Notes under the pieces: generated by a model | What the model was told of the DNA's origin: nothing | The model's database searches: none | What the model saw: only the letters and a program-made list of their open reading frames with translations | Shown here: piece by piece, positions 1 through 64,000 of the stretch | Numbering within the stretch: position 1 is the first letter of the stretch | Layout of the letters: each line of letters opens with the position of its first letter | Made by a program: the position numbers and the translations under genes | NCBI GenBank assembly: GCA_963788725.1 | Contig: CAWBHT010000003.1 | Span: 224,354-288,353, forward strand | DNA length: 64,000 nucleotides | Direction: 5' to 3' | Source: an uncultured Acidobacteriota bacterium | Lineage (GTDB): Bacteria; Acidobacteriota; Terriglobia; Acidiferrales; UBA7541

Positions 1-763
1 TGATGTAGATCGCGAAGGTGGGCGGCGTGTGGTAGAGGGATTTTTCCTTGATGTGCGTGCGGTATTGGAGAAGCGTTGGGAGATTTTTGTCAGCGCGCTC
101 GGCAAGATCCTTGCGGACGATGACGACAGTGGCGCCGCTGGGACCGAGATTTTTCTGAGCGCCGGCGAAGATGAGGCCGAATTTCTTCACGTCCGTGGGG
201 CGAGAGGCGATGTCGGAAGACATGTCGGCAACGAGCGGGGCGCCATTGGTTTCCGGAATGATGTGATATTGCGTGCCCTCGATGGTGTTGTTGGTGCACA
301 TGTGAACGTAAGAGGATTCGGGCGAGAGCTTGATTTCGTTCTGTGCGGGAACACGCGTGAATTTTTGCGGTTCGGTGGTGGCTGCGACATTGTGCAAGAT
401 GCCTTTTTTGAGTTCGCCGAGTGCTTTTTGCGTCCAGGCACCGGTGTGGAGCAGGTCGACGGGCTTGCCGGGAAGGCAGAGGTTCATCGGGACCATGGTG
501 AACTGCATGCTGCCGCCGCCTTGCAGGAAGAGGACGGCGTAGTCGTCAGGGATGGCGAGATGCTTGCGGAGTCCGGCTTCAGCGGCGGCGTTGATGCTTT
601 CAAATTCGGGCGAGCGGTGGGACATTTCCATGACGGACATGCCAGTGCCGTGCCAGTCGAGGAGTTCCTCGCGAATGCGCTCGAGGACGGAAAGCGGAAG
701 CGCCGCGGGTCCTGCGTTGAAGTTGAAGGCGCGTTTAATGGCGTGTTGTGCGGTGGTGCTCAC
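1..763 (-). CDS. serC: Phosphoserine aminotransferase (5' part; runs off the window edge)
   Basis: Manual minus-strand translation from GTG at 763 (RBS GAGAGGA upstream) gives FNFNAGPAALP...SVMEMSHRS...LFLQGGGSMQF...NNTIEGTQ...ADMSSDI...FAGAQKNLGPSG...YHTPPTFAIY, the SerC signature including the PLP lysine. Absent from the ORF track because no stop lies in the window. Confidence 0.95.
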   Translation of the reverse strand, partial: MSTTAQHAIKRAFNFNAGPAALPLSVLERIREELLDWHGTGMSVMEMSHRSPEFESINAAAEAGLRKHLAIPDDYAVLFLQGGGSMQFTMVPMNLCLPGKPVDLLHTGAWTQKALGELKKGILHNVAATTEPQKFTRVPAQNEIKLSPESSYVHMCTNNTIEGTQYHIIPETNGAPLVADMSSDIASRPTDVKKFGLIFAGAQKNLGPSGATVVIVRKDLAERADKNLPTLLQYRTHIKEKSLYHTPPTFAIYI

Positions 764-880
764 GGTGGAGTGATCCTCTCTGTTTGTAGTGGTCGGCGGC
801 GCGTTGAGGCATGTCACCGCTTTGTGTCTGGCAGATCAGAATAACAGAATCGCAAACCGGAGCCGACGCGGGAAGGGAGG

Positions 881-1333
881 TTAATCTTTGACAGGGCGTT
901 CGATCATTCCAAACTTCTTCGGATCAAAATCTTCCGGGAACACAGTCTTTGCGTCGTACTCTGCACCGTCCAGCTTGGCAAATTTCAATGAACCTGCATC
1001 GAGGATTGCTCCCTGTAGGCTGGTCGAGCCGCCCAAATTGTCTCTGCCAAGATTCGCGTTTCGTAAATTGGCGTTAATTAGAATTGCTCCCTTAAGGTCG
1101 ACCCCTTGCAGTTGAGCCCCCTCTAGGTCAGCGCCACTGAGGTCTGCGAGAAAGAAATTTGACCAATAGAGATCCGTCGAGCGCAAATTTGCGCTCTGTA
1201 GGTTTGCGCCATCGAAATGTGCGCCCTCCAACTTCATAGATTCGAGTACGGCCTCACGGAGATCGAGTTCTTCAGTATTTAGGTGAAGGTCACCATCGAA
1301 AAGCAGGTCGCCTCGTTTGTTCCTAATCTGCAT
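881..1333 (-). CDS. Pentapeptide repeat protein
   Basis: Tandem A(D/N)Lxx repeats (ANLQSANLRSTDL, ADLSGADLEGAQLQG) and a C-terminal GAEYDAKTVFP motif. Start ATG 1333 overlaps the rnr stop; the upstream part of ORF 881..1516 overlaps rnr. Confidence 0.85.
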   Translation of the reverse strand: MQIRNKRGDLLFDGDLHLNTEELDLREAVLESMKLEGAHFDGANLQSANLRSTDLYWSNFFLADLSGADLEGAQLQGVDLKGAILINANLRNANLGRDNLGGSTSLQGAILDAGSLKFAKLDGAEYDAKTVFPEDFDPKKFGMIERPVKD

Positions 1334-3930
1334 GTGAGCTATTCGCGAGTGCGAACTCGACGCGGCGGCGCATGGGGTCGATGCGTTCGGCGCGGACGCG
1401 GACGCGATCGCCGTGTTGCCAGATGCGCTCGCGCTGTGATTTACCGGTACTGCTGCGCTGCGCTCCGCGTCCTTTGCCGGGGCGCCGGTCGTCTGTGCGG
1501 CCGGACATGGCAACAATCGCGTGATCTTTTTCGCGATAGACGCAGCGGGCGCCCGTCGCCTCTTCGAGCGCGTTGATAGGCAGCAGGCCTTCCACGAATA
1601 CTTCGAAGAGTTCGACGAAGCAGCCGAACTTCTGCACCGAGATGATCAGGCCGTCGTACTCCTCGCCTAAATGTTCTTCCATAAATTGCGCGGTTTTCCA
1701 GTCGATGAGTTCACGCTCGGCTCCGGCGGCGCGGCGCTCGGCTTCGGAGGTCTCGACGGCCATTTCTTCGAGCTGCTTTTGCGAATAGACGAAGGCTTCG
1801 GCGTTGGGTATCGGCTTTGGAGAGGCCGGAGCAGATTCTTTGAGATGATCGAGCGCCCATTTGAGCGCGCGATGGACGATGAGATCGGGATAGCGGCGGA
1901 TCGGCGAAGTGAAGTGGGCGTACTCGTCGAAGCCGAGCGCGAAGTGCCCGAGCGAATCGGCAGCGTAGCGCGCCTGTTTGAGAGACCTCAGCATTAAGTA
2001 AGAAATGATGCGCTCTTCAGGTTTGCCCACGAGCTTTCGAACGAGGCGCTGATAATGTTGCGGCGTGATGCGCAAGTCCTCTGATGCAGCCCGGCAGAGC
2101 GACGCGCATGTTACGTTCGCGGCCATGGCCGTAGGAATCGGCGCGGCCTGCTTTTGCGGGAGCGGGGACGCGGCCATGGCGGACGGCGAGTTCGCGCTGA
2201 TGCAATCCTTCGACGCCGAGCGAATAGCCGAAAGCGCGCGCGAGTTCTTCGAACTCCAAGACTTTGCGCGCATCGGGCTTTTCGTGCACGCGGTGCAGCG
2301 CGGGAATCGCGCGGCTCAACAGATAATGCGCGACACAGCGATTGGCCGCGAGCATGAATTCTTCGATCAGACGGTGAGCGATGTTGCGCTCACTGCGCAC
2401 GATATTGATCATTTTCTGCTGGGCGTCAAATTCGATGACGCGCTCGGGCAGATCGAAATCGATGGAGCCGTGCTGATTGCGGCGGGCATTGAGGAGCAGC
2501 GCGAGTTCCTTCATGTCGCGGAAATGATGAGCTAGCGTCGCGTACTGCGCGGTCATTTCCGCATCGCCATCGAGCACTTTGTTGACGTTGGTGTAGGTCA
2601 TGCGCTCGGCAGAGCGAATGATCCCCGGAGTCATGCGCGCGCTGCGGATGTTGCCGACGGCATCGAGTTCCATGAGCGCGCTCATGACCAGGCGATCTTC
2701 ACGGGGCTTGAGCGAGCACATGCCGTTGGAGAGCGCTTCGGGAAGCATGGGCACGGCGCGATCGGGAAAATAGACGGAAGTGCCGCGAAGGCGAGCTTCG
2801 CGATCGAGTGGCATGGCGGTGCGCACGTAATGCGCGACGTCCGCGATGTGCACCTGCAGTTGCCACCCGCCGTCGGGGCGTCGCTCGACGTAGACGGCGT
2901 CGTCGAAATCGCGTGCGGTTTCGCCGTCGATGGTGACGATGGGCAGATGGCGAAAATCTTCGCGGCCCTGGCGGTCGACATCCTGCAATGCCTGCGCCAG
3001 GCGCTCGGCTTCGGCGGTGACGTCTTCTGGAAATACATGCGGGAGCTGGTGCTTGCGAATGATGATCTCGGTGTCGACGCCGATTTCGCCGGGACGCCCG
3101 AGAATTTCGATGACACGTCCACCTGGAGGCAGGCCGCCTTTGGGGAAGCGCAGCAGCTGAACGTTGACGACGGCGCCGTCGAGTTCGTCAAGATGCGGGA
3201 TGCGGCGGCCGCGCGGGTTGCGCTCTTCGGCGTCACTTAAGCCAAGTTTCCGGGCGAGACCGGGAGTGAGTTCCTGGCCGGGCGGAATTTCGATGTGATG
3301 CTGCATGCGAGCATCGTAGGGCACGACATAGTTGGCTCGCGAACCCGAAGCGTAGTGGAAGAGACCCACTACCGTGGGTTGCGCGCGATTGAGCACGCGG
3401 AGAATCCGGCCTTCCGCGCGCGCGCCGCTGGAGCGCGGGAGAATTTTCACCGCAACGTGATCGCCGTGCATGGCGTCTTCGATTGCGTCACGCGGAATGA
3501 AGATGTCGCCGTCGAATTGCGGCGCCGGTGTGTCGAGGACGACGAAGCCATAGCCATCATGGTGAAGGACCAGGCGTCCGGTGGCCTGGTCGCGGGAGAG
3601 TGAGGGCTGATTTGCAGGCGGCCGAGATTGATTAATAGCGGAGGCCGATGAGGGATCTGCGGCCGCGCGATCCTGCGAATCGCGCCTGCTCTGTTCCTTG
3701 AAGGGGCGGCGGTCAGCGTCGCCCTTGCGTCCACCCAGATGGTAGCGGCCGCCGGGGATTTCAGTGATCGCGCCGCGTTTTTTGAGCTTGGAGAGCATTT
3801 TGTAAAGGGGACGGCGGTCGGACTTGCGCAGGTGCAAGCCGGAAATGATCTCGTCGGCCGAGGAAGCGGCATTCCTAACTTGCAGAAAACGCAGGATGTT
3901 ATCAGGACTCAGGTTAGAGGGGCGAGACAT
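1323..3930 (-). CDS. rnr: Ribonuclease R (split by one frameshift near 2090)
   Basis: N-terminal ORF: HTH, cold-shock domains (DGYGFV, DAMHGD) and RNB motif TIDGETARDFDDA, VHIADV, RGTSVYF, IEEFMLAAN. C-terminal ORF: GHFALGFDEYAHFTSPIRRYPDLIVHR plus S1 domain. Confidence 0.93.
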
Positions 3931-3994
3931 AAAGGCTTCAGGCCGCCTGGCGCAGCCTGGCGGGAGACGCGAATTTTACTGAATTTCTTTGCTC

Positions 3995-4180
3995 CACGTG
4001 AAACCTTTTTTCGTTTTCAGGGGTTTCATAGGCAGGCCAACACACGACCGGCTGGCCGCCCTCCGTCAGGCTAGCCGGACTTTCCCCGAAAGGGGAACCA
4101 GGGAGGCGGGAAGACCTGGCCCGCCTCCCACATTTTGGTTCAAGCTTCCGTTGATTTTCCGGTTGAGGATTCACCGTACA
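3995..4180 (+). ncRNA. Candidate structured ncRNA, 6S (SsrS)-like
   Basis: Non-coding gap with several stems: 4048-4057/4069-4078 (G-U on +), TTCCCC-GAAA-GGGGAA 4082-4097, GGGAGGCGGG/CCCGCCTCCC 4101-4129, and a possible closing stem GTGAAACCTT/GAGGATTCAC. Contains GGCCAACA and GGTTCAAG motifs reminiscent of the 6S core. Ends are approximate. Confidence 0.45.
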
Positions 4181-4260
4181 TCGCTCGTCTTTGACAGCAC
4201 TTCACTCCTCCAAATAAATCGGACGCAGCTGCTTGCGATTAGAAGCATGGCATGCACGTT

Positions 4261-4770
4261 TTAGCGGCTGCGTTGCAGAGCCTGCAGGGCTGTGAAGGCA
4301 TCGCGCAGGGCTTGACGATCGAGGGGCGACGCGGTTGAGTCGGTGTTCAGTTCCCGCGTTTGTCTCTGCACCGCCGCAAGCGCCACCTCAATACGCTGGT
4401 TTAATTTGGCTTGGTCCAGCTCCAGCAACGCGGCAAGATACGGCTCGCGCCAATCGGTGATCGGGCTCCACGACGCGGCGTGGCAACCGTCGGCGAAAAT
4501 AAAAGATTGATAGTGAATGGGGACGGGAGACCCGTTTTTGTGCCGGAGAACGAACTCTCCGTCATCCGCACCGAGCCGAACAAACTGCTCGAAGCGTTTA
4601 GCAACGTCGGCGCTGTAGCTGACATCGTCGATTCTCATTCGCAAAAGCTCCGCACGCGAGTATCCGAGGAGCAAGCAAACGGCTTCGGAGCAATCGGTGT
4701 ATCGCCGGTCGGGGTCGGCGAAGACTACATATTCGGCGCCTTGCAGTTCGGGATGCGCGTGGCTCAGCAT
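4261..4770 (-). CDS. Small PAS-domain protein with a C-terminal helical domain
   Basis: PAS features (YTDCSEAVCLLLGYSRAELLRMRIDDVS; GEFVLRHKNGSPVPI) followed by WREPYLAALLELDQAKLNQRIE...RQALRDA helices. Start uncertain (4770 or up to 4884). Confidence 0.75.
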   Translation of the reverse strand: MLSHAHPELQGAEYVVFADPDRRYTDCSEAVCLLLGYSRAELLRMRIDDVSYSADVAKRFEQFVRLGADDGEFVLRHKNGSPVPIHYQSFIFADGCHAASWSPITDWREPYLAALLELDQAKLNQRIEVALAAVQRQTRELNTDSTASPLDRQALRDAFTALQALQRSR

Positions 4771-4997
4771 TTGGAAAGAATTGAACTTCTTACCAGAGAA
4801 TCCGCTGGGTTTCCATACGATTCGTTTCGTAGAGCGCAGGTCACCCGCGGAACAATGCTGTCGGGAAGGATTATGGAGGGGCACAGGCTTGCCGCGTGCG
4901 CCGTGGTGCGGATATTATCGAACTCCTTCGACCCTTGCGTGAGGGTTGTTGCGAAACATTGTCAGATTGCCGAGACGCCGCGCTGGGAGCAAATGAT

Positions 4998-5789
4998 ATG
5001 AAATACCTTGGAATTATATTGCTGTTGCTGGTGGCGCAAACCGCTGTTGCGCAAGATTGGGCACGCACTCAACTGCAGAAATCGCCGCGTCACCAGGAAT
5101 GGGTGACGGTGAAGCATGACGGGCGCTCGGTGGAGACTTTTGTGGTGTACCCGGAGTCGAAGGACAAGCGACCGGTGGTATTGGTGATTCACGAAATTTT
5201 CGGAATGACGGACTGGGTCCAGGATTTGGCGGACCAGGTCGCGGCGGCGGGCTACATTGCAGTGGCGCCGGATCTGCTTTCGGGGATGGGCCCGAGCGGA
5301 GGACGCAGCTCGTCTTTTCCGGAAGGCAAGACCATGGAGGCGGTAAGCCATTTGAATGCGGATCAAGTGACCGCCGATCTGAACGCTGCTGCGGACTATG
5401 GATTGAAACTGCCGGCGTCGAACGGAAAGCTGTTTGTCGCGGGATTTTGCTGGGGCGGAGGTCAGACGTTCCGCTTTGCTACGAACCGGGGAGATTTGTC
5501 GGCAGCCTTTGTGTTTTACGGCCCGCCGCCAGATAAGGATGCGATGGCGCGAATCAAGGCACCGGTATACGGATTTTACGCCGGTGATGATGCACGCATC
5601 GGCGCGACAGTGCCGGGAGCGATTGAGCAGATGAAGGCCGCGAGGAAAACGTACGAGCCGGTCACCTATGATGGCGCTGGGCACGGCTTCATGCGCGCCG
5701 GCGAGGCTCCGGACGCGAACGAAGCGAACAAAAAAGCGCGCACGGAAGCTTGGGAACGCTGGAAAACGCTGCTGGCAAAGTCGAACTAA
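4998..5789 (+). CDS. Secreted dienelactone hydrolase family protein
   Basis: Signal peptide MKYLGIILLLLVAQTAVAQ, HEIFG, GFCWGG nucleophile motif, GAGHGF. Confidence 0.9.
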   Translation: MKYLGIILLLLVAQTAVAQDWARTQLQKSPRHQEWVTVKHDGRSVETFVVYPESKDKRPVVLVIHEIFGMTDWVQDLADQVAAAGYIAVAPDLLSGMGPSGGRSSSFPEGKTMEAVSHLNADQVTADLNAAADYGLKLPASNGKLFVAGFCWGGGQTFRFATNRGDLSAAFVFYGPPPDKDAMARIKAPVYGFYAGDDARIGATVPGAIEQMKAARKTYEPVTYDGAGHGFMRAGEAPDANEANKKARTEAWERWKTLLAKSN

Positions 5790-5829
5790 CGCGAACCCGC
5801 GACCCTGATCGCGAAGCACCGGTGAATTC

Positions 5830-6543
5830 GTGGCGAAACTCTTTGCAGGGACCTCTGGATGGGCGTACCCCAGTTGGAAGCCGGCCTTTTATCCGGCGAA
5901 GCTGCCTTCCGCAAAATTTCTTGGGCACTACGCGGAGCGGCTGAACACCGTTGAGGTGAATTACACGTTCCGCCGGTTCCCGACCGAAAAGTTGCTGCGT
6001 GGGTGGATTGCTGCCACTCCGGCCGGATTCCAGTTCGCGGTGAAAGCGAATCAGAAGATTACGCACATCAGCCGATTGAAGAATGTGGCTGATTTCACGT
6101 CTGACTTTTTGAGGGCACTGGAGCCGCTGGCCACTGAGAAAAAACTCGGGCCGGTTTTATTTCAGCTGCCGCCCTATCTCAAGGCGGATGTAACGCTGCT
6201 AAAGGATTTCCTAGGCACGATCCCAAGTCATGTGCGCTCGGCATTCGAGTTCCGGCACGTCTCGTGGTTCAGCGATGAGATTTACGCGCTCATGCGGGAA
6301 GCGAATGTCGCATTGTGCAACGCCGAGAGCGAAAAATTGGAGACACCGAACTTGCAGACCGCGGACTTCGCGTATCTGCGTCTTCGCAAAGAGGAATATT
6401 CCGCCGCCGAACAAACGGCTATCGCCCACACGGTTTCTGGTCTGGCGCGAAATGGCGATGCATACGTTTACTTCAAGCATGAGGAAACGCCCGACGGCGC
6501 GTTGAATGCGGTGAAGTTGCTCGCGGCGGCACAAGCTTCCTGA
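5830..6543 (+). CDS. DUF72 (YecE-like) protein
   Basis: GTSGWAYPSW, TVEVNYTF, FAVKANQKITH, GPVLFQLPP, AFEFRH, YLRLR motifs. Confidence 0.9.
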   Translation: MAKLFAGTSGWAYPSWKPAFYPAKLPSAKFLGHYAERLNTVEVNYTFRRFPTEKLLRGWIAATPAGFQFAVKANQKITHISRLKNVADFTSDFLRALEPLATEKKLGPVLFQLPPYLKADVTLLKDFLGTIPSHVRSAFEFRHVSWFSDEIYALMREANVALCNAESEKLETPNLQTADFAYLRLRKEEYSAAEQTAIAHTVSGLARNGDAYVYFKHEETPDGALNAVKLLAAAQAS

Positions 6544-6641
6544 TTAGCGACCTCCGAAGATACTCTCGCTTCCCGGCGGCCTTCCGGCTTGACGGCGTCG
6601 CGGTGCTGCGCCACACTGCGCGCACATCGGTGAGGTGACGC

Positions 6642-7979
6642 ATGCCCCGGAATATCGATCGCACAGCTTCCTTGCGGTTCTCGCGATATCGCTCGCAACT
6701 CGCATGGTTTTGCTCGCTGTCGCTGGCGGGAGTTGCAGGATCGTGCAGCCACACGCCGGTGGACATGCAGAAGCATCTGCAGGAGCAGCTCATCACCGCA
6801 AAACCTGGGGCGATCATCGAGATTCCTGAAGGGAAGTTCCATTTCGATCGCACATTGTCACTGACGGTGGACAAAGTCACCATACGCGGCAAGGGCATGG
6901 ACAAAACAGTGCTTTCGTTCGCCGGACAAAAGGAAGGCGCGCAAGGGCTGCTGGTGAAAGCGAATGATTTCACAATCGAAGACGTCGGCATCGAGGATAG
7001 TGCCGGCGACGCGCTGACCGTGCAGGGCGGAACAAACATTATTATCCGGCGGGTGCGCGCGGAGTGGACGCGCGGCGCGAATGCCGGCAATGGTCCCTAC
7101 GCAATTTACCCAGTGGAGTGCAAGAATTTGCTGGTGGAAGATTCCGTGGCGCGCGGAGCTGCGGACGCGGGCATCTACGTGGGGCAATCAGAAAACGTAG
7201 TGATTCGCCGGAACCGATCGGAATACAACGTGGACGGCTACGAGATCGAAAATTCGGAGAATGTGGACGCCTACGAGAACGTCGCCACTCACAATACCGG
7301 CGGGATGGGCGTTTTTAATCTTCCGAATTTGCCGCGTCAAGGCGGAAAACACGTCCGTGTTTTTCGCAATCAAATTGTAGACAACAATACTGCGAACTTT
7401 GCGCCCGTCAGCCTCGGGCCGATTCACGATCTGCCAACGGGCACGGGAATTTATGTGATGGCGATCAAAGATGTGGAAGTGTTCGGAAACAAAATTCAGA
7501 ACAACAACACCGTGAATGTGTTTCTGATTCATTACGACACGGGAGTGGGTGACAGCCTCCAGGAAACAGCGTCGTCTCCGATTACGCAGCAGATCTTCAA
7601 GCCGGGCGACACGCATTACTACCCATTCCTGCAGCAGGTCTACGTCCACGACAACGACATTTCCGGCGGCGGGAAATCGGCGGACAGTCGGATCGCGGTG
7701 ATGAAGCAGATGGCCGAAGCGCTGGGCGGTTCGCTGCCGGACATTCTTTATGATGGTCGCGTGGATCCGGCATGGGCGAAGAAAGCGAATTCCGGGCAGA
7801 TCTGTCTGGGCAACAATGGCGCGGCTTCGTTTTTAAACTTCGATGCCGCCGGTGGGATGAAACATCCGGTGCACGACGTAAAGAATTATGCTTGCACGTT
7901 GCCGGCGCTCCCGGCGGTTTCGATTCCAAGCGTCGCCGCTGAAGTATCGCGAACCGGGAGCGGCGATCTGGCACGGTAA
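6642..7979 (+). CDS. Parallel beta-helix repeat (lipo)protein, TIGR03805-type
   Basis: Lipobox-like VAGSC, LITAKPGAIIEIPEG, YAIYPVEC, GAADAGIYVGQS, EIENS, DILYDG; paired with the downstream diheme cytochrome. Confidence 0.85.
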   Translation: MPRNIDRTASLRFSRYRSQLAWFCSLSLAGVAGSCSHTPVDMQKHLQEQLITAKPGAIIEIPEGKFHFDRTLSLTVDKVTIRGKGMDKTVLSFAGQKEGAQGLLVKANDFTIEDVGIEDSAGDALTVQGGTNIIIRRVRAEWTRGANAGNGPYAIYPVECKNLLVEDSVARGAADAGIYVGQSENVVIRRNRSEYNVDGYEIENSENVDAYENVATHNTGGMGVFNLPNLPRQGGKHVRVFRNQIVDNNTANFAPVSLGPIHDLPTGTGIYVMAIKDVEVFGNKIQNNNTVNVFLIHYDTGVGDSLQETASSPITQQIFKPGDTHYYPFLQQVYVHDNDISGGGKSADSRIAVMKQMAEALGGSLPDILYDGRVDPAWAKKANSGQICLGNNGAASFLNFDAAGGMKHPVHDVKNYACTLPALPAVSIPSVAAEVSRTGSGDLAR

Positions 7980-9097
7980 TGGCGCGGGGTCGTCGCTTCG
8001 TGCCTGGCCTGCAGAGTATTCTGCTTCTATTTGTGGCCTGCCTCGCAACGTTCTTTTGCGCCTGCGATTTTGGGTTTCATCGAGGCGTTCGCCTGACTTT
8101 GGAACAGCCGTTCCCGAAGAAACTGTCGGCGTGGCATCTGTTTGCAGGCTCGGCAAAGAAAGGGCAGCTCACACCCAATACGGGCGTTCTTCCCTACGAT
8201 CTCAATACTCCGTTATTTTCTGACTACGCTGACAAGTATCGATTCGTCTGGATGCCGGCTGGAACTTCAGCGGAGTACAGAGAAAATGCAACGTTCGAAT
8301 TTCCAGTGGGCACCATTCTGGCGAAGAGCTTCGCTTTTCCCCTCGATGATCGGACGCGCGAGCAGCGCCTGATCGAGACGCGGCTTCTCGTACGCACCAA
8401 GTCCGCGTGGGTGCCGCTTCCTTATATTTGGAACGAGAGCCAAACGGAAGCCACTCTGCAACTGGTTCCGGATCCCGTTCACATCCACTACACGGAGGCC
8501 GATGGACGCCCGCATGATTTCAACTATCAAATCCCAAACACGAATGAGTGCCACGAGTGCCATGACAACAACAAAGTTTTGCAGCCGATCGGCCCGAAGG
8601 CACGCAACTTGAACAAGGATTTTCTTTATCAGGATGGCCTCGCAAATCAGCTAGCGCACTGGGTGAAAGTGGGCTATCTGCGCGGCGCGCCGAAACCTGG
8701 GACAGCACCGCAGGCAGCAAAATGGGATCGGCCTGAGAGTGGATCGCTTAGCGCGCGCGCCTTAGCGTATCTCGATAACAATTGCGCACATTGTCACCAG
8801 CCTGGCGGGACGGCGGGCTACACAGGCGTGGATCTCCGGCTGGGACATTTTGATGCTGCGAAATTTGGAGTGTGCAAGCACCCCAATTCCGCCGGGAATA
8901 TGGGTGATCGCCGTTACGATCTGGTGCCGGGCCGTCCGGACGATTCGATTCTGGTATATCGGCTGGAGTCCATCGCGCCAAAAGTCATGATGCCGCAGAT
9001 TGGCAGGGATGTGGCGCATACGGAAGGCGTCGCGATGATCCGCGAATGGGTTACTTCGCTGCAGGGGTCATCTTGCGGAAGTGTTGGTGGCCGTTAA
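7979..9097 (+). CDS. SO2930-family diheme c-type cytochrome (TIGR03806-type)
   Basis: PYDLNTPLFSDYADKYRFV, FPVGT, IETRLL, two CxxCH motifs (CHECH, CAHCH), MMPQIGR; TAATG coupling to the upstream gene. Confidence 0.88.
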   Translation: MARGRRFVPGLQSILLLFVACLATFFCACDFGFHRGVRLTLEQPFPKKLSAWHLFAGSAKKGQLTPNTGVLPYDLNTPLFSDYADKYRFVWMPAGTSAEYRENATFEFPVGTILAKSFAFPLDDRTREQRLIETRLLVRTKSAWVPLPYIWNESQTEATLQLVPDPVHIHYTEADGRPHDFNYQIPNTNECHECHDNNKVLQPIGPKARNLNKDFLYQDGLANQLAHWVKVGYLRGAPKPGTAPQAAKWDRPESGSLSARALAYLDNNCAHCHQPGGTAGYTGVDLRLGHFDAAKFGVCKHPNSAGNMGDRRYDLVPGRPDDSILVYRLESIAPKVMMPQIGRDVAHTEGVAMIREWVTSLQGSSCGSVGGR

Positions 9098-9224
9098 CAA
9101 GCGTAATCCACCCCAGAATCGTCAGTCTACCCTCCCGCACCTTCCGTCCACTTCTACACACAACCTCGTATGTGAGCGTCTGTACGCGCCGTCGATAATG
9201 GCATAGCTTTTTAGGAGGTTCGCG

Positions 9225-9386
9225 ATGCGATTTGGACCGTTTCTTGGATTGGCTATCTTGCTTGCATTGCTGTGGATGGGCGGTTTCGTGTTCTTTCACG
9301 TCGCCGGATTCATGATTCACTTGCTTCTGATTCTGGCAGTGATCTCGCTGATTGCGCACTTCTTCACAGGGACGCGAACTGCCTGA
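9225..9386 (+). CDS. lmo0937/DUF5670-family small membrane protein (53 aa)
   Basis: AGGAGG RBS at 9213-9218; MRFGPFLGLAILLALLWMGGFVFFHVAGFMIHLLLILAVISLIAHFFTGTRTA, with the typical GxxIHLLL motif. Below the ORF-track length cutoff. Confidence 0.85.
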   Translation: MRFGPFLGLAILLALLWMGGFVFFHVAGFMIHLLLILAVISLIAHFFTGTRTA

Positions 9387-9484
9387 AGTCACGATTTAGC
9401 ACGTCGGCCAGAAAATCGAGTTCGCGACTCGGCTGGGAACAGGTCATTCAGCCCGGGTGATGTGCTTAGGAAGCTGCGGTGTGG

Positions 9485-9760
9485 CTACTTGTGGTGGAGC
9501 ACAGGGACGATCGAGTCTTTGAGCACGCTTACAATTTGCTTCGCTTGGGCTTGAGTAAGGCCAGCCAGTTGAATTCGGTATCGCAGGTCGCCTTCTTTTT
9601 CGGTATCCCAAACCTCATCGCGAGTTACAGAAGGACTGATGTGGACGCCTATGTGGCGCACTTCCTGTTCGAGCTGATTGTCCAACTCCTCCGCACGTTT
9701 CTGCCAGCGCTCGAAAACATCGTTATCTAAAGCAACCACCCATTTTGGTACAAAGGCCAT
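9485..9760 (-). CDS. Hypothetical protein (91 aa)
   Basis: Globular-looking composition with a purine-rich AAGGGGG upstream; no family recognised. Confidence 0.6.
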   Translation of the reverse strand: MAFVPKWVVALDNDVFERWQKRAEELDNQLEQEVRHIGVHISPSVTRDEVWDTEKEGDLRYRIQLAGLTQAQAKQIVSVLKDSIVPVLHHK

Positions 9761-9978
9761 GTCCCAAGTCCCCCTTGCGGCAATAAGGTTGGCGCAAGCG
9801 CGCAGACTTGGGAATGGTACTTGTTGCCATTCCGTAACTAGGAATGAATTACACGATTAGGGCCGGTTCGCATAAACGACCGCAACAAAGGATCAAGCGG
9901 AAAAATCGGCGCGCGAGCGGCGCACAGCGCGAGCACCACGCATACTGTTCTACGAGAAAAGTGTCAGAGGAAAAAAGA

Positions 9979-10065
9979 TGGTGCCCGAGAGAGGACTCGA
10001 ACCTCCACGTCCTTGCGAACACTAGAACCTGAATCTAGCGCGTCTGCCAGTTCCGCCACTCGGGC
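9979..10065 (-). tRNA. tRNA-Leu (CAG)
   Basis: GCCCGAGTGGCGGAACTGGCAGACGCGCTAGATT-CAG-GTTCTAG, long variable arm, GGTTCGAGTCC T-loop, CGGGCACCA end; 87 nt. Confidence 0.97.
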
Positions 10066-10272
10066 ACGAGTGTAATCAACGAGTTGAAACTGCTGGACAA
10101 GCTGTGCGTTTCTGCGGACTACTTTGCGAACAATTTCCAGGACTTTGAAATTGGGCAACAGAACCTGCACACCAACAGCGTTCCTTATGTTATCCCACGT
10201 CCTCGAGAAAATCCAAACGGTTGTAGGAATTCAAAACTTCGATGGCGTTCAATGGAGACCAGCGCCGTGTGT

Positions 10273-10494
10273 TTATCGCGGACGAGGGCGCAGAGGTGGA
10301 CGAGCGGTGAGCGAACGTGGGCGCATGCGGAAGCGCGGACCTAGTGGCGGCGGAACATTCCGAAGCATATCGCCGCAGCAGGGACATCGGCCGTCATCAC
10401 TGATCGGACCGGTGGCATCAGCGCGAAGCCAGTGGCCACGCGCATCACAGAACGCATTGATGCACTGAACGGTAAAGCCAGGCAAAAACTGCAT
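10273..10494 (-). CDS. Small Cys-rich putative zinc-ribbon protein (73 aa)
   Basis: GAGGA RBS upstream of ATG; CINAFC...RCPCCG cysteine pairs; Arg/Pro-rich tail. Confidence 0.55.
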   Translation of the reverse strand: MQFLPGFTVQCINAFCDARGHWLRADATGPISDDGRCPCCGDMLRNVPPPLGPRFRMRPRSLTARPPLRPRPR

Positions 10495-10854
10495 TCGATT
10501 TTCCTCAGTGGACCGGTCCGCAGATCAGGCACCGGGCGGCGCAATGATCACGGGTTCCCCTGCCGGTCGAAAACGCGAACGAATGACGCATTGTGGCTCG
10601 CGCTAGATGTGGTGTCAAGCGCAAATACCACTAGATGTAGGGGGTAGGTTGCGGAATGGGGGCTGGGTCTTCAGCCGTTCTTCCTCGGCCGCGGCCATAT
10701 CCGATCGGACGGCGCTCGAACCCGTTGTTGGCGGATTCGCTGCGCCGATCCGAGCAAGGGAACTGCGCACAGCCACGTTGAGCGAAGATAGAGCCAACGA
10801 GCCAAGATCAGTTCTGTGCAAGTTGCGCCGGAAAAGTCTGGCGTAGGGGGCGAA

Positions 10855-11718
10855 ATGGCGGATAGCACGCGTGGGGGAGTGAACTTCGGTGGCACAATGC
10901 CGTCGATGCCGAACTTTCGCGGCGCGGGATCGCGAATTCTTCGAATTGCGCTGGCGTTTGTAATTTTGCTGTTGTTGATGTGGAGCACCACCTCGATACC
11001 CACTGGAAACGTTGGCGTGTTGACCCTGTTCGGCCGCGTGACGGGCGAAACGCTGAACGAAGGAATTCACCTGATCAACCCATTGAAGTCGGTGCAAAAA
11101 CTTTCAGTGCAGACGCAATCGGTGAAAGAAAGCGCCAACGTGCCGTCCAACGAAGGACTGATCCTCGCGCTGGACACGTCTCTGCTGTTCCGGCTCGATA
11201 AAACGAAGGCGGCTTACGTTTTTCAGACCGTAGGAGACAACTACGCCGAGAAGATTGTCGAGCCAACGCTGCGCGCGGCCATCCGGGCCTCGACATCGGC
11301 GCACTCGGCGAATGCCCTGTACACCAACGCTCGCGAGCTCGTGCAGCAGCAAATCCAGGATGAGCTGACAACCCAGCTGGCTCCGCGCGGTGTCATCGTG
11401 GAAAACGTGCTGCTGCGCGACGTGCAGCTACCGGCGATGCTGAAAGGCTCGATTGAAGCGAAGCAGCAAGCCGAACAGGATGCACTACGGATGAGCTTCA
11501 TCCTTCAAAAGGAGAAGCAGGAAGCCGAGCGCAAGCGCATCGAGGCGCAAGGCATCGCGGATTTTCAGAAGATCGTAGCGCAGGGAATCAGCGCGCAATT
11601 ATTGGAGTGGAAGGGCATTGAAGCCACCGAGAAATTGGCGACAAGCACCAATTCGAAGGTGGTGATCATCGGAAACGCGAAGAATGGATTGCCACTGGTG
11701 CTGGAGCCGAGCAGATGA
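10855..11718 (+). CDS. Prohibitin/SPFH family protein
   Basis: TM anchor, GNVGVLTLFG, LNEGIHLINP, IEAKQQAEQ, EAERKRIEAQGIA. Confidence 0.92.
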   Translation: MADSTRGGVNFGGTMPSMPNFRGAGSRILRIALAFVILLLLMWSTTSIPTGNVGVLTLFGRVTGETLNEGIHLINPLKSVQKLSVQTQSVKESANVPSNEGLILALDTSLLFRLDKTKAAYVFQTVGDNYAEKIVEPTLRAAIRASTSAHSANALYTNARELVQQQIQDELTTQLAPRGVIVENVLLRDVQLPAMLKGSIEAKQQAEQDALRMSFILQKEKQEAERKRIEAQGIADFQKIVAQGISAQLLEWKGIEATEKLATSTNSKVVIIGNAKNGLPLVLEPSR

Positions 11719-11743
11719 GCCGGTAACGAAGAATTGCAGAGAA

Positions 11744-12343
11744 TTACGTGCGAGGCGAAGCAGCCGTCGGCTTCTTTTTCGCTTCAAGTTCCTGAACTCG
11801 GGTCTTCAGCGCATTGACTTCCTGCTGCTTCAGGTTAATTTGTTGCTGCTCATCGGCCAGCTTCGTCTGCCCGGCCCTGTCGTGCACGTAATCGGTATTG
11901 GAGTAGAAGGTGTCCTGATCCAGAGCAAGCTCGCGCTGCAAGAGATCGAGTTCCTTTGAGGCCTTGGCGACATCCTCTTTGGCCTTCGCGATTTCCGGGT
12001 CGTCCCCTTTTTTGACGTGCGCCGTGTCGGAGTCCGCGACCTGATCGGCAGCTTCGGTGGTAGCCACTGCGGATTGACTCGGCGGCTGCGTTTCCAGCTT
12101 CGGCGGAGCTCCGACGTTGACGCCTTCGGCGGATTTCGCCGTACTGCTCAGATCATCGTCAGTGATTACTTTCGATGGACGGGATGTCGGCTTGGAGCTG
12201 TTCTTATCCTGGCGCGCACGCCGCGCTGCGTCAGCGACGGATTGCGACTGCGGGTCCTGCGGCTGGGCCGAACTGGTGAGAACCCATAAGCCGCAAGCCA
12301 GCAAGGCTGCTAGAAATCGTGAAAATTTGCGGCATCCCATCAT
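11744..12343 (-). CDS. Exported hypothetical protein with coiled coil
   Basis: Signal peptide, SVADAARRAR...KVITDDDL motif, C-terminal coiled coil. Confidence 0.75.
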   Translation of the reverse strand: MMGCRKFSRFLAALLACGLWVLTSSAQPQDPQSQSVADAARRARQDKNSSKPTSRPSKVITDDDLSSTAKSAEGVNVGAPPKLETQPPSQSAVATTEAADQVADSDTAHVKKGDDPEIAKAKEDVAKASKELDLLQRELALDQDTFYSNTDYVHDRAGQTKLADEQQQINLKQQEVNALKTRVQELEAKKKPTAASPRT

Positions 12344-12533
12344 TTAATTCCCTGAAAATCGGGTCGACGACAAACTTTAGGATACGCCCCGGAGTCGAAG
12401 GAGAGCAAATAGCTAGCGGAGAACCCGTACGAATATGGCAACGTCTTGAGGACAGCGCGTGTGGGCAGAGTACCGTGTCGCTGAAAGGCGGAGACAGCAC
12501 ACCCTGCTAGGTTGCAGAGCATCCTATCGACAA

Positions 12534-13100
12534 ATGACCAAAGACAGAGCGCTAGCGAAGAAAATCCGTCTCTTTGTATTAGTAGCGGTTGGGGCGACGG
12601 CGTTCGCGTCCGGGAATTTGCTGACCGTGGCGCATGCACAAGAGCCCGCAACGCCAGCCACCGTGTCGGACTCAAAACCGGTGCCGAATGTAACCGATCA
12701 ACGAATAAACAAACCACACGCAAGCGAAGCACGCTCCTCGTCAACCGAACATCGCTGGGCTGACGAACACCCTTTTTGGGACAAGCCCAATGGCTGGCTG
12801 TTCACCGGGGTTGCTGCTTCACGTACGTTAGATTTTTTCTCGACCCTGAACATGCGCCGCCGCGGGCGCCAGGAAATTCTGCTCAGCAATGATGCGGTCG
12901 ACAATCATGCGGCATTTGCGGCGATTGAGGCTGCAGGCACCGGGGTCTCGATCGGGGCGTCGTATTTGTTCCATCGCAGCGGGCATCACAAACTGGAGCG
13001 CTGGGTATCCATCGTGCACATCGGAATGGCAACCACAGGGGCCGTCCGCAACTATTGTCTACAGACATTTCATGGCATACCCGCGCAAAACGTTCCGTAA
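12534..13100 (+). CDS. Hypothetical exported/membrane protein
   Basis: Signal-like N-terminus ending in AHA-Q; HPFWDKPN...LDFFST...QEILL followed by hydrophobic helices. Start uncertain. Confidence 0.65.
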   Translation: MTKDRALAKKIRLFVLVAVGATAFASGNLLTVAHAQEPATPATVSDSKPVPNVTDQRINKPHASEARSSSTEHRWADEHPFWDKPNGWLFTGVAASRTLDFFSTLNMRRRGRQEILLSNDAVDNHAAFAAIEAAGTGVSIGASYLFHRSGHHKLERWVSIVHIGMATTGAVRNYCLQTFHGIPAQNVP

Positions 13101-13223
13101 AGCCGCCGGAACTGAATCTGTCTGCGCATCCTCGATGATTTTGAATGCGCTAGTTGCAGTAAGAGGCACTCAGGCTCATACTTCCGGGCCCAGAGCCGAT
13201 CCCGCGACCGCGCTCACTAGATA

Positions 13224-14645
13224 ATGTCAATTAATTCCGCAAAATTTGCGCCGCTGAGACTTCTGACGTTGCTGTTGCTCGTCTCGGAGTGCGCACCAAC
13301 GTCTTTGGCTGCATCACGCTCCATCGATCCCCACGGTCAAGCTGACAAGTTGCAGAATTATTCAGCCCAGCAGACTCCGACGCAATCGGCCGTTCCCGGC
13401 TCGACAGAAAAACCGCAACAGCCGCCAAACACGCCGCGCACGGAACAGTACACCCTCTCGCAGGACCGCTATCAGAAAGCCGTCGCGTATTCGCGCGCAG
13501 AGTACATCCTGTGGTTCCTGTCTTATGCTATCGGCATCGCTGCGCTGATCTTGTTTTTGCGGTTTGGAATCAGCACGCGGCTGCGTGATATCGCGGAGCG
13601 AGCCAGCGGCAATCGATGGCTGCAAGGTTTGATTTTCGTTCCGCTGCTGATTCTCGCGCTGGATGTTTTTGATCTGCCGACCAGAATTTATGGACATGTG
13701 CTTTCGCTGCGATACGAGCAATCGATTCAGGGCTGGGGATCCTGGCTGCTGGATTGGCTCAAAGGAGAGGCGCTCGGCGCAGCTTTCGCGACCGTGCTCG
13801 TACTCATTTTGTACCGCGTGATGCGCTGGAGTCCGAGGCGGTGGTGGGTCTATTTCTGGATCGCGACGCTTCCGATCATCATTATCGTAATCTTCCTTCA
13901 GCCGCTGGTAATCGACCCGCTTTTTAACAAATTTGAGCCGCTGCAAAACAAGTATGCGGCGCTTGCCGGCGCCATGGAGAAGGTGATCCATCGTGCCGGC
14001 CTGGACATCCCACGCGAGCGGATGTTTCTGATGTACGCCAGCGCGAAAACCAATCAGGTAAACGCCTACGTGACCGGGTTCGGCGCATCGAAACGCGTAG
14101 TTGTATGGGACACCACCATTCAGAAAATGACGCCGGACGAAACGGTGTTCATTTTTGGGCATGAAGCAGGCCACTACGTTCTGAATCACATTCAGCAAGG
14201 GTTTGTGTTTTTCTCGGCCTTATCTCTCGCGGCTCTGTACATCGGTTATCGCGGACTTCACTGGGCGCTTTCGCGTTGGAGTTCGCGCTGGCAGCTCTAT
14301 GGAGTGGAGGACTGGGCATCATTGACGGTGATGCTGCTGCTCCTGCAGGTCATGGTTTTTTTGTGCTTGCCCATTCAGAACGGTTTCACTCGCGCGCAGG
14401 AGCATGCCGCCGACATTTACGGATTAGAAGTGATTCATGGCATCGTCCCGAACTCGGAAGACGTAGCCGCACACTCATTTCAAGTTCTGGGAGAAATTGA
14501 CCTGGCGGATCCCAATCCACCCGCTCTGATTACATTCTGGCTTTATTCGCACCCGCCGCTGGCAGACCGGCTGGTGTTTGCGCACACCTACGACCCATGG
14601 TCGAAGGGTCAGCCGCCGAAGTACGTAAAATCGCCGCCTGAATAG
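13224..14645 (+). CDS. M48 family (Ste24-like) membrane metallopeptidase
   Basis: Multi-TM protein; NAYVTGFGASKRVVVWDT, HEAGH, EHAADIYG, SHPPLADRL. Confidence 0.92.
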   Translation: MSINSAKFAPLRLLTLLLLVSECAPTSLAASRSIDPHGQADKLQNYSAQQTPTQSAVPGSTEKPQQPPNTPRTEQYTLSQDRYQKAVAYSRAEYILWFLSYAIGIAALILFLRFGISTRLRDIAERASGNRWLQGLIFVPLLILALDVFDLPTRIYGHVLSLRYEQSIQGWGSWLLDWLKGEALGAAFATVLVLILYRVMRWSPRRWWVYFWIATLPIIIIVIFLQPLVIDPLFNKFEPLQNKYAALAGAMEKVIHRAGLDIPRERMFLMYASAKTNQVNAYVTGFGASKRVVVWDTTIQKMTPDETVFIFGHEAGHYVLNHIQQGFVFFSALSLAALYIGYRGLHWALSRWSSRWQLYGVEDWASLTVMLLLLQVMVFLCLPIQNGFTRAQEHAADIYGLEVIHGIVPNSEDVAAHSFQVLGEIDLADPNPPALITFWLYSHPPLADRLVFAHTYDPWSKGQPPKYVKSPPE

Positions 14646-14660
14646 ACGGACTTTCGTTTT

Positions 14661-15287
14661 TTAGGATCCAGCCTTAGCTGCCAGTGAACGAGGTGCGCGA
14701 CCCGCGAAGCTGGCTACTTTGTGGCGATTGCCGCAGACCGCCATGGAGCACCAGCGACGGCGATGCGTGCGCGACGTATCGCAAAAGAGCAGCCCGCAGA
14801 AAGGATTGGCGCAGGCCGACAGCCGAGCGGAAGCGCCTTCGGTCACAATCTCCGCGGCCGAGCGGGCAATGGCAGCGAGCAGCCACTCCAGCCCACCTTC
14901 CCGGGCGATAAATTCGAGCTTCCAGGAGTCTCCGCGTCGTATTAGCTGATCGTGCCCTTCCGTGATGCGCAGAATTTGATTGACGGGCTGCGCCCATTCT
15001 GCGGCGATCGGGCCCTCCCGAACCAGTGCGCCAAACATTTGACGCAGAGCATCACGAAGACGAGTAGCCGTTGCGAGCAGGACGCCCGCCGTATGGGGAT
15101 CCGATTGTGGAAGGGAGAGCAATGCTGCGCTACGCTCCTGCGACACGATCCGAGAAGCCTCAAGGAACGAGATCAGTTGCTCCCACGAAAACTGTCGGCT
15201 TGGAGCGCCTGGATAAGAAGGGGCGTTAGCGAAATCGACAGCCAACCGGCCTCCGAACATCATCACAACAGCTTCGGATTGAATCAT
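14661..15287 (-). CDS. ABATE/CGNR zinc-finger protein
   Basis: GGRLAVDFAN N-terminus; CANPFC...DTSRTHRRRWCSMAVCGNRHK. Confidence 0.92.
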   Translation of the reverse strand: MIQSEAVVMMFGGRLAVDFANAPSYPGAPSRQFSWEQLISFLEASRIVSQERSAALLSLPQSDPHTAGVLLATATRLRDALRQMFGALVREGPIAAEWAQPVNQILRITEGHDQLIRRGDSWKLEFIAREGGLEWLLAAIARSAAEIVTEGASARLSACANPFCGLLFCDTSRTHRRRWCSMAVCGNRHKVASFAGRAPRSLAAKAGS

Positions 15288-15506
15288 TTAGAACCTCCAC
15301 ACTCGAGCAACCTTTATGACCAGGAACAGCAGTTAGTTATAACAATAACCGGTTAGTTCTACAATATCGGTTAGTACTTCAGATCCTGAACTAATGGATC
15401 GTTGCGAGCCCCAGGCCATTGGCCAGCCTGAGCAACCTAGCTCCGCGATCTCTTGCGCTGGCTGTGTTATCTTGGCGCTCGGTTTCCAGCCGCCATAACC
15501 AAACTC

Positions 15507-16461
15507 ATGTCTGATTCCCCTCTACCGCACTTCGATCAGCCAGCAACAGTGAGTTTCTTTCGAAAGCCAGGGCTGCCGTTCGTGTTTGTGCGCCTCTGCA
15601 TGTATCTGATCCTCGGTGAGGGCGCCGCTTATGTACTTCGTCCGGTGTTGCGCTCCTACTTGAGTCGCGGTTTCAACCAAACCTCGCCGCAAGTCATTTT
15701 CCTGGCTGAATTTCTCGCGCTGCTTGGGGCACTCTTCGCGGCATTTGTTCTGTCGCGCCTGGAGCGAAGAGGTTTTGGCGAGTACGGCCTAAGCCTTGCG
15801 CGAAACTCCGCGAAGCACTGCCTGCAAGGCGCTGCTTTTGGTATCGCTGAAATCAGCTTGGTGCTAGCCGCGCTTGCCGCAATGGGATGTTACCGGTTCG
15901 GATCGCTGGCCCTGCACGGCAAGGCGATCGTCAGCTGGGCACTCGTGTGGGCTGTCGTGTTTATCGCCGTCGGGCTTTACGAAGAATTCGCATTTCCGTG
16001 GATACGTGCAATTCACACTGGCCCAAGCGATCGGATTCTGGCCAGCAGCTGTTGCGCTATCTGTCCTGTTTGGCGCGGTCCATTGGGCGAATCCGGGCGA
16101 AACTCCTGCCGGGATCGTGGGAGTAATTTTGAGCGGTGTGTTTTGGTGTTTCACGCTACACCGCACCGGCACGTTGTGGTTTGCCATTGGCATGCACGCA
16201 AGCTTTGATTTCGGAGAGACTTTTCTGTATTCCGTGCCGGACAGCGGCGCGATTTTTCCGGGCCATCTCTCGGGCGCCATGCTGTCAGGCCCAACTTGGC
16301 TCACCGGCGGGAGCGCCGGGCCAGAAGCCAGCGTGTTCGATTTTTTCGTGATCCTGTCATTCTTTTACATTTTCCATCGGCTGTGTCCACCCATCACCGA
16401 ACTAGATCGACAGCACGTGGAGCGATTTAGCCAGACGAAGTCCTCAGTGGACCAGGTCTGA
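15507..16461 (+). CDS. CPBP (CAAX/Abi) intramembrane protease, frameshifted at ~15996
   Basis: EEFAF|RGY motif is split by one extra base in TTTCC; downstream frame has FGAVH, GTLWFAIGMHASFD and GGSAGPEAS. Confidence 0.85.
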
Positions 16462-17550
16462 CGCAAAGACTAACTGCACGCCCACAGTGTTTGCCCGCGG
16501 CAAAATCTCTTTAAGGGCCGCCAGGGTTGCGCCGTGTGGGTGGCCGATGGCTATTGCTTCCCCATTCTGCTTCGCGTCTTGGAGTGCCACTTCGAGCTGC
16601 TTGCGTACCGCGGAGGTCTCAGGGACGTCGTCCAAAAATGGCACGTTGCGTGAAGCACAGCGGACGCCTGCGTGGCGCGCAGCTTCATACGCAACCGTTT
16701 TCTTGGTGGTACGACTGTCGATGTAAAAGAGCTCCCGCTCGCGCAAAATAGGCATGAGCGCATCCATCAGCGCCACGTCCGCAGTGGATTGCGAACCCTG
16801 ATGGTTGTTGACTCCTGTGACGTCAGGCACAGCACGGAGAAATTCATTTACAAGTGTGGCCACATCATCTGGACGCATACCGGGGCGCAATTCCTGCGGT
16901 TCGGGCTTGGCGTCATGCAAGGATTGCATCGGCAGGTGCAACATCACCTGATAGCCGCGCCGGTGAGCTTCTTCCGCGATATCCACGGAATGGGAACGAT
17001 TGGGTAACACGGAGATCGTTAACGCATAGGGCAGAGCAAATATCCTCTCGGCCGCCGCGCGATCGGTGCCTAAATCATCCAGTATGATTGCGAGACGTGG
17101 TCCGGATCGCCTCTCTATCGAGGATTTCTGCGGCGGCTGGCTTGTTGAAGAATGGATGTGCACGAACTGCGTGACGTAACCGCGTCGGCTGTAGGAGAAA
17201 AGAATTCCTTCGCGACTTTCCAGAGAGTTCTGCGTAAGTCCATGACTGGTAGCAACCCTGCCTAGCGATTGAAGCAAACCCGAGATCGCCGGTTTATAAG
17301 CACTTTCTGATGGGAGGTAGATACGAATGTTCAGGTCGTCGCTACTTGTCTGATCCTGATCAGACGCAGTCAACTTCATTTCAACATCCAGCTTTATACC
17401 GTCGGGTACGCCCATCGACGCGGCTCGCGCGAGTTCCTCAGTAGCCGTGTGAATTTCCGCAGCGGGCGGACGCTCCCGAGTTTTCCGGCAGCCGCCCGAA
17501 ATCAGGGCTATCGCTAACGTCAACACTAACGTTGATGTTAACATCCTCAC
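16444..17550 (-). CDS. Divergent polysaccharide deacetylase family (YibQ-like) lipoprotein
   Basis: ISGGC lipobox; LAIILDDLG, MLHLPMQ, GVNNHQGS, YIDSRT, FLDD, AIAIGHP. Confidence 0.9.
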   Translation of the reverse strand: MRMLTSTLVLTLAIALISGGCRKTRERPPAAEIHTATEELARAASMGVPDGIKLDVEMKLTASDQDQTSSDDLNIRIYLPSESAYKPAISGLLQSLGRVATSHGLTQNSLESREGILFSYSRRGYVTQFVHIHSSTSQPPQKSSIERRSGPRLAIILDDLGTDRAAAERIFALPYALTISVLPNRSHSVDIAEEAHRRGYQVMLHLPMQSLHDAKPEPQELRPGMRPDDVATLVNEFLRAVPDVTGVNNHQGSQSTADVALMDALMPILRERELFYIDSRTTKKTVAYEAARHAGVRCASRNVPFLDDVPETSAVRKQLEVALQDAKQNGEAIAIGHPHGATLAALKEILPRANTVGVQLVFASDLVH

Positions 17551-17624
17551 AAAAATATGCGAATCTGTTTCGGTCGATTGGCGTGGAAGGTAGTGCCGTT
17601 TGTTGCCTGCCCAAGCACCCGCGG

Positions 17625-18866
17625 CTAGGCCGCTTTCTTGTTGGAACTCTTCAGCAGATCCAGAGCTTTGCGGAAAATCGGATCTTCTGGCGACAGGGGA
17701 CGCGGTCCCGTGGGCGCCACTTTCGCGGGAGTGCTCTTGCGATCGTCCTCGTCTGCATCGCTGTCATCGTCAACCGCTCCTGCGCGCACCACTTCCGTCG
17801 GCTCGACGCCATCATCCAGGATCGGCTTGCCCGCCGGATTGTAGTAGTTCGCGACGGTGAGGAATAAAGCCGCTCCATCATCCATGGTGATTAATTTCTG
17901 TTCAGAAGCGAGACCGAAGCTCCGCTCACCTACCACGTCTCCGCGCTTATTAATGACCATCGCCGATGCCAGCACTTCGGGCGCTCCCGAGGTGGTGCCG
18001 TCGATCAGCACCGACACCGGCCCTTTCCATACCACTTTGCTCGGCTCGGCGGCGAATGTCTGAGAGGAGACCGTCTGCCCGCGCAAAGTCGCAATATTAC
18101 CGGAGGGTATAAACAGCCGTGCGACGGCCACAGCTTCGCTCACAGGTCCACGGCCGCACGCGCGCAAATCCAGAACCACTTTGTGAATCCCCTGTTTTTC
18201 TGCTTCCTGGAGCTTGCTCCGGAGTTCCTCGGCGCGTCCAGTATCCAGCGAAGGGATGCGAAGGGCCAGAATATCCGGATCATTCTTCTGCACAACCGTC
18301 TTGGCCGGCACTAACTTTTCACGGACCAGATCCACCGACTCCGGTTCGGCTTTCCCGCGGCGAATCACACCGACCTTCACTCCGCTACCTACCTGCCCGT
18401 TCAGCAGATTCAATGCTTGCCCTACAGACATATCGCGCGTGGTGAAACCGGCGATCGATTCAAAGATGTCACCGCTGTGAATACCAGCTTTGTCGGCGGA
18501 GCTTTCAGGAAGAACCGAAATTACAATCACGTAACCAAAACGCTTGCTCAGCGTCAGACCGGTTTCCCCGGTGCCAGAGCTCTGCTGCTTTTGTTTGAAC
18601 TCTGTATATTCACGCGGCGTCAGGTAGCTGGATTGCGGATCCAGCGATTCTAGCAGCCCATGCAGCGAGCCCGCCGTCACCAGCCGCATGTTCGGCTCAT
18701 CGACGTAGTCGGACTGAATTCTTTGGAGCACTTCACCGTAAACAGACAGGGACTTGTAAGCGCGGTCGTCCGGCGTGCGGCCCAAAACATGGCCGATGCC
18801 GGCGTAACAGAAGATAACTACCGACAGGGAGAGTATGCCAATTCGCGCCGCTCGATTCATGGTCAC
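17625..18866 (-). CDS. S41/CtpA-like PDZ protease homolog, probably catalytically inactive
   Basis: DYVDEP, LDPQSSYL, PDZ, VLDLR, GPVSVLID, VVGERSFG, YYNPAG..GVEP; catalytic motifs read TSGAPE and SFGLA. Confidence 0.88.
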   Translation of the reverse strand: MTMNRAARIGILSLSVVIFCYAGIGHVLGRTPDDRAYKSLSVYGEVLQRIQSDYVDEPNMRLVTAGSLHGLLESLDPQSSYLTPREYTEFKQKQQSSGTGETGLTLSKRFGYVIVISVLPESSADKAGIHSGDIFESIAGFTTRDMSVGQALNLLNGQVGSGVKVGVIRRGKAEPESVDLVREKLVPAKTVVQKNDPDILALRIPSLDTGRAEELRSKLQEAEKQGIHKVVLDLRACGRGPVSEAVAVARLFIPSGNIATLRGQTVSSQTFAAEPSKVVWKGPVSVLIDGTTSGAPEVLASAMVINKRGDVVGERSFGLASEQKLITMDDGAALFLTVANYYNPAGKPILDDGVEPTEVVRAGAVDDDSDADEDDRKSTPAKVAPTGPRPLSPEDPIFRKALDLLKSSNKKAA

Positions 18867-19166
18867 CTGCCCGACTGATCGTTGGAAAGCCAGTATAACA
18901 TCGCAAAGCTATGGGACGCGGCAGGAAAGCGAAAGGAAGCCTGGGATCCGCCGGTAACCGTGCAGCGGAGCCCCGGACCAAAATGGGAATCGCTCAGCCG
19001 CGTGCGGCTAGAACACACATCCCGAAAAAGACACGCGGAGCCAACTACTTGTTGTATGTTTGCCACACCAACAGACACGAAAGCCTATGCCTTGTTCACA
19101 AGTCATTGAAACTAAGGTACAAACAAGCGTACGTGTGGATGACAAAGTGCTACCATTGAAAAGCAC

Positions 19167-20075
19167 ATGTTTCAGACCACCATCGTCCGATCTGCGTCCG
19201 CGGAAGGCGTAGGCCTGCACACGGGCGTCTTTGGACACATTCATCTGGTGCCCGCCCCTGCCGACACGGGGATCGTTTTTCGTCGCATCGACTTGGACAA
19301 TTTCAAGATCGAGGCGCAAGGCCACAACGTTGCGCGGGTCAGCTATGCGACGAGCCTGATGAAGCAAGGCGTGCTGCTTTCCACGACCGAACACCTGCTA
19401 GCCGCAATCTATTCCTGCGAAATCGACAACGTCTTCATCGACATCGATTCTATAGAGGTGCCGATCCTGGACGGCTCCGCCGAGCCATTCATGCAGATGT
19501 TGGGGCACGCCGGCGTCCGCCGACTGCGCCGTAAGAGGCGCTATCTTAAGGTTTTACGTCCGCTTGAGGTAACTGAAGGCGATCGGCGCATTGGAATTTA
19601 CCCGGCCGACGAATTCCACGTCCGCTGCTATGTCGATTTCCCGCATCCCTTGGTCGGACAGCAAGAAATTGAAATGGCGGTCAGCCCTTCAACGTTCCGT
19701 CATTTATTGGCTCGCGCCCGCACTTTTTGCTTCGAGCGCGACATTGAGCCGCTGCGTTCGATGGGGTTGATTCGCGGTGGGTCGCTGGAAAACGCCATCG
19801 TTCTTACCAACGACAGCGTCATGAATGGTCCCCTGCGCTTTCCAGACGAATTTGGCCGCCACAAAGCTCTAGACCTGATCGGCGATTTGGCCCTGGTTGG
19901 ACTGCCCTTACTCGCCCGAGTCGAGGCTCACAAAGCCGGCCACGCACTGCACACCCAATTGGTCAGTCGCCTGCTTGCCGAACCATCCCTGTGGACCATC
20001 ACCACAGGCGACTCAGCAACGATCGATCTGGATACCGCGACAAAAGGTTTGGTTACCGCCCCCGCCGCTGATTAA
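19167..20075 (+). CDS. lpxC: UDP-3-O-acyl-GlcNAc deacetylase
   Basis: GVGLHTG, TTEHLLAA, EVPILDGSA, ARTFCF, GGSLENA, RHKALDLIGD, KAGHALH. Confidence 0.97.
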   Translation: MFQTTIVRSASAEGVGLHTGVFGHIHLVPAPADTGIVFRRIDLDNFKIEAQGHNVARVSYATSLMKQGVLLSTTEHLLAAIYSCEIDNVFIDIDSIEVPILDGSAEPFMQMLGHAGVRRLRRKRRYLKVLRPLEVTEGDRRIGIYPADEFHVRCYVDFPHPLVGQQEIEMAVSPSTFRHLLARARTFCFERDIEPLRSMGLIRGGSLENAIVLTNDSVMNGPLRFPDEFGRHKALDLIGDLALVGLPLLARVEAHKAGHALHTQLVSRLLAEPSLWTITTGDSATIDLDTATKGLVTAPAAD

Positions 20076-20146
20076 GCCTTTCGAACCGCACGAAAATTCC
20101 CTACTTGGCGAATCATCAGGCCTCCCGCAGAATTGGTCGCATAGCC

Positions 20147-21634
20147 ATGCCTGCTAACGATCTAGCCATAGTTGTACTCGCGGCCGGAAAAGGCACGCGT
20201 CTGAAGTCCAGCCTCGCCAAAGTTTTACATTGCGCAGGAGGGCGCCCGCTTGTCGAGCAGGTGCTGCGCTCCTGTGCTCCCCTGCGCGCCAAGCGCACCA
20301 TTGTAGTTGTCGGTCACCAGGCCGAGCAGGTCAATGCCGTCATACAGCCGCTGGAAGCCGTCTCGGTTCTACAGTTTCCGCAGCACGGCACCGGTCACGC
20401 AATGCAGGTAGCGCGACGCGCATTGGGAAACTCCAAACTAGCCATCGTGCTTCCGGGTGATGCGCCTCTCATTCGGACGGAGACATTGCGAGCGATGGTG
20501 GCGGCACACCGCACCGCCAATGCCGCGGCGACCGTTTTAAGCGCGGTGGTAAACGATCCGCGCGGTTATGGGCGTATCGTCCGAAAATCCGAAACGCAAG
20601 TTGGCGCCATCGCCGAAGAATCGCAGCTCACCGAAGAGCAGCGCGACATCAACGAAATCAATTCGAGCATCTACTGTTTTTCGCTCGATAAACTTTGGCC
20701 CGCGCTTGCGCAGGTAAAACCGAATAACAAGCATCGTGAAATCTATCTGACGGACGCCATCGGTGTTCTTGCCGCGAAAGGGGAGAACGTCCTGGCGCAG
20801 ATTGCGCCTGATGCCCGCGAGGTGCTCGGCTGCAATACGCGCGCGGATCTTGCCGAGGTCGATCGCATATTCCGCGAATGGAAACGCAATGCCCTGATGA
20901 GCGATGGCGTCACCATTCAGTTGCCGGAAACCGTTCTTATCGATCCCGAAGTCACGGCCGGCGAGGACACCGTGATCGAACCAGGCGTTCAGCTGTTGGG
21001 CAGGACAAAAATCGGCACTCGCTGCGTGGTTCGCGCGTACAGCGTCCTCTCGGATGCGGTTCTGGGAGACGATGTGGTCGTTGAACCACACTGTGTCGTC
21101 GCGAACAGCCGACTTGATAATGGTGTGACCGTTGGGCCATTTGCCCGCGTGCGGCCAGGGTGCCATCTCAAAACCAATTCGCACGTCGGGAACTTCGTGG
21201 AGTTGAAGAAAACTATTCTGGGCGAAGGGGCCAAGGCCGGGCACCTGACGTATCTCGGCGACGCAAAGATCGGCACGAAATCGAACATCGGCGCCGGCAC
21301 CATCACGTGTAATTACGATGGGTTCGTCAAGAATCCCACGCTGATCGGTAGCCGCGTTTTCATCGGCAGCAACTCGGCACTAGTTGCACCTCTGCGGCTC
21401 GGCGATGGCGCGTATATCGCTGCGGGCTCGACGATCACCGAAAATGTTCCGGCCGAAGGGCTGGGCATTGCGCGCGGGCGGCAATCGAATAAGCCAGGCT
21501 GGGCTGCCAAGAAGCGGCGCGAATTAGCGGCTGCCAAAGCCAGCAGTAAAGCATCGCGCAAGCCATCTCGGCGCGCAAAGTCTCGCCGCACAAAATCTAC
21601 AAGCAAACCGCGCAAAAAAGCACGGCGGCGCTGA
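20147..21634 (+). CDS. glmU: Bifunctional UDP-GlcNAc pyrophosphorylase/GlcN-1-P acetyltransferase
   Basis: LAAGKGTRLKS, GTGHA, GYGRIVR, EIYLTD, GNFVELK, HLTYLGDA, GAGTITCNYDG. Confidence 0.97.
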   Translation: MPANDLAIVVLAAGKGTRLKSSLAKVLHCAGGRPLVEQVLRSCAPLRAKRTIVVVGHQAEQVNAVIQPLEAVSVLQFPQHGTGHAMQVARRALGNSKLAIVLPGDAPLIRTETLRAMVAAHRTANAAATVLSAVVNDPRGYGRIVRKSETQVGAIAEESQLTEEQRDINEINSSIYCFSLDKLWPALAQVKPNNKHREIYLTDAIGVLAAKGENVLAQIAPDAREVLGCNTRADLAEVDRIFREWKRNALMSDGVTIQLPETVLIDPEVTAGEDTVIEPGVQLLGRTKIGTRCVVRAYSVLSDAVLGDDVVVEPHCVVANSRLDNGVTVGPFARVRPGCHLKTNSHVGNFVELKKTILGEGAKAGHLTYLGDAKIGTKSNIGAGTITCNYDGFVKNPTLIGSRVFIGSNSALVAPLRLGDGAYIAAGSTITENVPAEGLGIARGRQSNKPGWAAKKRRELAAAKASSKASRKPSRRAKSRRTKSTSKPRKKARRR

Positions 21635-21777
21635 AACGATCTCTCCCGCGCCTACTGAGCTCATCACTTAGCCAAAAAGCTTTTCTCGTCGTGCAGTCGG
21701 TTGCGTTCAGCGAGCGGAACACACCGCGCGATGTGCTAAAATAACGCTTCCCCAACCTCCAAGGGAGTTAACGCCGC

Positions 21778-22488
21778 ATGAAATTTGGAGTCGTCGTCTT
21801 TCCGGGATCCAACTGCGATCACGACGCGTTCTACGCCATCGGCAACGTCCTGCACAAGCCCGTCGAATTCATCTGGCACCAATCCGAAGATCTCGCAGAT
21901 TGCGACGCCATCATTCTCCCCGGCGGATTTGCGCACGGCGACTATCTGCGCACCGGCGCGATCGCGCGATTCTCTCCAGTGATGAAATCCGTCGAGAAAT
22001 TTGCGAAGAGCGGCGGAATGGTGCTCGGCATCTGCAACGGTTTTCAAGTTTTGCTCGAAGCCGGCCTGCTACCCGGCGCAATGATGCGTAACTCCGGGCT
22101 TCGCTATATCTGTCGCCATGTACACATTCGGGTGGAGCAGACGGACACGCCGTTCACGTGCGCGGCGCCGCGCGAACAGATTTTGCGCGTGCCGATCGCG
22201 CACAACGAAGGCAATTACAACGTCGACGAAGCCACTCTTACCGAGCTCGAAAAGAATCGCCAGATTCTTTACCGTTACACAACACCGGATGGTTCCGATG
22301 ATGCCGCGGGAAATCCCAACGGCTCGCTCCACAACATCGCCGGCATCTGCAATCGCGAACGCAACGTCGCCGGGTTGATGCCGCATCCCGAGCGCGCCGT
22401 CGAATCTGCCCTCGACTCCGCGGACGGGCTTGTAATCTTCAAGTCCATGGTCGAGGCGCTGGTCGGCGCCGCAAAGGCCACCGCTTGA
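21778..22488 (+). CDS. purQ: FGAM synthase glutaminase subunit
   Basis: [36 protein letters not shown]. Confidence 0.98.
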
Positions 22489-22618
22489 AACCAGTCACGC
22501 GATTCGCTGGCGCACACCACTTGTTTGTACGGCCGCCGCACCATGGCTACGCCCGATCTCGGCGTAATCTCAAATCCTTGGCGGGGTCGGTTTTTTCGGA
22601 TCCGGTTCATCAAAGCTA

Positions 22619-25018
22619 ATGGCTACCGCACCCACAGAAATCCGCGTCACTCCCGAAATCGCCACTGAGCATGGCGTCACCGCCGACGAATACGCGCGCA
22701 TTCAGAAAATTCTCGGCCGCGATCCCAACATCACCGAGCTGGGCATCTTCAGCGTGATGTGGAGCGAGCACTGCTCCTACAAATCGAGCAAGGTCCATCT
22801 CAAGCGGCTGCCCACACGCGGGAAACTCGTTGTGCAAGGGCCCGGCGAAAACGCCGGCGTCGTTGATATCGGCGACGGCCTGGTCGCTGCTTTCAAGATC
22901 GAATCGCACAATCACCCCAGTTACGTCGAGCCATTTCAGGGCGCGACCACCGGGGTCGGGGGCATTCTGCGCGACATCTTCACCATGGGTGCCCGCCCGG
23001 TCGCCATCCTCGACTCGCTGCGCTTCGGCGAGATCACTCCTGGCAAGTTCACGTCCACCGAAGAGGCCGCTAAAAATCGCCGCATCCTCGATGGTGTAAT
23101 CCGCGGGGTCGGTAACTATGGCAACTCTTTCGGCGTTCCGAACGTCGGCGGCGAAGTTGGCTTTGAGCCGTGCTATTCGCAAAATCCGCTGGTGAACGCG
23201 CTCGCTCTCGGAATCGCGCGCAAAGAAGATATCTTCCTCGCGAAAGCCAAAGGCATCGGCAATCCTGTCATCTATGTGGGGGCAAAGACTGGCCGCGACG
23301 GAATTCATGGCGCGTCGCTGCTTGCCTCCGCCGAGTTCACTGAGGAATCGCAACAGAAGCGACCCAACGTGCAAGTCGGCGACCCGTTCATGGAAAAGTT
23401 GCTGTTGGAAGCGTGCATCGAGGCCATGCACACGGGCGCGATTGTCGCGATTCAGGATATGGGCGCCGCCGGCCTCACGTGCTCCACGATGGAAATGGCC
23501 TCGCGCGGCGGCACTGGCATCGAAGTCGACCTCAGCAAAGTTCCTCAGCGCGAATCAGGCATGACCGCTTACGAAATCATGCTCAGTGAATCGCAGGAGC
23601 GCATGCTGCTCGTCGCGGAAAAAGGTCGAGAACGCGAAGTGCTCGATGTTTTCGCGAAGTGGGGTCTCGACGCTGTCGTTGTCGGCACTGTCACCGAAGG
23701 TGGCATCGCCAAGATCCTTCACCATGGCCGCCTCGCTGCCGAAATTCCCGCGCATCCGCTCGCCGAAGAGGGCCCGATATACAACCGCCCGCTCGCGCCA
23801 CCCGCGCCGCCTAAAGAAACCGCCGCCGATTGGTTTCAGTTCGCACCTGAAGGCACCGACCTGACGAAAAATTTCACAAAGCTCCTGGCCTCGCCCGCAA
23901 TCGCCTCCAAACGCTGGATCACCGAGCAGTACGACACTTCGGTCCGCACCAACACGCTTGCAGGTCCAGGGGACAGCGATGCCGCCGTCATCCGCATAAA
24001 GGAAACGGAACGCAACGATCCCAAAGCGCCCGGTGGAAAGACGATGCGCGCCTTGGCTCTTTCCACCGACGGCAATGGGCGCTGGTGCCAGCTCAATCCA
24101 CGGCTCGGCGCGATGCACGCCGTCGCCGAAGCTGCGCGTAACGTTTCTGCGAGCGGCGCGCGTCCCATCGCAGCCACAAATTGCCTGAATTTTGGCAGCC
24201 CCGAAAAGCCCGAAGTCATGTGGCAATTCAGCGAAGCTATCGATGGCCTTGCCGAAGCCTGCAATGCGCTTGAAACGCCGATCACTGGCGGCAATGTCAG
24301 CTTTTACAACGAGACCCTGGGCAAATCGATCTATCCGACGCCGGTAATCGGAATTCTCGGCATCCTCGACGACGCCAGCAAGCTCCTGAAGATCGCCTTC
24401 CGCAATTCCGGCGATACGGTCATTCTTCTCGACGGCCGCATTTCTGAACATTGTCATTCCGATCGTATCGAGGAACCTGCTTTTTCTTCTGACCTTAATG
24501 CTGCGCGTGAGTTCTCCTCGAGCGAATACTCAAAATCCATCGCCGCAATCGTTGCCGGCGAACCGCCAGATATCGATCTCGCTGCCGAAAAACGGCTCCA
24601 GCAACTTCTGATTTCGCTAGCTGCAGAAAGTCTCGTTGAATCTGCACACGATCTCAGCGACGGCGGCCTGGCAGTGGCGGCCGCAGAGTCCTGTTTTGCA
24701 ACATTTCGCAACGCGGCGAATTCTGCGCCGCTCTCGGCAGAACTCATGCTGGATTCCGCCGCTCCCGCCGAGCATTCAATATTCAGCGAACGCGGCGCCC
24801 GCGCGATCGTCTCCGTAAAACCAACTTCCCTTGATCGTGTCCTCGACACTGCGCGACAATATGGCGTCGCGGCGCAATCCGTCGGCCAAGTCATCCGCGG
24901 CGATGCATTCCGCATCCAATATAAAGGGCGGTCGGTGATCGATAGTCCTATCCAAATCCTGCGCGACACCTGGGCCAATTCGCTGGAACGCACGTTGAGC
25001 GCTGAACAACCGAAATGA
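22619..25018 (+). CDS. purL: FGAM synthase synthetase subunit
   Basis: [62 protein letters not shown]. Confidence 0.98.
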
Positions 25019-26508
25019 CGACAAATTTCGCCATTCTCGAAGACGATCACTTCCACGATCATTGTGGAGTCTTCGGCGTCTTCGGTCACGAAGAAGCCGC
25101 CAAGCTCGCTTACCTTGGCCTCTACGCGCTACAACATCGCGGCCAGGAATCTGCCGGTATCGTGTCCAGCGATGGTGGTGAGCTCTATCTGCACCGGGCC
25201 ATGGGCGAAGTCGAAGAGGTGTTCACGCCCGCAGTCCTGAACACGTTGCCCGGAAATCTCGCCATCGGACACACGCGCTACTCCACGGCAGGCGACAAAG
25301 CGCTGCTCAACGCTCAGCCGATCATGATCGACTGCAACAAGGGCAAAGTCGCGCTCGGCCACAACGGCAACCTTACGAACGCCGCCGAATGGCGCCGCAA
25401 ACTCGAACATCGCGGCTCGATCTTTCAGACGAACAGCGATACCGAAGTGATCGTCCATCTGCTGGCGCGATCGCAGGCGCGCAATCTTACGGGCGCTCTG
25501 GCCGACGCCCTCAATCAGGTGGAAGGCGCCTACTCGCTCCTGGTCCTCACGACCGACGAGCTTTACGCCGTGCGCGATCCTCGCGGCTTTCGTCCGCTCA
25601 ATCTCGGCAAGCTCGGAGACTCCTGGCTTGTCGCGTCAGAGACCTGCGCATTCGATCTACTCAATGCCCAATACGTTCGCGAGATTGAGCCCGGCGAAAT
25701 GGTGCGCATTTCGCGCAGCGGCATCGAATCCATCCGCTTCGCGCCAGAAAAGCCGCACCAGCAATGCATATTCGAGCATGTCTACTTCTCGCGGCCAGAC
25801 AGCATCATTTTCGGGCGCAGCGTCAACGAAAGCCGCGAAGCTCTCGGCCGCCTGCTCGCGAAGGAGCATCCTGTTGACGCTGACATCGTGGTGCCTGTTC
25901 CCGACTCCGGAGTTCCCGCGGCAATCGGCTACGCGCTCGAATCCGGCATCCCGTTCCGCATGGGCTTGATTCGCAATCACTACATTGGCCGCACGTTCAT
26001 CGAGCCATCGCAAGCCATTCGAAATTTCGGAGTCAAGCTCAAGCTCAATCCCATTCGCGGCTTGCTCGAAGGCAAGCGCGTCATCCTGGTCGACGACTCG
26101 CTCGTCCGCGGCACCACCAGCCGCAAAATCGTGCGCATGGTTCGCGAAGTCGGCGCCAAAGAAGTTCACGTGCGCATCAGCTGTCCACCCACGATTTCGC
26201 CGTGCTACTACGGCGTTGACACACCCACACGAGAGGAGCTGATCGCCTCCTCCAACACGCCCGAAGAAATCTGCAAATTCCTCGGTGCCGATTCTCTAGG
26301 CTATGTTTCGCTGGCGAATCTGAAACGCGCCGTGAATGACACCAAAGAGAATTACTGCACATCTTGTTACACTGGCAACTATCCGACTGACTTGGTCCAG
26401 TTGGAAGTCCGGGAAACCAGCACCTCCGAAAACAAGTTGCGCGCGGCATTAAGCGATAGTCGCGTGGAAGAAATCGAGCGCCCTGTAACGGTGGAACGTG
26501 AAAGCTGA
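25015..26508 (+). CDS. purF: Amidophosphoribosyltransferase
   Basis: Propeptide then [44 protein letters not shown]. Confidence 0.98.
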
Positions 26509-27238
26509 AGCAAAACGAAAACAAGCCAAGCCTCAGCAAGACAGCGATTCGACCACCATCGGACAGCGCGTTCGCCGCGAAGTCATCGCCTGGATCTGGG
26601 TTGCTCTCATTTTTATGCTGGTCAACGGCGCCGTCGGGCAGGCCCGTGTGATTCCCTCCGGGTCCATGGAAAATACGCTGCTCGTCGGCGATCACCTGGT
26701 GATGAGCCGCATCGGCTACGACGCCGGAGTTCCGTTCACCAATCTTCACCTCCCGCTGTGGCGCAGTCCCAAACGCCAGCAGATCGTGATTTTCCGCCCG
26801 ATCATTCCCGGCGAAAGCACCGACGTCATCAAGCGCGTCATCGGCCTGCCTGGCGAAACGGTCGACATCCACGACGGCGCTGTGTGGATCAATGGCGCGC
26901 GTCTCAACGAGCCCTACACCACCGGCCCAACCGATCCCGGCGAACCATTCCTTTTTCGCGGACCTCTTGCGGGTAAGCGCGGCATCTTTCCCTACACCGT
27001 TCCCGCTGATTGTTTCTTCGTGATGGGCGACAATCGTGGTAATTCGCTCGACTCCCGTTTTACCGGCTGTATTCCGCGCGCGAACATCGTCGGAACTCCG
27101 GTCATGATCTACATGTCCATTGACGAGCCTTCGCCCTCATGGGAATCCGGCTCGCTCATTGACCGATTCTCCGCTTACGCGAGCGCCGTCCTCCATCCGG
27201 GAGAAGTTCGTTGGCGCAGATTGTTTCGGATTTTTTAG
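26498..27238 (+). CDS. lepB: Signal peptidase I (copy 1)
   Basis: IPSGSMENTLLVGD, IKRVIGLPG, MGDNRGNSLDSRF. Confidence 0.93.
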   Translation: MKAEAKRKQAKPQQDSDSTTIGQRVRREVIAWIWVALIFMLVNGAVGQARVIPSGSMENTLLVGDHLVMSRIGYDAGVPFTNLHLPLWRSPKRQQIVIFRPIIPGESTDVIKRVIGLPGETVDIHDGAVWINGARLNEPYTTGPTDPGEPFLFRGPLAGKRGIFPYTVPADCFFVMGDNRGNSLDSRFTGCIPRANIVGTPVMIYMSIDEPSPSWESGSLIDRFSAYASAVLHPGEVRWRRLFRIF

Positions 27239-27278
27239 GAGGCCGCCGCCGATCGCACCCGCGCGGTCTCGGTGAAAC

Positions 27279-28028
27279 GTGGAAGCTATAGAAAAACAGG
27301 GCGAAACCGCAACGCGCGAGGAAGCCGCGCACGAAAAAGAATCCAATCTCCCGATGGGCCAGCGCGTTCAGCGTGAAATTATCGCTTGGTTCTGGGTTGC
27401 GCTGGCGTTCATGCTCATCAACGGCACGATCGGGCAGGCCCGCGTCATTCCGTCGGGTTCCATGGAAAATACGCTGCTGATCGGCGATCACCTGATCATG
27501 AGCCGTATCGGCTACGACGCTGGCGTGCCATTCACCAGCTGGCACGTGCCTCTATGGCGCAATCCGCACCGCCAGCAAATCATCATTTTCAAGCCGCCTT
27601 TCGCACCCGACACGCCTGACTACGTCAAGCGCGTGATCGGTTTGCCCGGGGATACCATCGACATCCACGGCGGGGCCGTCTGGATCAACGGTGAGAAACT
27701 GCGCGAAAATTACACGATTGGCCCGAGCGAACCCGCACCTCCAGGTTCCGCTCCGCCCGGCTACACCGACATGAAATTTCCCTACAAAGTTCCGGACAAT
27801 TGTTATTTCGCGATGGGCGACAACCGCACTAACTCATACGACAGCCGGTTTTGGGGCTGCGTCCCTCGCAACGATATAATCGGCACGCCGGTGATGATCT
27901 ATATGTCGCTGGACGTTCCCTCGGATGCCTGGGAACCCGGCCAGATTCGCGAACGGTTTTTGGCGTATGCCAGCGCCATCATTCATCCTGGCCTGGTGCG
28001 CTGGAAACGGCTGTTCCGTACGTTTTAG
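27279..28028 (+). CDS. lepB: Signal peptidase I (copy 2)
   Basis: IPSGSMENTLLIGD, VKRVIGLPG, MGDNRTNSYDSRFWG. Confidence 0.93.
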   Translation: MEAIEKQGETATREEAAHEKESNLPMGQRVQREIIAWFWVALAFMLINGTIGQARVIPSGSMENTLLIGDHLIMSRIGYDAGVPFTSWHVPLWRNPHRQQIIIFKPPFAPDTPDYVKRVIGLPGDTIDIHGGAVWINGEKLRENYTIGPSEPAPPGSAPPGYTDMKFPYKVPDNCYFAMGDNRTNSYDSRFWGCVPRNDIIGTPVMIYMSLDVPSDAWEPGQIRERFLAYASAIIHPGLVRWKRLFRTF

Positions 28029-28169
28029 ATCCGAGCACTTAGTTGTACGCAAACGTTGAGGCTAGTCGCAGTAAACACCGCACCCCCTCGCGGTTATCAG
28101 CTATCATCCAGAAATAAGATCGTGCTGTGGTCTCTTGCGCCACGGCGGGAAATGGAAATCGGGCTCTCC

Positions 28170-29216
28170 ATGAAATATGCCGACGCAGGAGTAGACATCG
28201 CTGTAGCCGACGCCGCCAAACAGCGCATTCGCCATCACGCGAGCCAGACCTTCACTCCTGGAGTTCTCGGCGGCATCGGCGGATTCGGCGCGCTCTTTGC
28301 GCTCGACAAAAAGAAATGGAAAGAGCCTGTGCTCGTTTCCAGCGCCGATGGCGTTGGCACCAAACTCAAGGTGGCCATGGCCACCGGCGTCCACTCCACC
28401 GTCGGCGGCGACCTCGTCAATCACTGCGTCAACGACATTCTTGTCCAGGGCGCGGAGCCACTCTTCTTCCTCGACTACCTCGCCATGGGCAAGCTCGATC
28501 CCAACATCGTCGAGCAGCTCGTTGAAGGCATGAGCCGTGCCTGCCGCAAAGCCAGCTGCGCATTGATCGGTGGCGAAACTGCCGAAATGCCCGGCTTCTA
28601 CCCGGTCGGCGAATACGATCTTGCGGGCTTCATCGTCGGAGCAGTCGAGCGCAGCAAAATCCTCACCGGAAAAAGCGTGAAGCCCGGTGACGCGCTCATC
28701 GCTTTGCCCTCGGCTGGCCTTCACACCAATGGCTACTCGCTGGCCCGCAAACTCGTCTTCGAAGTCGCCAGGCTCAAGCCCGACACTTACGTCGCCGAAG
28801 TCGGCAACAAAATTGGCGCCGAACTTCTGAAGCCGCATCTCTGCTACGTGTCCGCCCTCAAAACAATTCTCGCTCGCGGCTGGGTTTCCGCGCTCGCGCA
28901 CATCACCGGCGGCGGCATCCCGGGCAATCTTCCCCGTGTCCTTCCGTCCGGAGTCCAGGCGCAGATTGATCTCGATTCATGGCCGGTCCTCCCGATCTTC
29001 AAGTACCTCGCCAAAGTCGGCAAAATAGACACGGACGAGCTCCTGCAGTCGTTCAACATGGGCATTGGCATGATCCTCGTAGTTCCCCAGGCCCATGTGC
29101 AATCCGTCGAAGCCGACCTCAAACGCCGCCGCGAAAAATTCCATCGCATCGGCCGCATCGAAAAAGGCGACTCCGGCAAAGCCAAAGTCAAATTCTCCGC
29201 CAGCCTCTCCCTCTAA
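28170..29216 (+). CDS. purM: AIR synthetase
   Basis: YADAGVDI, GGFGALF, DGVGTK, EPLFFLDY, GGETAEMPG, GLHTNGYSL, HITGGG, FNMGIG. Confidence 0.98.
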   Translation: MKYADAGVDIAVADAAKQRIRHHASQTFTPGVLGGIGGFGALFALDKKKWKEPVLVSSADGVGTKLKVAMATGVHSTVGGDLVNHCVNDILVQGAEPLFFLDYLAMGKLDPNIVEQLVEGMSRACRKASCALIGGETAEMPGFYPVGEYDLAGFIVGAVERSKILTGKSVKPGDALIALPSAGLHTNGYSLARKLVFEVARLKPDTYVAEVGNKIGAELLKPHLCYVSALKTILARGWVSALAHITGGGIPGNLPRVLPSGVQAQIDLDSWPVLPIFKYLAKVGKIDTDELLQSFNMGIGMILVVPQAHVQSVEADLKRRREKFHRIGRIEKGDSGKAKVKFSASLSL

Positions 29217-29228
29217 TTCCGCGCGCGC

Positions 29229-29273
29229 GGGTGCCGCACCCTACGTTTTACAGGATGCGGATTTAGATTCAAC
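29229..29273 (+). repeat. REP-like dispersed repeat, copy A
   Basis: GGGTGCCGCACCCTACGTTTTACAGGATGCGGATTTAGA; aligns with copies at 34548 and 42268. Confidence 0.7.
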
Positions 29274-29309
29274 CTCAACTGACATCATGCATTCAGGCAA
29301 GCAATTAAC

Positions 29310-29340
29310 AAAAAAAAGGACAGGCCTCATCGACCTGTCC
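29310..29340 (-). terminator. Rho-independent terminator of the SPFH gene
   Basis: GGACAGG/CCTGTCC stem plus an 8-A tract (U-tract on the minus strand). Confidence 0.8.
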
Positions 29341-29369
29341 CTCAATCCGAAACGCGTCCACCATGGCAC

Positions 29370-31427
29370 TCACGGCTTCAACGCATCGATATCCTTCGCA
29401 ATCGTCTTCTTCACCGCAGTCTCAACAACGGTTTGCATGGGAGCTTTCCCAGATGCAACCACACCGCCGCCGTTTCCACCATTGCTCCCAAAGAACCGCA
29501 TCGCGCTAGCCGCCAATCCGTCCAACGCGCCGCCGTTTCCACCGCCGGCCACAAGGACATCCGGCACAAACTTCGCCTTACCTTCTGACAATGCGGTCAC
29601 CACGTTCACGATCGCCGTGGCATTCGATCCCAGCGCCTCTACCTGCGCCCGGTAACCCCGAGCTCGCGCCAGTCCGATCGCTTCCACCTCCGCGCCTTTC
29701 GCAGTTCCGGTAGCGCGAATGAATTCCGCTTCACCGGTAGCCTCTGCAACACGCGCGTCGGCATTGTTCTTCTTGATGTCCACTCCTACCTTGGAGCGCG
29801 CCAGGTCCGCCTGCATATCGGCGGTGCCTTTGGCCTGCTCCATCTCGATGCGCTGATCTTGCGCCGCTTTCTGCTTCTTGAACGTTTCGATTTCCTGATT
29901 CGCGATTTCGCGATGCGTCAGGACTGTCACCATATCTTCGGGGAGCACCACGTCCTGGATGTACACGCCCTTCGTCTCCACCTGGTATTGCTCCAGCTGT
30001 TCGCGAATATGCGTGAAAGCTTCCTCCTGCACTTGCCGCCGCGTCTCGATAAATCGAATCGCGGGCATTCCTTGCAGAGCATCGCGGAAGTGATTGCCCA
30101 CGGCCGCCTGCAGAACCTCATTCACAAGATTCCGCATCGTCGCGACCATCGAAATCACTCGCGGCGCCTTCGTGTCCGGAACGTGGATCTGCACCTGCAA
30201 ATCGATCTTGAAGACGAAGCCTTCTTTGCTCTTCGCCACGATCTGCTGCAGTTGCGCGTCCAGGTGATGCGCTTCGGAAACCGCATCCGCCCAGTTCAGG
30301 TTGAGTATCGCGGTCGGCACAATTTCCGCCTCATAACACCGCGGATTCAGCGGATATTTGCCGGTGCGTAGCGGCTCCTGCCACACACCACGATGTCCGG
30401 GGCGAACCAGTGAGCCATACTTGAACTCCGCTCCGGATGTGTCCTTCGTCGCCAAGCCGACGTATGCCTTGATCACCGCCACTTGGCCTTGCTTCACTAC
30501 CAACATCGGCACCAGCTCAACGCTGACCAGGAATGGGTTCAGCGCGTAGGCTCCGTAAAGCAGCGGGTCGTGCTGCAATCCGATGCGCCCTCCATGCTCC
30601 AGAAATGCCTGGAAGTCCTGATAGTTGTTGTGCAGGTTGTTCTTGCTGCCGAGCAGCCCTTCGATGATGTGCGCGTCGCTGGACTCGCTCTTCTCCAGCA
30701 ACTCGATGTCGGCATAGCCACCCAGTCGCGTCGCAATATCACTCGACGCCATCGGGTCGCCCTCATAGGTGGTCACGATGCCCACCACATCGCTCGGCCC
30801 CGCTTCCTTCCCGCGTGGTTGCGGCTCGATGCGCACCAGTTCCAGTTGCTCCGGCTTCAATCCCAATGATGAGGGTGTCAACTCCCCGCCTCGTCCAGAT
30901 CGCATCCGCACCTCCGGCGAGACCGGCAACCCGTACACATTGCTGCGCGTGATCACCAGAAATCCCACTGGATGAACCGGAACCAGCGTGCCCGGAGGCA
31001 ACACCGGCCGCTGTACACCTTTCTGCCCGCCGGCGCTTACGAAGCCGCTCAAGTTCGCAAAATTGCCGAACTCTTTGCGATACACCGCGGACTTCGCACC
31101 GATAGGCAACGGCGCTCCGACCTGCGAAATCACCACTCCGATTTCGCCCGCCGGAACCTGTACCCACGGATACTTATCCACTGAATATCGCGGCCACAGT
31201 TTCCACCGCAGCCCGGCCATCAACAGCTCAGCCTGGTAACCGGCCTCGCCGTCGAAAGCCACCGGACTATCCTTCTCCAGCTTCTTCCAGCTATACCGCT
31301 TGGTGACCAGGCCTACCTGCGTGGGCCCAATCCGATGAATTGACTGCACGACAAAAAGTACCGCCGCCGCGGCCACCGCAAACAACAACGGATGCATAAA
31401 CAGCAGTTCAAGCACGAACATACACAC
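29370..31427 (-). CDS. Large SPFH/flotillin-like protein
   Basis: N-terminal TM, repeated G-x-x-G-x-Q...L-x-x-G modules, band-7 domain (SKEGFVFKIDL, NHFRD, VYIQDV), AEA-type coiled coil, KFVPDVLV. Confidence 0.88.
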   Translation of the reverse strand: MCMFVLELLFMHPLLFAVAAAAVLFVVQSIHRIGPTQVGLVTKRYSWKKLEKDSPVAFDGEAGYQAELLMAGLRWKLWPRYSVDKYPWVQVPAGEIGVVISQVGAPLPIGAKSAVYRKEFGNFANLSGFVSAGGQKGVQRPVLPPGTLVPVHPVGFLVITRSNVYGLPVSPEVRMRSGRGGELTPSSLGLKPEQLELVRIEPQPRGKEAGPSDVVGIVTTYEGDPMASSDIATRLGGYADIELLEKSESSDAHIIEGLLGSKNNLHNNYQDFQAFLEHGGRIGLQHDPLLYGAYALNPFLVSVELVPMLVVKQGQVAVIKAYVGLATKDTSGAEFKYGSLVRPGHRGVWQEPLRTGKYPLNPRCYEAEIVPTAILNLNWADAVSEAHHLDAQLQQIVAKSKEGFVFKIDLQVQIHVPDTKAPRVISMVATMRNLVNEVLQAAVGNHFRDALQGMPAIRFIETRRQVQEEAFTHIREQLEQYQVETKGVYIQDVVLPEDMVTVLTHREIANQEIETFKKQKAAQDQRIEMEQAKGTADMQADLARSKVGVDIKKNNADARVAEATGEAEFIRATGTAKGAEVEAIGLARARGYRAQVEALGSNATAIVNVVTALSEGKAKFVPDVLVAGGGNGGALDGLAASAMRFFGSNGGNGGGVVASGKAPMQTVVETAVKKTIAKDIDALKP

Positions 31428-31767
31428 ACCTCCGCGACATGCCGCAGATCCCGTGAAAGCGTTTTGTGTCGGGGTTACATCTGGGAAGTCTTCTTGATGT
31501 GCGCGATATTGCGCTCGCGAATCGTCGCTGTCAATGACCTGCCTAGTACCGATCCGGTAAGTACCCGCGAATCAATCGAAATCAGAAGATGTTGCAACTA
31601 CGTTGCATCCGTTTCTAACGAATTCTTTACGCTTTCAAGCGCGCACACTGATCGATGCCAATCTCACTCGCTGATCGCTCCGCCCCATGTGGACTGTAGT
31701 AGCAGACGTCGCATTTATGTAAGAGCTGAGCTGGCTAGTCGGCAATTGGCGTGTCTACACCGTGTCA

Positions 31768-32379
31768 TCAGGAGCGGCGCTGCTTTTCCTCCGCATACGC
31801 CGGAAATTTCGCTTGGCCCCGCTGTGCCAATTCCCGCTCCACCTTCTTCAGCCACTTCAATTCCGCCCGAAATTGCTCAATCATGAGACTCACCATCCAC
31901 ACCGCCTCATGATAAGGATGGCCCGTCTCCCGCAAAACTTCGCGCAGAGTCTGTTTCTCGCGCACCAGCTCTGAGTGCAAATACTCTCGCCGTCGCGCGA
32001 TCTGCCGCGCAAACACGCCGGGCCGCGCCTGCCACGAAAGCGCCATCCAGGTCAGAAAAGGCGGCCGCTCACGTTGCTTTGCCCAGTCCTCCCGCTCCAG
32101 CGCCTCGCCCAGAGATGCGCGCCCTTTCGCCGTTGTCTCAAACACGCGCCGCTCAGGTCCCTCCGCTGGCTGCTCGCTCTCGGCCGCGCGCACCAACCCC
32201 GCCGCCGCCAGTTTCTCCAGTGAGTAGTACACCTGCGGCCGCGAAATCCCCGCCCAGTCCCGCACGCACCGCCGCTCCAGCTCCAGATTCGCCTGGTACC
32301 CATGCATCCTGCGCTCGGCTAGCAAACTCAGCAGCACCAGATCCGGCGTAGTCAGTTCGTTCTGTCGCTTTCGTTTCAT
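31768..32379 (-). CDS. PadR family transcriptional regulator
   Basis: LLSLLAERRMHGYQ...QVYYSLEKLAAAGLV...RRVFETTAKGR plus C-terminal helices. Confidence 0.9.
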   Translation of the reverse strand: MKRKRQNELTTPDLVLLSLLAERRMHGYQANLELERRCVRDWAGISRPQVYYSLEKLAAAGLVRAAESEQPAEGPERRVFETTAKGRASLGEALEREDWAKQRERPPFLTWMALSWQARPGVFARQIARRREYLHSELVREKQTLREVLRETGHPYHEAVWMVSLMIEQFRAELKWLKKVERELAQRGQAKFPAYAEEKQRRS

Positions 32380-32714
32380 CTCGACCGGCGCAGCCGTGTG
32401 CCCGTTCTTGTCTGTGACCTCTGTGCGCTCCGTGGTGAGCTTCTTCCCTTCTTCCTTTTCTCACTCCACCACCACCATTGGCATTTCTCCGCCGGCAATC
32501 GCGGATTCCGCGCCTGCGCCACCGCCGCGTGAAACACGTCCAGCACGCAGATGTCCTGATGCTGCTGCGCCACGCGTCCCAATTTCCGATACATCTTTTC
32601 CGGATCCTGCCGCGCCAGTTGCGCCACTGTCCGCACTCCCAGCAGCTCAAAGTCCCGCAACATCGCCGGCCCGATCGAGATGAGTTCGCCGAGCCGTCGG
32701 ACTTTCATGCTCAT
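32376..32714 (-). CDS. Helix-hairpin-helix protein (Cdd1/mitomycin-resistance-like)
   Basis: AGGAGG RBS; LISIGPAMLRDFELLGV, DPEKMY, DICVLDVF, QWWWWS; overlaps the padR start. Confidence 0.8.
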   Translation of the reverse strand: MSMKVRRLGELISIGPAMLRDFELLGVRTVAQLARQDPEKMYRKLGRVAQQHQDICVLDVFHAAVAQARNPRLPAEKCQWWWWSEKRKKGRSSPRSAQRSQTRTGTRLRRSR

Positions 32715-32814
32715 AAGACCTCCTTGACATCCACAAATGAACCCGCTATGTTCTACTAGTCTAAACAAGACTACCGCCCCTGGCAACAAAATCCTTTGTC
32801 ACAGGAGTACCACC

Positions 32815-33204
32815 ATGATCGTCAAACGCATCACCCCGGTCCTGTTCGTCAAGGAAATCGAGCCTATCCTGCCGTTCTGGGTCGATTGCCTCGATTTCAC
32901 AAAAAGCATCGAAGTGCCTCACGGCGATAGGCTTGGCTTCGTCGCCCTCCAACACGGCCACACCGAAATCATGTACCAGACGTATGCCAGCCTCGGCGAT
33001 GACATGCCTCTCATCCTCGATGCTGCCAAAAAAGGGCCGACCTTCCTCTACATCGAAGTGGACAATCTCGATGCCGTCAAAGCTTCCCTCAAAAACTCCA
33101 AAATCACTCAGGCTGAGCGCACCGCGTTCTACGGCATGCGCGAAGTCGGCTTCCAGGATCCTGCAGGCCACTACATCACCTTCGCTCAAGCAGTCGCGAA
33201 GTAA
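32815..33204 (+). CDS. VOC/glyoxalase family protein
   Basis: ITPVLFV...FW..LDF, LYIEVDNLDAV, FYGMREVGFQDPAGH. Confidence 0.88.
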   Translation: MIVKRITPVLFVKEIEPILPFWVDCLDFTKSIEVPHGDRLGFVALQHGHTEIMYQTYASLGDDMPLILDAAKKGPTFLYIEVDNLDAVKASLKNSKITQAERTAFYGMREVGFQDPAGHYITFAQAVAK

Positions 33205-33300
33205 CCGCATTCTTTTCTTTGCGTACAAGCGCTTCGGCAGTTAGGATGACGCGCACCACTCACCGGCATACAGGCTGGAGCTGAGAATGGGAGCCCTTGC

Positions 33301-33726
33301 ATGCACTTGCACCATGTCAACCTGCTAGCCGTGCTCGTCGCCGCAATCTCTACAATGATTGTCGGCTTCCTTTGGTATTCCCCGATCCTCTTCGCCAAGC
33401 CTTGGATGCGGGAAATGGGCTACGACCCTGAGGACAAAGCCAGAATCAAGGAGATGCAAAAAAGCGCTGGTCCGGCGTACGCAGGTTCCTTCGTTGCCAG
33501 CCTGATCTCCGCATTCGTGCTGGCCTTGTTCTTCCATTGGCTTCGGGTCAGCGGTATCCACTATGGACTGATCACTTCTTTCCACGTCTGGCTCGGCTTC
33601 GTCGCCACCGTACAATTCACTGACGCGCTCTTCCAGAAAAAGAGCATGAAACTCTTCGCCATCAACACCGGCTTTCAGCTGCTCTGCTTCCTGGCCATGG
33701 GAGCAATTCTCGCCAGCTGGACGTAA
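33301..33726 (+). CDS. DUF1761 membrane protein
   Basis: NLLAVLVAA...GFLWYSPILFAKPW...FAINTGF; 4 TM. Confidence 0.88.
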   Translation: MHLHHVNLLAVLVAAISTMIVGFLWYSPILFAKPWMREMGYDPEDKARIKEMQKSAGPAYAGSFVASLISAFVLALFFHWLRVSGIHYGLITSFHVWLGFVATVQFTDALFQKKSMKLFAINTGFQLLCFLAMGAILASWT

Positions 33727-33811
33727 CAAAGCCTGGCGACAGGGTTCTCGCCTCACTCAGCGCATTTCGGCGCATCCAATATCCGTCAGCCAACCATTCT
33801 CCGAGGGAAAA

Positions 33812-34519
33812 ATGGGCGAGATGATCGAATTCAAACGGCCGGACGGCAAGAGCTGCCCAGGCTACTTGGCAGCGCCGTTAATCAGTGGCGATCAGGAACG
33901 AACCAACGCTCCTGGCATCGTGGTCATTCAGGAATGGTGGGGCCTCAACGATCAGATCAAAAAGACCGGGGACCGCTTCGCCCAGGCGGGGTTTCGTGCG
34001 CTCGTGCCAGACCTGTTTCGCGGCAAGGTCGCCAAGGCGCCCGACGAAGCGCGTCACCTGATGACCGGGCTAAATTTTCCCGACGCCGCCAATCAGGATA
34101 TCCGCGGCGCCTTGCAGTACCTGAAACAGACGTCCGGAAAAGCGGCCGTGGCAGGCTTCTGCATGGGCGGCGCGCTCACTATCATGGCCGCCGCAAAAGT
34201 CCAAGAGATGGATGCCGGCGCCTGCTTCTACGGCATTCCGCCCCTCAGCGCCGACGAAATCAAATCGATCAAAATCCCGCTAATCTGCCATTTCGGCAAC
34301 AAAGACCATTCCTGGACACCCGAGAAAGTGAACGCGCTCGAAGCCGCTCTCAAACAATCGCCGTCCAAGTTCGAACTCTACCGCTACGATGCCGACCACG
34401 CCTTCATGAACGAGCAACGCCCCGAGGTCTACAACCCCGAAGCCGCAAAACTGGCGTGGGACCGCACCATCAGCTTCCTCCACAAACACCTGTCCGAATC
34501 CGCCTCCGCTGCTCACTGA
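33812..34519 (+). CDS. Dienelactone hydrolase family protein (cytoplasmic)
   Basis: QEWWGLN, PDLFRG, GFCMGG, DHAFMN. Confidence 0.92.
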   Translation: MGEMIEFKRPDGKSCPGYLAAPLISGDQERTNAPGIVVIQEWWGLNDQIKKTGDRFAQAGFRALVPDLFRGKVAKAPDEARHLMTGLNFPDAANQDIRGALQYLKQTSGKAAVAGFCMGGALTIMAAAKVQEMDAGACFYGIPPLSADEIKSIKIPLICHFGNKDHSWTPEKVNALEAALKQSPSKFELYRYDADHAFMNEQRPEVYNPEAAKLAWDRTISFLHKHLSESASAAH

Positions 34520-34547
34520 ACCGCGCTTCTGCGCGCAAAGTAGCAGA

Positions 34548-34592
34548 GAGTGTCGCACCCTGCGGGTTACAGAGTGCGCGTTTAGAGGCAAG
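34548..34592 (+). repeat. REP-like dispersed repeat, copy B
   Basis: GAGTGTCGCACCCTGCGGGTTACAGAGTGCGCGTTTAGA. Confidence 0.65.
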
Positions 34593-34671
34593 TAGCAACG
34601 TGCCGCCATCGCATTCCACAGCGTTCGGCCTCCGCACTACATCGAATCCCTAGGAGTCATGCGCCATTCCA

Positions 34672-36225
34672 ATGAGAGCTCCCTGCGAAGAGCTAGCCAT
34701 CCGAACGCACAGCCCAAGTGAGCCCTGCAAACCAGCAGCGGCTGGCTGGATTCTGGCGGCCACAATTCTCGGTTCGAGCATGGCGTTCATCGACAGCACC
34801 ATCGTCAATGTCGCTGCACCCAAACTTCAAAGCGCGTTGCATGCAAGCGTCGTCGACGTGCAGTGGGTCATCGAAGCCTACGGCCTGTTTCTATCCGCGC
34901 TGATTCTAGCCGGCGGCGCACTCGGTGATCGCCTGGGCCGGCGCTTGGTCTTCTTGTGGGGAGTAGCAATATTTGCGGCAGCTTCCGTCGCGTGTGGCGT
35001 TGCTCCCAACGTTCAAGTACTCGTGTTTGCCCGCTCGGTCCAGGGAATCGGCGCCGCACTGATGGTGCCCGGCAGCCTCGCGATCATCAGCGCATCCTTC
35101 GATGAGGCTTCGCGCGGTCGCGCGATCGGCACTTGGTCCGGCTTCACTGCGATCACCATGGCGCTCGGCCCGGTGCTGGGTGGTTGGCTCATCGAGCAAG
35201 CTTCGTGGCGCTGGGCGTTTTTCATCAATGTGCCGCTCGCGGCGGCGGTAGTCTTGATTTCGCTGCGTCACGTTCCGGAAAGCCGGAACTCTGAAACGCA
35301 GCGTCTGGATTGGCTGGGCGCTGTTCTTGCGACAGTGAGCCTGGGCGGCGTAGTGACTGGACTCCTGGAGTCCTCAAAGCTTGGCTGGCGGCATCCCCTG
35401 GTCGTCGTTTGCTTGCTCCTCGGCCTCATTTGCCTCGTGCTCTTCCTATGGGTGGAAACGCATGTCTCCTCGCCCATGGTCTCGCTGGGACTCTTCAAGT
35501 CCGGCTCGTTTCTTGGCGCAAACCTGCTCACCTTGTTCTTGTATGCCGCGCTTGGCGTTTTCTTCTTTCTCTTTCCGCTCAGCCTGATGCAGGTGCATCG
35601 ATACTCCGCCACCGCTGCAGGTGCTGCCAGCTTGCCGATCATCCTGTTAATGTTTTCTCTGTCGCGCTGGTCCGGCGGGCTCGTGAACAAATACGGCGGA
35701 AAGATTCCTCTAATTGCAGGACCGCTCATCGCTGCAGTCGGCTTCATCGCATTTGCTGTCGTATCCGCGGGCGGCAATTACTGGAAGACGTTCTTTCCCG
35801 CCACATTAGTCTTGGGCTTCGGAATGGCCATCACCGTCGCGCCGCTAACCACCGTCGTAATGCAGTCCGTCGATCGCCAGCACACTGGAGCAGCCTCCGG
35901 AATCAACAATGCCGTAGCTCGAGTAGCAGGCGTGCTGGCCATCGCGGTCTTCGGAATCGTGATGGTGAAGACCTTTGCCACTCACGTAGACGCAAGGCTA
36001 GCCCAGCTTTCCGTCTCATCCGATCAGGTTCATGAAGTTCGCGCAAAGGAAATTGAACTCGCGGGAATGGAACTTCCCAAAGATTTGGACGCCCAGGCAA
36101 GCGCAGCAATCCGCCAAGCCATTTCCGAAGGATTCCTCTCCGGATTCCGCCTAGTCTTATTCTCCTGCGCCGGCCTCTCCATCGGCAGCGCAGCAGTTGC
36201 CGGGCTGTTCGTCTCCAAACGATGA
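34672..36225 (+). CDS. MFS transporter, DHA2 (14-TM) type
   Basis: FIDSTIVNVA, GALGDRLGRR, ARSVQGIG, GPVLGGWL, WRWAFFINVP, ASGINNAVAR. Confidence 0.93.
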   Translation: MRAPCEELAIRTHSPSEPCKPAAAGWILAATILGSSMAFIDSTIVNVAAPKLQSALHASVVDVQWVIEAYGLFLSALILAGGALGDRLGRRLVFLWGVAIFAAASVACGVAPNVQVLVFARSVQGIGAALMVPGSLAIISASFDEASRGRAIGTWSGFTAITMALGPVLGGWLIEQASWRWAFFINVPLAAAVVLISLRHVPESRNSETQRLDWLGAVLATVSLGGVVTGLLESSKLGWRHPLVVVCLLLGLICLVLFLWVETHVSSPMVSLGLFKSGSFLGANLLTLFLYAALGVFFFLFPLSLMQVHRYSATAAGAASLPIILLMFSLSRWSGGLVNKYGGKIPLIAGPLIAAVGFIAFAVVSAGGNYWKTFFPATLVLGFGMAITVAPLTTVVMQSVDRQHTGAASGINNAVARVAGVLAIAVFGIVMVKTFATHVDARLAQLSVSSDQVHEVRAKEIELAGMELPKDLDAQASAAIRQAISEGFLSGFRLVLFSCAGLSIGSAAVAGLFVSKR

Positions 36226-36432
36226 ACCTCACACCGACTTAGATTGATCGCGTCTGCTGCACGCCGAGATTTCGCGGCGGAGATTGTAGGGCCACTTCAT
36301 TGCCGCAAGCGGAGCTCTCGAGCTCCTCCATCACATGCTTGCCAAATAAAACATTGCGCTCGCTCGCGCCGCTCGGCAACGTTATGTCCGGGGTCGCAGA
36401 CACGAATTTCAAATGACTGAGTTAGCAAAATG

Positions 36433-36505
36433 TGTCACCTCGACCGGAGCAGCCCGCTTTTTCCTGCGCTTAGTTTTTGAGCGCGGGCTGCGGGGCGGAG
36501 AGACC
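36433..36505. repeat. Palindromic REP-like element between convergent genes
   Basis: TGTCACCTCGACCGGAGC...GCGGAGAGACC enclosing the stem GCAGCCCGC/GCGGGCTGC and an inner GCGCTTA/TGAGCGC hairpin. Confidence 0.6.
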
Positions 36506-36582
36506 ATGGCTTGATCACTACATGCCAGGAATCGGTCCGATAGTCGCTAAACCAGCGCCTCCTCTTCCCATTCACTCACCGC

Positions 36583-38005
36583 TCACTTCTTCTGCGTCCC
36601 GGGTATTGGCCTTCGCTCCATCTCCGTAACCACCGCAATCGAGCGCGCCCCATTCTTCCCCACCGATCGCACCCCGAAAAAATGATTGTCCGTGGACACG
36701 CCCTTCAACACGGTCTGCCCCGCCGCCTCTACGAACTGATACACCGACCATCGCGGCTCCGTCGTCTCCCGCCACAAAATCTCAAATCCGGCGCGCTCCG
36801 AATCTTCCTCCGCCGCAAACGAAACCTTCGCGTCCGGCGTCACTCCTCCGGCCAGCTTCGCCTCCGTAGGCGGCGCAGGAGCCAGCGCCAGCTGTCGCAA
36901 GGCCTCCGCATTGTCTCGTGCCACATTTCCCAACAATGCCGAGTTCAAATATTTCGCGAAGTCCCCATACTCCACACCATTTTCAGTCCGCGGCGTCTGA
37001 TGCTGCCGGTCGTAAATCTCAAACGGCTCGGTAAATCGCACCGCCGGCAATCCCGCTTTATAAAATGGATAGTGATCCCCGCCTCGCCCATAGCGATCCA
37101 CGCGAAACACCATCCGGATCGCCGCCCGTCCATCAATCTCCTCGACCGCCCGCGCCAATTCCCGCGAAGGCGAATCGCAATCCTCAATCTCGCCATTCCC
37201 CGAGAATAGCCGCACGCGATGCGGCGCGCCCGGCGCAGGATCGTCCCCACGATGTCATCGTCCAGCATGCCGCCCACCGTGTAGCCTTTCTCTTTCACCC
37301 ACTCCACCAGATGACCCGGCGCCCAGCAGTCCTTGCTCCTCGCCCGACACCGCCGCAAACAAAATCGTCGCGCGAAATCCTTTCCCGCTTGCGGCCAATC
37401 TTGCTCAGCAACCGCGCCGACTCCACGCTTACCGACACGCCCGATGCATCATCATCCGCGCCCGGCGCGTCGGCTTGCGTGTCCTGATCGTTCGAAGGGC
37501 GCGAATCGAAATGCCCCGACACAATAAACACCGTCTTCTCCAGCTTCTGATCCGTCCCCGGCAAAATCGCGTACACATTTTCCATATGTGCTGGCTTGTT
37601 CGACGTCCGCACCGATGTGCCCTCGTAGCTGTCCACCATCACCTGCAGCTTCCCGCCGGTGCTCTTCGAAATCTCGTTCAATCGCGCCACGATCTGATCG
37701 CGCCCGCAACCCGGACCCCGCTTGGCGTCATCCCACGCAGCGATCGACAATCGCGTCCCGCATGCCACCAGCCGGTCGATCAGCGCGCGCATCGATTTCT
37801 CATCCACGCTCGTTCGCGTCACCGGTCCCGCTGGCCGCGCCACAACTTTCACCTTCGGTGCACCTGACGCCGGTTCCACTGGATCGCGCCACACTGCGCT
37901 CTTCTGCGCCGTTGCAGCAGTGGCGCCGATCAGCAAGCTCGCAATCAGAGCGCTGTAACGCAAAATCGTACCGCCGAACAAATCGCACTTCGTACGTTTG
38001 ATCAT
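36583..38005 (-). CDS. M28 family metallopeptidase, three frameshifts (~37400, ~37316, ~37245)
   Basis: Signal peptide, SGHFDSR, APGADDDASG, reconstructed FAAVSGEEQGLLG and MLDDDIVG, DRYGRGGDHYPF, AVRFTE, RQH. Confidence 0.88.
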
Positions 38006-38205
38006 TGAATTTACCTTCGATCCCAGTCTTGAACTTACAAGAGGATGTCCCTAGAGGGCGCATGCATTTTACCCTGTCGACGTTCGCCAACCTACAATCC
38101 TCGCCGCCTCATTACGCCTTTTCCCCCGCGCCTGCCCTAAACGCGATTCGTCTTGCATCCATTCCTTCGCTACAATAAAGGTTTCCTTCGAGGTCGATCA
38201 ACAGC

Positions 38206-39276
38206 ATGTACGTAGCCCAACCAATCGAGTGGACCGATCACGGCGTGGTCATGCTCGACCAGCGACGCCTTCCAACCGACGAAATCCATCACACCTACAC
38301 CGACTATCGCGAAGTCGCCAAGGCCATTCGCGACATGGTGATTCGCGGCGCGCCGGCCATCGGCGTCGCGGCGGCAATGGGTGTCGCGCTCGGCGTGCAC
38401 CAATCGAAAGCCAAATCAGTCGACGAATTGCGCCCTGAGTTCGCTGAAATCTGCGATCTCCTTTCGAAAACGCGCCCCACCGCCGTCGATCTCTTCTGGG
38501 CGCTCGAACGCATGAAAGCACGCTTCGCCGGACTGACGGCAGAAACTTCCGATCTCGACACTATTCGCACATCGCTGATCGCCGAAGCTCGCCTGGTCCA
38601 TCTCGAAAAGAAAGCCACCGATGAAGCTATCGGCCGCTTCGGCGCCGAACTCATGCCGCGCGATGGCCAGGTGATGACGCAGTGCAACGCCGGAGCCCTC
38701 GCCACCGGGGGCATCGGCACCGCGTTGGGTGTGATTCGCGTCGCCTTCGAACAGGGGCACAAGCTTCATGTCCTGGTTCCAGAAACGCGACCATACCTCC
38801 AGGGCGCGCGCCTCACCGCTTGGGAACTTCACCGCGGCGGCATCCCTCTCACACTGATCACCGACAACATGGTCGGGCATTTCATGAAGACCGGAAAAGT
38901 TGGCGCGGTCGTCACCGGCGCAGACCGCATCGCTGCGAACGGCGACTCCGCCAACAAAATCGGTACCTATCAAATCGCGGTGTTGGCAAAAGAAAACAAC
39001 GTGCCCTTCTACATCGCCGCGCCGGTCTCGACCTTCGATCTCTCCATCCCGGACGGCGATCACATTCCCATCGAAGAGCGCTCCGCCGCAGAAGTCACGC
39101 ACATCCAAAATGTGCGCATCGCCCCCGACGTCCACGCCGCTCATCCGGCTTTCGATGTCACGCCTGCGCGCTACATCGCCGCCATCTTCACCGAACGCGG
39201 CGTCGCTCGCGCGCCCTACCTTGAATCGCTGAAGGCCTTAGCCGCCGCGCCACAACTTGTCGCGGCCACGCACTGA
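38206..39276 (+). CDS. mtnA: Methylthioribose-1-phosphate isomerase
   Basis: [69 protein letters not shown]. Confidence 0.96.
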
Positions 39277-39359
39277 CTCTCCCCCATGCTGTCACGCCGA
39301 TAGCCGACTTCGCATGACTTGGGTATGCTAAGGCGCACCAGACGGGGACCTCGCGCTTA

Positions 39360-41630
39360 ATGTCAGAACTTCCGCAATCCATCGGGCCGTACCGAATTTT
39401 GTCCAAAGTCGGTGAAGGCGGTATGGGTGTGGTTTACAAGGCGGAAGATCAGCGACTCGGCCGCGTGGTCGCCCTCAAAGTGATCCGCGAATATCGCTCG
39501 ACCGACACTTCCCGCCAGCAACGTTTCTGGCAAGAAGCTCGCGCAGCCGCCCAGGTGGCGCATCCAAACGCCTGCCGCCTCTACGACATCGCTGAAAATG
39601 ACGACCAACTCGTCCTCGTCATGGAATTCATCGAAGGCGACTCGCTTGCCCTGCGTCTGCTGCAAGGGGCAATGCCGCCGCGTGAGGCCGCGCAAATTAT
39701 TTTGTCCTTGCTCTCTGCTCTCGAGGCCTTCCACAAGTTGGGCATCGTTCATCGCGATTTGAAGCCCGGCAATATTTTGCTCTCCGCTGCCGGAACAAAG
39801 CTGCTCGATTTCGGTATCGCCAAACAAATGCCGCTGACGCCGCTGCCGGAAACCGCCGCTACCGTCCTCGACACCACCATGCCCGGCTCTTTTCTCGGCA
39901 CGCCCAAATATGCCTCGCCCGAACAATTTCGCGGATTGCAGGTCGACGCGCGCTCTGATCTTTTTTCCGTCGGCGTTATTTTTTTCGAAATGCTCACCGG
40001 ACACCGTCCTTTTCCAGGCGAATCGTTTGGCGACCTTGCGCACTCCGTTTTGTACGGCACTCCGCCTGCTCTCAGCGGCTCGCCCGCGATTTCCGCCATG
40101 GGTCGCATCGTGCACCGCGCCCTGGCGCGAGACCCGCAGGAACGCTACCCGACCGCAGAGTCCATGTCCGCGGACATTCGCGCCGCTCTCTTGATGGAAG
40201 GCATCGACACCAAAGCCCGTGCTGAAGCGCTGCGTCGCCTCATCGTTCTGCCATTCCGAATGTTGCGCGCCAGCGAGGAGACGCAATTTCTCGCCTACAG
40301 CCTGCCCGAAGCCATCACCGTTTCACTCGCGGGACTCGACAGTCTCGTGGTGCGCTCGTCTCTGGTCGCTTCTCAATATCCGGTGGAAACTCTTGATCTG
40401 CAAAAAATCGCGCGCGAGGCCGAGGTTGACATCGTTCTTACCGGAACCCTGTTAAGCGTGGGTGAGCAGATTCGTATCACTGCGCAACTTACCGAAGCGC
40501 CCAGCGGCACCTTGCTTTGGTCGCATTCCGCGCATGCCACCGCGCGCGAACTCCTGCAACTTCACGACGATCTCGTGCGCCGCGTCGTCGATTCGATTCT
40601 TCCCTCGCTCACTCCGCAAGAGCATCGCTCGCTGCAACAAGAGCGTCCCGAAAGCCCCACCGTTTATCAGCTTTATTTGCAGGCCAACGAATTTTGCCGC
40701 CAATGGGAAAATCTGCCCACGGCCATCGCATTGTACGAGCGCTGCCTCCAGCTGGAAGACACGTATGCGCCCGCTTGGGCTCGCCTTGGACGCGCGCGGT
40801 GGATTCTCGACAAATACAGTCGCGGCTCACTGGAAGGCATGCGCGCGGCGGACGACGCATTCCAGGCCGCGCTGCGTCTGAATCCCGATCTTACTCTCGC
40901 GCATAATCTTTACACCGCGCTGCAGGTGGATCAGGGACAAACGTTCGACGCTATGCGCCGCCTGTTGGATCGCGCGCAAAAGCGGCGCAGCGATCCCGAG
41001 CTTTTCGCCGGCCTGGGTCACGTGTGCCGCTATGGCGGAATGCTTCAGGCTGCCCTCGCGGCGCAGCGCGAAGCCCGGCGGCTTGATCCGCGCATTTCCA
41101 TCAGCATCAATCACACCTATTTCATGCTCGGCGATCCGCAAAGCGCATTGGAATCCAGCGGACGCGATTTCGGATATGCGGTGGGATTCGCGCTCGCCAA
41201 ACTTGGGCGCGTACCGGAAGCGATCGCGACGCTGCGCGAACGAGAGCTGACCAATCCGCCCAGACTCGCAAAGCTGTACATTGCTTCGCTGCGTGCGCTG
41301 CTCGAAGGAAATCGTGAGGAGTGTGTCGTGGCCACCGACGAGCTGCTTCTGACCACTTTCCGTGATCCCGAAGGGATGTACTACCAGGCGCTTCAGCTCG
41401 GCTATCTCAACGAACAATCACGCGCGCTGGAGATGTTGCGGCGCTCCGTCGACAACGGTTTCTACTGTTACGCTGCAATGGTCAGCGAACCGTGGCTCGA
41501 TTCGCTGCGTGGCTTACCGGAATTTACCGCCATTCTCCGCAAGGCCCACGATCAGCATCTGGAAGCGTACAAAGTATTTCTCGCCGCCGGGGGCGAAACA
41601 CTCCTCGGACTCCACGCCGGCGCGCACTGA
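39360..41630 (+). CDS. Hanks Ser/Thr kinase with TolB-like and TPR domains
   Basis: GEGGMGVVY, VALK, HRDLKPGN, DFG, YASPEQ; LIVLPF...IRITAQL domain followed by TPRs. Confidence 0.92.
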   Translation: MSELPQSIGPYRILSKVGEGGMGVVYKAEDQRLGRVVALKVIREYRSTDTSRQQRFWQEARAAAQVAHPNACRLYDIAENDDQLVLVMEFIEGDSLALRLLQGAMPPREAAQIILSLLSALEAFHKLGIVHRDLKPGNILLSAAGTKLLDFGIAKQMPLTPLPETAATVLDTTMPGSFLGTPKYASPEQFRGLQVDARSDLFSVGVIFFEMLTGHRPFPGESFGDLAHSVLYGTPPALSGSPAISAMGRIVHRALARDPQERYPTAESMSADIRAALLMEGIDTKARAEALRRLIVLPFRMLRASEETQFLAYSLPEAITVSLAGLDSLVVRSSLVASQYPVETLDLQKIAREAEVDIVLTGTLLSVGEQIRITAQLTEAPSGTLLWSHSAHATARELLQLHDDLVRRVVDSILPSLTPQEHRSLQQERPESPTVYQLYLQANEFCRQWENLPTAIALYERCLQLEDTYAPAWARLGRARWILDKYSRGSLEGMRAADDAFQAALRLNPDLTLAHNLYTALQVDQGQTFDAMRRLLDRAQKRRSDPELFAGLGHVCRYGGMLQAALAAQREARRLDPRISISINHTYFMLGDPQSALESSGRDFGYAVGFALAKLGRVPEAIATLRERELTNPPRLAKLYIASLRALLEGNREECVVATDELLLTTFRDPEGMYYQALQLGYLNEQSRALEMLRRSVDNGFYCYAAMVSEPWLDSLRGLPEFTAILRKAHDQHLEAYKVFLAAGGETLLGLHAGAH

Positions 41631-41799
41631 ACCTGTTCTCCAACTGGAAAGCACTAGGGGGACGCAATGGCTAGCGACTAGCAACGCCCTGCAGCTCAGG
41701 CCTTCAGCCCTGAGAATTTAGACTGCAATGCGACCACCAGCAAAGCGGCGATGACGGTGACCACAGGGCGGTTTTCGTCAGACAACGCAGGTACCCAGA

Positions 41800-42210
41800 T
41801 TACTTTCGAGCGTCCACTGGCGTGATGGCGATCACCGCGCGCTCCCGCGGCCGAAACTTCGCAAAGAAATCGAGCAACTGCTTCCATGGAAAGTATTTCT
41901 TGTTCAGCAGCTGCATGCCGTATTCAAAATCAACACCCGCAACAATCTCTGCGCGCGCCTGCACCCAATCACCCAATACTTTCCCGCGCATATCGCAAGG
42001 CGCGATGCGCACCTTCGCATTGTTGCGAATCCGCTTCACCTTGCCACTATTTCCGATGGTGTAAACGAACAGCCTGGCCTCCCCGCTTCCAAGGCCTCTG
42101 GCGGGATCAGCCGCAAACCAAATCGGCGTCGCCACTCCCAGCCCGCTCTTGCGAAACGTCTCCAGACTCAAATATTTCAAAGCCGCAAACGTCTCAAAAC
42201 CCATACGCAT
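41800..42210 (-). CDS. PPOX-class (F420-dependent-like) oxidoreductase
   Basis: YLSLETFRKSG..VATPIWF, SGKVKRIRNN, IAPCDMRG, KKY. Confidence 0.88.
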   Translation of the reverse strand: MRMGFETFAALKYLSLETFRKSGLGVATPIWFAADPARGLGSGEARLFVYTIGNSGKVKRIRNNAKVRIAPCDMRGKVLGDWVQARAEIVAGVDFEYGMQLLNKKYFPWKQLLDFFAKFRPRERAVIAITPVDARK

Positions 42211-42267
42211 CGCCCTCGGCTAGTTCGATGCGCCCATCTTAGATATGTCACCGCTCTGTCTGTCTTA

Positions 42268-42311
42268 AGGTCGCCACCCTGCGTTTTTCAGCGTGCGCAT
42301 TTAGACCCAAC
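42268..42311 (+). repeat. REP-like dispersed repeat, copy C
   Basis: AGGTCGCCACCCTGCGTTTTTCAGCGTGCGCATTTAGACCCAAC. Confidence 0.65.
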
Positions 42312-42348
42312 TACAAGTACCAATCTGCACTTGTCCACACATACCATC

Positions 42349-42867
42349 TCACTTCCTCACATAAACCACTTCCTCCGAAAACGTATCCTTCTGATTCTTC
42401 CGAAATGTCCAAGTCTGCTTGATGTGATTGTCATCCAGAAAAACGTAAACCGCATGATGCATATGTCCGTCATCCGCACTCTTCAAATTCGTGGCGCTGA
42501 TAAAATCGAACGTCAACGTCTTGCTCTCCGGCGCATACGTACCGCGCATCGTTGGCTGATTCCCCGCCACGCAGTAGTGCGTCATCTGCACTTTGTCGCC
42601 ATCCAGGTGGTAAACCGTGGTCATCTCCACCGGTTTTCCGTCGATCGTGTCGCGTGATCGCTCCAGAATTGCCGAGCCGCCTCCGGTCAACTCGATGTCC
42701 AGTGTCGACTTCTCATTCTTCACGGATTGCGATTCCCAATGGCCAACCATCGACTGCAATTTGGCGAACGCTTCCGGTTTCGTCACCGCTGTCGCGTGCG
42801 CACGGGTGGAAACTACGAAACTCAATACAATTGCGGCCGCAAGGAATCCGTGCATCTTCTTCATCAC
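42349..42867 (-). CDS. Secreted beta-barrel hypothetical protein
   Basis: Signal peptide (AHA), FAKLQSMVGHW, MTTVYHLDG, MTHYCVAGNQP, GHMHH; AAGGAG RBS. Confidence 0.8.
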   Translation of the reverse strand: MMKKMHGFLAAAIVLSFVVSTRAHATAVTKPEAFAKLQSMVGHWESQSVKNEKSTLDIELTGGGSAILERSRDTIDGKPVEMTTVYHLDGDKVQMTHYCVAGNQPTMRGTYAPESKTLTFDFISATNLKSADDGHMHHAVYVFLDDNHIKQTWTFRKNQKDTFSEEVVYVRK

Positions 42868-42935
42868 AATCTCCTTTTAAATCGATGACCAACCCGCATC
42901 ACGAATGTACTTAACTTGGGTCTACGCGCCTCGGT

Positions 42936-43304
42936 CTACTTAGCTTCCACCGTCTCCTCCAGCGAAGCTGTTAACTTTCCCCAGCGCTGCGTAGCAAATC
43001 CCACAATCGCGCCCAGCAACATTCCAGGCAGCATGATGTCCCAGAACAGCGCCATTCCCGCATGCATCACGACAACCAAGCTCAGAATCGCCGCAATCGC
43101 AATTCCGGCAATGATCCCAATCACGATCGACCGAACTCTCTGCGACAAATACCCGATCGCGACTCCCGCCACCAATCCCTTCAACATCGAAAAGGTAATC
43201 ACGCTGCCCATCATCGGCCCAAGCGAAGGCTCGAAAAATCCGCTCAAGCCGTCCATCAAACCCAATGTTCCGCCCACGATCAAACCGAGCACCGGCTTGG
43301 TCAC
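42936..43304 (-). CDS. Small 4-TM membrane protein (paralog B)
   Basis: Four hydrophobic Gly-rich helices; aligns end to end with 43883..44239. Confidence 0.8.
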   Translation of the reverse strand: MTKPVLGLIVGGTLGLMDGLSGFFEPSLGPMMGSVITFSMLKGLVAGVAIGYLSQRVRSIVIGIIAGIAIAAILSLVVVMHAGMALFWDIMLPGMLLGAIVGFATQRWGKLTASLEETVEAK

Positions 43305-43428
43305 AATTTTCTCCAGCCGCCTTCCGTTCTGCGGCGCTTTCTAAGTGGCGATTTCTTCGTCAGGGCACGCTGTACCCATGCCACACCTGAATTGCTGCCG
43401 GCGTTTTCCATGCATTATCGCTAATGCA

Positions 43429-43794
43429 TCACTTCGCGTTCGGATCTGCCTGCATCACACCGAAAACATTTCCTTCCGTGTCCTGCAGGTACGCGAAGTA
43501 GCCGACCGTCGGAATCGGTGTCTTCTCCATGATCAGTTTCCCGCCAGCATCCTGCACCGCTTTTACCGAGGCGTCGACCGATTCCACGCCGATGGTGTTG
43601 GTTGTGCTGGTCACCGGGCCTTGTTTCGGCATCATCCCGCCGTTAATTCCCGGGTGGCCTTCTTCGCCTGTGTTCACCAGCCAATAGTCCATCGTTCCCC
43701 ACTTCTCAAATTTCCAGCCGAAGATCTTCTTGTAGAACGCGGCAGCGCGCTCCGGATTTTCCGCAGGTATTTCAAAATGAATGACTCGAGCCAT
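43429..43794 (-). CDS. VOC family protein
   Basis: VIHFEI, FYKKIFGW, GINGG, AGGK, GYFAYLQDTEGNVFG; AGGAGAGG RBS. Confidence 0.92.
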   Translation of the reverse strand: MARVIHFEIPAENPERAAAFYKKIFGWKFEKWGTMDYWLVNTGEEGHPGINGGMMPKQGPVTSTTNTIGVESVDASVKAVQDAGGKLIMEKTPIPTVGYFAYLQDTEGNVFGVMQADPNAK

Positions 43795-43882
43795 GACCTC
43801 TCCTTGTTTTTACTGCGATCTACAAATCCGTCTCAATTCACGATCAAACTGTCAGCGTCAAATCACTCCCTGACGTCTAGCA

Positions 43883-44239
43883 TCAGCGTGTCGCCGATGC
43901 GGTGACAGCATTCGTGCCATAACGCTGGGTCGCGTACCCCACGATCACTCCCACCAGACTTCCAGGCAAAATGATCGGCAGATAGTAGCCGTGCTGGAGA
44001 TATGCGACCAAGAACGCCAGCACGAAACCGACGGCGAGCCCAAACACAATTCCCAGCAACAGGGAGTGCACTTTCCGCGCGAAGAATCCGATGGCCACTC
44101 CCGCGATAATGCCCTTGGCCGTCGAGCCGATGATGATACCCGCGAGTTGCGCGCGCACCGCCGGAGTGAACCACGCAGTAGCGCCGTCGATCGCACCGAG
44201 AACCGCGCCGAGCAACAGTCCAAGCAGAATTTTATTCAT
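43883..44239 (-). CDS. Small 4-TM membrane protein (paralog A)
   Basis: LG.IDG, S..KG..AG..IG, LPG, IVG.ATQR motifs shared with paralog B. Confidence 0.8.
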   Translation of the reverse strand: MNKILLGLLLGAVLGAIDGATAWFTPAVRAQLAGIIIGSTAKGIIAGVAIGFFARKVHSLLLGIVFGLAVGFVLAFLVAYLQHGYYLPIILPGSLVGVIVGYATQRYGTNAVTASATR

Positions 44240-44315
44240 CGAGGATCTCCCTTGTGGCTCGGGATTCTCTCCCTGTTTACGGTTCTTTACAACGCAGGAG
44301 AAATTTCCTTTAGGA

Positions 44316-45362
44316 CTAGCGGTGAGAAATCAGCAGTAAAATGACGCGCATCACTAAGTACGCTGCTATCAAAAGGATAGCGACGTTGTTACGCCGATAA
44401 AATCGTACTGCCTTATCGAGAAATGTCTCGCGCCGCGCGCTCACGGGCAATCCATCCAGGTATCGCGACACGTCCGATGCAAATTGCGTCACGCTGCCGT
44501 AGCGGTGTTCAGGACGCTGCGCTGTAGCCTTCGCGCAAATCGCTTCCAATGATTTGTCGAGCATGTGGCTGGAAGGATTTTCTTGCGAGGCTGCATTCGC
44601 TGGCGAATCGCGCACCAGCAGAAATCGCAGCAACGCGCCGAGCGAGAAAATATCGCTGCGTTCGTCCAGTTGGGCGTGGTCACCGCGAGCTTGCTCGGGC
44701 GACATATAGCCAGGTGTTCCCATCACTGTGCCATGCGCAGTGGTCGCGGCGGTTTCCGTACGCTCGCCTATCGCGCCGGTTCCGGAAGTCTGGCGAACGA
44801 TCGTGGAATCAGAACCAGATTCGGCTGCGGAAGCAGCCACCTTCGCGAAGATCTTTGCTAACCCCCAGTCCAGCACCAGGACTTCGCCGAACGAGCCGAC
44901 CATCACGTTCGCCGGCTTCAGATCGCGATGCAAAATCCCGCGCACATGAGCGAATGCCACCGCCTCGCAGATACGCAAGAAGAGACGCAGCCGGTCCGAC
45001 CGCGACTCAACGCCTTCCAGATGCTTATCCAGGCGTTGGCCTTCGACAAACTTCATGGTGTAGAAGACGCGGCCATCTTGCAGCGTACCGACGTCGTGCA
45101 CTGGCACGATTCCCGGATGCTCCAGGGTCGCGAGCACCTGCGCTTCGCGAATCAGTCGGCGAGCCAGTTCGCCGCCGCGATCCTCGACGTCCAGGACCTT
45201 GAGCGCAACGCGGCGTTCGAGTTTTTCGTCTCGCGCGGCGTAGATCAAACCCATTCCGCCGCGAGCGACTCGCTCGAGCAATACGTAACGTGTTCCGGCA
45301 AGATCCGGAGCATCACTAAGATCGCGAAGCCGATCGAGCGCCTTGTCGGTGAGGAATTTCAT
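44316..45362 (-). CDS. Ser/Thr kinase with a single C-terminal TM and no sensor domain
   Basis: ARGGMG, VALK, HPGIVPVH, HRDLKPAN, DWGLAK, GTPGYMSPEQ; ends in NVAILLIAAYLVMRVILLLISHR. Confidence 0.92.
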   Translation of the reverse strand: MKFLTDKALDRLRDLSDAPDLAGTRYVLLERVARGGMGLIYAARDEKLERRVALKVLDVEDRGGELARRLIREAQVLATLEHPGIVPVHDVGTLQDGRVFYTMKFVEGQRLDKHLEGVESRSDRLRLFLRICEAVAFAHVRGILHRDLKPANVMVGSFGEVLVLDWGLAKIFAKVAASAAESGSDSTIVRQTSGTGAIGERTETAATTAHGTVMGTPGYMSPEQARGDHAQLDERSDIFSLGALLRFLLVRDSPANAASQENPSSHMLDKSLEAICAKATAQRPEHRYGSVTQFASDVSRYLDGLPVSARRETFLDKAVRFYRRNNVAILLIAAYLVMRVILLLISHR

Positions 45363-46129
45363 TACGCGCCCTTGCCAGGCTTTCTACCGAATAGTGCCAG
45401 CGCTTCACGCTGGAATTCTTCTTCGCTTCCACAGATCTCGCGAAGCCGCTCTTTCGCGATCCGCCGAAACTCACGGCGCGCCCACGACAGCGCGTTCGTG
45501 ACATCGGTTAGGGGAATGCTGTGCTTGCGTGCCAGATCGTCGTAGGAAATATCCGGCGCGGCGTCGATATCGTATTCCTCGAACAACAGAAATGTGGTTG
45601 CACGTTCCCGATCGTCGCAGAGCTTTCGCAAGTCATCAACCGCCAGCGTGAACAGACTGCGGATCCACTCCTTTTCAAAGAAATCTTCCATCAATTCGGG
45701 AGATGGAATCGCGGCAGGATCGACAACTTGCTCGCGCAGCTCTCCTTCGGCTTGCTGAAAGTCCAGCGCCACATGCAGTACGTTGCCGCCACGTTTCTGG
45801 CGCGACGCCGCCTTTTCCTGATTCATGACAAAGCTGTCGGCACAAATGCGCAGATAGGTGCGTAAGCGGCTTTTTGCCGGATCGTATTTCGGGAGCAATT
45901 CGCGCTCCAACAATTCCGCGAAAAATCCTTGTGTCAGATCCTGCGCATCTTCGGCGGGACGATTCCAGCGGATACGAATGTATTTGTAAACCGGACGCCA
46001 GTAAGCGGCGCAGAGCGCGGCTAGCGCACGATCGCGCGCAGCCTCATCTGTGCTGCGCGCCGCGTCGATGACCGACCAACGAGTGGGCGGAAATTTGTCG
46101 CCGCCGTAAGGTTGGCTGTCGGAGGGCAC
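45362..46129 (-). CDS. ECF-type sigma-70 factor (kinase-associated FxxTxWS type)
   Basis: FPPTRWSVI, YWRPVYKYIR, DAQDLTQGFF, RLRTYL, QKRGG, FEKEW, region-4 HTH SYDDLARKH; TAATG-coupled to the kinase. Confidence 0.88.
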   Translation of the reverse strand: MPSDSQPYGGDKFPPTRWSVIDAARSTDEAARDRALAALCAAYWRPVYKYIRIRWNRPAEDAQDLTQGFFAELLERELLPKYDPAKSRLRTYLRICADSFVMNQEKAASRQKRGGNVLHVALDFQQAEGELREQVVDPAAIPSPELMEDFFEKEWIRSLFTLAVDDLRKLCDDRERATTFLLFEEYDIDAAPDISYDDLARKHSIPLTDVTNALSWARREFRRIAKERLREICGSEEEFQREALALFGRKPGKGA

Positions 46130-46132
46130 GGG

Positions 46133-47458
46133 TTATTCATAGCGGAGAGCTTCGACAGGATCAAGCCGGGCGGCCTTCCAGGCGGGGTACACGCCAAAGA
46201 CGATGCCGATCATGGCGCACATGACCAAAGCAGTGATAATCCAGAAAAGTGAGAGCGTGGCGGTGACGCCGAGTCCGTAGTGCAGCGTCAGCGTAAAGCC
46301 AGATCCCAGCAACACGCCGATGATCCCGCCTACGGCGCTGAGGGTCACGGCTTCGATCAAAAATTGCGCCAGGATATTGTTACGCTTGGCGCCGATAGCT
46401 TTGCGGACACCGATTTCGCGGGTGCGCTCGGTGACGGACACCAACATGATGTTCATCACACCGATGCCGCCAACGATTAAACCGACCGAAGCTACGGCGA
46501 ACATTAGAATGAAAATCATGCCGCTGATCTTGTTCCACAGATCAAGGAAATAGTCGGACGTGAAAATCGCGAAATCGTCTGGTTTGCCGTTGCTGAGACG
46601 CCGCTTCCGACGCAGCAATTCGCGCGTTTCGTCAACCGCTTCGGCGACGCTCTTGGGGTTCGCCGCCTTCACAAACAGAACGTAGTCTTTTTGATTTGGA
46701 TAGAGCTTGCGCAGCGAAGTTACCGGCATAACGGCGATGTTGTCTTCTGGATTGGAGCCGCCAGAGATGCCCTGCTTGCGCTTTTCCATCGTGCCGATGA
46801 CGGTGAAGAGCTGGCCGTTCAGAGTGACTTCTTTTCCGATCGCGTCAGAGGCAGAGCCGGGAAAAAGCGTTCGCGTGGTGTCGTAGCCGAGCATGACGAC
46901 TGGCGAGCGATGCTCGGTATCGTTCTCATCGAAAGGCCGGCCGTACTCAATTTTCATGTCGAAAATACGATTGATCGACGGCGAATTACCTTGCAGGATG
47001 ACGTTTTTCGCGCGGAATGCGCCACGGCGAACGTCGGCGGTGCCGGCACCGAACTGCGGCATGAAAATTCGCATGGATGGCGAAGCGGCGGCCACATGCG
47101 GCAGCTTTTCGATGTCGTCGGCCCATTCGGGCTGCAATTCCTTGCGGTTCAGCCATTCCGAAGGTGGACGGGAAAGCGCAGCCCAGGGGAATCGGTAGCA
47201 GATGATGGTGTCGGAACCGAGCTCGCGAATTCCGGCGAGCACATTGTCGTTCAGCCCATTGATGAGCGCACTGACGGTGATGACGGTGGTGATGCCGATG
47301 ACGATTCCTAGAATGGTGAGCGAGGAACGCAGTGGATTTTTCCGCAGCGTGTCGAAAGCGAGAAATAAGGCTTCGCCAAGCTGCAAGGCGCTCTTCGGAG
47401 CATGCACGCGCGCCGGCAGCATGGCGCTTTGCGGGAAGGTTTTGTCTAACGTCAACAT
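46133..47458 (-). CDS. ABC transporter permease (MacB/FtsX family)
   Basis: RSSLTILGIVIG, GGIGVMNIMLVSVTERTREIGVRKAIGA, PAWKAARLDPVEALRYE. Confidence 0.93.
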   Translation of the reverse strand: MLTLDKTFPQSAMLPARVHAPKSALQLGEALFLAFDTLRKNPLRSSLTILGIVIGITTVITVSALINGLNDNVLAGIRELGSDTIICYRFPWAALSRPPSEWLNRKELQPEWADDIEKLPHVAAASPSMRIFMPQFGAGTADVRRGAFRAKNVILQGNSPSINRIFDMKIEYGRPFDENDTEHRSPVVMLGYDTTRTLFPGSASDAIGKEVTLNGQLFTVIGTMEKRKQGISGGSNPEDNIAVMPVTSLRKLYPNQKDYVLFVKAANPKSVAEAVDETRELLRRKRRLSNGKPDDFAIFTSDYFLDLWNKISGMIFILMFAVASVGLIVGGIGVMNIMLVSVTERTREIGVRKAIGAKRNNILAQFLIEAVTLSAVGGIIGVLLGSGFTLTLHYGLGVTATLSLFWIITALVMCAMIGIVFGVYPAWKAARLDPVEALRYE

Positions 47459-47465
47459 TCTTTAG

Positions 47466-48719
47466 CTACTCCGATCGCAAAGCGACGACCGGATCGAGGC
47501 GCGCCGCTTTCGATGCCGGATAAGTTCCGAAAAATAATCCGACGCTGAGCGCCACGAACAGTCCCCCTATTACGGACCACAACTGCACGGCGCTGGGCAG
47601 GGGCGTGACCCAGGAGACGATCTTGGCGAGGAGCACGCCGAAAACAACGCCGAGCACTCCGCCGATGGCGGCTACAGTAGAAGATTCAATCAGAAATTGC
47701 AGCAGGATGTCGGAGCGCCGCGCGCCGATGGCTTTGCGAACGCCGATCTCGCGGGTTCGCTCGGTGACGGACACCAGCATGATGTTCATGATGACGATTC
47801 CGCCGACGATCAGGGAGATCGAGGCAATGCCGATCATCACCACAAAGAACGATCCGCTGATGCTCTTCCACAAATCGAGAAAAGAGTCGGAGGTTTCGAC
47901 GGCGAAATCATCCTTGGTCGCGTAAGCGAGATGATGGCGGCCTCGCATGATCTGGCGAACTTCATCGACGCTGGTTTGGATGTTGGCGGCGGCTCCGGCG
48001 CGAATGGTGACACGCAGGGAATCCTGCTGGTTGCCGTACCCCTTCTTGTAGGTGCTGAGCGGCAGGATAATCCAGTTATCAAGCGAAGTGCCGAGCGCGG
48101 AGCCTTCCTTCTTACCTACGCCGATCACCTGGCAGGGCGTGTTGTTCCAGCGAATCTCTTTGCCGACTGGATCGACTCCGGGCATCAGGTTCTCGACGAT
48201 ATCGTTGCCGATGACGCAAACAGGGGCGGCATCGCGAAGATCGGTCTCCGTGATATGGCGCCCGGAGACGAGATCAACGTCGTACAGCTCGGGCATTTGC
48301 GGCGTCCAGGCACGCAGATTGGTGTCTTTGAGTGAATTGACGCCGCTTTTGGTCTCGACACGGCCGCCGAGCGCGGCGCCGACTTCCTTGCAGGACGTGC
48401 AGAATTCGCGCACGGCTTCGAAGTCGTCGTAAGTGATGCGCTTGCGTTTTTGAAATTCCAAAAAATCGTCGACATTGGTGATGATCGAGGGCTGTTTCGA
48501 GAGACCGAACACGTCAGCGCCGAGTCGGAACACGCGAGTGGCGACGTACTGGTTGGCGCCATTGATGAGGCTGACGACGGCGATGACCGAGGTCACCCCT
48601 ATGACAACGCCGATGAGAGTGAGGATGCTGCGAAGCTTGTGCGCCCATAGGCTGGAGGTGGCAATGGCCACCGCTTCGGTAAGGTGCATGGACGATGCGC
48701 GCTGCATGGGCGAGGGCAC
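47466..48719 (-). CDS. ABC transporter permease (MacB/FtsX family)
   Basis: KLRSILTLIGVVIG, MNIMLVSVTERTREIG, PASKAARLDPVVALRSE. Confidence 0.93.
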   Translation of the reverse strand: MPSPMQRASSMHLTEAVAIATSSLWAHKLRSILTLIGVVIGVTSVIAVVSLINGANQYVATRVFRLGADVFGLSKQPSIITNVDDFLEFQKRKRITYDDFEAVREFCTSCKEVGAALGGRVETKSGVNSLKDTNLRAWTPQMPELYDVDLVSGRHITETDLRDAAPVCVIGNDIVENLMPGVDPVGKEIRWNNTPCQVIGVGKKEGSALGTSLDNWIILPLSTYKKGYGNQQDSLRVTIRAGAAANIQTSVDEVRQIMRGRHHLAYATKDDFAVETSDSFLDLWKSISGSFFVVMIGIASISLIVGGIVIMNIMLVSVTERTREIGVRKAIGARRSDILLQFLIESSTVAAIGGVLGVVFGVLLAKIVSWVTPLPSAVQLWSVIGGLFVALSVGLFFGTYPASKAARLDPVVALRSE

Positions 48720-49078
48720 ATACGATTATACGTCGACGATTAAGCGATGTTTCGAGGCAAGCGGCGATGCGCTACGGCTGAGAACCGCAAGTTATTGTGC
48801 TTTTTCGATTTCTTCGGGGCCCACCCACCTTTCTATGGATCATTATTCAATCGGAGTTAGCAAGTACTTGGGACGTATCTGTCTCATTCGAAAACCTTTA
48901 CGGCCCATCTGCAAGAACGTGACATAGTACTATCTGCGACGCTGAGTGGATTCTCCTTCGAGCGTCGTTCCTCAGCACGTGCATGTGATGCTACTGTGGC
49001 TATGGAGTGCCAATCCCACATTGGTACCGATTTTGTCGATGCTGTGTATCTGTCCGAGTCCAGACGCTATGAAGCTTG

Positions 49079-49119
49079 AAAAAGGAAAGGGCGCCGAGAG
49101 CTGATCGGCGCCCTGTTTT
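49079..49119 (-). terminator. Intrinsic terminator after TonB receptor 1
   Basis: AGGGCGCCGA/TCGGCGCCCT 10-bp stem flanked by A-rich and T-rich tracts. Confidence 0.8.
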
Positions 49120-49151
49120 GCCGCTGGCTTCGCGGCTGGTTTGAGTACGAG

Positions 49152-52100
49152 TTAGAAGGTGAAACGTAACCCTAGTCGGATGGTGCGGCCGGCCTGATAG
49201 CGGTTGGGTTGGCCGTAACCGCTGTTGATGGTGACCGGACCTCCACCAGCGCCGACGGAGTTCGATGGCGCCGCGTTTAGCAGAGGCGCAACGCTGTACG
49301 GGCTCATGGCCGCAGAGTAGAAGTCCACCCCATCGAACAAGGTGTGGCCTCCTGGCGCGATAAAGTTGGGGTTGAAACCGCTGGTGACGTTTTCCTGCAA
49401 CGCAGTGACAGAGCGTTCATTGAGCAGGTTGCTGATGGTAGCGGAGAAGCCCAGAGTCTTGTTCTCGCTGATTTTGTAGCTCTGGGTAAGATTGAAGTCG
49501 GTCTGGTTGTACCAAGGGGTACGCAGATCCCTGGCGGGCCCAACGATAACTGCACCTGTGACGGGATCCTGAGTGACATCAGCCCACTTCCCGCGATCAA
49601 AGGCATAAACAGGGAAGCCGCCGCCAGCATTAGGAACGTTGTAGCCAGTCTGGAAACCAAACCCTGCGTCCAGGTAGCTGGAGACTGGGGAGCCTTGATA
49701 GAAAACCTGGAAAACGCCAAATTGAGTGGTGAAGTGTCTCAACCAGCCCAGTTCGTAGTAAGCGTACCCTTTAAAGGTATTGGGTCGATCTGTCGGGAGC
49801 CGCCCACTGGAAGACTTGCCGTTAGCGTCAAAGGAAAAGAACGGTTCGTCGAAGGCACGGCCGTTGTTGGGAGCATTGCGGCCGCCCGCACCATCAGCCT
49901 GATCGGTGCTGGTCAAGCCAGTGTAGTTGCCCCACAAGCGGCTGTAAGTGTAGGAGAACATACCTGACCAATGCCTCGCAGAGGCTTTGGTGAGGCGGAA
50001 TTCCAAGCCATCATAGTTGCGCTGCGCTGGAATAATGTTCGGGCAAGACGGTGTGCTGGTTGGAGTGCAGGTGGAAGCGCCTGCGTCGCCAGGTTTAAGG
50101 CCAGCGAGGAAGTTGTAAAAGCCGGAGAAGGTTTTGTCGACGCCCTGTCCCGGGTTGACGATGACAAAGGTCTCGCCGATATTGGGATTGAAGATAGAAG
50201 CGTCTTCAATCACGTGATCGAGACGCCGACGATCGTAACGAGCTTCGAAAGCCAGCGTTTTGGACACTTGGTAGTCGACCCCGAGCGTGTATTCATGCTG
50301 CTTGTAGGGTTTTAGCCCGGGTGCAACGCCTTCTTCCGAATTCGTGCAGGTCGAACAAGTCGTCGGAAAAGTACGGAAATTCTGGTTTTCCAGGAAGGTC
50401 AATCCGGCCGGAGTAGTGCCGCCGAAGTTGGCCTGACTCGTGGCATCGGGACCGACGCAATAACGGTTGTTGGCGCCGAACACCGGTTGAATGGAAGTGA
50501 TGTTAGGAGTGTCGAGGGCGTAATAGCACTGCTGCCAGAACTGCCCGCCGAAGGAGCTGATGGCGAGGTTGAGTTTCATCTGGTCATAAAACTGACCGTA
50601 GCCACCAAAGATTTTCATCTTCCCATTGCGGAAGGGATCCCAAGCCGCTCCGATACGCGGAGCGATCTTGTCACCCCAACCGAAGTTGATAGGAGTGGAA
50701 ATACCACCCGTGGGCTGGTTCTCGGCCGGCAAACCTTCCTTTTCGATACGGATACCGCCATTGATAGTCAGACCTTTGGCGATGGACCAGGAATCCTGGA
50801 AGAAAAAGGAGTGATTGTTACTGGTAACATCGCCGTTTGAGCCGAAATCGTAGACGCTGATGTAGCCATATTGACCGGTACATGAACCATAGAGCGCTAT
50901 AAAAGCAGCGCAATTGGCCTGACCGGTGGGTCCCTGCGGGCTATACGCGCTGCCGCTCCCAACGAAGAAATCAACACGTGGAACGTTGTAGTGTTGATTA
51001 ATAATATTGACAAGTGGTTCAGCTGATAGCCGAACTTGAAATTGTGAGTGCCCTTCCATCCGCTCTTAAACCATGCGAGGTCCACGTCAACTTGGCTGGC
51101 CTTGCTGGCGTTATGGCTGGTGAAGTTAGGGCTGGTGGCAATATTGAAAAAGCCGCCGGGTTTCTGATAGTCGGGCGGAAGTGGGTTGCCGAGCTGGTCG
51201 ACGGCGCCTTGGCCGTTAGCGGTGAAGTTGGTCAAGGTACCGATCTGGGGAAAACCGAAGTCATGATAATTCTCGAAGTAGTAGCCGAAACGACCGGTCA
51301 AGATCAGGCGTGAGGTGATGTTGTAATCGGCCCCTACGTTTGTAGTGGTGTTTGGCGAGACGTAGCCCAGGTTGTGAGAGAAGTTCGAAGGATCAACGGA
51401 CGAGCTGATGTTGAAGAATCCATTCGAGGCATCCGAGAATGGCAAGATTTCGCCGGTTTGCCGCTGCAATTGATAGAGCCAGGAAGCATAGAGGCGCAGA
51501 CGCTTGGTCACGGCCGCGTCGATCCGCGCGTTGGTATAGTAGGTTTGCGTGTTCTGGCTAAAATTGATATTGCCGAGGGGAACCAAAGTCGGATCTTGGG
51601 ACAGCGCGTAATTCACTCCGCGCTCCAGTTGGTTAAATTCCGGATTGAACGCCACGAACCCGAAAATGCGGTCTTTCCAGATCGGGCCGCCAAGAGTGAA
51701 GCCAGGGAAGATGTCGCTGGTTTTGTCCTTCTTGGGTACATACTGCTGGAATGTAGGGTCGGTGAGAAACGTGCCGCTTGGTCCAACAACTGCAGAAGAG
51801 TTGGGATCGTAGCGGGTGAACGTAGATGGCCGCGCATCCATGGCGTCGTTCTCAAAGTACGTAAAGAGAGAACCATGCCACGCGTTGGTACCCTTCTTCA
51901 TTACGACGTTAACGACGCCGCCAAGAGCACCGCCATGTTCGGCCTGAATGCCGGAGTTCTTAATTTCGACCTGATCGATGAAGTCAAAGGGCACGCTGGT
52001 GCGGGAATAGCCGCCGATCAAGTTGGCGGTTTCCTGGCCTTCCACGAGATAGGAATTTTCCGAGTCGGATCCACCGGCAACCGAGAAACCGTGATCACCG

Positions 52101-52676
52101 CCGTTGGCGGTGCTCCCTGGCGCGGAGCCGCCGCTGCCATTGCCTGGATACCCGCCGGAGGTGGTGTTGCCAAGCAGGGGCTCGTTGCGGGCGGAAGGAG
52201 CGAACTGAATCACCGATTGGAAGCTGCGCCCGTGGGGGATCGCTTCAATGACATCTTCGGTGACGTTGGTCGCAGTGACGTTGGTGGTGACATCAATTTG
52301 CGGAGCGGCGCCACTAACCTCAACGATGGTTTCAGAACGCCCGACCTCCACGTTGAAGTCCACGGTAGGCAAGCGACCAACTTCGAGAGTGACTTCGCGC
52401 TTGGCGGTGGAGAAACCTTTGGCGGTTACAGTGATGGTGTAAGTGTCGGGCGGAAGATTCGCGAAGCGTAGTAGCCGCTCGAGTCGGTTTCGACGCTCTT
52501 GGTGCCGACCAAGCTATTGGCGGTCACCGTTACGGTTGCTCCTGGAACGACAGCTCCGGACGGATCCCGAAGCGTTCCCTGGAGCCACCGGTTGTTTCTT
52601 GAGCCGCTAATTTGAGGCCCGACATCAACAGCAGAGCGAAGCAACACAGCAGTCTTGAAAGATGCATTAGACGCAT
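49152..52676 (-). CDS. Oar-like TonB-dependent receptor with carboxypeptidase-regulatory domain; three frameshifts (~52584, ~52468, ~51011)
   Basis: Signal peptide, AQETTG-LQGTLRDPSGAVVPGA, GRSFQS, GGVVNVVMKKGTN, LGGPIWKDR, FFQDSW, APRIGAAWD, GRTIRLGLRFTF terminal Phe. Confidence 0.88.
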
Positions 52677-52841
52677 TCCCCCTCCATGACGGAAGAATCC
52701 AAGGTGCGCGAGCGCGATTTTTGGACAACCCCGGATCTCTGGCTTCGACAGGGACGCAGAATTCCACAACCGACTAGTGCTGCTAGTTACGAAACTGAGT
52801 GTTGCGGGCCCCGGGAAGCTAAGATCGCGATGAAAAGGCTA

Positions 52842-52858
52842 TGCAACAAATTTGCCAA
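52842..52858 (-). promoter_or_regulatory. sigma54 (-24/-12) promoter of TonB receptor 1
   Basis: Minus strand TTGGCAAATTTGTTGCA (GG-N10-GC) about 165 nt upstream of the ATG. Confidence 0.7.
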
Positions 52859-53132
52859 GAAGTTAGAGGAAGTTTAAGCTGCTCGTTTTGTTAAGGATAT
52901 GTGATTCGTATGTATCCGATGACTAAAGCCGGGCTCGCATAACTGATATGGATTATCCATAGCATCGTAAAATTTAGATTTGCGGCGAGCGAAGCGCGGC
53001 CCTTGTAAGGCGCTATGGATAGTTATGGGAGTTGGTCTAAGGAGATATCGAGACAAGATCAGTTTGAAATTGCGCGTCCCTTAAGCGGATCGAGCCTTTC
53101 GGGTGATGCGAAAACCTAGCACGCCTAAACAC

Positions 53133-53163
53133 AAAACGGCGGAGAGCTTTCACTCTCCGCCGT
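53133..53163 (-). terminator. Intrinsic terminator after TonB receptor 2
   Basis: ACGGCGGAGAG/CTCTCCGCCGT stem plus an A4 tract. Confidence 0.8.
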
Positions 53164-53189
53164 CGAGTAGAGGACTAGTTAAGGTGCGT

Positions 53190-56100
53190 TCAGAACGATA
53201 GCTTTACCCCGAATTCGGCTTGACGCGGAACTGCATACCAGTTCACGCCGGACGATGAGCCTGGCGTAATCAGGTTGGTGCGGCCGAGAGGACCATGCGC
53301 GGTTGTGCCGTTTGCGGAACCAATCGAGCCGGTGAGCACACCACTCAGCGTGTTACCGAACGGATCGTAGTTTTGAACGTTAAAGACGTTGAATAGGGCG
53401 ATCTGTGGCTCGATGACCACACGTTCCGGGACACCATGGAACACTTTGGCTGGACGAAGTTCCCACGATACATGGGCATCGAAGGTGAACACCGGAGAAA
53501 CGCCGACCTGACCGGCTGGCGCTAGCGCCAGGCTAGGAGTAACCGCACCGAGGGCGGTCAGTTGGGCGGAAGTGAACAAGCCTGCGGTGACCAGGGCAGA
53601 GCCGGCGGGTGTGAGTTGTCCCGCGGAGTTCGCGTTGTACGCGCCGATGAATTTGTTTATGTCGGATGCCTTAATGCTGCGGCCGAAGGAGCCGAAGTTC
53701 GATCCCGGGACGGGGTCGCCCACAGTGCCGTCGCCAGTGACATCGGAGAGGAAGATTTCTCCAGGGTTACCTGATTGCGGCAGCTTCAGTGTGAGGGGAG
53801 CAGCCGTGGCCCAATGCGCAGTAGTGGCAATCCTGGTGGCGAAAGGCAGATCCAGAACAGCGCCAACCGCGACTTGGTGAGTGCGGTCCAGACCAGCGGG
53901 GCCAAAGTAGCGCAGCGGATTGTTGAAGTCGAGTGCATTGTTGACGAAATCCTGATCCTGCGCCAAAGAGTCGAAGCGCGAGAGGGTATAAGAAGCGATC
54001 AGGTTGACGTGCTTCACGCCAGGAAGCGGATTGTTCAAGTGCGATTTTAACGAAACAAGCAGGCCATCGTAGGTGGAGCGGCCGACTGGCATGTTCATTT
54101 CGTTCTGACCAACGGTGGCGTTAATGCCCGGGAAGGCGCAGGTGGGGCAAGGAGCTCCGCCGGCGAAGTCGAAGCCAGAATCAACGCCGTTGCCGGCGAA
54201 GTCGGCGATGGTCGCTCCGGCAGCAATGGCGCAGTTGATGGAAGCGGCATCGAAACCGGCGCCGCAACCGAAACCGGTGTTCGTGGCGGAAATCGCGGCC
54301 TGCGCGTTTGGAACGTTGAGGAAGCGAGCGTCGCCGACCTTGTTGGTGTCGATACCGAGCAAATAATGAAGGCCAATGTTACGAACGAAATCCACGCTGA
54401 GCACGGTGCCGTGCCCCAGTTGGTGCTGAACGCCAAAGTTCATCTGCACAGAACGTGGAGAAACGTAATCAGGGCTGAACATCTGGATGCCATTCAAATT
54501 GTTGCCCTGAAGAGTAGTGCCGATGAAGTTGGGGTTGGCACTGGGGCCCGCAGCTAAGATCGCGGCTTGATAAGCCTGTTGATCGGCGGAGATCTGAGCG
54601 AATGCGCTACCAACGGAGGCACCGCAGTACGGGACGCCGCCGGCCTGACTATCTGCAACACCTGTGACCGGGCCCGTGGCTGATCCACCGAAGCATGGCG
54701 CAGCTTCGGCAAGGAAAAGTCCGCTCTGCAAACGGCCGGGGCGGTCAAACAGAACGTTGTTCCAAATAGCGTTTTCGAAATAGAGGCCGCCACCGACGCG
54801 GAACACGGTCTTACCGTTCTTCCAAGGATCCCAAGCGATGCCTACTTGCGGCCCGAAGTTAAGGTTCGGCTGATTAACGCGGCGTTCGAGTCCGTGGAAA
54901 AACTGGTTATCGAATTGAGCGAGCTCGGCCACACCCGGCAGATCGCTGTCGCTGCGGCCGGTGTCGCGGCCATAGTGGAGACCTAGGGTAATGGTCAAGT
55001 TGGAGCGCGCTTTCCATTGGTCTCCGATATAAATTTCGAAACGATTGTCGTGCTGGCCGCTGCCGGGCAATCCAAACTGAGGTATCTCGGTGGAGAAGCC
55101 CTGACCATTGCCCATGAGGATGGTATCGACTGGCCAGTTCAACGGATTGGAGGCGCCTCCGGGACCGAAGGGGTTGGTATTTGCGAAGCCGCGGTTGGCG
55201 TCGTTGGATATGGACTGCACCATGGGTTGCAACCCAAAAAATTTTGCGAAGCCGCCGCCTAGAATGTGGTTAAAGGTCGAGCCGTAGCGGAGCGTGTGAC
55301 GCCCTATGGTATAGCTGCCGTCATACTTGATCTGATGGTTGGTCTGGAAAGTGTTCTGCGGGGCGAGGATGTTCGCGCCGGAGCAGAAATTTTCGCCGCC
55401 GTTGAGGCAAGTAAAGTCGCTGCCATCCGGAGTGATGTTCAGGGAAATCCCAGGAGCAGGATTCAGTAGCCCGGCAGTAGCATCGGCGATAGCGTTCCGG
55501 AATTTCAAATATTCAAAGCGGATACTGTTGGTGCTGCGTCCGATGGAGAAATCCGTGCCCAAAACGTGCGTGGGGGTATGGTCCACGTTGGCGAAAGGCT
55601 GGTAAACGCCAGGATTGAAACCACGAATGCTGAGATTCTGGTTGTAGTTGAAACGATAGAAGACAGTCCAGTTGGGCTTAACGTTCCAATCCAAGCGAGC
55701 GAGGTAATCACGCTCATTGAAGGGAGCACCGAAATTGCCGGAGAGGCCGGCGAAATCTCCATTGAGCTGCACGGGATTTGCAAGCGTTTGATCCGTGCGC
55801 TCGAAGTTGCCGTAGAAAAACAACTTGTTCTTCCAGATTGGCCCACCCAGGTCGGCACCAAATTGCTTGCGGCCGAAGGGCAAAGATTCCGGCGCGATTC
55901 GAGCGGCAGTCTGATCGCTGCGACCATAGTAGTAAGCACCGCCATGGAGGTCATTGGTGCCAGACTTGGTTACGACATTGACCGTCCCTGAAGATGTCAA
56001 CTCGGTGGAAAGATCGAGGGTCGATTGGCTGACCTGGAACTCCTGGATCGCGCTCTGAGCAATGTTCTGCGTCACAGTGCCAACGGTCTCATCGCTGATG

Positions 56101-56732
56101 TCCACGCCATCCACTTCAATGCGAGCGGAACGCCCAAAACGTCCACCGAACGAGAGCGAAGAGTAGCCATTCTTGGTGGGATCGAACGTTGAGCCATCCT
56201 GAATCTGAACTCCCGGCTCGAGCGTGGCCAGGTCGAGGAAGTTGCGGCCGTTGATTGGTAGCTGGTCGATATCAGCGGCGGTTAAAACGTCCTGCACGGT
56301 GGCCTGCTCGGAGTTGACCTGGATGGCGGACCCGGTCACCTCGATGACACTGGCGGAGTTCCCGAGTTCGAGCTTGGCGTTGACGGTTGTAATCTGACCG
56401 ACCTGGACCGGAATGGTGATCAGGTAGGTTTTGAAGTTCTTCGCTTCGACTCGGATGGTGTAAGTGCTGGGAGCCAGCGCACCGGAGGTAAACGTTCCGG
56501 AACCGCCGGTTTGAAACACCTGGTTTACGCCGGTATCTTTATTGGAGATGGTTACTTTCGCGTCTGGTATGACCGCTCCTTGAGGATCAATTACGGTGCC
56601 GGTGACGCTGCCCGTGGAGACCGAGGCTTGGGCGCGAGCAGAACCCGGAGTGATGACGAGCAGTGTGAGGGTCACAAACAAGACCGCCAGCGCGACACGA
56701 CCAGCCAAAAGCGTATAGCGTGAGTAGTGCAT
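53190..56732 (-). CDS. Oar-like TonB-dependent receptor (intact)
   Basis: GGAGGA RBS, signal peptide, GTVIDPQGAVIPDA, LPINGRNFLDL, IQEFQV, TKSGTN, LGGPIWKNKLFF, PRQAEFGVKLSF. Confidence 0.92.
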   Translation of the reverse strand: MHYSRYTLLAGRVALAVLFVTLTLLVITPGSARAQASVSTGSVTGTVIDPQGAVIPDAKVTISNKDTGVNQVFQTGGSGTFTSGALAPSTYTIRVEAKNFKTYLITIPVQVGQITTVNAKLELGNSASVIEVTGSAIQVNSEQATVQDVLTAADIDQLPINGRNFLDLATLEPGVQIQDGSTFDPTKNGYSSLSFGGRFGRSARIEVDGVDISDETVGTVTQNIAQSAIQEFQVSQSTLDLSTELTSSGTVNVVTKSGTNDLHGGAYYYGRSDQTAARIAPESLPFGRKQFGADLGGPIWKNKLFFYGNFERTDQTLANPVQLNGDFAGLSGNFGAPFNERDYLARLDWNVKPNWTVFYRFNYNQNLSIRGFNPGVYQPFANVDHTPTHVLGTDFSIGRSTNSIRFEYLKFRNAIADATAGLLNPAPGISLNITPDGSDFTCLNGGENFCSGANILAPQNTFQTNHQIKYDGSYTIGRHTLRYGSTFNHILGGGFAKFFGLQPMVQSISNDANRGFANTNPFGPGGASNPLNWPVDTILMGNGQGFSTEIPQFGLPGSGQHDNRFEIYIGDQWKARSNLTITLGLHYGRDTGRSDSDLPGVAELAQFDNQFFHGLERRVNQPNLNFGPQVGIAWDPWKNGKTVFRVGGGLYFENAIWNNVLFDRPGRLQSGLFLAEAAPCFGGSATGPVTGVADSQAGGVPYCGASVGSAFAQISADQQAYQAAILAAGPSANPNFIGTTLQGNNLNGIQMFSPDYVSPRSVQMNFGVQHQLGHGTVLSVDFVRNIGLHYLLGIDTNKVGDARFLNVPNAQAAISATNTGFGCGAGFDAASINCAIAAGATIADFAGNGVDSGFDFAGGAPCPTCAFPGINATVGQNEMNMPVGRSTYDGLLVSLKSHLNNPLPGVKHVNLIASYTLSRFDSLAQDQDFVNNALDFNNPLRYFGPAGLDRTHQVAVGAVLDLPFATRIATTAHWATAAPLTLKLPQSGNPGEIFLSDVTGDGTVGDPVPGSNFGSFGRSIKASDINKFIGAYNANSAGQLTPAGSALVTAGLFTSAQLTALGAVTPSLALAPAGQVGVSPVFTFDAHVSWELRPAKVFHGVPERVVIEPQIALFNVFNVQNYDPFGNTLSGVLTGSIGSANGTTAHGPLGRTNLITPGSSSGVNWYAVPRQAEFGVKLSF

Positions 56733-56909
56733 CACTCCTCCAGAAAAATTCAGTTTTTTGGTTCCCCATTGTTCAGAGAGACTCACTCGCGTCCCCCAAC
56801 CCGGTGCGGGTTGCTCGCGAGGCAAACAATGTCACTCGACCTGACCGTCTGTCCCGGGATCAACCGCCGGGCACCCTGTGAGTGGCAACTTTCCGTTTGA
56901 TAGGCATAG

Positions 56910-56926
56910 TGCAAACGGGCTGCCAA
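56910..56926 (-). promoter_or_regulatory. sigma54 (-24/-12) promoter of TonB receptor 2
   Basis: Minus strand TTGGCAGCCCGTTTGCA (GG-N10-GC); adjacent TATCAAGCCGTTA (56929-56941) matches the IHF consensus WATCAANNNNTTR. Confidence 0.72.
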
Positions 56927-57074
56927 CATAACGGCTTGATAACTCACATAATTTGTATCGTTTATCTAAATCAATGCGAAGAGTGATGTCGAGGCATACG
57001 AAGTTCGGTACGTCAATACTGAAATCTGTATATAGAGGCGGAGAACAGACCGATCTTGACGGCTATAAGGCTGG

Positions 57075-57791
57075 TCAGCTTGGATGTCGAATGCGCTCGG
57101 CCAGTGCACGGGCGCGTTGGCGACCGATTTCGACAAAGCGGGAATCGGCGGCGATCTGGTCGAGGGTGGTGAGTGCGCGTTGCGGCTCCGGGAGGAGCTT
57201 GCGATTGAGCTCGGTCTCGAACTGGAGAAGGGCGTCGTTGATGCCGAGGCGATCGTACTTCATTCGGCGCTCCAGGAGCATGAGCAGCTCCTGTTGGCGC
57301 GCGAGGCCCTCGAAGATCTGCAGTAGCTGGCTAGCGGGGGCGCTTAGCGTGTAGTTGAATTTTGCCTCATAAGCCTGAGCGCCTTGTTCCCACCGGAAGG
57401 TCTTCTCGCCGAGGTTGGCGATTTTACGGTGGACGTCCAGGTCCTGGCCCTGAAAGTGGTTGAGTTCGCCGGCCAGTTCAAACATTTTGGCGCGGAGCGG
57501 GGCACCGACTTCGAATTGTAGTTTCTCGGGATCTTCGTCGAGCTGACGGATGTCGTAGGTGGCCTGATCGGCGTCTTCGCGAACAGTGATTTCGATGAAC
57601 TCGGGCGCGCTGGACTTGAAGATGCGGCGGAAGGTGAGCTGTGCGGCGGGAGAGGCTGAGTGCGACGCTGATACGTTCACCGACTTGGGAATGCCGCTCG
57701 ATCCAGACGCTGCCGCCAGGCACGATACAAACACCAAAATCAGCAGGGTTCCCGCAGCGCTCCAGGCAAGTTTTAGGTAGGCACGTTTCAT
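57075..57791 (-). CDS. Exported hypothetical protein
   Basis: Hydrophobic N-terminus; FKSSAPEF, IANLGEKTF, KYDRLG; directly downstream of ruvC. Confidence 0.75.
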   Translation of the reverse strand: MKRAYLKLAWSAAGTLLILVFVSCLAAASGSSGIPKSVNVSASHSASPAAQLTFRRIFKSSAPEFIEITVREDADQATYDIRQLDEDPEKLQFEVGAPLRAKMFELAGELNHFQGQDLDVHRKIANLGEKTFRWEQGAQAYEAKFNYTLSAPASQLLQIFEGLARQQELLMLLERRMKYDRLGINDALLQFETELNRKLLPEPQRALTTLDQIAADSRFVEIGRQRARALAERIRHPS

Positions 57792-57798
57792 AGCGCGA

Positions 57799-58419
57799 TT
57801 AGATGCCCGTGGCGCGGATTCGTGTTTCTTTGCCAAGCGAACCCCTGCGAATGGTGCGAACCGGCTTGGTCAAGACTTTGGGATCCGGCAGCGCGAACCG
57901 CTGTCGGGCATATTCTGTTTGGAGGTGGCAGAGCGCGACCGCCAGGGCATCAGCGGCGTCGGATGGTTCCGGTAGTTCCGGCATAGAGAGAAGCGCCTGA
58001 ACCATCACCTGCATCTGGCGTTTGTCTGCATGACCATAGCCCGCGACCGAGGCCTTTACTTCCCGTGGGGAGTAACTGTGAACGACGATTTCGTGCTGGG
58101 CGGCGGCCAGGAGGACCACGCCGCGAACTTCGGCGAGGCGGAGTGCGGTGCGGACGTTGAGGGAGCTGAAAATGGATTCGACGGCCATCGCTGTGGGGGA
58201 AAATTCTCGGATCAGCGAGCAGAGAAGTTCGTGAATATCCTGAAGAGAAGCGCCGGCGGATTCTTTCTGGCGTTTCGTGGAGGCGCGGAAGGCGCCATAG
58301 CGGAGAATTACGTGGCGGCGGCCATCGCTTTCGATGACCGCGTAGCCCGTAGGGCCGGCCGAGGCGGGGTCCAAGCCGAGTATGCGGACATAGCCGTTGG
58401 CGGCGTGGGGGTGCGTCAT
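57799..58419 (-). CDS. ruvC: Holliday junction resolvase
   Basis: ILGLDP..TGYAV, AVESIF, LAEVRGV, YSPREVKASVAGYGHADK, DAADALAVALCH. Confidence 0.95.
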   Translation of the reverse strand: MTHPHAANGYVRILGLDPASAGPTGYAVIESDGRRHVILRYGAFRASTKRQKESAGASLQDIHELLCSLIREFSPTAMAVESIFSSLNVRTALRLAEVRGVVLLAAAQHEIVVHSYSPREVKASVAGYGHADKRQMQVMVQALLSMPELPEPSDAADALAVALCHLQTEYARQRFALPDPKVLTKPVRTIRRGSLGKETRIRATGI

Positions 58420-58570
58420 GGATTTGTAGTCTACGGCGAAGGGCAGGACGCTGGGTAGACTTTTGTGGCGGCGAGTGCGCGTTGTGAAATGGAATCGGAC
58501 AATCACAAGATCTTGCGATGTTTCCGAGATTGGGCGCAGCGATGCCGCGCACCTACCTGAGATCTAGGAA

Positions 58571-59326
58571 TTAGTTGGCGCCGACGGCCGCTTGGATTTC
58601 GCTCTCGTCGATGTCGAAATTAGCGTAGACGTGTTGAACGTCGTCGTGTTCTTCCAAGGCTTCGACGAGGCGCACCATTTGCGTGGCTTGGGCGCCGGTG
58701 AGCTTGACGTAATTTTGCGGCACCATGCCAACCTCGGCGGAGGCGGGAGTGATACCGGCTTTCACGAGTGCGTCCTTTACTTTGTCGAGAGCTTCGGGCG
58801 GCGTGGTTACGTACCAGCCGGAGCCATCATCCTTCAGATCGTCGGCGCCAGCTTCGAGAACGATATCCATCATTTTGTCTTCGGTAGCGAGTTCCTTGGG
58901 TACGACAATTTCGCCTTTACGATGGAACATCCAGCCGACGGCTCCGGCCTCGGCCATGTTGCCGCCATTTTTGCTCATCAGATGACGGAATTCGCCGACC
59001 ACGCGATTGCGGTTGGTGGTGACGACCTGAATGAGCAGACCCACCCCACCGGGACCATAGCCTTCAAACGTGACTTCTTCATATTGCTCGCCTTCGAGCT
59101 GGCCCGTGCCGCGCAGGATGGCGCGCTCGATGTTTTCGTTGGGCATGTTCTCGTTTTTTCCAGCGAGAATGGCGGTGCGAAGACGGGGATTGGAATTCGG
59201 ATCGCCGCCGCCGATACGCGCGGCGATGGTGATTTCGCGAATCACGCGGGTGAAAACGCGGCCGCGTTTGGCGTCAGTGGCCGCCTTTTTGTGCTTGATC
59301 GTGGCCCATTTTGAGTGCCCTGACAT
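58571..59326 (-). CDS. yebC: YebC/PmpR family protein
   Basis: MSGHSKWATIKHKK, NPRLR, FEGYGPGG, LEEHDDVQHVYAN. Confidence 0.96.
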   Translation of the reverse strand: MSGHSKWATIKHKKAATDAKRGRVFTRVIREITIAARIGGGDPNSNPRLRTAILAGKNENMPNENIERAILRGTGQLEGEQYEEVTFEGYGPGGVGLLIQVVTTNRNRVVGEFRHLMSKNGGNMAEAGAVGWMFHRKGEIVVPKELATEDKMMDIVLEAGADDLKDDGSGWYVTTPPEALDKVKDALVKAGITPASAEVGMVPQNYVKLTGAQATQMVRLVEALEEHDDVQHVYANFDIDESEIQAAVGAN

Positions 59327-59601
59327 GATGCATCCCTCGTCGTAGATTGCGGCCGCGCGGCTGATCGAAGATGCTAGATCGAACCGGCAAGCAGCCAAAT
59401 TTGGTGAAACTTCAGCGGCCCGGCACCATAGGAAACGGCGCTTCGAAGGCCAACATTTCACTGTGCGGAGACTTACGGTGTACCGCCTACCCTGCGGAAC
59501 GAGAGCAGTTTAGCATAGCCGATGCTGTCGGGAAACGGGGGTATACTTCGCGACGATGAGACGATTGCGCAGAAAAGATCGCGATTTGCGCGGGCATTGC
59601 A

Positions 59602-60879
59602 ATGGTTGAGCCGCGGCTTCGTGTGCTATCGATCGGGCAGCAGCCTGCCCAGTATCAGGCGCCCCTGTTTCGCCGGATGGCGGCTCGCAACGACGTAGAC
59701 TTGCACGTGGCGTACTGCACTTTGCGGGGGGCGGAAGCGGCGCACGATCCCGAATTTGGCGCGACGGTACAGTGGGATGTGCCGTTGCTGGATGGATATC
59801 CGTGGGTGCAGGTGCCGAACCGCGGGTCCGGCGCCGAGAGTTTTTGGGGGCTGCGGAACTCAGGTCTGTGGCGAATCATTCGCCAGGGGCATTTCGATGC
59901 GGTGATTTGCTATGTTAGCTATCGACGCGCCACGTTTTGGATTGCGCGCATTGCAGCAAAGCTTTCGGGAGCGGCCTTCCTGTTTGGCACCGATACGACG
60001 ACGCTCAATCCGCTGGATGGCCGGATGTGGAAGAGATCGGTGAAGCGGGTGATGTGGCCCTTGTTGTTTCGGCTGGCTGACCAAATCATCGTGCCATCTT
60101 CGGGGAGCCGTGAACTGATGTTGTCACTCGGACTTCCAGATGAGCGCGTCACGATCACGCCTTATGTCGTGGACAACGATTGGTGGCTGGCGCAATCGGC
60201 GAAAGTGGACAGAGCGGCGGTGCGCGCATCGTGGGGTGCCAGCGACACGGATGGCGTAGTGCTTTTTTGTGCGAAGTTGCAGCCGTGGAAGCGTCCTTTC
60301 GATTTGCTGGAGGCTTTCGCGAAGGCGGAACTTTCTGACACGCTGCTGGTCTTTGCGGGCGCGGGTCCACTGCGGGCGGAGCTGGAGGCGCGAGCGGTTT
60401 CGCTGGGAATGGCGAAGCGCGTGCGTTTTCTGGGTTTCGCGAACCAGTCGCAATTGCCGGCGATCTATACCGCTGCGGATCTGATGGTTTTGCCTTCGGT
60501 GTACGACGCATTCGGTGTGGTGGTGAACGAAGCGATGTTGTGCGGCTGCGCGGTGGCGGCCAGCGATCATGTGGGCGCGGCGCGAGATCTAATAGCGCAG
60601 GGCCAGACCGGATTCGTGTACCCGTGCGGCGACGTCGATGCACTAGCGGAGGTGTTGCGCCAAGCCTTCCGGGACCGACCGAAACTGAATGAGATTGAGC
60701 GCATGGCGCGGGCGCAAATGGAAACATGGTCGCCGCGCGAGAATATTCAGGCGACAGTGGAGGCGGTGGCCCGCGGCATCGCGCGATTGCGGCGCGGCAA
60801 GCGGGTGGCGGCTCCGTCAGATACTCCTGCGAGTAGCGTTAATGCGACGCCGGGCATTTCGCACAAGCGTGCGGAATGA
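59602..60879 (+). CDS. GT4 family glycosyltransferase
   Basis: YQAPLFR, KLQPWKRP, GFANQSQLP, VLPSVYDAFGVVVNEAM. Confidence 0.92.
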   Translation: MVEPRLRVLSIGQQPAQYQAPLFRRMAARNDVDLHVAYCTLRGAEAAHDPEFGATVQWDVPLLDGYPWVQVPNRGSGAESFWGLRNSGLWRIIRQGHFDAVICYVSYRRATFWIARIAAKLSGAAFLFGTDTTTLNPLDGRMWKRSVKRVMWPLLFRLADQIIVPSSGSRELMLSLGLPDERVTITPYVVDNDWWLAQSAKVDRAAVRASWGASDTDGVVLFCAKLQPWKRPFDLLEAFAKAELSDTLLVFAGAGPLRAELEARAVSLGMAKRVRFLGFANQSQLPAIYTAADLMVLPSVYDAFGVVVNEAMLCGCAVAASDHVGAARDLIAQGQTGFVYPCGDVDALAEVLRQAFRDRPKLNEIERMARAQMETWSPRENIQATVEAVARGIARLRRGKRVAAPSDTPASSVNATPGISHKRAE

Positions 60880-62039
60880 AGCTGCTTATCTACTCGCACT
60901 CGTTTGCGCCCAACATCGGCGGAATCGAAACAATCGTCATGTCGTTGGCGCGCGGGTTGGCCGGATGGCAGGACAGTAATGGACGGCGCTTTGAGATCAC
61001 CCTGGCTACGCAGACGCCGGCGCGGGAATGCGATGACCAGGATTTGCCTTTTGCTGTTGTTCGGCAACCGCGATTTGGCCGCTTGTGGGGTTTGATCCGG
61101 GCCGCGGATGTAATCCATGTGGCAGGTCCGGCATTGGCGCCGCTGCTTTTGGCAAAGCTGGCGCGGAAGCCATTCGTCGTCGAACACCACGGATTTCAGA
61201 CCATTTGCCCGAATGGTCAGTTGGTCATCGAACCCTCGAACACGCCTTGCCCCGGCCATTTTATGGCGGGCAACCACGGCGCGTGTTTGCGCTGCCAGCG
61301 GGTACGGGGTTGGCCAGCATCGGTCAAGCTCTGGGCGCTAACCTTTGTGCGGCGCATGCTCTCGCGGAGGGCCTCGGCCAATCTTGCGCCGACAAGGTGG
61401 TTGCAGGGATTGCTCCATCTGCCGAACAGCATGTACGCGCCGCATGGGTTGGAATCTGGAACGCTGCAAGCGGTGCGCAAGCAAACGTTGGCGGAGCCGC
61501 TGGTGATCGCATTTCAAGGACGGCTGGTAAGCACAAAGGGTGCGAGTCTGCTGCTGGAAGCGGTGGAAATCTTGGGAAGCCAGAAGCACAGCTTCAAAGT
61601 GCTGATTGTGGGAGACGGGCCCGAACGCGCGGCGCTGCAAAAGCGAGTGGAAGAGTCGAAATTAGCGGATCAAGTGCAACTTTTCGGAAGCCTGCCGCCC
61701 GCAGAGCTGGAAGCAGTGTTGTCCGGCGCCGATGTTGTGGTGGTTCCCTCACTAGGAGGAGAAGTCTTTGGCCTAGTCGTTGCGGAAAATATGCTGCGAG
61801 GCATCCCGGTGGTGGCGTCGAACCTTGGCGCCCTTGCCGAGGTCATCGGCGATGCGGGACTCACGTTCCGAACGGGCAGCGCCGCGGAGCTAGCCCAGGA
61901 ATTGGCAAAATTGCTGATGGATCGAGAACTCGGGCGGCGCCTCGGCAATCTGGCGCGGCAACGCGTTCTACACGAATACTCCAGGAATTCGATGATCGAA
62001 GGGCACGCTCGAATTTACGAGCGGATCATCGCGGACTGA
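60876..62039 (+). CDS. GT4 family glycosyltransferase
   Basis: PNIGGIE, GRLVSTKG, VGDGPER, EVFGLVVAENM, PVVASNLG; ATGA-coupled to the previous gene. Confidence 0.92.
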   Translation: MKLLIYSHSFAPNIGGIETIVMSLARGLAGWQDSNGRRFEITLATQTPARECDDQDLPFAVVRQPRFGRLWGLIRAADVIHVAGPALAPLLLAKLARKPFVVEHHGFQTICPNGQLVIEPSNTPCPGHFMAGNHGACLRCQRVRGWPASVKLWALTFVRRMLSRRASANLAPTRWLQGLLHLPNSMYAPHGLESGTLQAVRKQTLAEPLVIAFQGRLVSTKGASLLLEAVEILGSQKHSFKVLIVGDGPERAALQKRVEESKLADQVQLFGSLPPAELEAVLSGADVVVVPSLGGEVFGLVVAENMLRGIPVVASNLGALAEVIGDAGLTFRTGSAAELAQELAKLLMDRELGRRLGNLARQRVLHEYSRNSMIEGHARIYERIIAD

Positions 62040-62197
62040 CCCGAGTTTGTGCCGGGTCAGTGCCGGATGCTCCGAAGCGGCTGTAATGTCGTTCATCGGA
62101 CACGAATTCACTTACGATGACGCCCCTTCTCGCGTAGTCCAACTCGGAGACACATTAGCCATCACAGCCTGGCCCCGATCGGCCCAATTGGTGCTCC

Positions 62198-63294
62198 TTA
62201 GTGCGATCCGCCCTGGTCCAGGCTTCGCCACTCCCACCCCATATTGTCGTCGGTAATGATCAGCCGCGGTCGCAATCGCGCGTTCAGAGACTCGCTGCTT
62301 TCCATGCCCCTCTCGTTTGGCGGTTTGGTGAGCGTGTCTACAAAGCTTTCATAACTGGCCAGTGTCCGTTCCGACGCAGGATCCTCCGGGTCAAACAGCA
62401 ATTTCCCGTCGATCCGATACGCTCTTAGCATCGCCATCATCCGTTCGCGGCTGTACTGCAGCGGAGCGTCACTTACCGCTAGAAAATTCATAACTCGCAG
62501 CCCATACGGAAAAACGTCCAGGCCCGTAGCCACGACCTCATCCGATCCGGTCGTGTTGTAGAAATAAACTCCACCGGTCAGGAGGTGTTCACGGACGATC
62601 TTCAGATAGTCCACGGATAACAAGTCCGAACTGTGATCCCGCCAAAAAAATGACGTGTTCTGAACGATCGTGTCATACCGAGCTTGAGGATGAGCCAGCA
62701 GCCACCGTCTGCCGTCGTCTACGTAGATGTGCACTCTCGGGTTTCGAAGCAGCGACTGCACCACCGGATATCGCGCGATCAATTGCAAGTAACCCGTTCC
62801 AAGCTCCCCAGAGTCGACCCGATAATATTCGCCACATACACCAGGCTCACACCACGTCCAGCCAAGTCGTCCGCCTCTACTCCCAGTTCGCACAACAAAG
62901 GCAGCACCGACCCAAGCATTGCCGACACCACAAAAAATAGCGGCGCCGCTAACAGGAATTCAATATTCAGGGCTTTCAGCCACGCCACTGCCGGGGGCAG
63001 ATACGCCGATACACCGCCGGCTGTCAGCATCGATATACCGACAACCTTGGCAATTTCGGTCGCACTTTTCTTTTCCGTGAGCCTTCCGGCGATAAATGAG
63101 CCGCCTGCGATGCCCGCGAGGCACGTCGATAACAAGAGTGCAAACATCGGCGCGCGGTCTGTCGATGCCAGCACGAACACGCGAAACCATAAAATCTCAA
63201 ACCCTAACGCGATGAATCCACACAGACCGGCAATCCATAGCGCGGCGCGCAAAGAAAGCTCGGCGCCCGCCGTCGGCGAACCGTTAACTTGCAT
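62198..63294 (-). pseudogene. Remnant of a membrane-fused spermidine-synthase-like methyltransferase
   Basis: TM fragment (GFIALGFEILWFR...VYVANIIGSTLGS) joined out of frame at ~62795 to the C-terminal part (GYLQLIARYP, DDGRRWL, YDTIVQN, IITDDNMGWEW); the intervening SAM-binding region is missing. Confidence 0.7.
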
Positions 63295-63335
63295 GGACCG
63301 CTGTCTATAATTAGACCTGGATGAATTAGACCTCG

Positions 63336-63542
63336 ATGCCCGAACTTCGAAAGATCGTGGCCTTCCACCAGGACGAGCAATCTCATTGGGTCGCCGACCT
63401 CGAATGCGGCCACACCCAGCACGTTCGCCACGATCCACCTTGGACCCTCCGCCCTTGGGTTCTCACCCCCGAAGGCCGCGCCTCCCGCCTCGGCACAGAA
63501 CTCCCCTGTAAAAAATGCGAAACCAGCGTCCCTGAAAAATAA
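63336..63542 (+). CDS. DUF3565 family small Cys protein
   Basis: FHQDEQSHWVADLECGHTQHVRHDPPW..RPWV.TPEGR...CKKC. Confidence 0.85.
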   Translation: MPELRKIVAFHQDEQSHWVADLECGHTQHVRHDPPWTLRPWVLTPEGRASRLGTELPCKKCETSVPEK

Positions 63543-63724
63543 TCGAACACAGCGCCGCTCTCTTAACTACACTCGCTCTCTCGGCAGCGCACTTGTCCTC
63601 GCCGATTCGCCTACCCAACAAATAACATCCTCTCAGGAGCAAACTTCTCCGTGTCACAATCGGTCATGAATCCGCCAATCACATCCGCCAAACCACCGCA
63701 AATTCCCCACGGCGGATCTAACTG

Positions 63725-63840
63725 CCGGTAGAATCTCCATTTCCGGAAAATTGCCCCATAACTCCTTTAGAATCCGCACTTCCAAAAACAAAGCGCTTAA
63801 AGTCCTTTAGAATCCGCACTTACGAAAAAAGGGGGAGGGG
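63725..63840. repeat. Tandem ~40-bp-period repeat ending in GGGGGAGGGG
   Basis: TCCTTTAGAATCCGCACTT is exact at 63763-63781 and 63803-63821; a degenerate third unit (TAGAATC) lies at 63729. Confidence 0.8.
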
Positions 63841-64000
63841 TTCTGTTGACATTTTCCGCAGTCCTCGTGGCATAGACTTCAGTCTGTGTACTCCCGCACT
63901 TCGTGCCTTGCGCTTGAAAAATCAGAACAGATACCCAAGCCACAGCGCTTTCAAAGGACTGTTCTTCGCTGGCTCCACTAGTTCCCATCCGCGCCGACAG

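What the first reader, a model, noticed from the sequence alone, without database searches (positions are those of the whole stretch)
3995..4180. Unannotated ~190-nt structured RNA divergent from rnr, with a 6S-like switch
Seen: three strong hairpins. A GAAA tetraloop and a G-U pair favour the + strand, and a possible closing stem (GTGAAACCTT 3998-4007 / GAGGATTCAC 4165-4174) encloses them. TGGTTC (4136-4141) can pair either with 5' GGCCAA or with GAACCA (4095-4100), which is partly sequestered in the GNRA hairpin. Known: 6S RNAs have GAGCCRAYA/GGUUCAAG cores and a GAACC/GGUUC hairpin that forms after pRNA synthesis. Inference: a branched or atypical 6S-like RNA, or a new lineage-specific ncRNA, outside the usual zapA context.
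Basis: partly seen in the sequence, partly recalled or inferred. Interest (0 to 1): 0.7.

Follow-up and report, generated by a model that had tools for sequence, protein, structure and literature searches.

The report
Stress-sigma small RNA, not 6S
This is a conserved ~100-nucleotide small RNA gene of uncultured Acidobacteria, not the 6S RNA first suspected; it is likely switched on by a stress-type sigma factor and is predicted to block translation of other genes by covering their ribosome-binding sites.

Summary
The three hairpins are real, but the 6S reading fails. The conserved unit is 4034–4136 (+), not 3995–4180: a short 5′ tail, a hairpin with a near-invariant CCUCC loop, a GNRA hairpin, and a terminator with a GACCUGG loop. 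All three stems covary (13 of 25 pairs, 33 sequences). The 6S-like TGGTTC, GAACCA and closing stem occur only in this genome, and the real 6S lies on another contig beside ymdB. Homologues were found in 82 of 132 genomes of one family (Ca. Acidiferrales), mostly divergent from rnr, and none was convincing elsewhere in the phylum. There is no Rfam match. One metatranscriptome contig starts exactly at 4034. Best reading: an ECF-driven trans-acting sRNA with an anti-Shine-Dalgarno seed. No target is established. This scan already reported the same RNA in another genome (e1-5225880).

The parts
4034..4136 (+). small RNA gene, about 100 nt (ends predicted)
   Evidence: Conservation block; covariation; an RNA-library contig begins at 4034 and a relative's contig ends at 4135 (contigs show neither strand nor true ends)
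   Evidence: G two bases before AAC in 78 of 79 distinct upstream sequences that carry AAC; 2 further sequences lacked AAC; 27 nt to the predicted +1
4021..4030 (+). predicted ECF-type -10 box GGGTTTCATA (family form G-K-R-TT-N-N-ATA)
   Evidence: T at position 20 after AAC in 78 of 79; same form before the conserved ECF sigma gene
4034..4047 (+). single-stranded 5' tail AGGCCAACACACGA
   Evidence: Mostly unpaired; near-invariant in the genus, variable in other genera and paralogues
4048..4078 (+). hairpin 1; 11-nt loop 4058-4068 with the anti-Shine-Dalgarno-like CCCUCC (4059-4064), the predicted seed
   Evidence: 7 of 10 stem pairs change on both sides in A1 and 8 of 10 in A2; CUCCG in 44 of 44 and CCUCC in 43 of 44 A2 rows; CUCC in 7 of 9 further diverged rnr-adjacent homologues
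4082..4097 (+). hairpin 2 with GAAA (GNRA) loop; dispensable
   Evidence: 2 of 5 pairs covary in A1; absent in paralogues L039, L040, L110, L177 and in L412
4101..4136 (+). hairpin 3, predicted intrinsic terminator, with conserved loop GACCUGG (4113-4119) and a U-tail that is weak in this genome (ACAUUUU)
   Evidence: 4 of 10 pairs covary in A1; at least 5 U in 10 nt in 31 of 32 correctly anchored rows; missed by the simple terminator scan here
3973..4002 (-). predicted sigma-70 promoter of rnr (TTCACG-18-TAAAAT), back to back with and overlapping the sRNA's -35 box
   Evidence: Only promoter-like site in 3850-4350; shuffles give mean 0.1. Two RNA-library contigs reach 3979 and 3984, beyond this -10 box, which does not fit a start just downstream of it
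1323..3930 (-). rnr (RNase R), divergent neighbour; split over two frames in this assembly
   Evidence: NCBIfam RNase_R matches both pieces; frame change near 2090

Best explanation
This is a conserved ~100-nt three-hairpin RNA gene that is likely transcribed on its own by an ECF (stress-type) sigma factor and is predicted to repress translation of several mRNAs in trans by pairing its CCUCC loop with their Shine-Dalgarno sequences. Shown: conservation, covarying stems, strand, a fixed promoter-like motif shared with a conserved ECF sigma gene, a terminator-like end and variable downstream genes. Inferred: the start at A4034; activation by the sigma encoded at G000:C12:89342-89941, released from its zinc-finger anti-sigma under an unknown stress; pairing aided by the genome's Hfq-like protein; repression of target mRNAs. 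It would be the repressing arm of that sigma's regulon. The overlap of its promoter with the predicted rnr promoter may also lower rnr transcription while the sRNA is on.
For: Found in 34 of 36 genus genomes by BLAST and in 82 of 132 family genomes by model R2 at E <= 0.01. Two-sided changes at 13 of 25 pairs, against 1-5 for slid controls. The loop stays fixed while its stem varies; in the most diverged homologues the promoter, a C-rich loop and the terminator are what survive. The promoter matches the E. coli sigmaE boxes GGAACTTTT and (T/C)GGTCAAAA and the preferred 26-27 nt to +1 (PMC1312014, passages). The same GCAACTT-N13-G[GT]GTT stands before the conserved sigma in 29 of 29 genus orthologues with upstream DNA and in 5 of 5 from two other genera. 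In G000 the motif is spacer-specific: 9 and 6 sites upstream of genes at spacers 12 and 13, against a mean of 1.7 (maximum 5) at 14 other spacers; 17 matches against 4 for the reversed control. Downstream genes differ in identity and direction, so it is not a leader. An Hfq-related protein is encoded (Hfq_1 29.4 bits, cut-off 27). Anti-SD loops act this way in AbcR1/2 (PMC8844928, passages).
Against: No target is established. GACGGAGG-type SD sites recurred across 9 genomes only for one TonB-dependent receptor family; that site was in just 7 of 28 orthologues and did not follow the loop change in genera g21/g22. SD contexts that fit the loop are not enriched in G000 (AC before GGAGG 24 of 371, about average). 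About 28 ECF-like sigma genes are present, and a second one has a similar self-promoter, so the sigma assignment is tentative. The 10 motif-downstream genes scanned were mostly DUFs, with no DegP, SurA or BamA, so 'envelope stress' is not shown. Only 3 of 8 copies away from rnr have a clear AAC-GTY promoter. Expression rests on low-depth unstranded contigs in 2 of 7 RNA runs laid, and the one from a near-identical strain runs on to 4206. CUCC is lost in 2 of 9 diverged homologues.
Confidence: 0.6

Rival explanations
1. An ECF-driven sRNA that works as a decoy: its two fixed loops (CCUCCGUC and GACCUGG) would bind a protein or another sRNA rather than mRNA leaders.
For: Both loops are near-invariant in A2. 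The terminator stem keeps the sequence G-A-G-G-C, with 4 of 10 pairs never varying, unlike hairpin 1. No conserved mRNA target was found.
Against: There are no GGA loops (the CsrA/Rsm site, recalled) on the + strand. Loop 3 is lost in 5-6 of 9 diverged homologues while CUCC mostly stays. C-rich anti-SD loops are shown pairing seeds elsewhere (PMC8844928).
Confidence: 0.2
2. Its main job is local: firing of the ECF promoter would block the overlapping sigma-70 promoter of rnr, or the RNA would be a dedicated partner of RNase R, so that the stress sigma tunes RNA decay.
For: 77 of 88 hits have a divergent rnr in the fetched DNA, mostly about 100 nt away (many loci are the same genomes counted twice). 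The linkage holds across genera. The two -35 boxes overlap.
Against: Promoter competition does not explain fixed loop sequences. At least 8 copies lie away from rnr, and one genome has 6 matches. rnr without a detectable RNA upstream was seen in 9 of 18 family regions fetched.
Confidence: 0.1
3. A riboswitch or attenuator: loop-1 CCUCC would pair with the GGAGG arm of hairpin 3 (a pseudoknot) and prevent termination.
For: The pairing is possible in 97.7% of cells in A2. One contig reads through to 4206.
Against: No covariation at all (0 of 5 pairs; equal to shuffles). Downstream genes are unrelated and often convergent, as here.
Confidence: 0.04
4. An atypical second 6S-like RNA of about 190 nt that binds RNA polymerase and refolds after pRNA synthesis.
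For: GAACCA and TGGTTCAAG are present in this genome, with a short likeness to the real 6S (E 0.058).
Against: The motifs are private to 1 of 32-33 sequences. No RF00013 hit here; the real 6S is elsewhere. The closing stem's 5' half is the promoter. There is no rod with a central bubble.
Confidence: 0.02

Closest known systems
sigmaE-dependent sRNAs (MicA, RybB, MicL of enterobacteria; VrrA, MicV of Vibrio; FoxI of Fusobacterium nucleatum)
   Same: Stand-alone short RNA behind a sigmaE-like promoter with a terminator; proposed repressing arm of an ECF regulon (PMC9546586 and PMC1312014, passages read).
   Different: No Rfam match, so no sequence homology was detected. The likely seed is a hairpin loop rather than a 5' end. 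The sigma is only SigW/RpoE-like, below the curated cut-offs, with a zf-HC2 anti-sigma. Outer-membrane-protein targets were not shown.
Anti-Shine-Dalgarno loop sRNAs (AbcR1/AbcR2 of the alpha-r15 family and NfeR1; cuckoo/CcsR and RsaE recalled from memory)
   Same: C-rich CCUCC seed displayed in the loop of the first hairpin of a 100-120-nt three-hairpin RNA (PMC8844928, passages read).
   Different: Different phylum and sequence; one aSD loop, not two or three; ECF-type promoter rather than LsrB, RpoH1 or NtrC control; second conserved loop on the terminator.
6S RNA (RF00013)
   Same: Only a local GAACC / GGUUCAAG likeness in this one genome.
   Different: Half the length, three separate hairpins, own terminator, no conserved closing stem or bubble; the true 6S is at another locus.
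Acido-1 (RF01686) and Acido-Lenti-1 (RF01687)
   Same: Acidobacterial ncRNA candidates from comparative genomics (PMC2864571, passages read).
   Different: Neither model matches this place at E <= 10 (RF01687).

Membership tests
6S RNA | Match to covariance model RF00013 | tested here: not met
   No hit at E <= 10 in 3000-5500; the only genome hit is on contig C5
6S RNA | ~180-200-nt rod with conserved closing stem and central bubble (recalled definition) | tested here: not met
   Conserved block is ~100 nt; closing stem in 1 of 33 sequences, pair probability about 0.15
6S RNA | Conserved GAACC/GGUUC core motifs | tested here: not met
   GAACC in 1 of 33, downstream GGTTY in 1 of 32
6S RNA | Binds sigma70-RNA polymerase and templates pRNA | not testable with these tools
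   Needs a pull-down and small-RNA reads; only contigs were available
ECF/sigmaE-dependent trans-acting sRNA | ECF-type promoter directly upstream, shared with an ECF sigma gene | tested here: met
   Motif match only:
ECF/sigmaE-dependent trans-acting sRNA | Independent unit with intrinsic terminator and no conserved ORF or downstream gene | tested here: met
   U-run in 31 of 32; varied downstream genes; ATG in only 15 of 44 A2 rows
ECF/sigmaE-dependent trans-acting sRNA | Transcription actually depends on the sigma factor | not testable with these tools
   Uncultured lineage; needs a reporter or in vitro transcription
ECF/sigmaE-dependent trans-acting sRNA | Represses envelope-protein mRNAs by base pairing | tested here: inconclusive
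   No conserved target; the TonB-receptor lead failed
anti-SD loop sRNAs (AbcR/alpha-r15 type) | Exposed conserved CCUCC seed | tested here: met
   Loop unpaired; CCUCC in 43 of 44
anti-SD loop sRNAs (AbcR/alpha-r15 type) | Homology to the Rfam family | tested here: not met
   No such hit for the window or for 9 diverged homologues
Acido-1 / Acido-Lenti-1 | Match to RF01686 / RF01687 | tested here: not met
dispersed repeat | Many copies per genome | tested here: not met
   One copy in G000; 1-6 matches per genome in relatives

The most novel reading that the evidence does not exclude
A two-seed sRNA that closes a direct feedback loop on its own activator. The terminator loop GACCUGG pairs with codons 2-4 (CC AGG UC) of the conserved ECF sigma mRNA, the CCUCC loop silences SD-led targets, and the promoter competes with that of RNase R. 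In G000 this sigma mRNA ranks 4th of 3317 start regions for loop 3. CCAGGTC is exact in 22 of 34 orthologues, with one more G-U variant, and Arg3 is always the rare AGR codon. Against it: the site is broken in 11 of 29 genus orthologues with no change in the loop, and the mRNA's own UGGC/GCCA hairpin around the AUG can explain part of the constraint.
Probability: 0.15. Interest if true: 0.62.

Novelty: new member of a known kind. Interest (0 to 1): 0.4.

Why it matters
It is a well-supported sRNA family, absent from Rfam 15, in an uncultured acidobacterial lineage, and my literature searches found no characterised regulatory sRNA there. If the ECF link holds, the 'sigma activates, sRNA represses' design known from Proteobacteria and Fusobacterium extends to another phylum with an unrelated RNA, and the predicted sigma, promoter and seed can all be tested in E. 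coli. It is not a new class of RNA and says nothing new about 6S; a by-product is the location of the sub-threshold true 6S in this genome.

Tried and rejected
6S: rejected. SRP: present elsewhere at C12:341118-341215. Minus-strand leader of rnr, with an ACGGA CsrA-like loop: rejected, because GNRA loops, G-U pairs, the U-run and the promoter all point to +, although the two strands fold about equally in one sequence. Dispersed repeat: rejected. Phage copies: 1 pattern match in viral contigs, no model hit. Pairing of 5' AGGYC with loop-3 GACCU: no covariation, and the middle pair is broken in 36 of 43. Loop-1/terminator pseudoknot: no covariation. TonB-dependent receptor C5:39647-42265 as target: its SD site is in 7 of 28 orthologues, sits in the mRNA's own hairpin and does not covary. 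The target screen used 117 of the 150 listed matches (401 in all), from 8 relatives plus G000, so it is partial; no IntaRNA or CopraRNA was available, and gene starts came from my own ORF caller. 5'-tail targets: no perfect match of 10 nt or more near any start. Second sigma candidate C5:217065-217625: found in only 7 of 30 relatives, so a poorer fit. Outside the family, 6 of 149 phylum genomes gave 24-29-bit hits; the 6 loci checked had no rnr and no clear promoter motif, and the seventh follows a gene end, so I treat them as terminator matches. RNA runs: 7 of the 22 listed were laid; none covered 3985-4033, while a run of unrecorded kind spanned it, but holes in contigs prove nothing. Literature searches showed no report of this RNA in the listings returned; subscription papers and supplements (for example those of Weinberg-type motif surveys) were not seen. 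A 6S survey paper was not held, so the usual 6S gene context is recalled.

Full report
Observation. The region folds into three hairpins; 4034-4137 has z = -4.15. No Rfam family matches beyond two chance-level hits. The divergent gene is RNase R; the gene on the other side is a convergent PAS protein.

What is conserved. BLAST found the element in 34 of 36 same-genus genomes and in 0 of 24 genomes of other families. Conservation begins at a promoter-like block near 4000 and stops at a U-run near 4136; nothing 3' of it aligns. On alignment A1 (33 sequences, aligned without a structure), 97.8% of cells pair and 13 of 25 pairs change on both sides, against 1-5 for slid controls. The model-fitted alignment A2 (44 rows, more genera) gives 18 of 25 but leans towards the model. 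GNRA variants, G-U pairs and the U-run fix the + strand. The loops RCCCUCCGUCA and GACCUGG stay fixed while the stems vary.

Range. Their titles are almost all Ca. Acidiferrum/Acidoferrales, Acidobacteria gp2 or uncultured Acidobacteriota. Seven carry other phylum names but sit beside rnr with near-identical RNAs, so I infer mislabelled records. Model R2 hits 82 of 132 family genomes, including 32 of 33 in the genus, and 0 of 8 in the order's other families; only weak terminator-like hits appear in 6 of 149 other phylum genomes. A divergent rnr is in the fetched DNA for 77 of 88 hits; at least 8 copies lie elsewhere. Of 18 further rnr-upstream regions from the family, 9 hold a diverged homologue (8 by model at E < 1e-4, 1 by eye); all 9 keep AAC...GTT, 7 keep CUCC and 3 keep GACCUGG. 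G000 has one copy.

Not 6S. TGGTTC, GAACCA and the closing stem occur only in this genome (one mis-anchored row set aside), and the closing stem loses to a local hairpin. The 6S model finds another locus, C5:45436-45661, before ymdB, whose orthologues pass the Rfam cut-off in 2 of 5 relatives.

Promoter. This resembles the sigmaE boxes and spacing in PMC1312014 (passages). My genome scan flagged two ECF sigma genes with the motif. One (C12; SigW/RpoE-like, followed by a zf-HC2 anti-sigma) is in 29 of 30 relatives at 81-97% identity and has GCAACTT-N13-G[GT]GTT in 34 of 34 orthologues with upstream DNA; the other is in 7 of 30. The motif is spacer-specific upstream of G000 genes, and 12 of 17 strict matches are intergenic. 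The genes behind them are mostly DUFs, several with signal-peptide-like starts judged by eye, and no classic envelope chaperone was among the 10 scanned. A sigma-70-like rnr promoter overlaps the -35 box on the other strand.

Expression. Of 7 RNA runs laid, one has a contig (1 mismatch) that starts exactly at 4034 and runs to 4206, and another has a relative's contig ending at 4135; a run of unrecorded kind spans the promoter. This is a weak hint: depth is about 4, the contigs are unstranded, and DNA carry-over is possible.

Mechanism. Varied downstream genes exclude a leader, and the alternative internal pairings show no covariation. The longest-lived features are the ECF-type promoter, a CUCC loop and a terminator. 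That is the anatomy of anti-SD sRNAs such as AbcR1/2 (PMC8844928, passages) placed under ECF control like FoxI, RybB and MicA (PMC9546586, passages). An Hfq-related protein is encoded. I therefore commit to an ECF-induced translational repressor (0.6). Targets remain open: the single recurrent SD candidate failed. A second lead, loop 3 pairing with the start of the sigma mRNA itself, ranks 4th of 3317 in G000 and is exact in 22 of 34 orthologues, but lacks covariation and is partly explained by the mRNA's own hairpin.

Novelty. There is no Rfam family; it is not Acido-1 or Acido-Lenti-1 (PMC2864571, passages); and no report appeared in the listings of seven literature searches. An earlier unchecked note of this scan (e1-5225880) describes the same RNA in another genome with the same reading. 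I had reached that reading before the look-up and tested the promoter and loop claims here; its 'envelope stress' claim is not shown by my data. Verdict: a real new sRNA family of a known kind, lineage-restricted, interest 0.4.

Noticed in passing
window 1323-3930 (-), frame change near 2090: rnr is split over two frames in this assembly (652-aa open frame), whereas relatives mostly have open frames above 800 aa; an assembly error or a strain-specific frameshift.
   Followed up: partly
L001:1501-1726 (G000:C5:45436-45661): The genome's true 6S RNA, below the Rfam cut-off because of a 47-nt apical stretch that does not align to the model; it lies before ymdB with no zapA or rny seen in the locus.
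   Followed up: yes
L193:2846-3442 (G000:C12:89345-89941): Conserved ECF sigma with a predicted leader of only about 12 nt, a hairpin around its AUG with compensatory changes in two relatives, and a conserved ACGUCCA/UGGACGU hairpin in codons 5-12.
   Followed up: partly
L352:1000-1150 (upstream of G000:C5:39647): Leader of a conserved TonB-dependent receptor with a recurring CCGCC...GGCGG stem and an SD-covering hairpin in many orthologues, which looks like a cis-regulatory RNA; not scanned against Rfam.
   Followed up: no
L037:818-923, L039:2944-3022, L040:3020-3106, L107, L108, L110, L177: Paralogues away from rnr keep both loops but change the 5' tail or drop hairpin 2; one genome (G253) has 6 matches.
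   Followed up: partly
L122:2177-2244: A second, partial copy (terminator hairpin only) about 1 kb downstream of the full RNA in the same record.
   Followed up: no
L041:1456-1800 (G000:C15:127130-127474): Diverged Hfq-related protein with a long N-terminal extension; below the PF17209 cut-off and above PF21979.
   Followed up: partly
L397-L400 (genus g24 rnr upstream regions): No homologue beside rnr in 4 of 4 regions, but weak R2 hits elsewhere in 9 of 43 g24 genomes, such as L055 with a GCCUCCGUC loop at a gene's 3' end; possibly relocated homologues.
   Followed up: partly

Follow-up and report, generated by a model that had tools for sequence, protein, structure and literature searches.

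The DNA that we analyzed is a stretch of 64,000 nucleotides from an uncultured Acidobacteriota bacterium (the window), in which all nine ORFs of the predicted cluster are present on the minus strand (Table 1). The two permease genes are 7 bp apart, the sigma gene begins 3 bp after the second permease gene, and the sigma and kinase genes overlap by 1 bp (TAATG), all as originally described; from the kinase on, the downstream gaps are, in order, 76, 88, 124, 68, and 138 bp. Family searches of the cluster returned MacB_PCD plus FtsX twice, Pkinase, a weak Sigma70_r2 match, glyoxalase/VOC, and, above cut-off, the PPOX family TIGR03666. In the same searches, neither the two four-helix membrane proteins (4-TMs) nor the barrel matched any family above cut-off, and no known anti-sigma domain was found in the cluster. 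A generic sigma-70 scan returned no promoter in the region. The original prediction did not include a conserved promoter-like motif that lies between the kinase gene and the first 4-TM gene, and the motif divides the nine genes into what are likely at least two transcription units.

Table 1. Features of the sigma-kinase locus, by position in the window
Feature	Position	Strand	Remarks
ECF-type sigma factor, 255 aa	45362..46129	-	core
Hanks-type Ser/Thr kinase, 348 aa	44316..45362	-	core
Conserved ECF-type promoter-like motif	44285..44312	-	core; -35-like TAAAG 44312-44308, -10-like 44293-44285
118-aa Gly-rich four-helix membrane protein, unnamed family	43883..44239	-	core
Single-domain VOC/glyoxalase-fold protein	43429..43794	-	cargo
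Second 4-TM paralog	42936..43304	-	cargo, lineage-restricted
Secreted nitrobindin/OlmO/RsfG-like beta-barrel	42349..42867	-	cargo
PPOX-class F420-dependent oxidoreductase family	41800..42210	-	probable flanking gene
Two MacB/FtsX-type permeases	46133..48719	-	neighbors outside conserved unit

The sigma factor belongs to a family with an N-terminal FxxT(R/x)xS and a long linker between sigma2 and sigma4, and its sigma2 region can be aligned with SigC/SigK. Its Sigma70_r2 match is below cut-off (E 7e-4), as is the match of the window copy to TIGR02937 (2e-7), a model matched by all 39 aligned members, at best with 2e-15. On the sigma tree the clade is monophyletic with support of 100/100. The sigma2.2 region, which had been described as keeping its acidic residues, reads D61-A62-Q63-D64 in the window; D61 and D64 are indeed acidic, but the third, normally acidic position is a neutral Gln and not a Ser or Thr. 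Among 120 near homologs this position is Q in 104, E in 15, and R in 1, and never S or T. A Ser at linker position 146 of the relatives is replaced by Leu in the window copy, and several kinase-linked members have Asp, Asn, Arg, or Ala there, so its assignment as a phosphorylation site is uncertain.

A Ser/Thr kinase gene directly follows the sigma gene in 80 of 80 loci, with a 4-bp overlap in 55 of the 64 loci where a start was called. The kinase has the catalytic Lys, the alphaC Glu, and the HRDxKxxN, DFG-like (DWG), and APE-like (SPE) motifs of Hanks-type enzymes; K55, E73, HRDLKPAN, DWG, PE, and D237 are the same in all 50 aligned homologs, and T208 and T216 are conserved. As noted from the sequence at the outset, it is genuinely short, with a single hydrophobic helix at residues 327-345 followed by three residues. 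All 71 complete homologs from the 80 loci stop just after this same helix and none continues into a C-terminal sensor, which rules out a truncation or frameshift. L331, Y335, M338, and R339 lie on one face of the helix, and L331, Y335, and R339 are invariant in 50/50 homologs and in 33/33 phylum-wide rows; such an invariant face would be unusual for a plain membrane anchor. Apparent kinase/4-TM fusions among longer homologs (4 of 120) all resembled frameshifted or chimeric gene calls and were left out.

The first 4-TM is a member of a family of over 3,000 clusters with no Pfam or PDB match. Two residues precede helix 1, the loops are very short, and about 10 variable residues form the C terminus. 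K3, D18, S39, K42, G43, P92, T104, and Q105 are invariant residues of the family (S39 and G43 are 97-98% conserved), and the intramembrane residues D18 and K42 are kept in 349/351 and 378/380, respectively. From the helix positions, D18 and R339 of the kinase are both predicted to lie in the outer half of the membrane. A fold search with Foldseek gave no match at E 0.001, the best VIA Z was 6.9, as for a generic helical bundle, and neither SMR nor Fluc, either of which may still apply, was among the fold matches listed. In relatives the 4-TM is fused to three different ligand-binding folds on the outside, namely two kinds of calycin barrel and AHSA1/START. The second paralog, found in 25 of 64 loci, is 38% identical to the first and has the same predicted orientation; by inspection the charge pattern is also the same in both, and we rejected a heterodimer of opposite topologies. 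We likewise rejected the 4-TM as a split-off multi-TM tail of the sister kinases, to which it has no detectable homology (HHalign probability 0.8%).

Comparison across genomes indicates a conserved core of three genes, which encode the sigma factor, the kinase, and the first 4-TM. Wherever the flank was long enough (71 of 71 loci), the 4-TM gene follows the kinase gene, and it also does so in 65 of 68 metagenome loci from an independent set. The full kinase tail was present in 27 of 301 genomes from the phylum, each of which also has a 4-TM, in some of them divergently oriented or on another contig, and the kinase tail was never found without it in the genomes searched. Because the kinase is not extended in its homologs and the 4-TM does co-occur with the pair, the core idea of the original prediction stands. 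No 4-TM was present in 39 genomes having only sister-clade sigmas, whose loci carry a kinase in 16 of 20 cases, always a longer one with WD40, TPR, CHASE2, or multi-TM extensions, and none lies near kinase-less sigma copies. On the sigma tree, the sensor is lost where the 4-TM is gained, but with one origin only this coincidence is weak evidence. The module occurs in about a tenth of the sampled genomes of Acidobacteriota, a dominant soil phylum.

Some 4-TMs are orphans. In a genus sample of 24 genomes, 10 carried a 4-TM and 4 of these 10 lacked sigma or kinase (G301, G310, G307, and G313, which are 93%, 96%, 74%, and 56% complete). The orphans of G301 and G310 are under purifying selection (dN 0.13, dS 1.6), which points to a kinase-independent function, and co-occurrence could therefore reflect only that a regulator needs its target. 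Orphans in three genomes alter the otherwise conserved S39 or G43, and those of G313 and G307 now lie behind housekeeping-like motifs. In addition, the 4-TM is probably protective in its own right. The paired kinase/4-TM alignment (152 pairs, Neff about 45) did not have the depth needed for covariation.

The motif between the kinase gene and the first 4-TM gene, TAAAG-N14-GKKKWA, is of sigma type and was found in 71 of 75 training loci and 70 of 77 independent loci. The window copy has the top score in its own genome (29.7, followed by 20.6 and 19.3), and the motif is likely read by this sigma. A separate promoter-like motif precedes the sigma gene in 46 of 78 relatives; what lies there in most relatives is a housekeeping-type motif (TTGTCA-N17-TAGACT-like), not the ECF motif. 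A strict-pattern search of five genomes gave 3 matches versus 7 for a control pattern and was thus uninformative overall; one of the matches precedes a YCII gene.

The remaining genes vary. All four downstream cargo genes occur together in only 21 of 64 loci, so that the nine-gene unit first proposed did not hold up, and the VOC, second 4-TM, barrel, and PPOX genes are, by their distribution, variable cargo rather than conserved core. The barrel gene is present in 30 of 64 loci, and other lineages have it as a fusion with the 4-TM. Its product has a signal peptide and a conserved H-x-C-x3-NQP of its own, and its fold compares with OlmO (Z 14.1, rmsd 3.7, 132 aligned), THAP4 (Z 13.4), Rv2717c (Z 13.2), and RsfG (Z 11.3); the modeled fused homolog P0150 scores Z 12-13 to nitrobindins. 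Only 1 of 97 barrel members matched the THAP4 Pfam family, and that one is a different barrel. The PPOX gene (31 of 64 loci) had been proposed as an output gene; it is probably a flanking gene, since it comes immediately after the MacB pair in genome G310, where the module is missing.

We tentatively propose, at slightly less than an even chance, that the 4-TM is both the main target of the sigma factor and an intramembrane regulator of the kinase, with a logic like that of LiaFSR. The sigma factor would transcribe the 4-TM gene from the motif upstream of it, and the 4-TM would bind the conserved membrane helix of the kinase, restraining or gating it, with the resulting feedback loop standing in for a built-in sensor. 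Passages of PMC13147305 report that membrane-tethered PknS without its periplasmic domain was autophosphorylated in vivo and full-length PknS was not, by which a kinase naturally lacking a sensor would depend on an external brake. Sigma and kinase might be made constitutively until a membrane-active or small hydrophobic or reactive compound occupied or perturbed the 4-TM, either directly or via an outside barrel partner. The released kinase would autophosphorylate, presumably at T208/T216, and phosphorylate the sigma factor, for which linker Ser146 is the best candidate site. Active sigma could then raise expression of the 4-TM and of small-ligand-binding cargo (VOC, calycin-type barrels, AHSA1/START, YCII), and 4-TM and cargo together would protect the cell and damp the signal. 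A related reading, which we consider rather unlikely, is a split receptor kinase, in which the separate 4-TM would be the sensing half, docking on the kinase helix (R339 against D18), accepting interchangeable outside modules (two calycin barrels and AHSA1/START), and being transcribed by the very sigma it controls; its switch would be the linker Ser, with Ser changing to Asp before kinase loss in one lineage.

Alternatively, the 4-TM may be only an output, a small protective membrane protein or transporter, and the kinase may sense the membrane itself by self-association through its helix face, or respond to an unlinked partner. This is doubtful but a real possibility, given that the 4-TM gene lies behind the sigma-type motif, that orphans are kept under selection, in two cases behind housekeeping-like motifs, that many loci hold a second paralog, and that linkage is asymmetric, the kinase never occurring without a 4-TM and the 4-TM sometimes without a kinase. 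It leaves unexplained the coinciding sensor loss and 4-TM gain, weak as that single origin is, and the S39/G43 changes in the three orphan genomes. An anti-sigma role for the 4-TM would suit its negative-feedback position, and putative anti-sigma factors with four TMs are described for ECF22 (PMC7826278, in part), but the 4-TM has no cytoplasmic domain and is absent near kinase-less sigma copies, which makes this role very improbable.

Two other genes could in principle signal to the kinase. A cytoplasmic VOC protein might brake it as KbpA does AfsK in Streptomyces, where KbpA binds the unphosphorylated form of AfsK and prevents autophosphorylation (PMC6988585, in part). VOC is the commonest gene after the 4-TM (39 of 64 loci; 79 of 109 loci with the next gene called), in genome G084 it comes straight after the kinase, behind the motif, and the window protein weakly matches the KbpA model NF053614 (33 bits, E 5e-8). 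Still, the match does not come near the 250-bit cut-off and spans half of the model, the protein has one VOC domain rather than two, VOC is missing from 25 of 64 loci, and unrelated VOC subfamilies take its slot in single loci; we regard a VOC brake as improbable. Flux sensing by the MacB-type permeases, as by BceAB for BceS, was part of the original prediction and is suggested by the 3-bp gap to the sigma gene here and in L063, a junction also spanned by another strain's contig. Of 65 loci, however, 27 have an ortholog within 8 kb, 10 have one within 200 bp, and 1 has one at a 3-bp gap, and the loci of all deeper lineages have none. The cluster has no ATPase gene, and no co-conserved ABC transporter with an ATPase lies beside the kinase; in G310 the pair is present but the module is not; and most relatives have their own motif before the sigma gene. 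On this distribution the MacB pair is only a local neighbor, flux sensing is therefore not supported, and we give it next to no credence.

To our knowledge, only two sigma-kinase pairs have been characterized, both of them ECF43 (EcfP-PknT of Vibrio parahaemolyticus and EcfK-PknS of Xanthomonas citri). Like ECF43, the present system has a sigma gene followed directly by a single-pass Hanks kinase and no recognized classical anti-sigma factor, and its conserved linker Ser/Thr/Asp position resembles T106 of EcfK (PMC13147305, in part). It differs in having DAQD/DAED without the Thr of ECF43, a kinase without periplasmic TPRs (71/71 have no residues past the TM beyond the short end), an extra 4-TM gene, and a host phylum of Acidobacteriota rather than Proteobacteria; no ECF43-type model was among the NCBIfam matches of the sigma, which is of a different sequence family. 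The planctomycete groups ECF59, 60, 61, 62, and 217 and proteobacterial ECF283 also have a kinase at +1, with the multi-TM, TPR, or WD40 tails seen in our sister clades; ECF59 shares the longer linker and ECF60 (unclassified) the weak Pfam sigma2 match, but a sensor-less kinase, downstream 4-TM, and target motif are undescribed in the passages covered (PMC7826278). The Ser replacing a DAED residue in ECF59/60 (PMC8103513, in part) is absent here. ECF42 and ECF56 contexts hold similar small-ligand-binding cargo, with YCII and glyoxalases (PMC7826278, in part), but regulation of the sigmas in those groups is through C-terminal extensions, which the present sigma does not have. Although the cargo barrel shares its fold with nitrobindin/THAP4, OlmO, and RsfG, identity is 10-18%, and its signal peptide and H-x-C-x3-NQP set it apart; because it is exported, RsfG-like anti-sigma action is impossible.

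Our literature search found no account of this clade, although subscription papers and parts of the PMC7826278 supplement, which were outside its scope, could describe it. We conclude that the trio is a new variant of the kinase-linked ECF sigma systems. According to passages of a review (PMC8999054), the switching of kinase-linked sigmas that keep DAED is still an open question, and the trio offers a minimal test case, in which a single sigma and a single short kinase are accompanied by one defined target motif, a membrane protein of an unnamed family, and natural Ser/Asp/Leu variants of the candidate linker phosphorylation site. The regulatory role that we propose for the 4-TM resembles LiaFSR/VraTSR, in which a kinase without an outside sensor is paired with a small inhibitory accessory membrane protein (PMC7492735, in part). 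Both of these occur in Firmicutes and combine a histidine kinase with a response regulator, and we found no sequence link to them; the pair here is a Ser/Thr kinase and a sigma factor. If the 4-TM does gate the kinase, the trio would be the Ser/Thr-kinase counterpart of the intramembrane-sensing three-component systems.

The arrangement put forward in the original prediction was borne out: all nine ORFs run in the same direction, two junctions have gaps of 7 bp and 3 bp, the sigma and kinase genes overlap at TAATG, and the kinase carries one terminal TM helix. Sigma-bearing stretches numbered 136; in the 80 best of these, the kinase lay directly behind the sigma in every case (80/80), and the predicted co-occurrence of the 4-TM gene with this pair held, with the first 4-TM gene behind the kinase in 71/71 loci having at least 1.7 kb of flank. 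When the 4-TM was instead used as the query (best 80 of 581 metagenome stretches), the kinase was immediately 5' in 65/68 loci and the sigma upstream in 38/39 loci with sufficient flank; of the three exceptions to the kinase-then-4-TM order, two are second 4-TM copies behind VOC. The conserved core is three genes, namely sigma, kinase, and first 4-TM. In 64 loci with 3.8 kb of flank, we found VOC in 39, PPOX in 31, the barrel in 30, and the second 4-TM in 25, with all four together in 21. The window's own genome has no close paralogue of the sigma and ∼30 Hanks kinases, including that of the module. A convergent second kinase (756 aa, with TolB-like/FlgO and TPR parts) adjoins the cluster; the genome has many such kinases, and this one was not observed as a module member. 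No ribosome-binding site is evident for the sigma or the first permease, a TATAAT stands 7 bases before the start of the first permease, and a weak −35/−10 pair sits in the final permease codons, 6 bases 5' of the sigma; these features together suggest leaderless starts.

Positions of the features discussed
Feature	Record	Position	Strand
ECF-type sigma	window	45362..46129	-
Sensor-less kinase	window	44316..45362	-
First 4-TM gene	window	43883..44239	-
Leu codon 146 of sigma	window	45692-45694	
Convergent second kinase	window	39360-41630	+
Ribosome-binding site not evident, sigma	window	46130-46170	
Ribosome-binding site not evident, first permease	window	48720-48731	
Secreted YCII-domain gene	L203 (G041)	1547-1945	

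The closest homologues carry record titles that are largely Acidobacteriota, chiefly Candidatus Acidoferrum/Acidiferrum; three loci (L063, L028, and L042) titled as other phyla are 63-97% identical to acidobacterial ones and are probably mislabelled or misbinned. We surveyed 301 genomes of the phylum, including the window's own and the unpublished G024, which counts once per tally. A top tier of sigmas occurred in 29 genomes (best E ≤6e-78), and 39 genomes had nothing better than 5e-47 (the lower tier, a sister clade); a tree of 54 selected rows splits the two tiers at 100/100. The 4-TM was found in 29/301 genomes, 28 of which also have a top-tier sigma and none a lower-tier sigma only. The exceptions are G045, whose top-tier sigma has neither kinase tail nor 4-TM, and G033, whose 4-TM is a decayed fragment. 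The full 60-residue kinase tail (E <1e-20) was present in 27 genomes and accompanied by the 4-TM in 27/27, even with the 4-TM divergent (G120, G084, and G155) or on a separate contig (G041, G057, G174, and G278). Because related genomes are not independent, this co-occurrence reflects one origin, not many. Of 20 lower-tier loci fetched, 16 had a kinase nearby, all longer and with WD40, TPR, CHASE2, or multi-TM parts. Six sister-clade sigmas (L183, L185, L186, L191, L195, and L196) lie beside ∼500-aa kinases with an unnamed Gly-rich multi-TM C-terminal domain (motif PLVHIA...GIIAIGD), a candidate for another intramembrane sensor.

The shortness of the kinase is not due to truncation or frameshift. 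All 71 complete ORFs from the 80 loci (∼295-406 aa) stop a few residues at most from the same helix, six others run off the contig, and three are frameshifted or uncalled; the kinase is naturally short, by design. Three helix residues, L331, Y335, and R339, do not vary (50/50, and 33/33 with deeper lineages added), and their i, i+4, i+8 spacing along a single face suggests that the helix offers a surface for binding and is not just an anchor. In the activation segment, T208 is conserved in 49/50 and T216 in 50/50.

A promoter-like motif, TAAAG-N14-G-K-K-K-W-A-W-A, is situated between the kinase stop and the 4-TM start in 71/75 training loci and scores >15 bits in 70/77 independent loci; the window's site ranks first in the 4.7-Mb genome (29.7 versus 20.6 for the next). 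We infer that the sigma reads this motif; the string TAAAG is absent from the searched portion of the ECF classification supplement. A separate, housekeeping-like motif lies 5' of the sigma in 46/78 relatives, and since it is not of the ECF type, the pair is probably expressed constitutively, without autoregulation. The window copy does not have the intergenic space that houses this motif, so its sigma must depend on permease read-through or a promoter within the permeases. In G041, a secreted YCII-domain gene apart from the sigma locus stands behind a good copy of the TAAAG motif and is a possible extra regulon member.

The sigma2.2 region had been described as keeping its acidic residues, unlike the EcfP phospho-switch site. 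It reads D-A-Q/E-D, so its third residue is indeed not phosphorylatable but is not always acidic; this is expected, as kinase-linked groups outside ECF43 retain DAED-like motifs according to a review (PMC8999054). The top candidate phospho-site is instead linker position 146, which is Ser in 120/120 near homologues, Ser/Thr in 19/19 sister-clade rows, and Asp in 7/15 deep members of the clade. Three kinase-less sigmas (L161, L162, and L163, from G045 and G010), with no 4-TM nearby either, all have Asp146; they nest in an Asp-rich subclade, making this a single event, and are possibly constitutive derivatives. Several kinase-linked members do not have Ser at 146, which counts against the site, and invariant T16 and S19 are alternatives. 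The window sigma itself has Leu, one transition from Ser, and retains S143; a strain differing by 16 bases over 1.4 kb carries the identical codon, so Leu146 is not an assembly error. Given Leu146 and the lost promoter space, the window copy may have been rewired or may be uncoupled in part.

The 4-TM scored above cut-off with no Pfam or NCBIfam family; it comprises 3,372 clusters at 90% and 746 representatives at 50%; its AlphaFold model has four helices (pLDDT 92) and gave no significant structural match. Longer homologues numbered 361; of the 120 best, 112 join the 4-TM to a signal-like helix and the barrel. In single representatives, AHSA1/START (P0267) or a THAP4-like barrel (P0283 and relatives) takes the place of the barrel. 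The fold of the barrel in fusion P0150 resembles those of OlmO, nitrobindins, and RsfG (Z 11-14), with H205, C207, and NQP kept in ∼94/97 rows, and the barrel family is broader than the module (64/301 genomes). As the linker has a terminal AxA motif and could undergo cleavage, fusion indicates cofunction, not a receptor.

We propose that the kinase would phosphorylate the sigma, that the 4-TM would gate the kinase within the membrane, and that the output would be protection from small reactive or membrane-active compounds. That the 4-TM is both sigma target and kinase gate is our leading but tentative reading, held at a little under an even chance. A doubtful though serious contender is that the 4-TM is output only, and orphan genes bear on it from both sides. 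Among 24 genomes of the genus, ten have the 4-TM and six the sigma; four carry the 4-TM but neither the sigma nor the kinase tail, namely G301 (93% complete), G310 (96%), G307 (74%), and G313 (56%). The G301/G310 pair (dN 0.13, dS 1.6) resembles kinase-linked pairs, so the 4-TM is useful in the absence of the kinase, which argues against a pure regulator. However, orphans in three genomes alter S39, G43, or A103, elsewhere 97-98% conserved, consistent with loss of a partner surface. The ECF-type motif is lost before all four orphans (0/4; L216-L219, in the order listed); G313 has lost the sigma-kinase block, and a housekeeping-like motif now precedes its 4-TM. In G310 (L221), PPOX comes directly after a MacB pair that shares 87-89% identity with that of the window, the whole sigma-to-barrel block missing.

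We consider it improbable that VOC, a variable neighbor, is the brake, and slightly more so that the 4-TM is an anti-sigma. The MacB permeases as signal source are very improbable: the predicted coupling did not hold up, with an orthologue within 8 kb in 27/65 loci, within 200 bp in ten, and at the 3-bp gap in one.

In the literature searched, we found no description of this sigma clade or its kinase lacking a sensor, nor of the 4-TM family and the motif; the clade may or may not belong to the original ECF60. Kinase-linked ECF sigmas are already known (PMC7826278; PMC8103513). PknS that is tethered to the membrane but lacks its outer domain is described as autophosphorylated in vivo, making an outside brake on the kinase plausible, and linker position 146 resembles T106 of EcfK as described in PMC13147305.
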